A DNA stretch of 64,000 bases, from assembly GCF_013315695.1 (NCBI RefSeq), contig NZ_CP054353.1; one strand, 5' to 3'. The translations under genes and the position numbers were made by a program. Origin of the DNA: Escherichia coli. GTDB lineage: Bacteria > Pseudomonadota > Gammaproteobacteria > Enterobacterales > Enterobacteriaceae. This document shows positions 1 through 64,000 of this stretch, piece by piece. A model generated the notes under the pieces. It was not told the origin of the DNA and made no database searches. It was given only the letters and a program-made list of their open reading frames with translations. Positions within the stretch are counted from its first letter, which is position 1; every line of letters begins with the position of its first letter.

Positions 1-12313: not shown

Positions 12314-13965
12314 TGAAATCGGTACGTTACCTTATCGGCCTCTTCGCGTTTATTGCCTGCTATTACCTGTTACCGATCAGCACGCGTCTGCTATGGCAAC
12401 CCGATGAAACGCGTTATGCGGAAATCAGTCGGGAAATGCTGGCATCCGGCGACTGGATTGTGCCCCATCTGTTAGGGCTACGTTATTTCGAAAAACCCAT
12501 TGCCGGATACTGGATTAACAGCATTGGGCAATGGCTATTTGGCGCGAATAACTTTGGTGTGCGGGCAGGCGTTATCTTTGCGACCCTGTTAACTGCCGCG
12601 CTGGTGACCTGGTTTACTCTGCGCTTATGGCGCGATAAACGTCTGGCACTACTCGCCGCTGTCATTTATCTCTCGCTGCTTATTGTCTACGCCATCGGCA
12701 CTTACGCCGTGCTCGATCCGTTTATTGCATTCTGGCTGGTGTCGGGAATGTGTAGCTTCTGGTTGGCAATGGATGCGCAAACGTGGAAAGGTAAAAGCGC
12801 GGGATTTTTACTGCTGGGAATCACCTGCGGCATGGGGGTGATGACCAAAGGTTTTCTCGCCCTTGCCGTGCCGGTATTAAGCGTGCTTCCATGGGTTGCA
12901 ACGCAAAAACGCTGGAAAGATCTCTTTATTTACGGCTGGCTGGCGGTCATCAGTTGCGTACTGACGGTTCTCCCCTGGGGACTGGCGATAGCGCAGCGGG
13001 AGCCTGACTTCTGGCACTATTTTTTCTGGGTTGAGCATATTCAACGCTTTGCAATGGATGATGCTCAGCATAGAGCTCCGTTCTGGTACTACTTGCCGGT
13101 CATCATTGCCGGTAGCCTGCCGTGGCTGGGATTACTCCCCGGAGCACTGTACGCAGGCTGGAAAAACCGCAAGCATTCCGCAACCGTCTATTTGTTGAGC
13201 TGGACGATAATGCCGCTGCTGTTTTTCTCCGTCGCTAAAGGCAAATTGCCCACCTATATTCTTTCCTGCTTTGCACCTCTGGCAATGCTGATGGCGCATT
13301 ACGCTTTGCTGGCAGCAAAAAATAATCCTCTGGCGCTGCGGATTAATGGCTGGATTAACATCGCTTTTGGTGTCACTGGCATTATTGCCACATTTGTGGT
13401 CTCCCCATGGGGACCAATGAACACGCCAGTGTGGCAAACCTTCGAGAGCTATAAAGTCTTTTGTGCCTGGTCGATTTTTTCGCTATGGGCATTTTTCGGC
13501 TGGTACACCTTAACAAACGTCGAAAAGACCTGGTCTTTTGCCGCGCTTTGCCCGCTGGGGCTGGCGTTGCTGGTAGGATTTTCAATTCCTGACAGAGTCA
13601 TGGAAGGAAAACATCCGCAATTTTTTGTCGAGATGACACAAGAATCACTGCAGCCAAGCCGCTATATTCTTACTGATAGCGTCGGTGTTGCCGCAGGTCT
13701 GGCATGGAGCCTGCAACGCGATGACATCATCATGTATCGCCAGACAGGTGAGTTGAAATACGGCCTTAATTATCCGGATGCGAAAGGGAGATTTGTCAGC
13801 GGTGATGAGTTCGCAAACTGGCTTAATCAACATCGTCAGGAGGGGATTATTACACTCGTGCTTTCGGTTGACCGCGATGAAGATATCAACAGTCTCGCCA
13901 TTCCGCCCGCAGATGCCATCGATCGTCAGGAGCGTCTGGTGCTGATTCAGTATCGTCCCAAATGA
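12313..13965 (+). CDS. arnT: undecaprenyl phosphate-alpha-L-Ara4N arabinosyl transferase
   Basis: 550-aa polytopic membrane protein ORF; overlaps arnD stop. Confidence 0.9.
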
Positions 13966-14297
13966 TCTGGCTAACATTAGTCTTTGCCAGCTTGCTTAGC
14001 GTTGCCGGGCAGTTGTGTCAGAAACAGGCAACCTGCTTTGTGGCGATAAACAAACGGCGCAAACATATCGTGCTGTGGCTGGGACTGGCGCTGGCTTGTC
14101 TTGGTCTTGCCATGGTGCTCTGGCTGCTGGTCTTGCAGAACGTACCGGTAGGCATTGCCTACCCGATGTTAAGTCTGAATTTTGTCTGGGTGACGCTGGC
14201 TGCAGTAAAACTGTGGCACGAACCGGTATCGCCGCGTCACTGGTGTGGGGTGGCGTTCATTATTGGTGGCATTGTGATCCTCGGGAGTACCGTGTAA
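13962..14297 (+). CDS. arnE: undecaprenyl phosphate-L-Ara4N flippase subunit
   Basis: 111-aa small multi-TM protein; ATGA overlap with arnT. Confidence 0.85.
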
Positions 14298-14683
14298 TGG
14301 GCCTGATGTGGGGATTATTCAGCGTCATTATCGCCTCCGCTGCGCAATTAAGCCTGGGTTTTGCGGCGAGTCATCTGCCGCCGATGACGCACTTATGGGA
14401 TTTTATCGCGGCGCTGTTAGCTTTTGGCCTGGATGCCCGGATACTGTTACTCGGGCTGCTGGGTTATCTGCTTTCCGTTTTTTGTTGGTATAAAACACTA
14501 CATAAACTTGCACTAAGCAAAGCCTATGCCTTGCTCAGTATGAGTTATGTGCTGGTATGGATTGCTTCAATGGTACTTCCCGGCTGGGAAGGAACTTTTT
14601 CGCTGAAAGCACTACTGGGAGTAGCCTGTATTATGAGCGGGTTGATGCTGATTTTCCTGCCCACGACAAAACAACGTTACTGA
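14297..14683 (+). CDS. arnF: undecaprenyl phosphate-L-Ara4N flippase subunit
   Basis: ATG at 14297 overlapping the arnE TAA (TAATG); 128 aa [22 protein letters not shown]...; lies inside the longer out-of-phase track ORF 14015..14683. Confidence 0.85.
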
Positions 14684-14943
14684 GTTTTCCCTGCCACTTT
14701 ACACTGCCGTTCCCACTCATCGGGGCTATAACTGCTTGCCGAGAGGACTTTCACCGTATGCAGCTTTTCACGATTAATACAATAAAGCGCATTCTGCAAA
14801 GGCGAGAGTAAATCCCCCACTTTCACGGCGAAGTCACTCTTCACTTCGGCGATCATTTTTATCGCGCCGCCAGCATCGCAGAGCATAAGTACATGTCTGT
14901 TATCTTGTTTATTGCAGCACGATTTTTTGACCAGCCATTCCAT
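14677..14943 (-). CDS. pmrD: signal-transduction connector protein PmrD
   Basis: ATG at 14941-14943 gives 88 aa [26 protein letters not shown]...; track ORF extends 10 codons further upstream; 3' end overlaps arnF 3' end by 7 bp. Confidence 0.85.
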
Positions 14944-15052
14944 TGCATTATCCTGTTTGATAAGAGTTTTCACATCAATTTACAGATTAACAGATAAACC
15001 TATTATCAACGGCAATGGAATGGCAAAATTGCGAAGTGAAACTAATGATTTC

Positions 15053-16408
15053 TTAATCCTGGCGTTGCACCCACTCTTTTAACGCCTGACGTGAAATTTT
15101 AATACCGCCGTTTTTCAGTTCTGATGGTAACGTTAACCAACGCACCGGTTGCTGAAAACGAGCCAACTTGTCTTTCACCCATTCGTCAAGATCAACGGTT
15201 TGCTGGTCATACTCCACCACCGCTACCGGCCGATGACCAAACTCCTTGTCGGCAACGGGGACGATAAACACCTGCAAAACCGCAGGATGTGCAGCAATAA
15301 CGCGCTCGACTTCTTCCGGCTGAATACCCTCACCGCCACTGAAGAATAGATTGTCTAAACGTCCGACAATGGTCAGCTTGCCATTATGCATCTCACCGCG
15401 ATCGCGCGTGGCGTACCAGCCTTCGTCATTAACCAGTGGAACCCGTTGCCCGTTACGCCAGTAACCTTCTGCCATACTGGCAGCCCGCAGCCACACTTCA
15501 TCATTAACGATTTTCACTTCCCGACCCGGCAGCGGCGAACCAACGTCCGCCAGGCCGTCGGCTTCTTTCGCACACACCGTGGAGGCAAACTCGGTCAGAC
15601 CATAGCCGCAAAAGCAACGAATCCCCTGCTCGCGCGCCTGTTCCGTCAACTCGACCGGGATAGCCGCGCCGCCAAGTAAAACCGCTTTCAGGGAAACGGA
15701 ACTACGGTTAACCAGCAAACGCCAGAGTTGTGTTGGCACCAGTGAAGCGTGAGTACAGCCTGCCAGCATTTGCTCCAATGGCTGTTTATCACGTACCGTC
15801 ATCCGCGCACCCGCGTATAACCAGCGCCACATAATTCCCTGACCGGAGACGTGAAACAGCGGTAAAGAGAGCAACCAGTCATCGTGCTCGCCAAACGGTA
15901 TCAGCGATAACACACCTTGCGCACTGGCAAGATGGGCCTGATAAGTATGAACAGCGGCTTTCGGCAAACCGGTAGAGCCAGAGGTCAACGTCATTGAGCA
16001 CAGACGCGTCGGCTGCCACGCAGCGGCATGTGCGCCTTCAACCAGCTGAATGTGCAGCGACGTTAACGCCGGAAACGTGTTTTCCCCATCCGGCACCAGC
16101 GCAAATTGCAGCGTCAGATTGGGCAGCAATTCTTCAAGCAACGGTTGCGGCAGCTGAGGGTTCACGGGCAACACCCGCGCCCCGCATTGCAGTAACGCCA
16201 GCCAGGCGAGCAGCGTTTGCGGCGTATTCCACGCCCGCAACATCACGCCGCTGCCCTCAACAACGCCCTGCGCCGCAAAGCCGGAGGCTAATTCATCGAC
16301 GCGAGCACAAAGCTCACGCCAGTTGAGTTGCTCGTCATTAAGACGTAAGGCGATGGCTTCTCCCCGCACTTGCCGCCAGTGACGCCACGGCCAGTCAGAG
16401 AAGATCAT
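15053..16408 (-). CDS. menE: o-succinylbenzoate--CoA ligase
   Basis: 451-aa ORF, adenylate-forming enzyme family, at the end of the men cluster. Confidence 0.9.
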
Positions 16409-17367
16409 AACAGCCGCTCCAGTGCATCAACTTCCACTAACGGCAGCGGGCTACCCGGCCAGCGACGAACCTGCTGCGCCTGCATCAGATCCAGCGTGTC
16501 CAGCCCCGGAATGGTGTCTGGCGTTAACCAGGCGGCAATCCGCGCCAGTTGCGTTAAGCCTAAGCTCGACTCAATAGAAGAACTGATCACCGCCGTCAGC
16601 CCCAACGCGTGCGCCGCCTGCACCTGCTCGCGTACTTTCTCCAGGCTACCCGTGAGCGTGGGTTTGATAACTACCGCGCGCACACCTTTTTCCGCCACAA
16701 AGGCAAAATCCGGCTCACGCAGGCTTTCATCCCAGGCAATGGCAATGCCGGTTTCACGGGCAAACGCACGCGAATCATCGCGGGTTTTGCACGGCTCTTC
16801 GAGAAAAGCAATGCGGTGGCGATAATCCGGGTTAACGTATTTGGCAAACTGCTGGCCTTTCAGCGGTGTCCAGGCGCGATTCGCGTCAAGACGCAAATGC
16901 AGATCCGGAATTGCCTCCAGCAACAGATTCACCACCATGCCGTCGCGCACGGCTTCGTACAATCCCACTTTGACCTTCGCCACTTTCTCACCAGGCATAT
17001 CGGCAAGTTTGAGGATCATATCGTCAGGATCGCCATTACACAGTGGTGCCGCACGGTAATTGGCCGCCTGCGGCAACGCATCGGTCAGTTCTGCCAATGC
17101 ACAGCTTACGCCAAAGGCCACGGAAGGCATCTGCGGTAATTCGCAATCGCCTGCCAGCCAGTTATTTACCCAGGCAAGCAGCACGCTTTGCGCCTCTTCC
17201 CAGGTTTCCTGGCTGAAGCCCGGCAGTGGGGAGATCTCCCCCCACCCTTCGCGCTCGCCCTCACGCAGGCAAACGTACAGCCCGTCGCGGGTTTTTAACC
17301 GCCTGTCGCGCAGAACCACCCCCGCGTCCATGGGGATCTGCCAGCGGTATACCTGCGCGCTACGCAT
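16405..17367 (-). CDS. menC: o-succinylbenzoate synthase (enolase superfamily)
   Basis: 320-aa ORF; 4-nt overlap with menE. Confidence 0.9.
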
Positions 17368-18224
17368 TACGGATTCCGTTTAAATTTGCTGAAGTCAGGC
17401 TGACGTTTCTGGTTGAAGGCGTTGCGACCTTCCTGACCTTCTTCCGTCATGTAGAACAGCATGGTGGCGTTGCCCGCCAGCTCCTGCAGACCTGCCTGAC
17501 CGTCACAGTCGGCGTTCAGTGCAGCTTTCAGGCAGCGCAGCGCCATCGGGCTGTTTTGCAGCATTTCACGGCACCAGCGCACGGTTTCTTTTTCCAGATC
17601 CGCCAGCGGTACCACGGTGTTTACAAGGCCCATATCCAGCGCCTGTTTCGCGTCGTACTGACGGCACAGGAACCAGATTTCACGCGCTTTTTTCTGTCCG
17701 ACGATGCGAGCCATGTAGGAAGCGCCCCAGCCGCCGTCGAAGGAACCGACTTTCGGGCCAGTCTGACCGAAGATGGCATTATCTGCCGCGATAGTCAGGT
17801 CGCACATCATGTGCAGAACGTGACCGCCGCCGATGGAGTAGCCAGCCACCATCGCGACAACCGGTTTCGGACAGGTACGAATCTGACGCTGGAAGTCCAG
17901 CACGTTCAGGTGATGTACGCCGGAATCATCTTTATAGCCGCCGTAATCACCACGCACTTTCTGGTCACCACCGGAGCAGAACGCTTTATCGCCTGCGCCA
18001 GTCAGAATGATCACGCCGATGTTGTCGTCATAACGCGCATCTGCCAGTGCCTGGATCATCTCTTTTACCGTCAGAGGACGGAAGGCATTGCGCACCTGCG
18101 GACGATTAATGGTGATTTTTGCGATACCGTCGGCAGATTTTTCATAACGAATGTCCTCGAAACCTTCGGAGCAGTCGTGCCATTCAACCGGTGCGTAAAG
18201 CATTGCTTCATCAGGATAAATCAT
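17367..18224 (-). CDS. menB: 1,4-dihydroxy-2-naphthoyl-CoA synthase (crotonase fold)
   Basis: 285-aa [33 protein letters not shown]...; 1-nt overlap with menC. Confidence 0.9.
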
Positions 18225-18238
18225 ATTGTGTCCTTTAG

Positions 18239-18997
18239 TCAGAAACGCAAGATCTGCGCCAGACTTGCGATTACGCCAGCGGGATTTTCCCGATGCGCGT
18301 TATGTCCGGCGCGAGGAATGACATGGCATTCGGCAGCCAGTTCCGCCGCCAGGGCGCGGAATTTGCTGTCACGTTCACCACATAAATAATAAAACGCAAA
18401 TGTGCGGGCGCTAAGGTTAGCACGTAAATCGGGCTGGACGGCGAGAGAAGTCGCCTCCAGCATGGCGGCAAGCGTTGCGCCATTATTGTTGCTGCGCAGC
18501 GCAACCAGCTCCCGGCGTTGTTCGTCATTGAGTGAGGCAAAAACAGGCTGTTGATACCAATCAGCAAATACCGCCGTTAACGGTTCTGTGCGAAAACGCT
18601 GCGCCCATTGGCGATCGGAACGCTGACGTTCCGTGCGTTGTTCAGCATTTTGCAACCCAGGATGCCCGCCTTCGACAACAACCCCACAAAGCCCCGCCAG
18701 CCCCTGGCAAGCCGCCATCATCGCCACCCGTCCGCCAAGCGAGTACCCCACCAGCCAGAAGTCAAGGATGTTGTAACTAACCAAGGTTTTACACAGTAAG
18801 CCGGTGACATCATCAAATCCATCGACGCTAATCGCCGCCGAACCACCGTGACCAGGGAGATCAACATACAACCGTGAGTAGTCGGCAAACACCTCGCCCA
18901 CTTCTTGCCATTCATGGCAATCGCCGGAAAAACCGTGCAAAAACACCAGCCAGGGTAAACCTGGTTTACCGTGTTTTGCCTGCGCGTGCAGGATCAT
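18239..18997 (-). CDS. menH: 2-succinyl-6-hydroxy-2,4-cyclohexadiene-1-carboxylate synthase (alpha/beta hydrolase)
   Basis: 252-aa ORF with GYSLGG nucleophile-elbow motif. Confidence 0.9.
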
Positions 18998-20664
18998 AAA
19001 TGGCTTACCTGCGCCAGCAGTTGCTGGAGGGTTTGCGCACCATCGGTGTCGTTAACCACCATTTCAATTACCGTGGTGGTCGGCGTGCGCCAGGCGTCGG
19101 CAAGTGCCGTTTCAAGTTCCTGCCAGTTTTGCGGACGATGATATTTCAGCTCGAACATCGCGGCGGCGTGCTCAAAATGGACGTTTTGCGGCATCAGATA
19201 GAAACGCTCGCGCTCGTTTTTCGGCGTTGGCAACAGCGAGAAAATTTGCCCGCCGTTGTTGTTCACCACAATTAATACCAGCGGCGCGGAAACCTGACGT
19301 AATAACGCCAGCGCGTTGAGATCGTAAAGAGCTGAGAGATCGCCCACAATCGCCAGCGTCGGTTTGCCGCTTGCCCGCTGAACGCCTGCGGCGGTCGAGA
19401 GCAGCCCGTCGATACCGCTGGCACCACGGTTGCTGTACACCGGGTAACCTGCCGGAAGTTGCGAAAGCGCATCAATCAGACGTACCACCAGGCTGTTACC
19501 GACAAACAATTGCCCCTGTTCAGGCAGATAGTCGCTGATGCGATGCGCCAGTTGGGCTTCGCCAAACGCATCGCGACGGGCAATAACCGCCTGCATTGCC
19601 TGTTCCGCCAGGCGCGGGATTTCAACGCACCAGGGCTGGCGTTTTTCTGCCGGATGTTGCTCCAGCCAGTCGGCAATATTGGCAATTAAGCGACGTCCGC
19701 GATGGTGTGCCGGATCAAGTCGCCCTTCAATGTCATCAACAATCCAGTACTCTTCGGGTTCACAGCTTGCCTGCCATTGCAGGAGCCGTTTGCCCGTCAG
19801 GCTGCTTCCCAGTTGCACCACAATTTGCGCCTGTTGCAGTTCGCTGGTCGCTTTGGCATTGCCTAACCAGAGATCGGCACACGGCAGCGGCTGTCCGGTT
19901 TGCGACAGCACATCGCCAATCAGCGGCCAGCCAAGAGTTTGCGCCCACAGGGCAACTTTTTTGCCCTCTTCCGCACTCATGCGCCCGGCAACCACCACGC
20001 CGCGCTTTTGTCGCCAGAAGAACCAGTCGCGCTGTTTTTCACTTTCCAGACGAGGCGCTTCACGCAGCCACGGCTTATCGTCCTGCCACCAGTCGCCCAG
20101 ACGCTGTTGCCAGCTAAGCCCGGTGTCGTCCATTTCGCCATACAGCGGTTCGGCAAACGGACAGTTGATATGGACTCCACCCGCATGAAGCGTACCGAGA
20201 GCGTGGTCGATGGTAGAAACCAGCCAACGTGCGGGGATATCCTGGGTCGGGCGCGGCAATGAAATACTGTGCGTGGGGTGAGAGGCGAACATTCCCGGCT
20301 GACGAATCGCCTGATTCGCGCCGCAGTCAATGAGCTCCGGCGGGCGATCGGCGGTTAACAGGATCAGTTTTTCTCCGGTTAACCCGGCTTCAATCAGTGC
20401 CGGATAGAGATTTGCTACCGCCGTGCCGGAGGTCACAATCACCGCCACCGGCTGCTTGCTGACTTTCGCCAGCCCCAGCGCCAGATGCCCCAGTCCACGC
20501 TCATCGAAATGGGTGTGGTGAATGAATGCGGAATTCTCCGCCGCCGCTAACGTTAACGGTGTAGAACGCGAGCCAGGGGCGATACAGATGTGTCTGACGC
20601 CGTGACGCGTTAATGCTTCCAGAATGACCGCCGCCCAGCGTCGGTTAAATGCGCTTACTGACAT
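18994..20664 (-). CDS. menD: SEPHCHC synthase (ThDP-dependent)
   Basis: Track ORF 18994..21015 is over-extended; ATG at 20662-20664 gives 556 aa [22 protein letters not shown]...; 4-nt overlap with menH. Confidence 0.9.
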
Positions 20665-20752
20665 GAGTTTGTCCGGTATCAATATTGCGGCTAAGTATAA
20701 GGAGCTACAAAAATAGATTATTGATATGAATCGGTAATGATGCGACTCATTA

Positions 20753-22048
20753 CTATTCCATTTGTAATAAAGTACGCAGCCCTGCCGCTTTGTTGTCGAT
20801 TTCCTGCCACTCTTGCTCGGGGTCGGAACCACGGACAATGCCCGCGCCAGCATATAGCCGCACGACATTGCCGCTAATTTTTGCTGAGCGCAGGGAAACG
20901 CAGAATTCGCTTTGTTGTAATGAGAGATAGCCCGCAGAACCGGCGTACCATTCTCGGGTGAACGGTTCGTGACGGGCGATAAACTGTCGCGCCAGATCGC
21001 GCGGTAAGCCAGCAACTGCTGCCGTTGGCTGCAACTGATGTAAACAGATCACATCATCCGCTTTGTTGAGTGCAGTCCAGATACAGCGGCGAAGATGCTG
21101 CACTTTACGCAGACGCAGTACCTGCGGCGGTAAAACATCCAACGTCCGGGTATCGGCCTGCAATCGTTGGCAGATATCCTCCACCACCAACATGTTCTCG
21201 CGCTGGTTTTTATCATCCGCCATCAGCCACTCACCCAACCGCTGCGCCTGCTTATCATCAGGATGATTTGCTACCGTTCCCGCCAGCGCTTCAGTACGCA
21301 GCGCTTTGTCACGCCGCCGCCATAACCGTTCCGGTGAAGAGCCAAGAAAAGCAATTTCGCCATCAAAGGCCATGTAAAAATGGTAGCAATTCAGATTCAG
21401 TCGACGACTGGCAGCCATCATCGCCGCCGCATTGACCGGACTTGCGAAATGCAGGTCAGTTGCCCGAGCAAGCACCACTTTGTCGAGCTCACCTTCGGCG
21501 ATGGTTTTCGTTGCCAGTTCGATTAATTGCGTCCAGCCCGTTTTGTCCGGCCAGTGTTGTTCTCGGGTGGTGGTTAAATGTAACCCAGGCAAGGGTTTAA
21601 TACTCACCAGTGTGGCGATAAATTCTTTTGCCTTAATCGCATCATGCTGAAGGGATCTTTCGCTGAATAGCGTCAGCCGCAGCGTGGCTTTACCGCCACA
21701 GCGTCGCCATTCGAGGCGTGGTAAAAGTAAATTGCCCTGCGACGGGTCAAACGCATTCAACCCCCAGATGCGTAAGTCGGCGTGTTCCGGGTGTTGGCGA
21801 AGAAAACGTTGTGCCTGGTCCAACGACGTAAAACGGGTTATCGCACCCAGGACGGCAGCTTCTTCATCACCATTACGTTGTTGCCAGTAGAATTGCGGAT
21901 ACACCTGCTGACTGGCCAGCCAGCTCAAGGCATCAAAAGCGTCTTTGAGAGGGAAAGGAATATCGATAACCCGAATGCCGGGTGTCGCCGGAATCTCTTG
22001 CGACAAATGGCGCAGTAGATTTTCCAGCGCCGTAGTAAGTGATTGCAC
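20753..22048 (-). CDS. menF: isochorismate synthase (menaquinone-specific)
   Basis: 431-aa ORF with GTG start; chorismate-binding family. Confidence 0.9.
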
Positions 22049-22126
22049 GCGGACCTCTCCCTGTTAAAAGCCTCACATTATACGGGGTACGACAAAAAAA
22101 ATGCAGTACCCCGGTGTAGGGAGGTT

Positions 22127-22432
22127 TTAACGGCGTGCCAGCAACAGTCCTAGTACCAGCCCAACGGCCGCACCCACACCAATTCCTTGCCAGGGTTTTT
22201 CGTGGACGTAGTCATCAGCACGATAAACTGCCTGCTTCGCCCGATAGTAATAACTGTCTGAAGCCTGGCTAACCCGTTTTTTCACATCATCCAGCGCTTT
22301 TTCTGCACGCGCTTTCAGCTCAACATATTTCTGATCGGCGGGATCGCCAGAGGAGCGGAGCACCTCTTCCAGTGTTTCACTAAGCAGCGTCAGGTCGTCA
22401 TCGATACGTGTATCACCAAACTGATTAGACAT
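22127..22432 (-). CDS. elaB: DUF883 membrane-anchored ribosome-associated protein ElaB
   Basis: 101-aa ORF MSNQFGDTRIDDDLTLLSETLEEV... with C-terminal TM helix. Confidence 0.9.
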   Translation of the reverse strand: MSNQFGDTRIDDDLTLLSETLEEVLRSSGDPADQKYVELKARAEKALDDVKKRVSQASDSYYYRAKQAVYRADDYVHEKPWQGIGVGAAVGLVLGLLLARR

Positions 22433-22479
22433 TCTCGTTCTCCATTTGCGTAAAACCTGTCACTAACTATAGACAATGG

Positions 22480-22932
22480 TTATTGATTACGCCTGAATAC
22501 CTCGCGTGCCATCCCAATGTGTGGGATACCATCTTCTTCATAGACCTCCGTCACAGGGATAAAGCCAAAACTTTGGTAGAAGTTTTGCAGATGCGCCTGC
22601 GCCCCGAGGTAAACAGGCTTATCAGGCCAGTGGTGCGCGCATGTTTCGAGTGTTTTACTCATCAGCTGCTGCCCCACTTTTTCGCCACGCAACGCTTCAC
22701 TGACAATCACCCGACCAATAACGACCGGTTCAAGATCATCATCACTTTTCAGAATCCTCGCATACGCTACCAGTTCATCATTTTTCCATCCGAGAATATG
22801 GCGATTATCTCCCGTCAAATCATCACCATCGATATCCTGATAAGGGCAATTCTGCTCAACAACAAACACCGCGAAGGCATAAAGCTGGGAAACCGATAAT
22901 TCAGAGTGATGCAGATCTTGCCATTCAATCAT
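22480..22932 (-). CDS. elaA: GNAT-family N-acetyltransferase ElaA
   Basis: 150-aa ORF with VFVVEQ acetyl-CoA-binding motif. Confidence 0.85.
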   Translation of the reverse strand: MIEWQDLHHSELSVSQLYAFAVFVVEQNCPYQDIDGDDLTGDNRHILGWKNDELVAYARILKSDDDLEPVVIGRVIVSEALRGEKVGQQLMSKTLETCAHHWPDKPVYLGAQAHLQNFYQSFGFIPVTEVYEEDGIPHIGMAREVFRRNQ

Positions 22933-22996
22933 AATGCTCTCCTTTTAGATGTATGCCTTATACTAGCCGGAATATTTTTTGAAACGTGATGAACTC

Positions 22997-23914
22997 ATGG
23001 AATTAATTTTTTTAGGTACTTCAGCCGGTGTGCCAACCCGTACGCGCAATGTCACGGCAATATTGCTTAACCTGCAACATCCGACCCAGAGCGGTCTTTG
23101 GTTGTTTGACTGCGGTGAAGGCACCCAGCATCAGCTACTGCATACCGCCTTTAACCCTGGAAAACTGGACAAGATTTTTATCAGTCACCTTCATGGCGAT
23201 CATCTCTTTGGTTTACCCGGCTTGCTGTGCAGTCGTTCTATGTCTGGTATTGTCCAACCCTTAACGATTTATGGTCCGCAAGGTATCCGTGAATTTGTGG
23301 AGACCGCGCTGCGGATTAGCGGCTCATGGACCGATTATCCGCTGGAAATTGTCGAAATTGGCGCTGGCGAAATTTTCGATGATGGCCTGCGCAAAGTGAC
23401 CGCTTATCCGCTGGAACACCCACTGGAATGCTATGGCTATCGTATTGAAGAACATGATAAACCGGGTGCATTAAATGCCCAGGCATTAAAAGCTGCTGGC
23501 GTACCGCCTGGCCCACTGTTTCAGGCATTAAAAGCGGGCAAAACAATCATGCTGGAAGATGGAAGGCAGATTAACGGCGCAGATTACTTAGCCGCTCCAG
23601 TGCCAGGTAAAGCGCTCGCTATTTTCGGCGATACCGGCCCCTGCGATGCCGCACTTGACCTGGCTAAAGGTGTCAATGTCATGGTGCACGAAGCGACGCT
23701 GGATATAACCATGGAAGCCAAAGCCAATAGTCGCGGCCACAGCTCTACACGCCAGGCTGCGACACTGGCCCGTGAGGCTGGAGTCGGTAAGCTAATCATT
23801 ACCCACGTCAGCTCGCGCTATGATGACAAAGGTTGTCAGCACCTGTTACGTGAATGTCGGTCAATTTTCCCGGCGACTGAACTGGCGAATGATTTCACCG
23901 TGTTTAACGTTTAA
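22997..23914 (+). CDS. rbn: RNase BN / RNase Z (metallo-beta-lactamase fold)
   Basis: ATG at 22997 gives 305 aa [18 protein letters not shown]...; HxHxDH motif (SHLHGDH); track ORF starts 6 codons upstream at 22979. Confidence 0.85.
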
Positions 23915-24104
23915 CTCTGCTTATTATTAAAAACAGGGCTAAACTTGCCCTGTTATCGCAACCCACGCCACATATATCCACCCACACGGGCATATTGAGC
24001 GATTTTTGATATTTATTCATCTCCTTACGCACTATATTCAGAGCAATAAGTTGCCTCTTTTTATCTTCATTCAGCACAACCTTTGCAACTAAAAGGAGCC
24101 TATA

Positions 24105-25316
24105 ATGGTTACAGTTGTCAGCAATTATTGTCAATTATCTCAAACCCAACTCAGTCAGACATTTGCAGAAAAATTTACTGTGACCGATGAATTACTGCAG
24201 TCTTTAAAAAAAACAGCGTTATCCGGAGATGAAGAAAGTATTGAGTTACTGCATAACATTGCGTTAGGTTATGATGAATTTGGGAAAAAAGCTGAAGATA
24301 TTCTTTACCATATTGTTAGAAACCCAACAAATGAGACCCTATCGATTATCCGACTTATTAAAAATGCCTGTTTAAAATTATATAATTTGGCACATACCGC
24401 AACCAAACACCCCCTCAAATCACATGATTCAGATGATCTCCTGTTCAAAAAACTATTCTCCCCTTCGAAATTAATGACAATTATCGGTGAGGACATTCCT
24501 CTTATATCAGAAAAACAGTCGCTTTCAAAGGTACTTTTAAATGATAAGAATAATGAACTGAGCGATGGGACAAACTTCTGGGATAAAAATCGTCAATTAA
24601 CCACGGATGAAATAGATTGCTATCTTCAGAAGATCGCCGCTAATGCAAAAAATACTCAAGTCAATTATCCTACTGATTTCTACCTCCCCGATTCCAACAG
24701 CACTTACCTGGAAATCGCTCTCAATGATAATATTAAGAGCGATCCATCATGGCCGAAAGAAGTCCAGTTATTCCCCATAAATACTGGCGGACACTGGATA
24801 TTAGTTTCGCTACAAAAAATAGTTAATGAAAAAAATAACACACAACAAATAAAATGCGTCATATTCAACTCATTACGTGCACTAGGCCATGAAAAAGAAA
24901 ATTCACTTAAGCGCATCATTAATAGTTTTAATTCTGAACTCATGGGAGAAATGCCGAATAATGATAATATAACAGATCATTTAGCTGAACCAGAAATAAT
25001 ATTTTTACATACCGATCTTCAGCAATACTTAAGCCAAAGTTGCGGTGCATTTGTGTGCATGGCAGCCAAAGAAGTAATTGAACAAAGGGAAAGCAATTCT
25101 GACAGCGCTCCCTATACGTTATTAAAAAACTATGCTGACAGATTTAAAAAATATTCAGCAGAAGAGCAGTACGAAATTGATTTTCAACATCGACTGATAA
25201 ACAGAAATTGTTATTTAGATAAATATGGCGATGCAAATATCAATGATTATTATAGAGACTTAGAAATAAAACACTCACAACCCCAAAATAGAGCATCAGG
25301 CAAAAGAGTAAGTTAA
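24105..25316 (+). CDS. elaD: ElaD deubiquitinase-like cysteine protease (C48/CE-clan like)
   Basis: 403-aa ORF preceded by AAAAGGAG; strongly AT-rich relative to flanking genes. Confidence 0.8.
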
Positions 25317-25332
25317 CATCATTGTTAATTAA

Positions 25333-25366
25333 TTCGACCAGTCAGCAAATATGCTGACTGGTCGAA
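25333..25366. repeat. perfect inverted repeat (15-bp stem, 4-nt loop) just downstream of elaD
   Basis: TTCGACCAGTCAGCA-AATA-TGCTGACTGGTCGAA; no adjacent T-run; further CTGAC/GTCAG repeats at 25380-25410. Confidence 0.6.
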
Positions 25367-37518: not shown

Positions 37519-38856
37519 TTACCAGCGCTCTTTCAGCAGGTTCGGCTGAATCCCATTAATCAAATGGGTATTGCTGAACGGCTGTTTAATTCCCGCCTCA
37601 AATTCTTCGCGGAAATATTTGATGGCGCTCTGTAACGGCTCCACTGCACCAGGTGCGTGGGCACAGAAAGTTTTACCCGGACCTAAGAATCGACACAGTT
37701 GCTCAAGTGTTTCGATATCGCCCGGCTGACCTTCGCCACGCTCCAGCGCACGCAGAATTTTCACGCTCCACGGCAGACCGTCGCGGCACGGCGTACACCA
37801 GCCGCAGGACTCACGGGCGAAAAACTCTTCCAGGTTACGCACCAGCGACACCATGTTGATCTCATGGTCAACCGCCATCGCCAGCGCCGTACCCAGACGG
37901 CTTCCCGCTTTACCGATACTTTCGAATTCCATCGGCAGGTCAAGGTGCGCTTCAGTCAGGAAGTCAGTACCAGCACCGCCTGGCTGCCAGGCTTTGAATT
38001 TCAGACCGTCACGCATACCACCGGCGTAATCTTCGAGGATCTCGCGTGCGGTGGTGCCGAACGGCAGTTCCCACAGGCCCGGATTTTTCACCCGACCGGA
38101 GAAGCCCATCAGCTTGGTGCCAGCATCTTTACTTTTCGAGATGTTCTGATACCACTCCACACCGTTAGCAAGGATCGCCGGAACGTTACACAGGGTTTCG
38201 ACGTTATTGACACAGGTCGGTTTGCCCCATGCACCGGAGGTTGCCGGGAAGGGGGGCTTCGAGCGCGGGTTAGCGCGACGCCCTTCCAGGGAATTGATTA
38301 ACGCTGTTTCTTCGCCGCAGATGTAGCGCCCTGCCCCGGTATGGACGAACAGTTCGAAATCGAAACCTGTTCCCATAATGTTTTTGCCAAGCAAGCCCGC
38401 TTCAGTCGCTTCGGCAATGGCGCGGCGCAGATTCACTGCCGCTTCGATATACTCGCCACGCAGGAAGATGTAGCCACGGTACGCTTTCAGGGCAAACGCG
38501 GAGATGAGCATACCTTCCACCAGCAGGTGCGGCAGTTGCTCCATCAACAGACGGTCTTTATAGGTGCCCGGCTCCATTTCATCGGCGTTACACAGCAGGT
38601 AACGGATGTTCATGGATTCGTCTTTCGGCATCAGGCTCCACTTCAGACCAGTCGAAAAGCCCGCGCCGCCGCGCCCTTTCAGACCAGCGTCTTTTACCTG
38701 ATTAACGATTTCGTCCGGAGACAGCCCGGTCAGCGCCTTACGCGCGCCTTCGTAACCGTTTTTGCTGCGATATTCGTCCAGCCACACTGGCTGTTTGTCA
38801 TCGCGCAGACGCCAGGTCAGCGGATGCGTTTCGGGAGTACGGATAATGTTTTTCAT
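37519..38856 (-). CDS. nuoF: NADH:quinone oxidoreductase subunit F (FMN/NADH-binding)
   Basis: 445-aa ORF with GxGGAGF-type motif ([10 protein letters not shown]) and C-terminal Cys cluster. Confidence 0.9.
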
Positions 38857-39353
38857 TTATACCGCTCCAGCAGTTCAGGGATCGCTTCCGGGGTCAGATG
38901 TGCGTGAGTATCCTCATCGATCATCATGTTTGGCCCTTTATCACAGTTCCCCAGGCAGCAAGTTGGCAGCAGCGTAAAGCGACCGTCAAATGTCGTTTGT
39001 CCTGGTTTGATGTTCAGCTTTTTCTCGAGCGCCGCCTGGATGCCCTGGTAACCGTTGATATGACAGACCACGCTGTCGCAATAACGGATCACATGGCGGC
39101 CAACCGGCTGGCGGAAGATCTGGCTATAAAACGTTGCCACACCTTCGACGTCGCTCGCCGGAATACCCAGCACATCGGCGATCGCGTGGATCGCGCCATC
39201 CGGCACCCAGCCACGCTGCTTCTGAACGATTTTCAGAGCTTCAATGGACGCCGCACGCGGGTCTTCGTAGTGGTGCATCTCGTGCTCAATCGCTTCACGC
39301 TCTGCCGCACTCAGCTCAAAAGCCTCGGTTTGTGGTTGTTGATTCTCGTGCAT
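38853..39353 (-). CDS. nuoE: NADH:quinone oxidoreductase subunit E (2Fe-2S)
   Basis: 166-aa ORF; 4-nt overlap with nuoF. Confidence 0.9.
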
Positions 39354-39355
39354 AA

Positions 39356-41158
39356 TTAGCGGTCCACATCTGACATAACAAAATCGATACTGCCCAGATA
39401 AACAATCAGGTCAGACACCAGGCTGCCGCGGATCGCCGCCGGAATTTGCTGCAAATGCGCATAACTCGGCGTACGGATACGGGTGCGATAACTCATGGTG
39501 CTACCGTCGCTGGTCAGGTAGTAACTGTTGATCCCCTTGGTCGCCTCAATCATCTGGAAGGATTCATTGGCAGGCATCACCGGCCCCCACGACACTTGCA
39601 GGAAGTGGGTGATCAGGGTTTCGATATGTTGCAGCGTGCGCTCTTTCGGTGGCGGCGTGGTCAGCGGGTGATCTGCTTTGAACGGGCCTTCCGGCATGTT
39701 GTTGAGGCACTGCTCAAGAATGCGCAGACTCTGGCGCAGCTCTTCCACTTTAAGCATTACGCGGGTGTAGCAGTCAGAAACACCACCACCCACCGGGATT
39801 TCAAAGTCGAAGTTTTCATAGCCAGAATACGGACGCGCCTTACGCACGTCGAAGTCGATCCCGGTAGCACGCAGGCCCGCGCCAGTGGTGCCCCACTCCA
39901 GTGCCTCTTTCGCGCCATAGGCGGCAACGCCCTGGGAACGACCTTTCAGAATGGTATTTTGCAGCGCCGCTTTCTCGTAAGACGCCAGACGTTTCGGCAT
40001 CCAGTCGAGGAACTCACGCAGCAGGCGATCCCAGCCGCGCGGCAGGTCGTGCGCTACGCCGCCAATACGGAACCACGCCGGGTGCATACGAAAACCCGTG
40101 ATTGCTTCCACCAGATCGTAAATTTTCTGACGATCGGTAAAGGCGAAGAACACTGGCGTCATCGCGCCGACGTCCTGAATAAAGGTGGAGATATACAGCA
40201 GATGGCTGTTGATGCGGAACAGCTCAGAAAGCATTACGCGAATGACGTTAACGCGATCCGGCACGGTGATCCCGGCCAGTTTCTCTACAGCCAGCACGTA
40301 AGGCATTTCGTTAACGCAGCCGCCGAGGTATTCGATACGGTCAGTATACGGAATGTAGCTGTGCCAGGACTGGCGTTCGCCCATTTTCTCCGCACCACGG
40401 TGGTGGTAGCCGATGTCTGGTACGCAGTCGACAATCTCTTCGCCATCGAGCTGCAAAACGATACGGAAAGCACCGTGCGCAGACGGGTGGTTCGGACCGA
40501 GGTTGAGGAACATGAAGTCCTCGTTTTCGGTGCCGCGCTTCATCCCCCACTCTTCAGGTTTGAAGGTCAGGGCTTCCATCTCCAGATCCTGTTTGGCTTT
40601 GGTCAGCTCAAACGGCGAGAATTCGGTAGCGCGCGCCGGGTAATCTTTACGCAGCGGATGACCTTTCCAGGTTTGCGGCATCATGATGCGGCGCAAATTA
40701 GGATGACCGTCGAAAGTAATGCCAAACAGATCCCAGGTTTCACGCTCATACCAGTTAGCGTTCGGGAACAGTTTGGTGAAGGTCGGTACGTGCAGGTCGT
40801 TTTCTGCCAGCGCCACCTTCAGCATGATGTCGCGGTTACGATCGATAGAAATCAGATGGTAGAAAACGGAAAAATCCGCGGCAGGTAATCCTTCGCGGTG
40901 TGTGCGCAGACGTTCGTCCATGCCGTGTAAGTCAAACAGCATGACGTAAGGTTTCGGCAGTTTCTTTAAGAAATCGCCAACTTCCAGTAATTGTTCACGC
41001 TTGATCCACACAACGGGAACCCCGGTGCGAGTCGCCTGAACAGTAAAGGCATCCGGCCCAAAACGGTTGCGCAGTTCGCCAATCACCGGATCATCAAGAT
41101 GATCGCGGGTCTGCCAGGCGGGTTCTTGCGCGGTTAAGTCGGTCATATTGTTCACCAT
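39356..41158 (-). CDS. nuoC: NADH:quinone oxidoreductase fused subunit C/D
   Basis: 600-aa ORF with ATG at 41156-41158; an in-frame ATG at 41144-41146 (MTDLTAQEP...) would give 596 aa; fused 30-kDa/49-kDa subunit as in enterobacteria. Confidence 0.9.
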
Positions 41159-41251
41159 TGCAAATGGTCCGTGGTGACTGTCGGCGCAGTAAGCTTCGCG
41201 AAATAGATTTAGGAATAAGCGAAGAAAAATCCCTTTGCCGACAGGCGCAAA

Positions 41252-41914
41252 TTAAATCTCGTCAGGTGTACGCAGGTTGGTTACGGCAATGCGTTCACCG
41301 CGCTTGCGTTCGCGCTCTGATTGCATATTGGCGCGATAAACGCCCTGATCGCCAACCACCCAGGAGAGCGGACGACGTTCTTTGCCGATAGATTCCTGCA
41401 ACAGCATCAGTGCCTGCATGTACGCTTCAGGACGCGGCGGGCAGCCCGGGATATACACATCAACCGGGATGAATTTATCAACGCCCTGCACAACGGAATA
41501 AATATCGTACATACCGCCAGAGTTGGCACAGGCACCCATTGAGATAACCCATTTGGGTTCCAGCATCTGGTCATACAGACGCTGAATAACCGGTGCCATT
41601 TTGGTAAAGCAGGTTCCTGCCACCACCATCAGGTCAGCCTGACGCGGCGAAGCACGCAATACTTCTGCGCCAAAACGCGCCACGTCATGCACCGCGGTAA
41701 ACGAAGTCACCATCTCAACGTAACAGCAGGAAAGACCGAAGTTATACGGCCAAATTGAGTTTTTACGACCCCAGTTAACCATGTCATTGAGCTTGCCCAT
41801 AAACACGTTTTTGTTAACTTCTTGCTCCAGAGGGTCGGTTACGATCTCCTGCTTTTGCAGGGGGTAACGGTCGTTCTCACCGTTGGGATCTATGCGGGTG
41901 AGCGTATAATCCAT
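41252..41914 (-). CDS. nuoB: NADH:quinone oxidoreductase subunit B
   Basis: 220-aa ORF with CCxxE...C..GCPP motifs. Confidence 0.9.
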
Positions 41915-41929
41915 CTTAATGCCTCGCGG

Positions 41930-42373
41930 TTAGCGTTGACGATTAGCGATACTGTTCGTTTCCGGGTTCATACGCTCGCGGCGTGAACGCGCGGGCGTCC
42001 AGTCCAGCGCGCCAATACGCACCAGATAAACCAGACCTGCCAGTAACACAAAAATAAAAATTGCAGCTTCCACAAAGCCTACCCAGCCGCTTTCGCGGAT
42101 AGAGGTTGACCATGCGAACAGATACAGCGCTTCAACGTCGAAGATAACGAAGAACATGGCCACCAGATAAAACTTGGCGGACAGGCGTAAGCGGGCGGAG
42201 CCGACCGAGTCGATACCGGATTCAAACGGAACGTTTTTCGACCTTGCGCGTGCGCGACCGCCTAAAAACCAACCGCCTACCAGCATCAGGCAACACAGGC
42301 CAATGGCAACGATAAGAAAGATAGCGAATGCCCAGTGATGAGCGATGACTTCAGTGGATGTTGACATACTCAT
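41930..42373 (-). CDS. nuoA: NADH:quinone oxidoreductase subunit A
   Basis: 147-aa 3-TM protein; first gene of the operon. Confidence 0.9.
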
Positions 42374-42920
42374 TGCTTACTCATCAAAAGTAGCGCCAGA
42401 TTCACTGCTCTTCACGGCAGATGGACGCCACATCGATTCATGGGGAGGAATAAAAAAAACCTTACAATCACTGTAGAAATTCTTTTATACAGCTAATTGA
42501 TGTGGTCTTTTACTCCTTTCTATAACCTTTTGTCAACTTTAACAAAAGTTTCTTCACATTAGTTTACATAATATCAACACCATTAGCATTTAATGCCCTT
42601 TCACCCCAGATCCTTGACGACTCCAGGATAATTAGATGTTGTTGAATCGTGTCCGTTGTGAAGCAATGGAAAAAATACGGGTCTATTTTGACAGGAATTT
42701 GTGTCGATTCCTCCCCCCAAAAGAGAGTATTTTCTTGATCTGTGACACGCTTTTGTCATTCCATAACAAAAACGCAGCAACAAATTTACGTATTTTTTAA
42801 CATCATTGTAGCAGGTGATTTTTTTCAGGCGATTATTTGTGCGTTCAGGACGTGAATCTCTGGTGATTGAAAAATGAACAGTTTTGTGCGTTCTGCACGA
42901 TACGAGGAAGGCTTTTTACT
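42374..42920 (-). promoter_or_regulatory. AT-rich nuo operon upstream regulatory region
   Basis: about 550 bp AT-rich non-coding DNA upstream of nuoA; no ORF of 60 aa or more that looks coding. Confidence 0.5.
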
Positions 42921-42965
42921 AAAAAAAAGCCGCTGGGGTTTAAAATCCCTCCAGCGGCTCGTTTT
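42921..42965 (-). terminator. rho-independent terminator downstream of lrhA
   Basis: GCCGCTGG...CCAGCGGC stem; on the minus strand it is followed by U8 (plus-strand AAAAAAAA at 42921-42928). Confidence 0.6.
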
Positions 42966-43002
42966 TACACTATTGTTCCAGGAATTATCTATCGTCCGTC
43001 GA

Positions 43003-43944
<942 letters not shown>

Positions 43945-44860
43945 TTATCACTTACTGGCGGCTCATACTGAGCTGGTTAATGCTGTGCACACACAAACAA
44001 GCAATTCCATTTGTAATGTGCCTCCCTGGCAGTTTCATCCGGAACCCGGACGAAAGTAAAAATGCATATGAGTTGCACTAAAAAAGCGACTCACATTGTT
44101 CCGTTATAATGCCTGAAGTAGATCACAGAATATATCTTCAGGAATCGCATATCTATTAAGTTACTCACTCTTTTGTATTTATGACATGCGCGTGTTTGTA
44201 TAAATGTAAATGTGAGCCCTTGTTCCACTCTCGTGCAGCATCGCTGGTCATACGCGAACACGTACAAACAGCAATGGTGAGGCGGCATCAAGAGCAGGGA
44301 TCCGTCATTTATGCGAGCATTTTACCCCAAAAACCTTTTATTTATAAGGGTCATTGCGAATTATCTGATGCAAAGTTATGTTATGTTAGGCAAAGTAATC
44401 TTCTATTATTAATAAGCACAACAAAACCTTTTTGAATATTAAATAATAATTAATTAGCATCATCCTCATTCATTAATCCCGCTTAACAATAGTTTCACAC
44501 CTTGCACCCATTACGACACCTCGGAAATCATCACGCTGTTAAACTCTCCGTAATGCGGAAATATCATCATCACGATTCATTAGTGAATTCTTAAACGAGG
44601 CATTTTCAAACAATTATCTTACAGATAAAAAAACCACACTCACAATTAAGAATCAGAACAATTCACTACATAACATTAATTATTAAGCATATACACCTCA
44701 TTATTTTGCCATTATTAAGTTATTAACAGCACAATCAAGCCTTCCACTCTGGCAAAATCTTATTCTGCAGACCTTCAAAACGCCGTCCTGGGGGAGTACA
44801 TTGTTCTAAGCTGACTTCCACGGCAGGGAGTGGCGATAACAGCAAAAAAGGTCAAGATTC

Positions 44861-46078
44861 ATGTCCCCCATTGAAAAATCCAGCAAATTAGAGAATGTCT
44901 GTTACGACATCCGTGGTCCGGTGCTGAAAGAAGCAAAACGCCTGGAAGAAGAAGGTAACAAGGTACTGAAACTGAACATCGGCAACCCTGCCCCGTTCGG
45001 TTTTGACGCGCCAGATGAAATCCTCGTTGACGTGATTCGCAACCTGCCTACCGCTCAAGGGTATTGCGATTCCAAAGGGCTTTACTCCGCGCGTAAAGCC
45101 ATCATGCAGCACTACCAGGCTCGTGGCATGCGTGATGTTACCGTGGAAGATATTTACATCGGCAATGGTGTATCGGAGCTTATCGTTCAGGCAATGCAGG
45201 CATTGCTGAACAGCGGGGACGAAATGTTGGTTCCTGCACCTGATTACCCACTATGGACCGCGGCGGTTTCGCTCTCCAGCGGTAAAGCGGTGCATTATCT
45301 TTGCGATGAATCCTCTGACTGGTTCCCGGACCTTGATGATATTCGCGCTAAAATTACGCCTCGTACGCGTGGGATCGTTATTATCAACCCAAATAACCCA
45401 ACCGGCGCGGTATATTCCAAAGAGCTTTTAATGGAGATAGTGGAGATTGCACGTCAGCATAATCTCATTATCTTCGCCGATGAAATTTATGACAAAATTC
45501 TCTACGACGACGCTGAGCATCACTCAATTGCGCCGCTGGCACCTGATCTGCTGACCATTACCTTTAACGGACTGTCGAAAACGTACCGCGTTGCTGGCTT
45601 CCGTCAGGGGTGGATGGTGTTGAACGGGCCGAAAAAACACGCCAAAGGTTACATCGAAGGTCTGGAAATGCTGGCTTCAATGCGCCTGTGTGCTAACGTT
45701 CCTGCGCAACACGCCATTCAGACCGCGCTGGGCGGTTATCAGAGCATCAGTGAATTTATTACCCCTGGCGGTCGTCTTTATGAGCAGCGTAACCGCGCAT
45801 GGGAATTGATCAATGATATTCCGGGCGTTTCCTGCGTGAAACCGCGCGGTGCGCTGTACATGTTCCCGAAAATCGACGCCAAACGCTTTAACATTCACGA
45901 CGATCAGAAAATGGTGCTGGATTTCCTGTTGCAGGAAAAAGTTCTGTTGGTGCAAGGGACGGCATTCAACTGGCCGTGGCCGGATCACTTCCGCATTGTC
46001 ACGCTACCGCGTGTCGATGATATCGAGCTGTCTTTGAGCAAGTTCGCGCGTTTCCTTTCTGGTTATCATCAGCTGTAA
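44861..46078 (+). CDS. alaA: glutamate-pyruvate aminotransferase (alanine transaminase, class I PLP)
   Basis: 405-aa ORF with PLP-lysine motif region (NGLSKTYRVAGFR). Confidence 0.9.
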   Translation: MSPIEKSSKLENVCYDIRGPVLKEAKRLEEEGNKVLKLNIGNPAPFGFDAPDEILVDVIRNLPTAQGYCDSKGLYSARKAIMQHYQARGMRDVTVEDIYIGNGVSELIVQAMQALLNSGDEMLVPAPDYPLWTAAVSLSSGKAVHYLCDESSDWFPDLDDIRAKITPRTRGIVIINPNNPTGAVYSKELLMEIVEIARQHNLIIFADEIYDKILYDDAEHHSIAPLAPDLLTITFNGLSKTYRVAGFRQGWMVLNGPKKHAKGYIEGLEMLASMRLCANVPAQHAIQTALGGYQSISEFITPGGRLYEQRNRAWELINDIPGVSCVKPRGALYMFPKIDAKRFNIHDDQKMVLDFLLQEKVLLVQGTAFNWPWPDHFRIVTLPRVDDIELSLSKFARFLSGYHQL

Positions 46079-46088
46079 TCTTAATTTC

Positions 46089-46120
46089 ACTGCCGGAGAT
46101 TGCATCCGGCAGTGTTATCC
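46089..46120 (+). terminator. rho-independent terminator after alaA
   Basis: CTGCCGGA-GATTGCA-TCCGGCAG followed by TGTTATCCC. Confidence 0.5.
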
Positions 46121-46161
46121 CGCCACAATGACCTGATGATGTCATCATACGTAAGGTCACT

Positions 46162-46761
46162 ATGAAACAGAGCCATTTTTTTGCCCATCTCTCCCGCCTG
46201 AAACTCATTAACCGCTGGCCGCTAATGCGCAACGTGCGGACGGAAAATGTGTCCGAACACAGTTTGCAGGTAGCGATGGTCGCCCATGCGCTGGCTGCTA
46301 TCAAAAATCGGAAATTTGGCGGTAATGTCAACGCCGAACGTATCGCTTTACTGGCGATGTACCACGATGCCTCAGAAGTGCTCACCGGCGATCTCCCTAC
46401 TCCGGTGAAATACTTCAATTCGCAAATCGCTCAGGAGTACAAGGCGATTGAAAAAATCGCTCAGCAAAAACTGGTCGATATGGTTCCGGAAGAGCTGCGG
46501 GATATCTTTGCGCCGTTAATTGACGAGCATGCATATAGCGATGAAGAAAAATCGCTGGTGAAACAGGCGGATGCACTGTGTGCATATCTGAAATGTCTGG
46601 AGGAACTCGCGGCGGGAAATAATGAATTCTTGCTGGCAAAAACGCGACTGGAAGCGACGCTTGAAGCGCGCCGCAGCCAGGAGATGGACTACTTCATGGA
46701 AGTCTTTGTTCCCAGCTTCCATCTTTCGCTCGATGAGATTAGCCAGGATTCACCGCTGTAA
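46162..46761 (+). CDS. yfbR: HD-domain 5'-deoxynucleotidase
   Basis: 199-aa ORF with HD motif ([15 protein letters not shown]). Confidence 0.85.
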
Positions 46762-46773
46762 GCAGCCGGAGTC

Positions 46774-46812
46774 TGCGTCGCATCAGGCAATAAGCGCCGG
46801 ATGCGACATCAG
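46774..46812. repeat. REP (repetitive extragenic palindromic) element between convergent yfbR and yfbS
   Basis: GCGTCGCATCAGGCAATAAGCGCCGGATGCGACATCAGCC; contains the GCCTGATGCGACGC REP motif in reverse orientation. Confidence 0.5.
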
Positions 46813-46819
46813 CCTCTTG

Positions 46820-48652
46820 TCAAAACGGAAACAGCATCGGGATCATCACCACACAAACCGCCATCACGATAATGGTGAACGGTCCCCCCAACTTCACAAA
46901 GTCACTGAAGCTGTAATTTCCCGGACCTAAAACCAGTGTGTTAACCGGTGAAGAAACCGGTGTCATAAAAGCGGCGGATGCTGCCATCGCCACGACCATC
47001 GCGAATGGGTAAGGCGACACACCCATCGTTTTGGCAGCAGCCAGCGCAATCGGAGCCATCAACACCGCCGTCGCGGTATTAGAGATAAACAGCCCAATAA
47101 CCGCCGACAGGACAAACAAACAACCCAGCATCATATGTGGCCCGTAACCGCCGCCAATGTCCATCAGCCCTTTCACCGCCAGCGCGACACCTCCCGTTTT
47201 CTGTAATGCCACAGCAAACGGCATCATCCCAACGATCAAAATAATGCTCGGCCAGTGAATGGATTTATAGGCGCTTTCAGCATCGATACAGCGGAATTTC
47301 CCCATCAGCAGGCAGGCGATGATAGCGGCAACAGGATTAGGGATTTCATCGGTAAGCATTAACGCCACCATCAACACCAGGCAAAAAATGGCATGAGGTG
47401 CCTGACTGTGTGCTGGCGATGCTTCACTCACTTCTTCTGGTAAGTTCAGCGCCACAAAGTCACGCCCCTGTTTTGCCAGCATACCGATCAGTTTCCAGTT
47501 ACCCACAACCAGGATGATATCGCCCAGCAGCAGAGGCTCATCCGCCAGCGAACCTTCCATCGCCTCGCCATTGCGCTTTAGCCCCACCACATTCAGTCCG
47601 TAGCGGGTACGAAAACCAATTTCGCGCACCGATTTACCAATAAGTTCAGACTCAGGAATTAATGAAATCTCTGCCATGCCCACATCAAGGGCCTGGTCAG
47701 AAAAATACTCGCCGCGCAGTACCATCGGCTCCAGCAATTGCTCACTACAAAATTGCCGGAGATCGACATCAGCCGCAGACATATCAATAAGCAAAACGTC
47801 ACGCGCGCGAAATTCAGAAACCCCATTAACGTTCACGATAACGCGACGAAAACGCCGCCAGCGTTCAACACCGATGACGTTAGCGCCATAACGCTCACGT
47901 AATTTGAGATCGTCCAGCCGTTGACCAATCATTGGCGAACCGGGGCGAATAGCCAGACGACGCGCACGCCCGGTCAGTCGATATTCACGGATAAGATCGC
48001 GAAAGGTTCGACGCGTCCAGCCTTCGCGCTGCGGGGTCTGGGTATCCCCTTTCAGCATGAAACGCATCACTAACATATACAAAATACCCAGCACCAGCAC
48101 GACCAGGCCAATAGGTGTTACGCTAAAGAAACTAAAACCATGATAGCCTTCACGCAGCAATTCACTGTTGACTACCAGGTTCGGCGGCGTCGCCACCAGC
48201 GTCATCATGCCGCTTATCAGCCCGGCAAAACTTAACGGCATCATCAGGCGCGACGGCGACGTTTGCATACGCATGGCAACGCTTAACACCACGGGAATAA
48301 AGATAGCGACAACGCCGGTTGAACTCATAAACGCGCCAAGCCCCGCGACGGTCAGCATCAACAAAACCAACATTTTGATTTCACTGTTGCCCGCCACTTT
48401 GACCAGCCATGTCCCCATTACAGTGGCAACACCGGTACGGACCAAACCATCGCCAATAATGAACAAGGCGGCAATCAGGACAACGTTAGGATCGGAAAAG
48501 CCGGAAAATACTTCGGGGACCGTCAGCGTTCCGCTTAATGCAAACGCGACAATAACAAACAAAGCGACCGCATCCATACGCACTCTGCCCGTCGCAAACA
48601 AGACGATGGCAACGGCCAGTAATGAAAGAACCCAAATCAATTCACCGTTCAC
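46820..48652 (-). CDS. yfbS: putative ion transporter with two central TrkA-C (RCK_C) domains
   Basis: 610-aa ORF; N- and C-terminal permease halves flanking soluble domains. Confidence 0.85.
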
Positions 48653-48695
48653 AACTTATCCTTGTTAATTGAGGGGGATGACTTGATTCTGCCAT

Positions 48696-48720
48696 AAAAA
48701 AGCCCCGACGAGACGGGGCT
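48696..48720 (-). terminator. rho-independent terminator downstream of yfbT
   Basis: AGCCCCG-ACGAGA-CGGGGCT stem; on the minus strand followed by U6 (plus AAAAAA 48696-48701). Confidence 0.6.
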
Positions 48721-48738
48721 AAATCATGATCAGGTGTT

Positions 48739-49389
48739 TCACTGAATAATAACATCGCCATTTGGCTGTTTGGTCACAGTAATTTGCTCCAGACTGTGGA
48801 GGACCAAATCGACCTCATTCAGGCGCGGGGTATCTGCCGGAGCGTTAACCGCAATGACATGACACCCCGCCGCCAGGCCAGAAAGCACGCCAGCGGGAGC
48901 ATCTTCCACCACTACACACTCCTGCGGCGCAAGCCCCAGCAGCTGCGCGCCTAACAGATACGCATCAGGTTCTGGTTTTCCGCGCTTCACTCGCTCAGCG
49001 GTTACAAACACCTCTGGTGCGGGAAGCCCAGCTACTTTATGGCGCGCTCGCGCTACCGGCATGGAGCCAGAAGTCACAATGGCCCATGGAATACCTGCTT
49101 TATTCAAATGATTGAGTAAGGCGATTGCCCCCGGAAGCGCGGTAATACCCTCGGTTTCCGTGGCCTCGATATGCTCCAGACGCGTAAACTCGGCGGCAAT
49201 ATCAGCCTCGGATTTGCCCGCCATAAAATGGCGCAGAGAGGTGATCGCCTGTTTACCGTGAATGAAAGCCAGCACCTCTTCCGGCGCTAACCCATGACGT
49301 CTGGCCCAGTTGCTCCACGCCCGCTCTACCGCAGGCAGGGAATCCACCAGCGTTCCATCAAGATCAAACAGAAAACCTTTGCACCGCAC
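48739..49389 (-). CDS. hxpA: HAD-superfamily sugar phosphatase
   Basis: 216-aa ORF with DxDG HAD motif I (FLFDLDGTLVDS). Confidence 0.85.
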   Translation of the reverse strand: MRCKGFLFDLDGTLVDSLPAVERAWSNWARRHGLAPEEVLAFIHGKQAITSLRHFMAGKSEADIAAEFTRLEHIEATETEGITALPGAIALLNHLNKAGIPWAIVTSGSMPVARARHKVAGLPAPEVFVTAERVKRGKPEPDAYLLGAQLLGLAPQECVVVEDAPAGVLSGLAAGCHVIAVNAPADTPRLNEVDLVLHSLEQITVTKQPNGDVIIQ

Positions 49390-49399
49390 GCGGGCCTCC

Positions 49400-49972
<573 letters not shown>

Positions 49973-49976
49973 TCAA

Positions 49977-50432
49977 TTACAAATCATCAAGGAAAGTTTT
50001 ATCCAGTTGTTTGAAGGCGCGCTTAAGCGTGTCAGCTAATGCCTGGTAATCAGGCTTGCCTTCAACGGGTGCCAACACCTGTCCAGACTCCTGCAATTTA
50101 CCGCGAACTTCATAAAACCAGTTGAGGATTGCAGGAGGTAATGGCGTTACAGAACGCTTGCCCAGCCACCACAATCCCTGCATGGGTAAACTTAAGGCGA
50201 ACAGCGCAGTGGCAACTGCCGGCCCAAGCTGACCGCCCAGGGCAATCTGCCAGCAGAGAGTAAATACGGCGATCGGCGGCATAAAACGGATCGCATAACG
50301 CGTCATCTTGATAACGCGATTTTCGACAAAGACCGGGGCAAGGCGTTTTTCCAGCGGCCACGTCTTTGAGTAATGCTGTCCCCGGCGAAACAAGCTAAAA
50401 AAATTAACAGAACGATTATCCGGCGTTGACAT
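49977..50432 (-). CDS. yfbV: UPF0208 inner-membrane protein YfbV
   Basis: 151-aa ORF with two TM helices. Confidence 0.85.
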
Positions 50433-50769
50433 GCTTCACCTCAACTTCACATATAAAAATTCAAAAATTTGTGCAAATTCACAACTCAGCGGGACAACGT
50501 TCAAAACATTTTGTCTTCCATACCCACTATCAGGTATCCTTTAGCAGCCTGAAGGCCTAAGTAGTACATATTCATTGAGTCGTCAAATTCATATACATTA
50601 TGCCATTGGCTGAAAATTACGCAAAATGGCATAGACTCAAGATATTTCTTCCATCATGCAAAAAAAATTTGCAGTGCATGATGTTAATCATAAATGTCGG
50701 TGTCATCATGCGCTACGCTCTATGGCTCCCTGACGTTTTTTTAGCCACGTATCAATTATAGGTACTTCC

Positions 50770-51972
50770 ATGTCGAGTAAGTTAGTACTGGTTCTGAACT
50801 GCGGTAGTTCTTCACTGAAATTTGCAATCATCGATGCAGTAAATGGTGAAGAGTACCTTTCTGGTTTAGCCGAATGTTTCCACCTGCCCGAAGCACGTAT
50901 CAAATGGAAAATGGACGGCAATAAACAGGAAGCGGCTTTAGGTGCAGGCGCCGCTCACAGCGAAGCGCTCAACTTTATCGTTAATACTATTCTGGCACAA
51001 AAACCAGAACTGTCTGCGCAGCTGACTGCTATCGGTCACCGTATCGTACACGGCGGCGAAAAGTATACCAGCTCCGTAGTGATCGATGAGTCTGTTATTC
51101 AGGGTATCAAAGATGCAGCTTCTTTTGCACCGCTGCACAACCCGGCTCACCTGATCGGTATCGAAGAAGCTCTGAAATCTTTCCCACAGCTGAAAGACAA
51201 AAACGTTGCTGTATTTGACACCGCGTTCCACCAGACTATGCCGGAAGAGTCTTACCTCTACGCCCTGCCGTACAACCTGTACAAAGAGCACGGCATCCGT
51301 CGTTACGGCGCGCACGGCACCAGCCACTTCTATGTAACCCAGGAAGCGGCAAAAATGCTGAACAAACCGGTAGAAGAACTGAACATCATCACCTGCCACC
51401 TGGGCAACGGTGGTTCCGTTTCTGCTATCCGCAACGGTAAATGCGTTGACACCTCTATGGGCCTGACCCCGCTGGAAGGTCTGGTCATGGGTACCCGTTC
51501 TGGTGATATCGATCCGGCGATCATCTTCCACCTGCACGACACCCTGGGCATGAGCGTTGACGCAATCAACAAACTGCTGACCAAAGAGTCTGGCCTGCTG
51601 GGTCTGACCGAAGTGACCAGCGACTGCCGCTATGTTGAAGACAACTACGCGACGAAAGAAGACGCGAAGCGCGCAATGGACGTTTACTGCCACCGCCTGG
51701 CGAAATACATCGGTGCCTACACTGCGCTGATGGATGGTCGTCTGGACGCTGTTGTATTCACCGGTGGTATCGGTGAAAATGCCGCGATGGTTCGTGAACT
51801 GTCTCTGGGCAAACTGGGCGTGCTGGGCTTTGAAGTTGATCATGAACGCAACCTGGCTGCACGTTTCGGCAAATCTGGTTTCATCAACAAAGAAGGTACC
51901 CGTCCTGCGGTGGTTATCCCAACCAACGAAGAACTGGTTATCGCGCAAGACGCGAGCCGCCTGACTGCCTGA
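50770..51972 (+). CDS. ackA: acetate kinase
   Basis: 400-aa [26 protein letters not shown]..., acetokinase signature. Confidence 0.95.
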
Positions 51973-51977
51973 TTTCA

Positions 51978-52009
51978 CACCGCCAGCTCAGCTGGCGGTG
52001 CTGTTTTGT
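51978..52009 (+). terminator. stem-loop in the ackA-pta spacer (possible attenuator/partial terminator)
   Basis: CACCGCCAGC-TCA-GCTGGCGGTG followed by CTGTTTTGT. Confidence 0.5.
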
Positions 52010-52046
52010 AACCCGCCAAATCGGCGGTAACGAAAGAGGATAAACC

Positions 52047-54191
52047 GTGTCCCGTATTATTATGCTGATCCCTACCGGAACCAGCGTCGGTCTGACCAGC
52101 GTCAGCCTTGGCGTGATCCGTGCAATGGAACGCAAAGGCGTTCGTCTGAGCGTTTTCAAACCTATCGCTCAGCCGCGTACCGGTGGCGATGCGCCCGATC
52201 AGACTACGACTATCGTGCGTGCGAACTCTTCCACCACGACGGCCGCTGAACCGCTGAAAATGAGCTACGTTGAAGGTCTGCTTTCCAGCAATCAGAAAGA
52301 TGTGCTGATGGAAGAGATCGTCGCGAACTACCACGCTAACACCAAAGACGCTGAAGTCGTTCTGGTTGAAGGTCTGGTCCCGACACGTAAACACCAGTTT
52401 GCCCAGTCTCTGAACTACGAAATCGCTAAAACGCTGAATGCGGAAATCGTCTTCGTTATGTCTCAGGGCACTGATACTCCGGAACAGTTGAAAGAGCGTA
52501 TCGAACTGACTCGCAACAGCTTCGGCGGTGCAAAAAACACCAATATTACCGGCGTTATCGTTAACAAACTGAACGCTCCGGTTGATGAGCAGGGTCGTAC
52601 CCGTCCGGATCTGTCCGAGATTTTTGACGACTCCACCAAAGCAAAAGTGAACAACGTTGATCCGGCGAAGCTGCAAGAATCCAGCCCGCTGCCGGTTCTC
52701 GGCGCTGTGCCGTGGAGCTTTGACCTGATCGCGACTCGTGCGATCGATATGGCTCGCCACCTGAATGCGACCATCATCAACGAAGGCGACATCAATACTC
52801 GCCGCGTTAAATCCGTCACTTTCTGCGCACGCAGCATTCCGCACATGCTGGAGCACTTCCGTGCCGGTTCTCTGCTGGTGACTTCCGCAGACCGCCCTGA
52901 CGTGCTGGTTGCCGCTTGCCTGGCTGCCATGAACGGCGTAGAAATCAGTGCCCTGCTGCTGACTGGCGGCTACGAAATGGACGCGCGCATTTCTAAACTG
53001 TGCGAACGTGCTTTCGCTACTGGCCTGCCGGTATTTATGGTGAACACCAACACCTGGCAGACCTCTCTGAGCCTGCAGAGCTTCAACCTGGAAGTTCCGG
53101 TTGACGATCATGAGCGTATCGAGAAAGTTCAGGAATACGTGGCTAACTACATCAACGCTGACTGGATCGATTCTCTGACTGCCACTTCTGAGCGCAGCCG
53201 TCGTCTGTCTCCGCCAGCGTTCCGTTATCAGCTGACTGAACTTGCGCGCAAAGCGGGCAAACGTATCGTTCTGCCGGAAGGTGACGAACCGCGTACCGTT
53301 AAAGCAGCCGCTATCTGTGCTGAACGTGGTATCGCAACTTGCGTACTGCTGGGTAATCCGGCAGAGATCAACCGTGTTGCAGCCTCTCAGGGTGTAGAAC
53401 TGGGTGCAGGCATTGAAATCGTTGATCCAGAAGTGGTTCGCGAAAACTATGTTGGTCGTCTGGTCGAACTGCGTAAGAACAAAGGCATGACCGAAACCGT
53501 TGCCCGCGAACAGCTGGAAGACAACGTGGTTCTCGGTACGCTGATGCTGGAACAAGATGAAGTTGATGGTCTGGTTTCCGGTGCTGTTCACACCACCGCA
53601 AACACCATCCGTCCGCCGCTGCAGCTGATCAAAACTGCACCGGGCAGCTCCCTGGTATCTTCCGTGTTCTTCATGCTGTTGCCGGAACAGGTTTACGTTT
53701 ACGGTGACTGTGCGATCAACCCGGATCCGACTGCAGAACAGCTGGCAGAAATCGCGATTCAGTCCGCTGATTCCGCTGCGGCCTTCGGTATCGAACCGCG
53801 CGTTGCTATGCTCTCCTACTCCACCGGGACTTCTGGTGCTGGTAGCGACGTAGAAAAAGTTCGCGAAGCAACTCGTCTGGCGCAGGAAAAACGTCCTGAC
53901 CTGATGATCGACGGTCCGCTGCAGTACGACGCTGCGGTAATGGCTGACGTTGCGAAATCCAAAGCACCGAACTCTCCGGTTGCAGGTCGCGCTACCGTGT
54001 TCATCTTCCCGGATCTGAACACCGGTAACACCACCTACAAAGCGGTACAGCGTTCTGCCGATCTGATCTCCATCGGGCCGATGCTGCAGGGTATGCGCAA
54101 GCCGGTTAACGATCTGTCCCGTGGCGCACTGGTTGACGATATCGTCTACACCATCGCGCTGACTGCGATTCAGTCTGCACAGCAGCAGTAA
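52047..54191 (+). CDS. pta: phosphate acetyltransferase
   Basis: 714-aa ORF with GTG start; N-terminal DRTGG/CobQ-like regulatory part and C-terminal PTA domain. Confidence 0.95.
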
Positions 54192-54230
54192 TCTCGTCAT
54201 CATCCGCAGCTTTGCGCTGCGGATATCGGA

Positions 54231-54262
54231 ACCGGAAATAGTCACTATTTCCGGTTTTTTAT
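54231..54262 (+). terminator. rho-independent terminator after pta
   Basis: CCGGAAATAG-TCAC-TATTTCCGG followed by TTTTTTATTC; preceded by a second hairpin CCGCAGC-TTTGC-GCTGCGG. Confidence 0.75.
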
Positions 54263-54380
54263 TCTCTTAATTTGCATTAATCCTTTCTGATTATCTTGCT
54301 TAACTGCGCTGCATCAATGAATTGCGCCATCTCACTTTGCATACTTACCACTTTGTTTTGTGCAAGGGAATATTTGCGCT

Positions 54381-55901
54381 ATGTCCGCAATCACTGAATC
54401 TAAACCAACAAGAAGATGGGCAATGCCCGATACGTTGGTGATTATCTTTTTTGTTGCTATTTTAACCAGCCTTGCCACCTGGGTAGTTCCGGTGGGGATG
54501 TTTGACAGTCAGGAAGTGCAGTATCAGGTTGATGGTCAAACAAAAACACGCAAAGTCGTAGATCCACACTCATTTCGCATTCTGACTAACGAAGCAGGCG
54601 AACCTGAGTATCACCGCGTACAGCTGTTCACGACGGGCGATGAACGCCCGGGTCTGATGAACTTCCCGTTTGAAGGGTTAACCTCAGGATCGAAATACGG
54701 GACAGCCGTTGGCATCATCATGTTTATGCTGGTGATTGGCGGCGCGTTTGGCATTGTGATGCGTACAGGAACCATTGATAACGGTATCCTGGCGCTTATT
54801 CGCCATACTCGCGGGAATGAAATTCTCTTTATTCCTGCGCTGTTTATTCTGTTTTCACTTGGCGGTGCGGTATTTGGTATGGGGGAAGAGGCCGTCGCCT
54901 TTGCCATTATCATCGCACCGCTAATGGTCCGGCTGGGCTATGACAGTATTACCACCGTCCTGGTGACCTATATTGCCACGCAAATCGGTTTTGCCAGTTC
55001 GTGGATGAACCCGTTTTGTGTGGTCGTTGCTCAGGGGATTGCCGGCGTTCCGGTGCTTTCTGGCTCCGGGTTGCGCATCGTGGTGTGGGTTATCGCCACT
55101 CTGATTGGCCTGATCTTTACCATGGTGTACGCCTCACGAGTGAAAAAGAATCCTCTTCTGTCACGCGTGCATGAGTCCGACCGCTTCTTTCGTGAAAAGC
55201 AGGCGGATGTTGAACAACGTCCGTTTACCTTTGGTGACTGGCTGGTATTGATTGTCCTGACCGCCGTAATGGTCTGGGTGATTTGGGGCGTGATCGTTAA
55301 TGCCTGGTTTATTCCAGAAATTGCCAGCCAGTTCTTCACCATGGGTCTGGTGATTGGCATCATCGGCGTTGTTTTCCGCCTTAACGGCATGACGGTTAAT
55401 ACCATGGCTTCATCCTTCACCGAAGGGGCGCGAATGATGATCGCCCCTGCCCTGCTGGTAGGTTTCGCCAAAGGGATTTTGCTGCTGGTCGGTAATGGTG
55501 AAGCGGGTGATGCCAGCGTGTTAAATACCATCCTCAACAGCATTGCCAATGCCATTAGCGGTCTGGATAACGCGGTCGCGGCCTGGTTTATGTTGCTCTT
55601 CCAGGCGGTATTTAATTTCTTCGTGACGTCCGGTTCTGGTCAGGCGGCGTTAACCATGCCGTTACTGGCACCGCTTGGCGATCTGGTCGGTGTTAACCGT
55701 CAGGTTACCGTGCTGGCGTTCCAGTTTGGTGATGGCTTCAGCCACATCATTTACCCGACCTCAGCTTCGTTAATGGCAACGCTCGGTGTTTGCCGGGTGG
55801 ACTTCCGTAACTGGCTGAAGGTGGGCGCGACCCTGCTTGGACTGCTGTTTATTATGTCCAGCGTCGTGGTGATCGGCGCTCAGTTGATGGGCTACCACTA
55901 A
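54381..55901 (+). CDS. yfcC: putative C4-dicarboxylate anaerobic carrier-like inner membrane protein
   Basis: ATG at 54381 gives 506 aa MSAITESKPTRRWAMPDTL...; track ORF starts 7 codons upstream. Confidence 0.85.
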   Translation: MSAITESKPTRRWAMPDTLVIIFFVAILTSLATWVVPVGMFDSQEVQYQVDGQTKTRKVVDPHSFRILTNEAGEPEYHRVQLFTTGDERPGLMNFPFEGLTSGSKYGTAVGIIMFMLVIGGAFGIVMRTGTIDNGILALIRHTRGNEILFIPALFILFSLGGAVFGMGEEAVAFAIIIAPLMVRLGYDSITTVLVTYIATQIGFASSWMNPFCVVVAQGIAGVPVLSGSGLRIVVWVIATLIGLIFTMVYASRVKKNPLLSRVHESDRFFREKQADVEQRPFTFGDWLVLIVLTAVMVWVIWGVIVNAWFIPEIASQFFTMGLVIGIIGVVFRLNGMTVNTMASSFTEGARMMIAPALLVGFAKGILLLVGNGEAGDASVLNTILNSIANAISGLDNAVAAWFMLLFQAVFNFFVTSGSGQAALTMPLLAPLGDLVGVNRQVTVLAFQFGDGFSHIIYPTSASLMATLGVCRVDFRNWLKVGATLLGLLFIMSSVVVIGAQLMGYH

Positions 55902-55909
55902 AAATGTTA

Positions 55910-55935
55910 AGAGCCGCAATTGCGGCTCTTTTTTC
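55910..55935. terminator. bidirectional terminator between yfcC and yfcD
   Basis: 20-nt perfect palindrome AGAGCCGCAATTGCGGCTCT followed by TTTTTT. Confidence 0.7.
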
Positions 55936-56476
55936 ATTCTGCCGTTTCAGTTTCTACGGCTTCATTTTTGGCATTGCGCTTCATCCACAACGCCAGCGCT
56001 TTCAGCGAGTCTGGAGTGAACTCATCGCAGCGTGCGGTGATTTCTTCCGGCGTCAGCCAGCAAACTTCACTGACTTCATCTTCCTGTAGGGCGAAGGGAC
56101 CGTGAGAGACGCAACTGAACAACGCGCCCCAGACACGGCAATTTTTATCTTCGAAATAGAACTGCCCGTGCTCGGCAAAGGGGACACCGGCAATGCCCAA
56201 CTCTTCTTCCGCTTCGCGACGCGCGGATTCCAGCAGTTGCTCATCGGCCTGGACCACACCGCCTGCGGTCGCATCTAACATGCCGGGTAAAAAGTCTTTT
56301 GTCTCGGTACGACGCTGGACCAGAATTTTGCCCATGCCATCATGCACGACGATGTAAGTTGCACGATGACGCAGACACTGTGCCCGCATCTGTTCCCGGC
56401 TGGCTTGTGCAATGACTTCGTTCTCTTCATTGACAATATCCACCCATTCAGTACTTGCCAAACGACGCTGTTCCAT
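55934..56476 (-). CDS. yfcD: Nudix hydrolase
   Basis: 180-aa ORF with Nudix box ([24 protein letters not shown]). Confidence 0.85.
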
Positions 56477-56533
56477 TATCAGGAAACCTTCTTTTTCTGG
56501 CGCTCTTACGGCGCATTTTGAGTTGTGGGTAAA

Positions 56534-57088
56534 TTACGGATTAATCGCGACCTGCGCAATGATACTTTGATCATTGAGTGCGATTACACTAAGTACGTCA
56601 TTATCCAGCATGCCATAACTCGCCGGATTACCGCCTTTAGGAATACTCACCGAGCCGGGATTGAAGTGGAAAATCTCCCCCCGCTGTTCTGCCACTGGCA
56701 GATGGGTATGACCGTACACCAGCACATCGTTCTGGTTTAAAGCAGGTAGGTTTTCCGGGCCAAAAAGATGACCATGCGTCAAAAACAGACGTTGTTTTTC
56801 CAGTAATACCTGTTGCCATGGCGCGGTTATCGGGAAATGCAAAAGCATTTGATCCACTTCGCTGTCGCAGTTGCCGCGCACAGCGATAACCTTATGTGCC
56901 ACTTCATTAAGCCGTTCAGCGACTTTGGCTGGCGCGTAACCCTCCGGTAAAGCATTACGCGGGCCGTGATTCAACACGTCGCCAAGGATCACCAGCCACT
57001 GGGCACCGCTTTGGGCAAACAACTCCAGAACACGTTCCGTCGCCGGTAACGACCCATGAATGTCCGATGCAAACATCAGTTTCATCAC
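56534..57088 (-). CDS. yfcE: calcineurin-like metallophosphoesterase
   Basis: 184-aa ORF with DIHG..GD..NHG motifs. Confidence 0.85.
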   Translation of the reverse strand: MMKLMFASDIHGSLPATERVLELFAQSGAQWLVILGDVLNHGPRNALPEGYAPAKVAERLNEVAHKVIAVRGNCDSEVDQMLLHFPITAPWQQVLLEKQRLFLTHGHLFGPENLPALNQNDVLVYGHTHLPVAEQRGEIFHFNPGSVSIPKGGNPASYGMLDNDVLSVIALNDQSIIAQVAINP

Positions 57089-57091
57089 TCA

Positions 57092-58568
<1,477 letters not shown>

Positions 58569-58624
58569 CAGAAACAGGTTCTCGTGTATTATTTCATCCT
58601 AAGTAAAACAACGGAGAACCTGCA

Positions 58625-58987
58625 ATGGCACAACCTGCCGCTATTATTCGTATAAAGAACCTTCGTTTACGTACGTTTATCGGAATTAAGGAAGAAGAAA
58701 TTAACAACCGTCAGGATATTGTTATCAATGTGACGATCCACTACCCCGCCGATAAAGCGCGCACTAGCGAAGATATCAACGATGCGCTGAATTATCGCAC
58801 CGTAACGAAAAACATTATTCAGCATGTAGAGAATAACCGTTTCTCTTTGCTGGAAAAATTAACTCAGGATGTGCTCGATATCGCACGTGAACATCACTGG
58901 GTGACGTATGCTGAAGTGGAGATCGATAAACTGCACGCGCTGCGCTACGCCGATTCGGTATCCATGACCTTAAGCTGGCAGCGTTAA
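58625..58987 (+). CDS. folX: dihydroneopterin triphosphate 2'-epimerase
   Basis: 120-aa ORF, FolB/FolX fold. Confidence 0.9.
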
Positions 58988-59007
58988 CCGCCATATCGGG
59001 AGGCTGC

Positions 59008-59901
59008 ATGAAGATAGTGATCACCGGAGGGACGGGATTAATTGGTCGCCATTTGATTCCGCGTTTGCTGGATCTGGGCCATCAAATCACGGTAGTGACG
59101 CGTAACCCGCAGAAAGCCAGTTCCGTTCTCGGCCCTCGGGTGACACTATGGCAAGGGCTTGCCGATCAAAGTAACCTCAACGGCGTTGATGCGGTAATCA
59201 ACCTGGCCGGAGAACCGATTGCTGATAAACGCTGGACTCACGAGCAAAAAGAGCGTCTCTGCCAAAGCCGCTGGAATATCACGCAAAAACTGGTCGATTT
59301 GATTAATGCCAGCGACACGCCACCGTCGGTACTCATTTCCGGCTCGGCAACGGGCTATTATGGCGACTTAGGTGAAGTGGTGGTTACCGAAGAGGAACCG
59401 CCGCATAACGAATTTACCCATAAACTCTGCGCCCGCTGGGAAGAAATTGCCTGTCGGGCACAAAGTGACAAAACGCGAGTGTGCCTGCTGCGTACCGGCG
59501 TAGTGCTGGCACCGGATGGCGGTATTCTCGGTAAAATGCTGCCGCCGTTTCGTCTTGGCCTGGGCGGGCCGATTGGTTCCGGTCGGCAGTATCTGGCCTG
59601 GATTCATATTGATGATATGGTCAACGGCATTCTCTGGCTGCTGGATAACGAGCTGCGCGGGCCATTTAATATGGTTTCGCCCTACCCGGTACGCAATGAA
59701 CAATTTGCCCATGCGCTCGGTCATGCGCTGCATCGCCCGGCTATTTTGCGCGTCCCCGCAACCGCCATTCGGCTGTTAATGGGCGAATCTTCAGTACTGG
59801 TATTAGGTGGACAACGCGCGCTGCCTAAACGGCTGGAAGAAGCGGGTTTTGCGTTTCGTTGGTACGATTTAGAAGAGGCGCTGGAAAACGTAGTCCAGTA
59901 A
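59008..59901 (+). CDS. yfcH: NAD-dependent epimerase/dehydratase family protein (SDR fold)
   Basis: 297-aa ORF with N-terminal Rossmann motif (ITGGTGLIG). Confidence 0.85.
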
Positions 59902-59912
59902 TTTTTTACGTT

Positions 59913-59955
59913 CTTTCATGCCTGGCAATTATTACCAGGCATGAAAGCGCGTTAT
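59913..59955 (+). terminator. rho-independent terminator after yfcH, at the left edge of the inserted operon
   Basis: CTTTCATGCCTGG-CAATTATTA-CCAGGCATGAAAG followed by CGCGTTATTTACC. Confidence 0.65.
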
Positions 59956-59961
59956 TTACCT

Positions 59962-61401
59962 TTATCTACGAGCTACTTCGGGCGCGGCATAGCGAGTGCC
60001 AAAACGGCTCCATTTTGCCAGAAAAGCAAATAAAAGAGCGATCGCAAAGCAACTCAAATTAAAAAACGTCCACGGCAGGTAATCAAGTGTTGCAACACCA
60101 AGCGTTTTCGCCATAAACATCCCGGAAATAGTCCAGGGAAAAAGTCCTTCCAGCAAAGTGGCTCCAGACTCCATGGCCCGCGACATATTCACTTTATGCA
60201 ATTGATGTTCGTCATAGCACGGATCATACATGCTTTTGACCAGAAAAAAGCTAATGACGGCATTTCCAGTACAGGCCACTAATAATGTACTGGAAAACAT
60301 CGTAGCCAGAACGACGCTGGTTACAGAGCGTAATTTCTTAACCAGACGTTGCAGGACAATATTTAATCCGCCAGATGCCTCAAGTGCTGATGCAAATAAA
60401 AATGCACAAAGCATCACCACAATCGGACTGACCATAGAATAGATTCCGCCGCGATTGAGAAGCACCATAAGATTTTTAGCCACCAGCGGATCGCTGGCAA
60501 TACCATCAAATTGTAGTAACATGGTATCTTTAAAACCATTTACAGCGGATTGAACCATATCCATCCATGCAATCGGCTGAAATATTGCACCAATAAATAA
60601 AGCGAGGAACGAAGAGGCAATTAATACTACTGTAGTATCCCATTTTTTTAGCGCACCGAAGAACACCAGTAGTGCGGGAAGCAAACACAGCGGATTTAAC
60701 CAAAAAAGTCGCTGTAATACATCTCTCATAATGGCAATATTCTCAATTTGCTGATTCATTTCATTCAGGCCGCTTCCGGCCCACCAGAAGCCAAAACATG
60801 AGACGAAAAAAGCAGGAATAGAGGTATACATCATATTGCGAATACTTTGCCATAACTCGACGCCCGCAGCCATCGCTGCCATATTGGTGGTATCGGAAAG
60901 AGGCGATAATTTATCACCAAAATAGGAACCCGAAATCACCGCCCCGGCGGTAATCGGTAATGAAACGTCCATCGCCGCAGCCACGGCCATCAATGCTACG
61001 CCGATAGTACCCGCCGTACCCCATGATGTTCCGGTAAAAAGAGAGATACAAACTGTCACCAGGAAGGCTGTCAAATAGAGATAATGAGGGCTTACCATTT
61101 CCAGACCATATAAAACCATTAAAGGAATTGTTCCGGAAACTATCCAGCAGCCAATCAACATCCCGATAGAGAGTAAAATAAGCATTGCCGGAACTGCTTC
61201 TTTAATTTTACTCATAAATATATTAACAATATCTCTCCAGCGCGCACCATAATACCTGGCATAAAAAGCAGTAACCAACGTCACTACAATCAACACAAAC
61301 TCCACGGGGGCATTAAGTATCCCGACGCCAGCCAGGAACAATATAAAAATAATAGCCAGAATGATCATCGCCGAGCTAAAGGATGGCTGATTTATTGTCA
61401 T
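59962..61401 (-). CDS. NhaC-family (Na+/H+ antiporter superfamily) membrane transporter, substrate unknown
   Basis: 479-aa polytopic ORF with NhaC-like motifs (GTSWGTAG, GSYFGDKLSPLSDTTN); low GC; start overlaps upstream gene stop (ATGA). Confidence 0.8.
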   Translation of the reverse strand: MTINQPSFSSAMIILAIIFILFLAGVGILNAPVEFVLIVVTLVTAFYARYYGARWRDIVNIFMSKIKEAVPAMLILLSIGMLIGCWIVSGTIPLMVLYGLEMVSPHYLYLTAFLVTVCISLFTGTSWGTAGTIGVALMAVAAAMDVSLPITAGAVISGSYFGDKLSPLSDTTNMAAMAAGVELWQSIRNMMYTSIPAFFVSCFGFWWAGSGLNEMNQQIENIAIMRDVLQRLFWLNPLCLLPALLVFFGALKKWDTTVVLIASSFLALFIGAIFQPIAWMDMVQSAVNGFKDTMLLQFDGIASDPLVAKNLMVLLNRGGIYSMVSPIVVMLCAFLFASALEASGGLNIVLQRLVKKLRSVTSVVLATMFSSTLLVACTGNAVISFFLVKSMYDPCYDEHQLHKVNMSRAMESGATLLEGLFPWTISGMFMAKTLGVATLDYLPWTFFNLSCFAIALLFAFLAKWSRFGTRYAAPEVARR

Positions 61402-62615
61402 GGTTTCGTCCTTAGCGAGTCAAAAGCACGCTCCAGATCGGCAATTAAAAGAGCGGCATTTTCCTGCCCAAGCGAGAGACGAATTAATCCGCGCGGGATC
61501 TCCGCATCAACCAGTGCAGACTGATTATAACCACGGTTAGGTGAGATAATCAGGCTTTCATAGCCGCCCCAGCTACAGCCCGGTTTGAAAATACGGCAGG
61601 CATCGATAAAGCATTTCACTTCCTCAAAGCCGGCTCCTTTTAATTCGAAACTAAACAGTCCTGAAAAGCCACACATCTGGCGACGAATTATCTCTTTTTC
61701 CTTATCTGTAGCGCAGAGAGGATGACGTATATTTTCCACCTCATCACGAGTAGCTAACCATTCAATAACGTTAATCGCGTTATGCTGATGCGTTGCCATT
61801 CTGATCGGGAGTGTTCGTATACCACGTAACAGTAACCAGGCGCTAAACGGCGAAAGCACGGCACCTAATAGCTGATGCGAGAAATCACGAATGATGCTCA
61901 TCAATTCACGGCGGGTGATTACCACACCAGCTAACACATCACTGTGCCCGGCGAGATATTTTGTGCAGGAATGAATGACAATATCAAATCCCAGACTTAA
62001 CGGTTTTTGAAATAGCGGTGTCGGCCAGGTGTTATCAATTGCGGTGATAATCCCATAACGGGTCGCCAGTTGAGCTATCGCCTGTAAATCAACAATCTGC
62101 ATTGTCATGGTGCCGGGTGACTCAGCGTATATCATTCGGGTATTCAGTTTGATTTTTTGTTCAATAATATTGATATCGCCGTTGGAGATAATGTCATATT
62201 CAATATGGTATTTTTTTGCCAGGTTTTTAACTAATTCGATAGCCGGACCATAGATTTGATTAACTAATAAAATATGGTCACCGCTGTTTAACAAACCGAC
62301 CATCACTGCGCTGATTGCCCCCATGCCTGATGCAAAGCACCGCGCCTCTTCCCCCCCCTCCAGCAAAGCAAGTTTGGTTTCAACCATACTTACGGTTGGA
62401 TTTAAGCCGCGACTGTATATGTAACGCTGGGCTTCGTGACGCATATCATCACAATACTGCTGGTAATTCTTCTGCACAAAAAGACTGGTTTGAATAATCG
62501 GCGGCGCAACGGCACCGAAATACTCATCATGATTTTCATTTATACCGGAACAGGCAAGGTAATCGGATTCGGCAATATTTCCATCATTGAGTAACATGTT
62601 CTGATAACTGTTCAT
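61398..62615 (-). CDS. Cys/Met-metabolism PLP-dependent enzyme (cystathionine beta/gamma-lyase or methionine gamma-lyase family)
   Basis: 405-aa ORF with family motifs YSRGLNPT, FASGMGAIS, AIDNTW, DIVIHSCTKYLAGHSD (PLP-Lys), SPFSAWLLLRGIRTL; AAGGGA SD about 8 nt upstream of ATG; low GC. Confidence 0.8.
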   Translation of the reverse strand: MNSYQNMLLNDGNIAESDYLACSGINENHDEYFGAVAPPIIQTSLFVQKNYQQYCDDMRHEAQRYIYSRGLNPTVSMVETKLALLEGGEEARCFASGMGAISAVMVGLLNSGDHILLVNQIYGPAIELVKNLAKKYHIEYDIISNGDINIIEQKIKLNTRMIYAESPGTMTMQIVDLQAIAQLATRYGIITAIDNTWPTPLFQKPLSLGFDIVIHSCTKYLAGHSDVLAGVVITRRELMSIIRDFSHQLLGAVLSPFSAWLLLRGIRTLPIRMATHQHNAINVIEWLATRDEVENIRHPLCATDKEKEIIRRQMCGFSGLFSFELKGAGFEEVKCFIDACRIFKPGCSWGGYESLIISPNRGYNQSALVDAEIPRGLIRLSLGQENAALLIADLERAFDSLRTKP

Positions 62616-62861
62616 TTTATTTCCCTTATGTTTTTGTACAGAGAAATAGTAATATTATCATCTGGAAAAACCTTTGCACTTTTGCCAGTAACGGACTTGC
62701 CGTGGCAGACAATTAAAGAACAGATTGTAGGAACTCACATTTAAATCATATGGATTATGAATATTTTATTTATAAAGAAAAACATATATAAGCGACAAGT
62801 TAAAATACATTGAAGAAAGGGATAAATAAATGTGAGGAATATAGTTACGTTTACTACATGA

Positions 62862-62893
62862 CTGTCTCTTGCGGTCATGACTGCAAGAGACAG
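62862..62893. repeat. 32-bp near-perfect palindrome between the inserted operon and rpnB
   Basis: CTGTCTCTTGCGGTCA/TGACTGCAAGAGACAG with one central mismatch; 29 bp downstream of the rpnB stop. Confidence 0.6.
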
Positions 62894-62921
62894 ATTTAAT
62901 TAGAATAAAGTTCCACAGACG

Positions 62922-63824
62922 TCACTGCTTCTGGTTCAGAAGCTCCTCTGGCGAAAGTCGGGTCAGCGTCAGAACTAACTCTCGGTCTAAACCTCTCTCC
63001 AGCATCTCCTGAGCAATACGCAGGGCTTCTTCGCGTTTGCCCAGAATTAATCCATCATTCCGCCCTTCTTCACGTAATCTGTCAGCAATAGTCATCAGTT
63101 TCTCCTTTTCTTGTGGTGCGCGTTCCGCTATCTCACCAATAAATGCACGGAAACGCTGGGCATCTCCCGTTTGTAATACGTAATTAAACAGGGCTTTTAG
63201 CTGTCTGTCATTAGTGTTCCCTGTAACTAGCAGCGAAACAATTTGGTCGACTAATCCCAACAGATCGCGCTGACGAATATGTTTCTGAATTAACTCCAAC
63301 AGCGCCATTTTGCGATGTTGCATAATCTCGTCATCTGGCACCACGGTAATATCCACCAGCGGAAAAGCTGATGAATATATTTTGCGGGCTATAGCAGGCT
63401 CGGCAAATTCATCAAGCCAGCAGAGTGAATAAGGATAAGGACTTCTGCAACCATGATAAAACAGCATCGGGATCACCAATGGAAGCTCTTTATAGCCTGC
63501 ATCAAGATGGTTTTGCATCGCCGCAATGGAATAGCGCATCATGCGAAAAGCCATTAATTCTTCCGGCTTACTTTGGTGCTCTATCACCACATAAATATAA
63601 CCCGCTCTCTCCTGCGTTTTCACAGACCACAAGAGGTCGGAATAATATTGCCGCAGGTCTTCATCAATAAAACTGTTTGGTTCCAGTTTAAGCGTCGTCA
63701 AATCACACAGTTTGCGCAGCGGCGCGGGAAGATGAATATCAATAAAATCCCGCGCGGTGTCTGGATGGCGTAAAAAAGATTTAAATACCGCATCATGCGG
63801 CGTGGAAGTTGTCGATATTGTCAT
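62922..63824 (-). CDS. rpnB: Rpn-family recombination-promoting nuclease (YhgA-like, transposase_31 / PD-(D/E)XK)
   Basis: 300-aa ORF with the conserved N-terminal HDAVFKSFL motif of Rpn/YhgA-like proteins. Confidence 0.8.

Positions 63825-64000: not shown

Follow-up and report, generated by a model that had tools for sequence, protein, structure and literature searches.

The arnF and pmrD genes of Escherichia coli converge tail to tail with no spacer between them, and their coding sequences overlap by 7 nt in what is an ordinary, annotated arrangement. Taken as a whole it is probably best explained as a spacer-less junction arising from stop-codon drift, with diffuse Rho-dependent termination of read-through transcripts in both directions and a regulatory effect that would be modest and asymmetric. 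The default reading is one of neutral architecture, in which the complementarity of the transcript 3′ ends is obligate but inconsequential, and a real regulatory role for the overlap seems unlikely. The junction lies in a 64,000-nucleotide stretch of E. coli chromosomal DNA (contig NZ_CP054353.1 of assembly GCF_013315695.1), referred to here as the window. The arrangement is already known: it appears in genome annotations and in a published catalogue, and three genera share it. The PhoP-PmrD-PmrA connector is a textbook example of cross-talk between two-component systems and controls resistance to polymyxin and colistin, and ArnF is a subunit of the flippase for Ara4N-undecaprenyl phosphate. 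If convergent transcription contributes to this circuit it would add a cis-acting layer to PhoP-PmrD-PmrA feedback, and one limited to the genera in which pmrD sits beside arn (Escherichia, Salmonella, and Citrobacter, but not Klebsiella).

The original prediction, made from the letters of the sequence, placed the arnF end at 14683 and the pmrD end at 14677 on opposite strands, and both the positions and the convergent orientation are exact, by direct reading and in RefSeq (Table 1). It also described the two stop codons as overlapping each other, and this is not so: the triplets are neighbors with no base in common, because position 14680 separates them. Each stop is instead embedded in the partner reading frame, such that the arnF TGA spans pmrD codons Thr87 and Gln88, and the pmrD TAA spans arnF codons Arg126 and Tyr127. 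The final gene of the arnBCADTEF operon is arnF.

Table 1. Coordinates of features at and around the arnF/pmrD junction (window positions; minus-strand genes are given in their direction of transcription).
Feature	Coordinates	Strand	Description	Basis
arnF CDS	14297-14683	+	128 aa; TGA at 14681-14683	ORF list, sequence, RefSeq
pmrD CDS	14943-14677	-	88 aa; ATG at 14943-14941, TAA at 14679-14677	Sequence, RefSeq
arnF/pmrD shared stretch	14677-14683		TTACTGA (5′-3′); 7 nt, both stop triplets inside	Direct reading
Read-through RNA past arnF stop	14684-14790	+	Antisense to pmrD 3′ half; candidate Rho-loading region	
Read-through RNA past pmrD stop	14520-14676	-	Antisense to arnF 3′ part; candidate Rho-loading region	
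13-bp hairpin within arnF	14511-14540	-	-17.5 kcal/mol; 137-166 nt past pmrD stop; candidate 3′ stem	
arnB	7333-8472			Converted from record coordinates
PmrA box, arnB promoter (CTTAAGGTTAAGTTAAT)	7218-7234	+	1 mismatch; source of PmrA-activated transcription reaching arnF	
PmrA-box-like direct repeat (ACTAATGATTTCTTAAT)	15041-15057	+	2 mismatches to YTTAAK-N5-YTTAAK; overlaps menE stop	
menE-pmrD spacer with pmrD promoter region	14944-15052	-		9-species alignment
Other convergent spacers (nhaC/yfcH, yfcD/yfcC, yfbS/yfbR, nuoN/yfbM, ais/nudI)	6384-6423, 27278-27344, 46758-46817, 55898-55931, 59898-59959 (listed by position, independently of the order of the pairs)		32-65 nt	

Some convergent overlaps in databases originate from 3′-extension errors (PMC2478687), and were one of the two frames called too long the overlap would be unreal. 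There is next to no chance of such an annotation artefact here, and the sequence itself refutes it. Both stops are independent of gene calling. Each frame runs to its first in-frame stop codon, and the frames are anchored by full-length matches at the equivalog level. ArnF belongs to NCBIfam equivalog NF002816 (139.6 bits against a cut-off of 99, residues 4–122 of 128) and PmrD to NF011994 (175.4 bits against a cut-off of 96, residues 1–85 of 88); PmrD homologues carry PF11183. The 7-nt overlap is also annotated in E. coli MS 21-1, whose 1-kb junction region is 100% identical to that of the window, and in K-12 MG1655 (arnF at 2372892..2373278, pmrD at complement 2373272..2373538). A 121-nt probe matched over at least 99% of its length recovers an ungapped junction in 5415 of 5426 complete E. 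coli genomes, with arnF and pmrD annotations underlying all of the matches listed. The same ends are present in E. albertii.

Six convergent gene pairs are present in the window, and arnF/pmrD is the only one without a spacer. Four of the other five spacers contain strong palindromic hairpins (-14 to -22 kcal/mol), with -22 kcal/mol reached at yfbS/yfbR, and the nhaC/yfcH hairpin is weak. We judged rarity from these six pairs together with published figures, in which short convergent overlaps make up 7% of the well-characterized gene overlaps in 338 genomes and are usually ascribed to stop-codon loss or 3′ extension (PMC2478687). The arnF/pmrD junction is thus the odd one out locally, yet a member of a recognized minority class in general. 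At the end of the window, an IS66-family element (62343–64000; ISEc23 transposase, tnpB, and a tnpA with an internal stop) adjoins nhaC and the gene for a trans-sulfuration enzyme. Near the window start, the rhamnonate cluster contains an MFS transporter pseudogene with a frameshift (534–1558).

The claim that no intergenic terminator separates the two genes is borne out. A consensus scan of positions 13900–15500 identified no terminator-like site (hairpin plus T-run) past either stop, and the hairpins near the junction are weak, the best single ones within 25–60 nt of it having energies of -5.9 to -9.0 kcal/mol. Two sites with 6-bp stems were rejected as candidates, a plus-strand hairpin with a T-run in arnF (14576–14591) and a minus-strand site in pmrD (14833–14815), both of which are in translated sequence upstream of the respective stop. 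Five sites were found by the scan in total where 1.8 are expected, which exceeds chance only weakly. In S. enterica, too, pmrD and arnF are free of terminator-like sites on both strands, and a whole-window scan revealed no Rfam family at the junction. The sole Rfam match in the window is a nuoG RNA (RF01748) at 37474–37516 on the minus strand, scoring 50.3 bits against a gathering threshold of 33.

With no intrinsic terminator, RNA polymerase that runs beyond either gene makes untranslated RNA antisense to the partner, and with no spacer either, any functional arnF and pmrD mRNAs must bear complementary 3′ ends. A ribosome terminating at a stop codon requires mRNA 3′ of that codon, as ribosome footprints show, so the complementarity of the two messages exceeds the 7 nt of the overlap. 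The proposal that read-through of one gene generates RNA antisense to the other is therefore anatomically sound, and overlap of the two transcripts in RNA-seq data is listed in a published catalogue (PMC12288877).

The composition of the two read-through RNAs suggests how they may end. RNA extending past the arnF stop is C-rich and G-poor by a composition script (C/G 1.3–1.6 in the segment of Table 1) and lacks both a stable hairpin and a terminator-like site (folding z = +0.39). RNA past the pmrD stop has a C/G of 1.5–1.7 in its segment of Table 1 (folding z = -1.48), where the consensus scan showed no terminator-like site with a U-tract. Over the first ~100 nt both RNAs have C/G values of 1.5–1.8, compared with 0.67–0.83 for the sense strands, and neither folds better than shuffled sequence. 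These are the compositional features, and those only, of a Rho-dependent terminator (about 80 nt of untranslated, C-rich, G-poor, and poorly structured RNA), from which we infer diffuse Rho-dependent termination within the partner gene, presumably one to a few hundred nucleotides on. Counting against the Rho reading, antisense strands of G-rich genes have such a composition quite generally. There are no pmrD or arnF entries in the supplements of an E. coli 3′-end mapping study (PMC7815308) or a Rho-terminator study (PMC9160355).

The strongest local structure in the pmrD-direction RNA is the 13-bp hairpin within arnF, which is followed by an interrupted U-rich tail. Its stability in that RNA compares with -8.6 kcal/mol in arn mRNA, and it is the stronger of the two strands in nine of 13 species; the asymmetry arises because the mismatches are G.U on the pmrD-direction strand (G.U:A.C ratio of 23:6). 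In an alignment of 13 sequences from Escherichia, Citrobacter, and Salmonella, 85% of the stem cells are paired. The asymmetry is suggestive of a candidate 3′ stem for pmrD, albeit one confounded by shared ancestry, and together with the stability of the hairpin it gives a hint that pmrD transcripts may end at a definite site and not only diffusely. A stronger version, that pmrD transcripts end at 14540–14511, either because the hairpin acts as a weak intrinsic terminator or because Rho-terminated RNA is trimmed back to a stable stem, would set the antisense overlap with arnF at ~170 nt. The energy, conservation, and strand bias of the stem all speak for such an end point, but we consider it rather improbable. 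The U-tract is interrupted and begins 4 nt past the stem, and the site accordingly escapes the consensus scan. The Salmonella stem is weak, at -7.9 to -12.3 kcal/mol. Covariation is not above a shuffle control (79/500), with only two pairs doubly changed, and we therefore do not claim the hairpin as a terminator. Conservation of the stem can also be explained by coding, since the palindrome coincides with the codons for LSKAYALLS, a conserved segment of ArnF, and the species are not independent, many of them being from the C. freundii complex. Under diffuse Rho-dependent termination, the hairpin may then stabilize the 3′ ends of pmrD transcripts.

To compare the junction among genera, PmrD relatives were collected and aligned, and their loci were fetched from species-representative genomes, with S. 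enterica added by an exact protein look-up. Tail-to-tail spacing is -7 nt in E. coli, E. albertii, and an Escherichia sp., -6 nt in S. enterica and S. diarizonae, 0 nt in Citrobacter sp. On2M, +2 nt in C. freundii-complex species, and either +3 or +9 nt in C. amalonaticus-group loci. Both the junction sequence and the two C-terminal tails vary between genera while the tight spacing persists, and the common trait is therefore the absent spacer rather than any particular overlap. The overlapping codons lie outside the conserved protein cores, as the family profiles stop at residue 85 of 88 in PmrD and 122 of 128 in ArnF. With non-conserved termini and an overlap length that varies among orthologous pairs, arnF/pmrD falls into the stop-codon-drift class, and the 7-nt overlap would be a by-product of such drift in two non-conserved tails. 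The persistence of the spacer-less state in three genera could reflect selection for transcript overlap, as opposed to inheritance with deletion bias.

The pmrD gene has been described as horizontally acquired, with a gene neighborhood that Citrobacter, Salmonella, and Escherichia share and that differs in Klebsiella (PMC3140997). In Pseudocitrobacter, pmrD is located elsewhere, flanked by genes for an MFS transporter and a small ferredoxin-domain protein with all three co-directional, and in Intestinirhabdus alba menE is followed by pmrD with arnF not adjacent. The placement of these distant pmrD loci agrees with the published acquisition, and pmrD may be viewed as a small incoming gene that has lodged next to menE on one side and the arn operon on the other, such that its 3′ end abuts arnF.

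Several of the genomes show decay on one side of the junction or the other. A decayed arn locus lies beside an intact pmrD in some (loci L004 at 3261–3647, L005 at 3254–3700, and L016 at 3240–3640). Escherichia sp. MOD1-EC7003 has an arnT-arnF fusion deletion and an internal stop, ‘E. coli’ SCPM-O-B-8794 retains only the last 22 arnF codons next to pmrD, with AT-rich DNA beyond, and arnF of S. arizonae CCUG 6322T has a frameshift or a 9-nt duplication. Truncated PmrD variants are common among E. coli-like sequences (clusters of 55–69 aa with 38–116 members each), and the 1-kb pmrD region is only 95–99% identical to the window in most E. coli genomes; pmrD thus seems to be unusually polymorphic, or decaying, in parts of E. 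coli.

The promoters that feed the junction are also in the window. PmrA-activated transcription reaching arnF originates at the PmrA box of the arnB promoter (Table 1), and a second PmrA-box-like repeat lies upstream of pmrD. A similar repeat upstream of pmrD is conserved in Escherichia and Citrobacter and is shifted in Salmonella. The pattern is loose and not enriched across the window (50 matches against 40.9 expected), so the pmrD-upstream match is consistent with the literature but does not constitute proof. Within the menE-pmrD spacer, the half-site GGTTTA (15000–14995) has a GTTTA core that is invariant in nine species and resembles a PhoP-box half-site; expression of pmrD is PhoP-dependent (PMC3140997). 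On the minus strand, the interval from the menE stop (15053) to the pmrD start (14943) contains no terminator-like site. Transcription of the men operon could therefore run on into pmrD and is perhaps tied to PhoP-independent pmrD expression, which has been mentioned (PMC13215669).

The geometry of arnF and pmrD, adjacent genes on opposite strands and tail to tail, is that of a convergent excludon, the functional hallmarks of which are mutually exclusive expression and RNase III processing. The pair is among 165 convergent ‘excludons’ of MG1655 supported by at least 50% of 58 RNA-seq data sets, and is highlighted there as functionally related (ExcludonFinder, NAR 2025, PMC12288877). Because the coding sequences themselves overlap, however, the catalogue criterion is trivially satisfied whenever both genes are expressed. 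A literature search recovered no paper testing interference at this locus and no expression data on mutually exclusive or inverse arnF and pmrD expression.

Mutual interference between the two transcription units, as originally proposed, is physically plausible and would act mainly through arn damping pmrD. Both pmrD and its promoter lie within ~330–370 nt of the arnF stop, and polymerases not terminated early by Rho would cross the gene and arrive at the promoter. When strongly induced by PmrA, arn transcription could thus dampen expression from the weaker pmrD unit, with the same sign as the known repression of pmrD by PmrA. In the other direction, damping of arnF, arnE, and arnT by pmrD transcription is likely to be limited by Rho. 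One could go further and suppose that the spacer-less junction has been maintained because transcript overlap implements regulation. Read-through of PmrA-activated arn would collide with or occlude pmrD transcription and form RNase III-sensitive duplexes with pmrD mRNA, and so provide a second, cis-acting negative feedback on the PmrA-stabilizing connector, and PhoP-driven pmrD transcription would conversely damp the distal arn genes. An obligate overlap without a terminator, the proximity of pmrD and its promoter, and spacing that stays tight in three genera despite sequence turnover all fit this idea, as does a second convergent overlap in the PmrA circuit (pmrR-basS). Repression of pmrD by PmrA occurs in Salmonella, with its convergent arrangement, and is absent from Klebsiella, where pmrD is elsewhere (PMC3140997, PMC2565834). 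Nevertheless, we regard selection for the overlap as doubtful. Validation of convergent excludons by p19 capture of dsRNA failed or was uninformative in general (PMC12288877), the conserved PmrA-box-like repeat upstream of pmrD offers a published alternative at the promoter, and interference of pmrD with arn opposes the function of PmrD in raising arn expression. Still less probable is a selected cis-antisense module, born when pmrD inserted beside arn in the Escherichia/Salmonella/Citrobacter lineage, in which arn transcription through pmrD and its promoter would be a transcription-coupled negative feedback alongside the PmrA box and the strand-specific arnF hairpin would define the pmrD 3′ end. 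A spacer-less junction with stop drift and diffuse termination thus remains our preferred account.

The anatomy has a practical consequence irrespective of regulation, in that a tag, scar, or cassette placed at the native pmrD 3′ end would be expected to change the last arnF codons. Insertions at this position may also initiate, or obstruct, transcription that enters arnF, arnE, and arnT. Since edits at the pmrD 3′ end touch arn, effects on genes of the Ara4N flippase and transferase are a possible confounder in the phenotypes of pmrD mutants.

Several known systems resemble the junction in part. Short convergent overlaps that arise through loss or shift of a stop codon are a few nucleotides long, consist of C-terminal extensions, and vary among relatives, as at arnF/pmrD, which shows nothing substantively different from that class. 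Catalogued convergent excludons are opposite-strand neighbors with 3′-overlapping transcripts, and arnF-pmrD is itself an entry; unlike typical examples, in which the intergenic region averages 95 nt in E. coli (PMC12288877), its coding sequences overlap and there is no intergenic region. The yfcD/yfcC pair has the same gene geometry and a textbook-like bidirectional terminator (AAGAGCCGCAATTGCGGCTCTTTTTT), whereas arnF/pmrD has no spacer, no GC-rich palindrome between the stops, and no flanking A- and U-tracts, and so is not a bidirectional intrinsic terminator.

Within the PmrA regulon, another convergent 3′ overlap is that of pmrR and basS (pmrB) at the eptA-pmrAB locus, outside the window; it is in the same excludon catalogue (PMC12288877) and is described elsewhere (PMC8129183). 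As with arnF/pmrD, a small feedback gene of the PmrA circuit overlaps the 3′ end of a PmrA-activated operon on the opposite strand, so that two such genes of the circuit are positioned tail to tail with PmrA-activated operons. The pmrR case differs in locus and in the proteins involved, and antisense effects are putative there too. The closest functional parallel is the feedback exerted through the pmrD promoter, with one report (PMC2565834) ascribing PmrA-dependent repression of pmrD in Salmonella to PmrA at that promoter, and giving Klebsiella as lacking both the box and the repression. Its sign is that of the proposed interference of arn with pmrD, active PmrA lowering pmrD in either case, but the Salmonella feedback involves protein binding and needs no overlap, and the two are compatible.

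Follow-up and report, generated by a model that had tools for sequence, protein, structure and literature searches.

The window, meaning the whole stretch of Escherichia coli DNA that was analyzed, comprises 64,000 nucleotides and carries the genes ackA (50770..51972, plus strand, 400 aa, with a TGA stop codon at 51970-51972) and pta (52047..54191, plus strand, 714 aa, with a GTG start codon). Both were defined from the list of open reading frames (ORFs) and from the RefSeq annotation of an identical E. coli genome, in which they are annotated as acetate kinase and phosphate acetyltransferase, respectively. The sequence and the ORF list place a spacer of 74 nt between them (51973..52046), with the coordinates and sequence that had been claimed for it in an earlier, sequence-only reading of this DNA. 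No feature is annotated within this spacer in the RefSeq record of the identical genome. The spacer was found to have the order TTTCA-CACCGCCAGC-TCA-GCTGGCGGTG-CTGTTTTGTAAC-CCGCC-AAATC-GGCGG-TAACGAAAGAGGATAAACC, after which the GTG of pta follows. It contains two hairpins, and a 601-nt stretch around the first of them was matched in 5425 of 5426 complete E. coli genomes, the identity being at least 99% in 5405.

The translation start region of pta (52034..52049, plus strand) consists of the Shine-Dalgarno sequence AAGAGG (52034-52039), a gap of 7 nt and the GTG at 52047-52049. In an alignment of 42 distinct Enterobacteriaceae sequences both AGAGG and the GTG are invariant, and the start codon of pta is GTG at 78 of 80 Enterobacterales loci, with ATG found in Candidatus Erwinia dacicola and TTG in one Erwinia MAG. 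The conservation of a weak GTG behind a strong AAGAGG Shine-Dalgarno sequence suggests that translation of pta may be deliberately held down. No sigma-70 promoter was found on the plus strand, either in the spacer or in the 3′ part of ackA, at the threshold of the scan. Downstream of pta lies a canonical operon-end terminator (54230..54256, plus strand), with perfect arms of 13 nt followed by TTTTTTATT and a terminator score of +24 to +26, which served as a comparison element. On the minus strand, an ORF of 756 aa (51975-54245) is antisense to the whole of pta; no gene is annotated there, and it is most likely a shadow ORF arising from codon bias.

The first hairpin (hairpin 1; 51978..52000, plus strand) begins 5 nt past the stop codon of ackA and is made up of the 5′ arm CACCGCCAGC (51978-51987), the loop TCA (51988-51990), and the 3′ arm GCTGGCGGTG (51991-52000). 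The 10-bp stem reported in the sequence-only reading is borne out, as the two arms pair perfectly, with 8 G-C pairs closed by a loop of 3 nt, and the same structure was returned by a terminator scan. Folding of hairpin 1 alone gave −18.9 kcal/mol. The 91-nt region containing it folds at −36.5 kcal/mol, compared with −23.8 ± 2.9 kcal/mol in 200 dinucleotide shuffles (z = −4.4), none of which was as stable as the native region, and all pairs of the stem have predicted probabilities of 0.99–1.0 within a context of 274 nt. These dimensions fall within those of intrinsic terminator stems (approximately 5–14 bp, GC-rich, with a loop of 3–8 nt on the transcribed strand).

Structures of this kind are rare in the window. 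The pattern of hairpin 1, with up to three mismatches allowed, occurs once in the 64 kb and in none of 100 shuffles, and a scan of the whole window for inverted repeats with a short loop identified three that are perfect and have arms of 10 nt or longer, namely hairpin 1, the operon-end terminator of pta (54230-54256), and the terminator between yfcC and yfcD (55909-55930). A published Term-seq 3′ end of yfcD falls at the last of these. Hairpin 1 is accordingly in a rare local class, the other two members of which are genuine operon-end terminators. The yfcC/yfcD element is itself a perfect 11-bp palindrome (AAGAGCCGCAA/TTGCGGCTCTT) between two convergent genes; it matches the sequence at the Term-seq 3′ end at MG1655 position 2,418,606, which sets the MG1655 coordinate as the window position plus 2,362,700.

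Two other classes of element were considered for hairpin 1 and rejected. A REP/BIME or other dispersed repeat does not agree with its copy number, as each of 5423 E. coli genomes has it once and the window has a single match. A known RNA family is also not indicated, with the best overlapping Rfam 15 matches reaching 15.5–16.8 bits (E ~9) in comparison with gathering scores of 39–43. As a separate observation, the 3′ arm contains GCTGGCGG (51991-51998), which differs by one transition from the Chi octamer GCTGGTGG; at four of the loci from related species (L007, L019, L023, and L024) the arm reads GCTGGTGGTG, a perfect Chi, which forms a G·U pair in the RNA stem. This likeness to Chi is probably a coincidence.

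For the study of conservation, ackA-pta junctions were fetched from 80 Enterobacterales species and their spacers extracted, and Dickeya and Brenneria were looked up additionally. This comparison covers Enterobacterales other than Morganellaceae; a protein search aimed past the order gave matches that were all within Enterobacterales. Hairpin 1, together with a T-run, was identified just past the ackA stop codon in Enterobacteriaceae, Erwiniaceae, Yersiniaceae (Serratia, Rahnella, Rouxiella, and some Yersinia), Hafniaceae, Budviciaceae, and Pectobacteriaceae (seen in Dickeya and Brenneria). Among the 80 species it was found to be absent from three Yersinia loci (L074, L078, and L079). The distance from stop codon to stem varies from 5 to 14 nt across genera, and families with a spacer of 150–190 nt keep the hairpin, at a position far from the start of pta. 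In Samsonia, Edaphovirga, and Brenneria the stem is extended to 13 bp (CAACACCG...CGGTGTTG), with TTTT immediately after it.

Covariation was assessed in a plain MAFFT alignment of 70 Enterobacterales sequences (69 distinct) that had been fitted to no structure. Over the 69 distinct sequences, 98.4% of the stem cells of hairpin 1 are in standard pairs, and compensatory double changes are present in eight of the ten pairs, e.g., C-G to U-A, A-U to U-A or G-C, and G-C to C-G. This degree of pairing and covariation was matched in none of 500 shuffles, and sliding the partner by 1–3 columns reduced the paired fraction to 24–64%. The same helix was independently predicted by RNAalifold. The stem sequence is also well preserved, having a mean identity to E. 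coli of 91% compared with 60% at synonymous third positions of neighboring ackA codons, and even at the most divergent loci these values are 86 and 49%, respectively. Within Escherichia, the spacer varies in both loops and at a single base that lies between the ackA stop codon and hairpin 1, and is otherwise constant. On the basis of these sequence comparisons, hairpin 1 is under strong structure-preserving selection across the enterobacterial order.

The cells outside Watson-Crick pairing indicate the strand on which this selection would act. Eleven are G·U wobbles as read on the plus strand, compared with four A·C cells, three of which are at the loop-closing pair (two of them in stems that are one column out of register) and the fourth in a misregistered stem. 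This bias assigns the selected structure to the ackA-pta transcript. A terminator serving the minus strand was rejected on the same bias, and also since the minus-strand tail is not T-rich.

Directly after hairpin 1 is the U-rich tail CTGTTTTGT (52001..52009, plus strand). The "short U-rich stretch" noted in the sequence-only reading does exist, although it is sub-canonical. Intrinsic terminators have a tract of approximately 7–9 nt that adjoins the stem and is rich in U also near it; the tail (CUGUUUUGU) has U at six of nine positions, but at only one of the first three (C-U-G), and its longest run is 4 U. In the 70 aligned sequences, the T residues at 52002 and 52004-52006 are conserved at 90% or more. 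The T-run is also kept in Erwiniaceae, Yersiniaceae, Pectobacteriaceae, and Budviciaceae (and weakly in Hafnia), all of which are without the second hairpin of the spacer, and so its conservation is not explicable solely by pairing within the spacer. Conservation of the T-run favors a terminator over a plain stability hairpin, as judged from the alignment.

Terminator strength was estimated by a discriminant of the d'Aubenton-Carafa type with a threshold of 0, for which current energy parameters were used, so that the values are approximate. The E. coli hairpin 1 obtained an approximate score of −7.4, which is below the threshold. Orthologs having a TTGTTTT tail (Cedecea, Buttiauxella, Siccibacter, Pantoea, Erwinia, and Budvicia) obtained +13 to +26. 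The T-score of the tail follows the same order, being 1.66 in E. coli, 3.2–3.5 in the TTGTTTT genera, and 5.0 for the terminator of pta. The tail is weakened by one T-to-C change at its first position in the Escherichia-Salmonella-Citrobacter-Klebsiella-Enterobacter-Kosakonia group. The simplest reading of these sequence differences is that a fairly strong ancestral terminator between ackA and pta became leakier in the clade of E. coli.

A second hairpin (hairpin 2; 52013..52027, plus strand), which had been missed by the sequence-only reading, was identified by folding and covariation and is confined to Enterobacteriaceae. It is formed by CCGCC (52013-52017) and GGCGG (52023-52027) around the loop AAATC and is located directly upstream of the Shine-Dalgarno sequence of pta. 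In the 42 distinct Enterobacteriaceae sequences, both-side changes were observed in four of its five pairs (CCGUC/GACGG, GCGCC/GGCGC, and others), while within Escherichia it varies in the loop only; more distant genera have a different hairpin in its place. The motif ACGAAA (52030..52035, plus strand) is the predicted partner of the U-tract at 52004-52009 in read-through RNA, where the two would add a basal helix to hairpin 2. The pair probabilities of this helix are 0.9–1.0 by prediction, and both of its sides are invariant, so that covariation is neutral on the pairing. If this basal extension is real, the spacer would be structured throughout from 51978 to 52035, and RNase E, which prefers open single strands, would find the U-rich linker paired.

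An alternative pairing of the GGCGG of hairpin 1 with the CCGCC of hairpin 2 is possible in E. coli; it was judged by inspection not to be maintained across genera, because the stem of hairpin 2 differs in several of them. As an attenuator, such a pairing would also form too late, with RNA polymerase already beyond the U-run.

Taken together, hairpin 1 and its U-run are best read as a conserved intrinsic terminator, weakened and leaky in E. coli, which would also cap the 3′ end of ackA, and we assign this reading a probability of approximately 0.5. Its basis is anatomy and conservation, from which each step of the mechanism is deduced. On transcription of 51978-52009, the 10-bp GC-rich stem would form behind the U-rich RNA:DNA hybrid (CUGUUUUGU), and part of the transcripts would be released approximately 7–9 nt past the stem, near 52007-52009. 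The product would be a monocistronic ackA mRNA with a 3′ end capped by hairpin 1 and shielded from 3′ exonucleases, while other polymerases would continue into pta. Leakiness in E. coli could have two sources, namely a proximal U-tract that is poor (C-U-G) and the closeness of the stop codon to the stem (5 nt), whereby a terminating ribosome would be expected to mask the first 5–6 nt of the 5′ arm, an estimate that is based on general knowledge of ribosome footprints. Since the distance from stop codon to stem varies between genera, such masking would not be a conserved part of the mechanism. The expected outcome is more ackA message than pta message from the ackA promoter and a partial independence of the two genes.

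A number of published observations bear on this proposal. Cotranscription of the two genes has been described (Kakuda, 1994, cited by PMC10269713). When ackA mRNA was silenced with antisense RNA, AckA activity was lowered by 78% but Pta activity by 48% (PMC1635301), and repression by the small RNA SdhX affects AckA and spares Pta (PMC6393394, PMC9438474). These three observations are compatible with a partial uncoupling at the ackA/pta junction. A separate pta promoter reportedly lies inside ackA, which could be an alternative account of these observations and of the partial independence of pta.

Synonymous conservation along ackA was calculated over 77 species and has a peak of 0.88–0.94 at codons 2–10 (50773-50800), which is the site of the published pairing with SdhX. 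A second peak (0.85–0.88 compared with 0.73 overall) occurs at codons ~270–285 (51577-51622) and could be due to codon bias or to an embedded signal, e.g., a pta promoter.

Published maps of RNA ends have little to say on the junction. The curated Term-seq ends of Adams et al. (2021) include none at ackA/pta in three conditions, and the canonical pta terminator is equally missing, which makes the data uninformative on this point. Likewise, the Term-seq data for LB at OD600 0.4 in the same study have no end between MG1655 positions 2,406,927 and 2,418,606, a gap that includes the canonical terminator of pta. The portions of supplementary text searched for the TIER-seq study of Chao (2017) and the SMRT-Cappable-seq study of Yan (2018) contain no mention of ackA or pta. 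A full-text literature search found no account of a terminator or hairpin at the ackA/pta junction.

The sequence-only reading had offered a partial terminator or a processing site as the role of the hairpin, by which the ackA:pta expression ratio could be set. The general idea of a terminator-like or 3′-end hairpin is in keeping with the anatomy of the element and with its order-wide, compensatory, and strand-specific conservation. The processing version has become slightly disfavored, as the U-rich linker is predicted to be paired with ACGAAA. In its purely post-transcriptional form, this version would have all polymerases reading through, the bicistronic mRNA being cleaved later within the spacer or close to it, and hairpin 1 blocking 3′-to-5′ exonucleases, so that the ackA segment outlives pta or decays independently of it; hairpin 2 may then shape the 5′ end of pta. 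We regard this as unlikely, while acknowledging that it is well matched to a stem that is both very stable and conserved, to a U-tract that is below the terminator threshold in E. coli, and to the unequal response of AckA and Pta to ackA antisense RNA or SdhX. In addition, the linker can be written as GU↓UUU, which fits the sequence RN↓WUU that RNase E is said to prefer. However, the T-run is conserved at 90% or more, also where hairpin 2 is lacking, although a hairpin serving stability would have no need of a U-run, and the linker is predicted to be paired (0.9–1.0), while RNase E prefers single-stranded RNA. Neither ackA nor pta was found in the searched, possibly incomplete, text of the TIER-seq supplement (Chao, 2017).

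A more elaborate proposal takes the two-hairpin spacer as a whole to be a cis element for the separate regulation of ackA and pta. In it, hairpin 1 would serve both as the 3′ cap and as a terminator gated by ribosomes, with read-through tied to the distance between ribosome and polymerase, and the capped ackA segment could be degraded or repressed (e.g., by SdhX) without pta, thereby tuning acetyl-phosphate; a specific partner of the stem is also conceivable, given how unusually well its sequence is conserved. The idea of ribosome gating comes from the position of the ackA stop codon 5 nt before the stem. This proposal is doubtful at present.

It is improbable that the spacer acts as a structural insulator of pta translation, with hairpins 1 and 2 keeping the Shine-Dalgarno sequence and GTG in a defined context and making the rate of pta translation independent of ackA sequence and ribosome traffic. 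Such a role would agree with the predicted pairing of nearly the whole spacer from 51978 to 52035, up to the Shine-Dalgarno sequence, with the covariation of hairpin 2, with the near invariance of the AACGAAAGAGG...GTG block in Enterobacteriaceae, and with the retention of the weak GTG start in 78 of the 80 loci. It does not account for the conserved T-run or for the conservation of hairpin 1 where the spacer is 150–190 nt and the hairpin is 100 nt or more from pta, and the accessibility of the Shine-Dalgarno sequence in the predicted minimum free energy (MFE) structure is equivocal.

A docking site for a trans-acting factor, i.e., ProQ or Hfq at the 3′ end of ackA, a 3′UTR-derived small RNA, or a sequence-specific protein, is very improbable. 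The stem sequence itself is 86–100% identical between species compared with ~49–60% at synonymous sites, as might be expected of such a site, and terminator hairpins at mRNA 3′ ends are the preferred sites of Hfq and ProQ (PMC6393394). Against this, synonymous conservation over the last ~20 codons of ackA is 0.64–0.75 compared with 0.73 overall, which gives no sign of a conserved seed, the U-tail has only 4 consecutive U where ~6 or more are needed for Hfq, Rfam matches are at noise level, and the loop sequences are free to vary.

Finally, action at the DNA level as a palindrome, whether as a cruciform or as the operator of a dimeric protein, and a relic terminator that is now functionless can both be largely dismissed, since the perfect 10-3-10 symmetry and the covariation that operator half-sites would also display are outweighed by a G·U bias on the plus strand (11, with A·C rare and at the helix end or misregistered) that would be unexpected for DNA or for a minus-strand RNA, by a loop insertion of ~125 nt in four species that parts the half-sites but keeps the RNA base helix, and, in the case of a relic, by purifying selection that is strong relative to synonymous sites.

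A sigma-54 promoter in the 3′ arm of hairpin 1 (TGGC...) was also considered and rejected, there being no GC at −12 and the published RpoN peak being in the spacer between yfbV and ackA. This peak was obtained by genomic SELEX for RpoN (sigma-54) and corresponds to approximately 50433-50769 of the window (PMC8743547); it is unrelated to hairpin 1 but does bear on the transcription of ackA-pta.

The leaky-terminator reading matters in the first place because AckA and Pta flank acetyl-phosphate, a global phosphoryl and acetyl donor, which makes the AckA:Pta ratio physiologically relevant. Hairpin 1 is a concrete and easily mutated candidate for the uncoupling of ackA and pta within one operon, and it is relevant to metabolic engineers, by whom this locus is edited. 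If it is only a weak terminator, it would be a routine addition to the intra-operon attenuators.

In comparison with known systems, hairpin 1 is of an ordinary element type, namely a terminator-like hairpin within an operon, and its locus has been studied very thoroughly. ERIC/IRU repeats are the first group to be compared, as copies are present in the ackA-pta spacer of several relatives and at four loci a copy is found inside the loop of hairpin 1 itself. Unlike in these relatives, the E. coli spacer is without ERIC, and hairpin 1 is a host structure rather than part of a repeat. The copies within the loop are of ~125 nt (core AATCCCCAGGAGCGTAC...GTACGTGACTGGGGTGAG) and were located in Citrobacter sp. 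wls619, Klebsiella michiganensis, K. oxytoca, and Raoultella planticola (L007:1801-1996, L019:1801-2000, L023:1801-2000, and L024:1801-2000). Both arms and the T-run are retained at these loci, where the RNA is predicted to fold into a single long hairpin that has the original 10-bp stem as its base. Elsewhere, Yersinia aleksiciae (L078) and Y. massiliensis (L079) have an ERIC of the Yersinia type and no hairpin 1, Budvicia (L066 and L069) has hairpin 1 followed by ERIC, and Buttiauxella (L047) has a short remnant of an ERIC end. Across relatives, the ackA-pta spacer thus resembles an ERIC hot spot. The spacer of Y. thracica (L074) is 42 nt and has no hairpin of any kind.

The REP elements between malE and malF are intercistronic stem-loops that stabilize mRNA. 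Like these, hairpin 1 is stable and located at the 3′ end of the upstream gene, where it could block exonucleases and lead to unequal stability of the two segments. It differs in being single-copy and in having a conserved U-run, which is absent from REPs.

Hairpin 1 also shares a perfect stem, a short loop, and a location just past a stop codon with canonical operon-end terminators, e.g., that of pta (54230-54256), and its orthologs in Serratia, Brenneria, Pantoea, and Cedecea score as true terminators (+13 to +26). In contrast to the canonical pta terminator (+24 to +26), it is located within the operon, scores −7.4 in E. coli and has an expressed gene, pta, downstream.

Partial intrinsic terminators within operons (attenuators) are known in E. 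coli from rplL/rpoB and rpsU/dnaG, where both termination and read-through have been measured. In comparison with these, the ackA-pta site has a weaker U-tract (proximal C-U-G) and a stem that begins 5 nt past the stop codon, and it is known from its sequence. As in rplL/rpoB and rpsU/dnaG, however, a GC-rich hairpin and a U-run are found on the sense strand between cotranscribed genes, and more of the upstream message would be expected.

Follow-up and report, generated by a model that had tools for sequence, protein, structure and literature searches.

A PLP-dependent enzyme and an NhaC-family carrier form an accessory two-gene cassette between yfcH and rpnB of Escherichia coli

The window analysed here is a stretch of 64,000 nucleotides of E. 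coli DNA. Within it, the interval between yfcH and rpnB holds two minus-strand open reading frames, one for a carrier and one for an enzyme, and the locus has the following features.

59885..62939: strain-specific segment, delimited by blastn against K-12, standing in place of 82 bp of the K-12 yfcH-rpnB junction
59908..59952: strong hairpin with 22-nt arms (inverted repeat I1), between the convergent stops of yfcH and the carrier gene
59962..61401, minus strand: NhaC-family (PF03553) secondary carrier, 479 aa
61398..61401, minus strand: ATGA stop/start overlap, by direct reading of the sequence (...AAA CCA TGA / ATG ACA...)
61398..62615, minus strand: PLP-dependent enzyme of the Cys/Met-metabolism fold, 405 aa (PF01053, TM1270-like 'SW-GG' superclade)
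62616..62861, minus strand: AT-rich upstream/promoter region, GC 0.355-0.362 in the 400-bp composition windows spanning it
62622-62627, minus strand: enzyme-gene SD AAGGGA, in the promoter region
62683-62707, minus strand: conserved inverted repeat TGCCA-N15-TGGCA, in the promoter region
62735-62739, minus strand: conserved TGTGA block, a possible CRP half-site, in the promoter region
62862..62893: 32-bp palindrome (inverted repeat I2), just 3ʹ of the rpnB stop and within the strain-specific segment
62922..63824, minus strand: rpnB, a flanking gene given for context only (TIGR01784, 191 bits)

About 3.05 kb of this DNA is absent from K-12, where yfcH and rpnB are indeed adjacent, as an earlier sequence-only reading had stated, with 47 bp between them. 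That reading had placed the additional 3 kb between the two genes; the extra DNA is real, but K-12 homology breaks inside both of them. On the left, it ends at 59884, within the final 17 nt of yfcH (98.6% identity by blastn up to 59884), and on the right it restarts at 62940, within rpnB. The 3ʹ ~200 bp of rpnB is diverged from K-12 (identities of 0.65, 0.83 and then 0.96-1.0 in 100-bp windows), which indicates that the exchanged tract ends inside this gene. Both reading frames and the overlap of their stop and start are present as described earlier. AAGGA lies 7 nt 5ʹ of the downstream ATG, and the metagenomic enterobacterium L008 has an identical 4-nt overlap between its enzyme and carrier genes; at the sequence level, translational coupling of the two genes is supported.

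The two inverted repeats at the ends of the segment both fold strongly. The hairpin beside yfcH is predicted at -27.4 kcal/mol (z -8.8) on the plus strand and -29.9 kcal/mol (z -7.7) on the minus strand, has a U-rich tail on the yfcH strand only, and probably serves as a transcript end or insulator. The palindrome beside rpnB (-19 to -23 kcal/mol, z -5 to -6.5) has one copy in the window, and its E. coli occurrences are confined to the 68 cassette-bearing genomes, once in each. It is kept with a different loop in a 92%-identical E. coli allele, and L008 has neither the palindrome nor rpnB; the palindrome probably marks where rpnB transcripts end and shields the promoter of the cassette. The two structures that had been proposed to bound the segment, a terminator hairpin and a palindrome, are thus present, but no U-tract follows either of them on the operon strand. 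The cassette does have its own AT-rich promoter region, where the SD and the conserved motifs lie. These motifs are kept in both E. coli alleles and in L008, and Citrobacter braakii and Enterobacter ENT03 retain the TGTGA and TGGCA blocks. The promoter region matched no Rfam family, no S-box, SAM or T-box element occurs upstream in 8 loci or within the window, and no tandem MetJ box was seen by eye. The promoter is probably activator-dependent and of the catabolite type.

The segment is AT-richer than its surroundings (GC 0.430 for 59885-62939 vs 0.513 for the window), and the GC3 values of the two genes, 0.434 and 0.449, are among the six lowest of the 51 ORFs in the window (mean 0.557, sd 0.085). 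However, the drop noticed earlier is modest, and rpnB and ordinary K-12 genes of the window such as elaD have low GC as well. The cassette is accessory, as had been proposed: rather than being present in most E. coli including K-12, it is found in 68 of 5426 complete genomes and is missing from K-12, and 4686 genomes have the K-12-type empty junction. One E. coli holds the 92%-identical allele at the same site. In a different enterobacterial genus, the cassette occupies the syntenic hisP-yfcH site, with a divergence within the range of the flanking core genes, and C. braakii has a separate orthologue elsewhere, between uvrB and moaA. There are no mobility genes in the segment, and no flanking direct repeats were found. 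The yfcH-(rpnB)-hisP interval is polymorphic, and the cassette is one of its accessory alleles. The suggested horizontal acquisition, as a recent foreign insertion, is uncertain: given the syntenic copy, the 92% allele, and the lack of mobility genes and repeats, a long-standing resident since lost from most genomes, or one re-spread via homologous recombination, fits at least as well.

The PF01053 match spans the full enzyme (residues 26-398, E 2e-112), which bears out its assignment to the Cys/Met-metabolism PLP enzymes and makes it, as counted before, a third PF01053 paralogue in cassette-bearing strains. The PLP lysine (Lys219) lies within HSCTKYLAGHSD, and Y122, D194, K219, S348, E353 and R379 are invariant across the clade of the enzyme. 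Of the family motifs, all of which had been thought present, the enzyme retains the Tyr, Asp, Lys and Arg of the catalytic site, but the canonical SLG and '(S/A)MTH' motifs are replaced or deleted. The hallmark Cys of methionine gamma-lyase (MGL) is a clade-invariant Pro (YGP vs YGC). The best NCBIfam matches fall short of their cut-offs (NF041088, 391 vs 629 bits; PRK05968, 372 vs 508 bits), as does the MGL model TIGR01328 (327 vs 549.7 bits), and the enzyme stays under the curated cut-off of every MGL, CGS, CBL, CGL and sulfhydrylase model. NF041088 is the top model for 19 of 19 clade members tested (374-708 bits), outscoring MGL among the matches listed.

DNTW, SW-GG, RGLRTL and a lost "MTH" loop mark the superclade of the enzyme, and five derived characters are held in common with Thermotoga TM1270: RGxNPT, DNTW, RGLRTL, SW-G and a 4-residue deletion removing 'MTH'. 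In neighbor-joining trees, this superclade is separate from the MGL/cystathionine enzymes with 99% bootstrap, and the split of the E. coli-type clade from the racemase subclade has moderate bootstrap. The enzyme is classed in this 'SW-GG' superclade, an ancient and distinct branch of the Cys/Met-metabolism fold. Its sole characterised member, TM1270, is a PLP enzyme that is multifunctional and can racemise L-Ala and L-Glu. Identity to this nearest characterised relative is ~39%, about the same as to MGL (38%) and Helicobacter pylori CGS (42%); the AlphaFold model (pLDDT 83) has TM scores of 0.8-0.85 to MGL and TM1270 structures and does not tell the two apart. A canonical MGL or cystathionine enzyme was considered and rejected on the missed cut-offs, the YGP motif, the loss of SLG and MTH, and the separate superclade. 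On the same grounds, and with sugar-type genes as neighbours of its relatives, the label "C-S lyase" given to the enzyme earlier is not supported.

The downstream gene encodes an NhaC-superfamily permease, as first read (PF03553, E 1e-47). On TIGR00931, which models the Na+/H+ antiporter NhaC as an 'equivalog', the carrier passes with 413 bits vs a cut-off of 370, and it scores 224 bits vs 650 on the ArcD model. Known cargo of the NhaC family includes malate/lactate, Arg/Orn, Met and Tyr (PMC6615313, PMC2494555, PMC3228920). Amino-acid transporters do belong to this superfamily, in line with the sequence-only reading, namely MetT (PMC3228920, PMC2940859), the carrier of the mdeA-metT operon, Tyr T-box-controlled members and Arg/Orn carriers (PMC3228920, PMC6615313, PMC2494555). 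Homologues of about 41-42% identity lie inside catabolic operons, for example that of the L-fucose pathway and a Cetobacterium sugar-acid operon. No solved structure was found for any relative of the carrier.

Relatives of the carrier have the same taxonomic profile as those of the enzyme, and identity to the E. coli pair declines in parallel for both proteins. About 27 contigs are common to the best 120 enzyme homologues and the best 120 carrier homologues. Of 88 related loci, 31 have the two genes side by side, in two gene orders. Adjacency spans Enterobacteriaceae to Bacillaceae, Actinobacteria, Halomonadaceae, Bacteroidota and others, and the cassette recurs as a unit in at least 8 bacterial phyla. 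Wherever the enzyme is at least 47% identical (Enterobacteriaceae, halophilic Bacillaceae, Streptomyces/Nocardiopsis and Salinicola), its gene is followed by NhaC. An Alteromonadaceae MAG, Acidobacteria, Maricaulis and Sphingomonadaceae have this order too; NhaC precedes the enzyme in 13 loci of Bacteroidota, KSB1, Calditrichia, Verrucomicrobia, Shewanella and Microbulbifer. Eight loci with the E. coli gene order have a divergent GntR/FCD regulator, nearest to the LldR, NanR and GlcC types; this regulator accompanies the cassette in Firmicutes, Actinobacteria and Halomonadaceae and is missing from the E. coli cassette.

Other superclade members adjoin other importers, including a peptide ABC system with an M42 peptidase, CUT1-type ABC systems and PTS IIC, and an imported substrate is the shared theme of superclade loci. 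Additional neighbours of these relatives are CUT1 sugar ABC genes, LacI and GntR regulators, PfkB and ROK kinases, ManA, PTS IIC, alpha-galactosidase with GalK, glycosidases, sugar-acid enzymes and Gfo/Idh/MocA dehydrogenases; no sulfur-metabolism neighbour recurs across the 88 loci. One member, from Cetobacterium, is 46% identical, carries every clade motif and is joined to an SMP30/gluconolactonase domain; its operon also encodes NhaC (42% identical), a glucose-1-dehydrogenase-like SDR, an IlvD/Edd dehydratase, an RraA-like aldolase and a GntR/FCD regulator. In Virgibacillus, KDG kinase and Eda genes lie ~5 kb upstream, and in Radiobacillus a second, canonical PF01053 gene lies just downstream. 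E. coli-type loci themselves consist of regulator, enzyme and carrier only.

Taken together, the locus is probably a self-contained 'import-and-convert' cassette for one amino-acid-like nutrient. The data show the anatomy of the genes, their placement in family and clade, the conservation of the pair and its distribution; transport direction, reaction class, substrate and regulation are inferred. On this view, the NhaC-family protein would import or exchange one alpha-amino-acid-like carboxylate by cation coupling, rather than act as a housekeeping Na+/H+ antiporter, and would bring in the substrate of the enzyme. The translationally coupled cytoplasmic enzyme would bind the imported compound as an external aldimine on Lys219 and transform it at C-alpha, most likely by a deaminating beta/gamma-elimination to a 2-oxo acid and NH4+, or alternatively by racemisation or epimerisation. 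By either reaction, the product could enter core metabolism with no need for additional dedicated genes. Pairs of a PLP enzyme and an NhaC-family carrier have precedents in mdeA-metT of Clostridium (PMC6615313) and in megL next to a co-induced NhaC gene of Fusobacterium nucleatum (PMC9239216). Adjacency alone fits a carrier that moves either the substrate or the product of the enzyme, and the TIGR00931 pass counts against import-and-convert, the carrier sequence being compatible with antiport. Taken literally, that annotation would make the carrier an Na+/H+ antiporter for ion/pH homeostasis with an unrelated or merely co-expressed PLP enzyme, and the enrichment of relatives in halophiles agrees with it. 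This is very improbable in view of the linkage to one enzyme clade over at least 8 phyla in two gene orders, the translational coupling in enterics, the homologues in catabolic operons, and the known cargo of the family.

Three substrate classes have to be weighed. The uptake-plus-degradation module for sulfur amino acids proposed earlier keeps its enzyme/carrier unit, and its sulfur part is doubtful, though a real possibility: the carrier would import Met, homocysteine, cystathionine, Cys or an S-conjugate, and the enzyme would act as a gamma- or beta- C-S lyase yielding a thiol, a 2-oxo acid and ammonia. Amino acids with sulfur or a gamma-substituent are the substrates of most characterised PF01053 enzymes, the catalytic residues needed for elimination are kept, both operon precedents and MetT itself (an NhaC-family member; PMC3228920, PMC2940859) concern methionine-type systems, the Radiobacillus locus has its canonical PF01053 gene, and the PDB title terms TM1270 'multifunctional'. 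Against this reading stand the missed cut-offs, the Pro in place of the MGL Cys, the altered SLG and MTH substrate-region motifs, the lack of S-box, SAM and T-box elements, and neighbourhoods of sugar-type transporters, kinases, glycosidases and sugar-acid enzymes instead of sulfur genes.

Salvage of D-amino acids, in which the carrier would import, for example, D-Glu or D-Ala from peptidoglycan debris for racemisation to the L-form, is unlikely. E. coli already has DadX, Alr, MurI and DadA. The only characterised superclade member is annotated as an L-Ala/L-Glu racemase (NF041088; PDB 9iz5) and has the five derived characters in common with the enzyme, one relative shares its operon with a peptide ABC transporter and an M42 aminopeptidase, and a racemase plus importer would be metabolically self-sufficient. 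However, the E. coli-type clade lies outside the racemase subclade (YGP vs YSW; 391 vs 629 bits), albeit by that moderately supported split, and even genuine members of NF041088, L056 (708 bits) among them, are found behind sugar-type ABC transporters, so racemase activity may not be the physiological one. A sugar-derived substrate, that is, a 2-amino-2-deoxy-aldonate (for example, D-glucosaminate or D-galactosaminate) or a glycosylated hydroxy-amino acid that the enzyme deaminates or epimerises, is quite improbable. If it were true, glucosaminate would yield 2-keto-3-deoxy-gluconate for the core KdgK/Eda enzymes. The Cetobacterium fusion and operon, the sugar ABC, kinase, ManA, PTS IIC, alpha-galactosidase/GalK and Gfo/Idh/MocA neighbours, the kinship of the FCD regulators to sensors of hydroxy and sugar acids, and the Virgibacillus KDG kinase and Eda genes all point this way, and the D configuration at C2 of D-glucosaminate would suit a clade handling both enantiomers. 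This support is gene context, mostly from sister clades at 38-46% identity, whereas E. coli-type loci have nothing besides regulator, enzyme and carrier; PF01053 enzymes have no known biochemical precedent on amino-aldonates, and alpha-galactosidase with GalK or ROK kinase with ManA maps poorly onto the proposed chemistry.

Among known systems, mdeA-metT and megL-nhaC resemble the import-and-convert cassette in pairing a PF01053 enzyme with a co-regulated NhaC-family carrier for uptake plus degradation (PMC6615313; PMC9239216). Their enzymes are canonical MGLs (YGC, SLG, MTH; PDB 7bqw), whereas the E. coli enzyme belongs to another superclade, has 38% identity to FnMGL and fails TIGR01328. TM1270 of Thermotoga maritima (PDB 9iz5, NF041088) is in the same superclade but in a different subclade, at 39% identity, with YSW and GSHENL where the E. 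coli enzyme has YGP and GGYESL; above-cut-off NF041088 members lie behind CUT1 ABC transporters, not NhaC. In Citrobacter freundii, megL reportedly has an adjacent permease gene, as described by Manukhov et al. in 2005. That pair is likewise an enterobacterial accessory two-gene unit of a PF01053 enzyme and then a permease; however, C. freundii MegL (PDB 1y4i, 2rfv) is of the canonical MGL type and matches the E. coli enzyme far less well (226 bits). The carrier shares the PF03553 fold with NhaC of alkaliphilic Bacillus and TC 2.A.35 members (MleN, ArcD, MetT) and passes TIGR00931, but it differs in its constant linkage to a PLP enzyme, has close homologues in catabolic operons, and scores far below the ArcD cut-off. 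E. coli dsdCXA combines a D-serine carrier with a PLP deaminase, and Salmonella dgaABCDEF a D-glucosaminate PTS with a PLP ammonia-lyase. Although their proteins are of unrelated families (GntP or PTS carriers, fold-type II or SelA-like enzymes), both are analogous to the present cassette as a strain-variable importer with one PLP enzyme feeding central metabolism.

The two minus-strand genes that separate yfcH from rpnB probably form a self-contained unit for the import and conversion of a single amino-acid-like compound: the NhaC-family carrier would bring the compound into the cell, and the enzyme would act on it at C-alpha by PLP chemistry. The two ORFs share an ATGA overlap, with AAGGA located 7 nt 5ʹ of the carrier start. 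The features of the interval are as follows:

59008-59901, plus strand: yfcH, left of the cassette, preceded by yfcF, yfcG and folX
59908-59952: hairpin between the yfcH and carrier stops
59962-61401, minus strand: carrier ORF, 479 aa, downstream member of the pair
61398-62615, minus strand: enzyme ORF, 405 aa, upstream member of the pair
62862-62893: palindrome beside the rpnB stop
62922-63824, minus strand: rpnB, right of the cassette

In K-12, yfcH and rpnB are spaced by 47 bp. Alignment gives 98.6% identity to K-12 up to a left break at 59884, 17 nt before the yfcH stop; homology restarts at 62940, within rpnB, whose 3ʹ end (the first ~200 bp of the right flank) is 65-83% identical to K-12 before identity returns to 96-100%. 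Boundaries inside yfcH and rpnB are as expected for homologous replacement. The sequence-only reading placed a terminator hairpin on one side of the segment and a palindrome on the other; both structures are real, being much more stable than shuffled controls, but neither is followed by a U-tract on the operon strand. The segment is also AT-rich as described (GC 0.430 vs 0.513 for the window, with GC3 of enzyme and carrier ~1.3-1.4 sd under the window mean), although rpnB, folX and elaD have GC as low or lower. The observation of two overlapping minus-strand genes between yfcH and rpnB is therefore confirmed by ORFs, domain matches and K-12 alignment, with small corrections.

The lowest-GC ORF of the window (0.35) is elaD (24105-25316), which encodes an ElaD/SseL-family deubiquitinase and is a normal K-12 gene, so low GC alone is no marker of strain-specific DNA here. 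Low GC as proof of foreign origin was rejected, given these three genes and the range of 0.42-0.60 among orthologous enteric cassettes. The palindrome is single copy and confined to cassette-bearing genomes, and on these grounds was rejected as a repeated element.

The accessory status of the cassette is evident from its distribution. The segment is present in 68 of 5426 complete E. coli genomes, always chromosomal and in single copy, and those of 67 genomes, including IAI39 and CE10, are at least 99.7% identical. The yfcH-hisP interval is tri-allelic, as seen in the window (59885-63824) and the related loci L002, L096 and L097.

Table. Alleles of the yfcH-hisP interval
Allele 1: yfcH-rpnB-hisP, K-12-type junction; 4686 of 5426 genomes
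Allele 2: yfcH-hisP without rpnB; e.g., THO-003
Allele 3: yfcH-cassette-rpnB-hisP; 68 genomes

The state lacking rpnB makes rpnB itself a presence/absence polymorphism. Its 3ʹ end also varies by allele, the product being 300 aa in the window and 296 aa in K-12.

As for the proposed horizontal acquisition, the cassette is absent from most conspecific genomes, but a recent foreign origin is not established. Neither mobility genes (integrase, transposase) nor a tRNA target is found at the segment, and direct repeats at its boundaries are at chance level only. In the goat isolate R32_14_1F (L096 3543-6298), a cassette allele 92% identical in DNA occupies the same exact site; the rpnB beside it is 891 bp long, as in K-12. 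In our judgement, so large a difference goes beyond normal within-species variation and is a hint of either a very old polymorphism or transfer from another Escherichia lineage. In L008, a metagenomic enterobacterium of another genus, the cassette again lies between hisP and yfcH; its flanking proteins show 72-92% identity to their E. coli counterparts, and the cassette proteins, at 78% and 84%, fall within that range. Together, the syntenic copy and the 92% allele point to an old locus. Recent acquisition fits no better than a long-resident locus that most strains have lost and that homologous recombination has passed between Escherichia lineages. In other enterics the site differs: in Enterobacter lignolyticus the cassette adjoins the tmRNA gene, and in Citrobacter braakii it separates uvrB from moaA. 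A PADLOC scan for defence systems gave no match.

Some copies have a decayed appearance. The NhaC gene of E. lignolyticus (L003 9227-10662) is split into ORFs of 109 aa and 384 aa, that of E. coli CUVET19-1704 is annotated as two pieces, and the cassette of E. coli MS 21-1 is broken up, with 78% coverage in two places (NZ_CP115358.1, NZ_CP146670.1). These copies suggest relaxed selection in some hosts.

No regulator gene adjoins the E. coli cassette. Two elements ahead of the enzyme gene are common to both E. coli alleles and L008: the inverted repeat TGCCA-N15-TGGCA at 62683-62707 and the block TGTGA at 62735-62739. Of these, the TGTGA and TGGCA blocks are also present in C. braakii and Enterobacter ENT03. 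With a TGTGA block like half of a CRP site and a weak -35 region, the promoter can reasonably be inferred to be catabolic and activator-dependent. A sigma-54 promoter at TGGCA...TGCA was rejected, as the GG-to-GC spacing is wrong by eye. Rfam finds no riboswitch, T-box or leader hinting at a ligand, and no methionine-responsive element, at E≤1 in the window region; in eight related loci there is likewise no riboswitch or leader, and no S-box, SAM element or T-box upstream of the enzyme gene. By eye, a single isolated 7/8 match to a MetJ box lies at the rpnB stop codon. There is thus no sign at the cassette of MetT-type control by S-box, T-box or MetJ boxes.

The enzyme is a fold-type-I member of PF01053, matched over residues 26-398 (E 2e-112), and its AlphaFold model (pLDDT 83) superimposes on MGL, CGL and TM1270 structures with Foldseek TM scores of 0.8-0.87. 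The catalytic set is present: the PLP-binding K219 (HSCTKY, of S-x-T-K type), D194 facing the pyridine nitrogen, the stacking Y122, the carboxylate-binding R379 and the phosphate clamp Y67/R69 (Y-x-R), none of which varies in an alignment of 18 clade sequences. Across 119 relatives and the wider locus set, the clade likewise retains the catalytic Tyr, Asp, Lys and Arg. The enzyme scores under the curated cut-off of every named NCBIfam family.

Table. Scores of the enzyme against family models (bits; curated cut-off)
NF041088, "bifunctional L-alanine/L-glutamate racemase": 391; 629; best match
PRK05968, "hypothetical protein": 372; 508; second match
TIGR01328, methionine gamma-lyase: 327; 549.7; below
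NF005263, MGL-related: 313; 617; below
NF005695, MGL-related: 298; 666; below
CGS, best model: 308; 513; below
CBL, best model: 284; 366; below
CGL, best model: 282; 594; below
O-succinyl-/O-acetyl-homoserine sulfhydrylase, best model: 278; 522; below

The ranking of NF041088 ahead of PRK05968 recurs in 18 of 18 other relatives tested, with the MGL model third wherever its score fell within the listed range. A positive control from Mesoaciditoga (L056) reaches 708 bits against the NF041088 cut-off of 629. No solved structure stands out by identity (39% to 9iz5, 38% to Fusobacterium nucleatum MGL and 42% to Helicobacter pylori CGS). The clade has motifs of its own.

Table. Motifs of the clade and of canonical enzymes
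Y-x-R-G-x-NPT; canonical Y-x-R-x-G-NPT
Y-G-P; canonical Y-G-C (MGL) or Y-G-G
DNTW; canonical DNTF
RGLRTL; canonical RGxKT
SW-GG; canonical SLG
4-residue deletion; canonical "(S/A)MTH" loop present

The enzyme therefore lacks the MGL signature: YGP replaces the active-site Cys motif YGC, with Pro124 invariant in the clade, SWGG replaces SLG, and MTH is removed by the deletion. In a neighbour-joining tree, the SW-GG superclade, including 9iz5, is split from MGL and CGS at 99% bootstrap, and the enterobacterial enzyme clade has 100% support. These sequence features set the enzyme apart from the canonical trans-sulfuration and methionine-lyase enzymes. The predicted structure matches MGL structures and 9iz5 equally well, so the fold cannot separate a racemase from a lyase, and the reaction could be elimination or racemisation. 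Because the MGL, CGS, CBL and CGL cut-offs are all missed, the clade motifs differ and the fold does not discriminate, the earlier label of "C-S lyase" is unproven.

The solved member of the superclade is TM1270 of Thermotoga maritima (PDB 9iz5), titled a "multifunctional PLP-dependent enzyme" with the molecule name L-Ala/L-Glu racemase. TM1270 and the enzyme have RGxNPT, DNTW, RGLRTL, SW-G and the MTH-loop deletion in common; however, the TM1270 subclade carries YSW where the enzyme has YGP. The NCBIfam name, "ala_glut_racmase_Arch," is archaeal, whereas the solved structure is from T. maritima. In the Mesoaciditoga MAG (L056 181-4381), the 708-bit gene immediately follows the genes for a CUT1 ABC transporter of sugar type, namely a binding protein and two permeases. 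A member of the YSW subclade in a Spirochaetaceae MAG (L073 2588-9132) follows a like transporter, with a LacI/RbsR-like regulator and a ribokinase-like kinase in its flanks. Given these CUT1 contexts, what the characterised "racemase" family acts on in the cell may be something other than free Ala or Glu.

The carrier scores 413 bits against TIGR00931 (cut-off 370) and matches PF03553 (E 1e-47); a structure search found no solved structure for any carrier relative. Homologues of the enzyme and carrier have the same taxonomic profile, with 65-83% identity in Enterobacteriaceae, followed by halophilic Bacillaceae, Streptomonospora/Streptomyces and Salinicola at 41-49%, and ~27 contigs, matched by length, are common to the best-120 homologue lists of both proteins. 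Among 88 loci, comprising one genome per species scanned with clade-specific peptide patterns plus earlier fetched loci, the enzyme gene adjoins an NhaC gene in 31. Loci whose enzyme is at least 47% identical all have the enzyme gene in front, as do an Alteromonadaceae MAG, Acidobacteria, Maricaulis and Sphingomonadaceae; the NhaC gene leads in 13 loci, from Bacteroidota, KSB1, Calditrichia, Verrucomicrobia, Shewanella and Microbulbifer. The common profile and the adjacency indicate that the pair is an ancient functional unit. A divergent GntR/FCD regulator stands beside eight loci with the E. coli gene order; these regulators resemble LldR, NanR, GlcC and PdhR weakly, so no inducer can be inferred. 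Elsewhere in the superclade, CUT1-type ABC systems are linked to members in 16 loci, including L056, and other importers include a peptide ABC system with an M42 aminopeptidase and a PTS IIC component. An imported substrate is the shared feature of the superclade, and this supports, in general form, the earlier proposal of an uptake-and-conversion module.

The neighbours of the relatives are overwhelmingly of carbohydrate type. They include CUT1 binding proteins weakly like sugar binders, LacI/RbsR-like and GntR regulators, ribokinase-like and ROK kinases, ManA, alpha-galactosidase with galactokinase, rhamnosidase-like and alginate-lyase-like proteins, and Gfo/Idh/MocA dehydrogenases. These contexts come mostly from sister clades, whereas E. 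coli-type loci hold regulator, enzyme and carrier only. Most telling is a 673-aa fusion protein from a Cetobacterium MAG (L093 7485-9506): one part is an SMP30/gluconolactonase (SGL) domain, the other a PLP enzyme of the clade, with every clade motif and 46% identity to the E. coli enzyme. Its operon also encodes an NhaC homologue (42% identical), a glucose-1-dehydrogenase-like SDR, an IlvD/Edd dehydratase, an RraA-like aldolase and a GntR/FCD regulator. The fusion links the enzyme clade to lactone and sugar-acid chemistry, and the neighbourhoods suggest amino-aldonic acids or glycosylated amino acids as candidate substrates.

In Cytobacillus firmus (L095 6001-7476), an NhaC gene 41% identical to the carrier, annotated as Na+/H+ antiporter NhaC, sits inside a complete L-fucose non-phosphorylative cluster with a lactonase-like amidohydrolase, a UxaA-type dehydratase, two SDRs, an FAA hydrolase, FucU and an alpha-L-fucosidase; its substrate may be fucose or a lactate end-product. 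In Radiobacillus deserti (L007 10739-11881), the cassette is followed by a second, canonical PF01053 enzyme (30% identical, with DNTF and "STSH" motifs), the sole sulfur-type neighbour among all loci, and by a Zn-dependent alcohol dehydrogenase.

Several substrates can be accommodated by import and conversion. Activity as a sulfur amino-acid lyase is possible though unlikely: mdeA-metT and megL-NhaC, the closest architecture, favour a small amino acid, but the separate superclade, the sub-threshold MGL, CGS, CBL and CGL scores, the lack of S-box, SAM and T-box elements, and the carbohydrate-type neighbours all argue against it. Racemisation to or from D-amino acids is more doubtful; the superclade and derived motifs common to the enzyme and TM1270 speak for it, and the shortfall of the enzyme against NF041088 and its want of the YSW motif against it. 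A deaminase or epimerase of sugar-derived amino acids is less likely again, for although the Cetobacterium fusion operon and the NhaC homologue in the C. firmus L-fucose cluster point that way, such contexts are mostly those of sister clades. Other amino acids make up the remainder. Outside import and conversion altogether, an unrelated, genuine Na+/H+ antiporter agrees with the TIGR00931 score but is highly improbable, since the carrier gene appears always coupled to the PLP enzyme and its homologues reside inside catabolic operons. From these contexts, the equivalog name "Na+/H+ antiporter NhaC" is over-applied.

A broader proposal, to which we attach little probability, concerns alpha-amino acids that are D-configured or derived from sugars, for example 2-amino-2-deoxy-aldonates such as D-glucosaminate: the cassette would be the smallest version of a pathway for these compounds that is widespread but unrecognised. 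The substrate would enter through the carrier, and deamination or epimerisation by the SW-GG enzyme would give a 2-keto-3-deoxy sugar acid for core KdgK/Eda. A check of the amino-aldonate idea by KdgK/Eda adjacency gave one case only, in Virgibacillus, ~5 kb away. A literature search yielded nothing usable on the two RefSeq proteins, glucosaminate ammonia-lyase, TM1270 or the archaeal Ala/Glu racemase. If true, the proposal would supply a gene family for a poorly assigned activity, remove a whole branch of the "trans-sulfuration" family from sulfur metabolism and make many "Na+/H+ antiporter NhaC" annotations wrong.

Import and conversion of an amino-acid-like compound, the preferred account, matters mainly for a large and probably mis-annotated branch. 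This branch of PF01053, supported at 99%, has essentially no functional assignment so far. Its members are routinely named cystathionine lyase/synthase or homocysteine desulfhydrase, and their partner carriers Na+/H+ antiporter NhaC by equivalog rule; in many phyla, hundreds of genomes are probably misnamed on both counts. The presence of the cassette in IAI39 and CE10 and its absence from K-12 provide a tractable system for gain- and loss-of-function. Within E. coli, the cassette may be a nutritional niche trait of a minority lineage that includes extraintestinal pathogens. The locus itself is a tri-allelic hotspot that appears to be kept by homologous recombination, not mobile elements.

NhaC-family carriers are known from amino-acid catabolism, including MetT, the mdeA-metT operon, an ornithine operon ending in nhaC and members controlled by a Tyr T-box (PMC3228920, PMC2940859, PMC6615313, PMC2494555). 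In F. nucleatum, megL and the adjoining NhaC gene are co-induced (PMC9239216). The MetT/mdeA-metT, ornithine-nhaC and megL-NhaC systems are the closest known architecture to the cassette and, by analogy, would favour a small amino acid as its substrate. In its architecture, the cassette is of a known kind.

Follow-up and report, generated by a model that had tools for sequence, protein, structure and literature searches.

A near-perfect palindrome downstream of rpnB in Escherichia coli is most likely a gene-end hairpin

What is a 32-bp near-perfect palindrome doing between rpnB and the operon that follows it in Escherichia coli? The sequence in question, CTGTCTCTTGCGGTCATGACTGCAAGAGACAG, is located at positions 62862–62893 of the DNA stretch analyzed here (hereafter the window, 64,000 nucleotides in length). 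An initial annotation had taken it for the edge of an inserted operon, and had considered it to be either the operator of a dimeric DNA-binding protein or a recombination or cleavage site, its position next to a nuclease gene being regarded as suggestive. We have examined these proposals along with the simpler one that the palindrome marks the end of a transcript.

The palindrome is built of two 16-nt arms with no spacer and with 94% complementarity. Its lone non-complementary pair, G62873/T62882, would be a G-U wobble in RNA of the + strand and an A/C mismatch in RNA of the − strand. The window sequence confirmed what had first been described, that is, one mismatch and perfect outer arms of 11 nt. 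The outer left arm, CTGTCTCTTG (62862–62871, + strand), and the outer right arm, which is the reverse complement of CTGTCTCTTG (62884–62893, − strand), are the same in both E. coli alleles discussed below, and the inner 12 nt (62872–62883) are paired in the present allele except for G62873/T62882. The arm sequence, for both arms, is CTGTCTCTTGCRGTCATGA. A stem-loop is predicted in RNA of either strand, with folding energies of −23.8 kcal/mol (z −4.1) for the + strand and −22.5 kcal/mol (z −2.9) for the − strand. The palindrome was the sole match in the 64-kb window, with none in 100 shuffles, and an Rfam search with it matched no family. Two further palindromes of the same class are present in the 64-kb window, at 59913–59947 and 25333–25366, each just 3′ of a stop codon, and so neither its size nor its symmetry is in itself remarkable in this setting. 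The one at 25333–25366 is a 34-nt near-perfect palindrome, TTCGACCAGTCAGCAAATATGCTGACTGGTCGAA, which lies 16 nt past the stop of a 403-aa ORF and lacks a U-tract.

The position of the palindrome relative to the surrounding genes is as follows. Gene rpnB (300 aa; 62922–63824, − strand) ends with a stop codon at 62922–62924, and its transcript would enter the hairpin after a spacer of 28 nt (62894–62921, − strand), which is of 42 nt in the second allele. Just 3′ of the hairpin on the rpnB strand there is an untranslated, G-poor stretch (62760–62861, − strand), rut-like and poorly conserved between alleles. Downstream lies a co-directional operon, the first gene of which encodes a PLP-dependent trans-sulfuration-family enzyme (PLP-lyase; 61398–62615, − strand) and starts at 62615, 246 nt from the palindrome, the second gene encoding an NhaC-type antiporter (59962–61401, − strand). 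The second long hairpin of this variable segment (59913–59947, not assigned to a strand) is located between the convergent genes yfcH and nhaC, and has a 13-bp stem with arms CTTTCATGCCTGG..CCAGGCATGAAAG. It is probably a transcript-end hairpin common to yfcH and nhaC. In the second allele its stems are identical and its loop is altered, the same pattern as that found in the palindrome. The rpnB/PLP-lyase spacer also contains a perfect 10-nt inverted repeat, CTCACATTTA / TAAATGTGAG, at 62734–62743 and 62827–62836, the two copies being 83 nt apart. The second copy (62827–62836) resembles ATGTGAGGCTAATATAG of a related lineage (L111) in opposite orientation, a likeness that points to a local rearrangement.

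With about equal weight for and against, we read the palindrome as a 3′-UTR stem-loop of rpnB, an RNA hairpin at the end of the rpnB message; more generally, it is probably a real, ordinary gene-end hairpin, and a functional one. The observations behind this reading are the structure, the position, the single-locus distribution, the conservation of the outer stem and the rut-like composition downstream, and its proposed mechanism is one of termination and protection. Transcription of the − strand would run past the rpnB stop, and 28 nt further on the RNA would fold into a hairpin of 10–16 bp. RNA release at the hairpin would probably not be intrinsic, because there is no U-tract: the rpnB-strand tail following the stem, UCAUGUAG, has 3 U in 8, short of the U-tract of an intrinsic terminator. 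The same had been noticed in the initial annotation, which saw no standard intrinsic terminator on the rpnB strand, and the terminator scan agrees in calling the + strand only. The loading of Rho would take place just 3′ of the hairpin, where the RNA is untranslated and G-poor, and transcription would stop before the PLP-lyase promoter; 3′–5′ exonucleases would then degrade the RNA as far as the foot of the hairpin, and the hairpin would protect the rpnB message. In addition, it would shield the PLP-lyase/nhaC operon, which has the same direction, against read-through from rpnB. The C/G ratio of the next ~100 nt of the − strand 3′ of the hairpin is 2.4–3.25, with 4–6 G per 78 nt; this RNA is AT-rich and G-poor and, with C at only 15–19%, not truly C-rich.

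Such an arrangement has precedents. According to Dar & Sorek (2018, PMC6061677), Rho-dependent 3′ ends of E. coli are found just 3′ of stable stem-loops that lack a U-rich tail, the rut sites following at a short distance, and these stem-loops protect against PNPase and RNase II. By the definition given there (PMC6061677), the palindrome has the properties of a protective stem-loop, as it is stable, lies past the stop codon and lacks a U-rich tail; untranslated, rut-like RNA with C>G is found just downstream. Compared with the stem-loops as described there (PMC6061677), the likeness consists of a stem-loop near the stop, no U-rich tail and C>G untranslated RNA after it, whereas the rpnB stem is unusually long and perfect (14–16 bp), is followed by AT-rich sequence and is predicted from sequence.

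The stem is stable and G+C-containing as in an intrinsic terminator (14 pairs, 7 of them G-C). We considered also that it may act as such on the + strand or in both directions, stopping transcripts that come from the operon promoter region and run antisense into rpnB. A consensus scan does call a + strand terminator, with the 14-pair stem and the tail ATTTAATT. However, no + strand gene or conserved small ORF is present upstream; the + strand tail, AUUUAAUU, is only weakly U-rich and is not kept in the second allele, where it is replaced by TATTATAG and a 14-nt insertion; and the terminator-like matches of the region (7, against a shuffle mean of 4.3, sd 2.0) are not clearly above expectation. 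We regard a + strand or bidirectional intrinsic terminator as quite unlikely. Two other candidate features were discarded: a promoter-like site at 62877–62906 (score 9/12) is no commoner than in shuffles and has its spacing broken in the second allele, and a small + strand ORF 5′ of the palindrome (13–18 aa here) is not kept in that allele.

The second E. coli allele, represented by one complete genome (R32_14_1F) and seven further contigs, is ~93% identical overall to the window over the whole segment, and its palindrome reads CTGTCTCTTGCGATCATGAAAACAAGAGACAG. The outer 10 + 10 nt and the central TCATGA are unchanged in the R32_14_1F allele. Four changes (one at 62874 and three adjacent ones at 62881–62883) break three inner pairs, leaving a stem of 10–11 bp and a loop of 10–12 nt. 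The flanks of the palindrome are identical between the two alleles at 57 of 87 positions (65.5%) and contain indels of 13 and 14 nt. Against this flank background, the identity of the palindrome (28/32) has a binomial probability of P = 0.005, and that of the outer arms (20/20) one of P = 2e-4. To judge from these two alleles, there appears to be constraint on the stem; protein binding could account for the conserved arms equally well. The adjacent end of rpnB is itself variable. RpnB is of 300 aa in the window and of 296 aa in K-12 and R32_14_1F, the difference being a four-residue block in the C-terminal domain, where DNA identity is ~80% (window 62922–63100; L119:5093–5300). For Rpn proteins a hypervariable C-terminal domain with four-residue repeats has been described (PMC10400941), the hypervariable repeats being those of the Rpn antitoxin domain, and the low identity at the rpnB 3′ end fits that hypervariable, repeat-containing domain.

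Where else is the palindrome found? The 32-mer is present in 68 of 5426 complete E. coli genomes, at one site in each and always in the chromosome (IAI39, for example), in a BLAST search in which matches shorter than ~19 nt are not detectable. It always accompanies the PLP-lyase/nhaC segment and is always placed between rpnB and the operon. An exact-pattern scan of metagenome contigs gave three copies, all of the same rpnB locus, and a BLAST search of plasmids gave chance matches only (E~9). Because there is one site per genome, the metagenome copies are of the same locus and the plasmid matches are those of chance, the palindrome is a single-locus feature and not a repeat. The search of other E. 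coli genomes that had been proposed, for the palindrome as a mark of insertion junctions elsewhere, thus led back to this one locus in all 68 of the 5426 genomes.

In K-12 the order is yfcH, 47 bp, rpnB, with neither operon nor palindrome. This K-12-type junction is found in at least 4686 E. coli genomes, counted where at least 80% of a 176-nt probe was covered, and the palindrome sits inside the segment missing from K-12-type genomes. In genomes whose RpnB is labelled E. marmotae, a 300-aa rpnB allele is joined to yfcH through the K-12-type 47-nt junction. These figures bear directly on the idea of a recombination or cleavage site marking an insertion junction, whether for RpnB, for a site-specific recombinase or for a transposase. 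The palindrome adjoins a nuclease gene, in a variable segment and 30–50 bp from the K-12/island breakpoint, and its 13-6-13 layout has transposase-type tips. However, the at least 4686 E. coli genomes with the K-12-type junction, like the E. marmotae-type ones, have rpnB without it, two other rpn homologs examined (L135, L137) have no similar palindrome downstream, and neither E. coli nor the 100,044 species genomes nor the metagenomes contain it at any other junction. There is no recombinase gene nearby. RpnA, moreover, cleaves without sequence specificity (PMC5350276). A cleavage or recombination site is very improbable, and the connection with RpnB drawn at the outset is not supported.

The history of the locus was approached through its relatives. 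The closest PLP-lyase homologs outside E. coli have 75–77% identity, and their contigs read ubiX-argT-hisJQMP-[PLP-lyase(-nhaC)]-...-yfcH-folX, the same chromosomal slot without rpnB. In those relatives the hisP terminator runs directly into the operon promoter region, and no CTGTCTCTTG palindrome is present. Homology of the upstream region between the relatives and E. coli fades at ~62780–62790, and for this reason the palindrome belongs to the rpnB-side DNA and not to the operon. As these related enterobacteria have the operon at hisP/yfcH without rpnB or palindrome, the PLP-lyase(-nhaC) operon looks ancestral, contrary to the view of the palindrome as the edge of an inserted operon. We infer from these comparisons that the operon is old at this locus, that rpnB and its 3′ region arrived beside it in Escherichia, and that most lineages have since lost the operon. 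A PLP-lyase/NhaC pair is also found in [Enterobacter] lignolyticus (L114:4421-7662), at a different locus near smpB, where it adjoins small HTH genes and a GmrSD-type gene; on account of this locus, the operon occurs also in island-like contexts elsewhere.

The same relatives help in judging whether a dimeric regulator, of the PLP-lyase/nhaC operon or of rpnB, uses the palindrome as its operator. The dyad symmetry of the palindrome would suit such a role, as would the fact that changes are confined to the bases between the outer 10-nt half-sites and the central TCATGA. However, the operon starts only 246 nt downstream of it, three related lineages (L111, L112/L113 and L134) lack it in front of their orthologous operon, and in the 64 kb there is no second site or half-site, nor is there a regulator gene in the segment. 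Furthermore, a different conserved dyad, TGCCA-N15-TGGCA, is located in the PLP-lyase promoter region at 62683–62707; it is kept in both E. coli alleles and recognizable in L111 and L134, and is a better candidate than the palindrome for an operator of the PLP-lyase operon. An operator function of the palindrome, as put forward initially, is very doubtful: its absence from the relatives and the lack of a second site in the window both speak against it.

The genomes without the operon provide a further view on the preferred reading, a hairpin at the end of the rpnB message. The finding of the same palindrome after rpnB in genomes lacking the operon had been named as the case that would point to a plain rpnB terminator. 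Literally, this is not what we found: in operon-less genomes a different conserved hairpin, CTGGCGGATGT...ACATCCGCCAG, occupies the equivalent spot after rpnB (L001:6583-6629; L123, L125–L127). Each of its arms is conserved at 11 of 11 positions between K-12 and E. marmotae-type sequences, the loop and the non-coding flank being ~50% identical; one arm lies within the coding end of yfcH and the other is non-coding. As judged from these sequences, the operon-less junction would support selection for a hairpin at the position after rpnB. On loss of the operon, this position came to be filled by a hairpin of another sequence. A K-12 Term-seq study (PMC7815308) gives yfcH 3′ ends at 2422635 and 2422637, on the + strand, in the yfcH/rpnB spacer, and a Rho-dependent (bicyclomycin) signal 200 nt beyond them. 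These ends (PMC7815308) belong to yfcH, on the opposite strand, and not to rpnB, and the K-12 data cover the replacement hairpin only. The K-12 yfcH/rpnB hairpin and the palindrome are alike in their equivalent position, in a stem kept while loop or flank diverge, and in the lack of a U-tract. They differ in that their sequences are unrelated and that one arm of the K-12 hairpin is in the yfcH coding end; also, the K-12 hairpin serves a convergent gene pair, whereas the palindrome lies between co-directional genes.

The sequence of the arms raises a separate matter. Both are identical to nucleotides 1–10 of the inside end of IS50R, which in a copy of Tn5 reads CTGTCTCTTGATCAGATCT; the tips point outward, so that the palindrome has IS50-like terminal sequences. 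For a given palindrome, a 10-nt tip match is expected by chance at ~1e-6 per comparator. To this extent the cleavage-site idea of the initial annotation retains some basis, the arms being the first 10 nt of an end cleaved by a transposase, the IS50 inside end; it is otherwise unsupported. Set against the IS50-subgroup end consensus, CW------Y---CA-A--W- (PMC2266710, Table 1), the palindrome agrees at C1, W2, Y9, A16 and W19, and lacks C13A14 in both arms and both alleles, with a CA at 15–16 (PMC2266710). The likeness to the IS50 inside end and to tip palindromes derived from it thus covers the first 10 nt, the outward tips, the total of 32 nt and the location tens of nt past a stop; in contrast, palindrome positions 11–19 do not match the IS50 inside end. 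Furthermore, IS50-type tip palindromes have arms of 14–15 nt and a 5-nt loop, whereas the rpnB palindrome is perfect to the centre.

No target duplication of 8–9 bp flanks the palindrome (ACTACATGA versus ATTTAATTA, 5/9), and none is present in the second allele either. Transposase remnants were not found by tblastn in the 64-kb window, and neither a second copy nor a source IS of the palindrome was found in E. coli, species genomes, metagenomes or plasmids. Several specific scenarios were tried and rejected. For a composite transposon carrying the operon, the 64-kb window offers no second end of the CTGTCTCTTG type, and the hairpin at the left border is unrelated. For rpnB as a passenger between IS50-like ends, the best second end is CTGTCCAAAGATAAAAACT (reverse complement of 63893–63911, in the hisP–rpnB spacer), with 12/19 matches, which by a binomial estimate would occur by chance at ~0.1–0.25 per spacer; no target duplication accompanies it. 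The idea that the 14-nt insertion of the second allele conceals a target duplication was dismissed, as this insertion does not abut the palindrome, and an active mobile element was dismissed in view of the palindrome being single-copy everywhere searched.

In order to see the arms in a wider context, one genome per species (100,044 species) was scanned for the pattern CTGTCTCTTG-N(0-30)-CAAGAGACAG. The scan gave 108 loci (L003–L110), of which 84 are palindromes of 31–38 nt, CTGTCTCTTGAtca...tgaTCAAGAGACAG, with length peaks at 35 and 32 nt, almost all from Gammaproteobacteria. The remaining ~24 loci, of 20–46 nt and from unrelated phyla, are about what chance would produce. Some family copies end full IS elements, the transposase of which is a clear homolog of Tn5 Tnp (1MUH, E = 1e-89) and has its last codons running into the hairpin. 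In an IS4/Tn5-family element of E. coli O157, one end is an inside-end-like hairpin and the other, CTGTCTCTTATACACA, is outside-end-like. In the element of E. coli O157:H7 FRIK2533 (L117:3002-4456), the hairpin end is at L117:3002-3034 and the outside-end-like end is CTGTCTCTTATACACAAATCC; a 7-nt direct repeat, AAGAGAC, is present once at the subterminal copy and once at the opposite tip, and deletion between these repeats would, on paper, yield exactly a 35-nt solo palindrome. Legionella gratiana has a repeat of ~330 bp in about 19 copies (L023–L041), which carry the 32-nt tip palindrome at the start and have their end near AGATGTGTAnAnG, which is outside-end-like; the repeat appears to be an IS50-derived MITE, with the palindrome at its end.

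Solo copies of the family lie mostly 15–75 nt past stop codons, often between convergent genes. Many of them (L043–L047, L053, L011, L057, L095, L108 and others) are centred in longer inverted repeats, either REP/BoxC-like, CCCTCTCCC..GGGAGAGGG, or terminator-like stems. A perfect 9-bp direct target duplication was seen in one solo copy only (L007). Of the 5426 complete E. coli genomes, 2466 (~45%) contain the canonical 35-mer. In the lldD-trmL spacer of strain 504239, a 35-nt solo palindrome (L116:2501-2535) is located between two BoxC-like repeats (L116:2470-2560), and K-12 has at that spot ~80 nt of unrelated sequence (L118:2040-2160); the difference is a replacement and not a simple insertion. 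A literature search with the 35-mer palindrome, or with the 10-mer and the word "palindrome", returned only Tn5 primer and vector matches, none of them as a genomic element.

Does the rpnB palindrome belong to this family? It cannot be filed as a member of the IS50-type tip-palindrome family, because the tests of C13A14, target duplication and copy number all fail; family members with a non-canonical interior are very rare (1/85). That it is nonetheless of IS50-type origin, a solo pair of transposon tips, is on the sequence comparison about an even call. Nearly precise excision of Tn10, as studied by Foster et al. in 1981, is reported to leave a short palindromic remnant of the transposon ends after deletion between short repeats. 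The likeness to such remnants is that of a short palindrome of transposon end sequence left in place, the event being only putative for the palindrome; the difference is that no flanking target duplication is kept at the palindrome.

The palindrome might then be functionless today: an old insertion, or a nearly precise excision, could have left a solo pair of IS50/Tn5-family tips behind as an inert relic. Besides the identity of the arms with nucleotides 1–10 of the IS50R inside end, its 32 nt fall on a length peak of the IS50-type family, the family is abundant in E. coli (2466/5426 genomes with the 35-mer), its solo copies share the location at gene 3′ ends, and the second-allele GATCATGA resembles the family interior GATCA. 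Yet the outer arms are far better kept than the flanks, which is unexpected for neutral DNA, and the missing target duplication and C13A14, the single copy and the failure to find a source element also weigh against it. We therefore consider a functionless relic unlikely. A bolder version, in which the palindrome is a domesticated, minimal IS50/Tn5 tip pair still recognizable by resident IS50-family transposases and serving as a breakable site beside rpnB that helped in the loss of the operon in most E. coli, is very unlikely; it would place the palindrome in a widespread, apparently undescribed class of 31–38-nt tip palindromes in, or replacing, terminator or REP hairpins at gene 3′ ends of Gammaproteobacteria.

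The result for this locus is mainly a corrective one: the hisP–yfcH region with the operon, once read as carrying an insertion, probably represents the older state, and the palindrome is most likely a hairpin at a gene end, and not a junction or the target of a nuclease. As such, it adds one case of a constrained stem-loop without U-tract at an mRNA 3′ end. If the family of IS50-type tip palindromes holds, it suggests that transposon ends may supply terminator-like hairpins, or that the elements target such hairpins.
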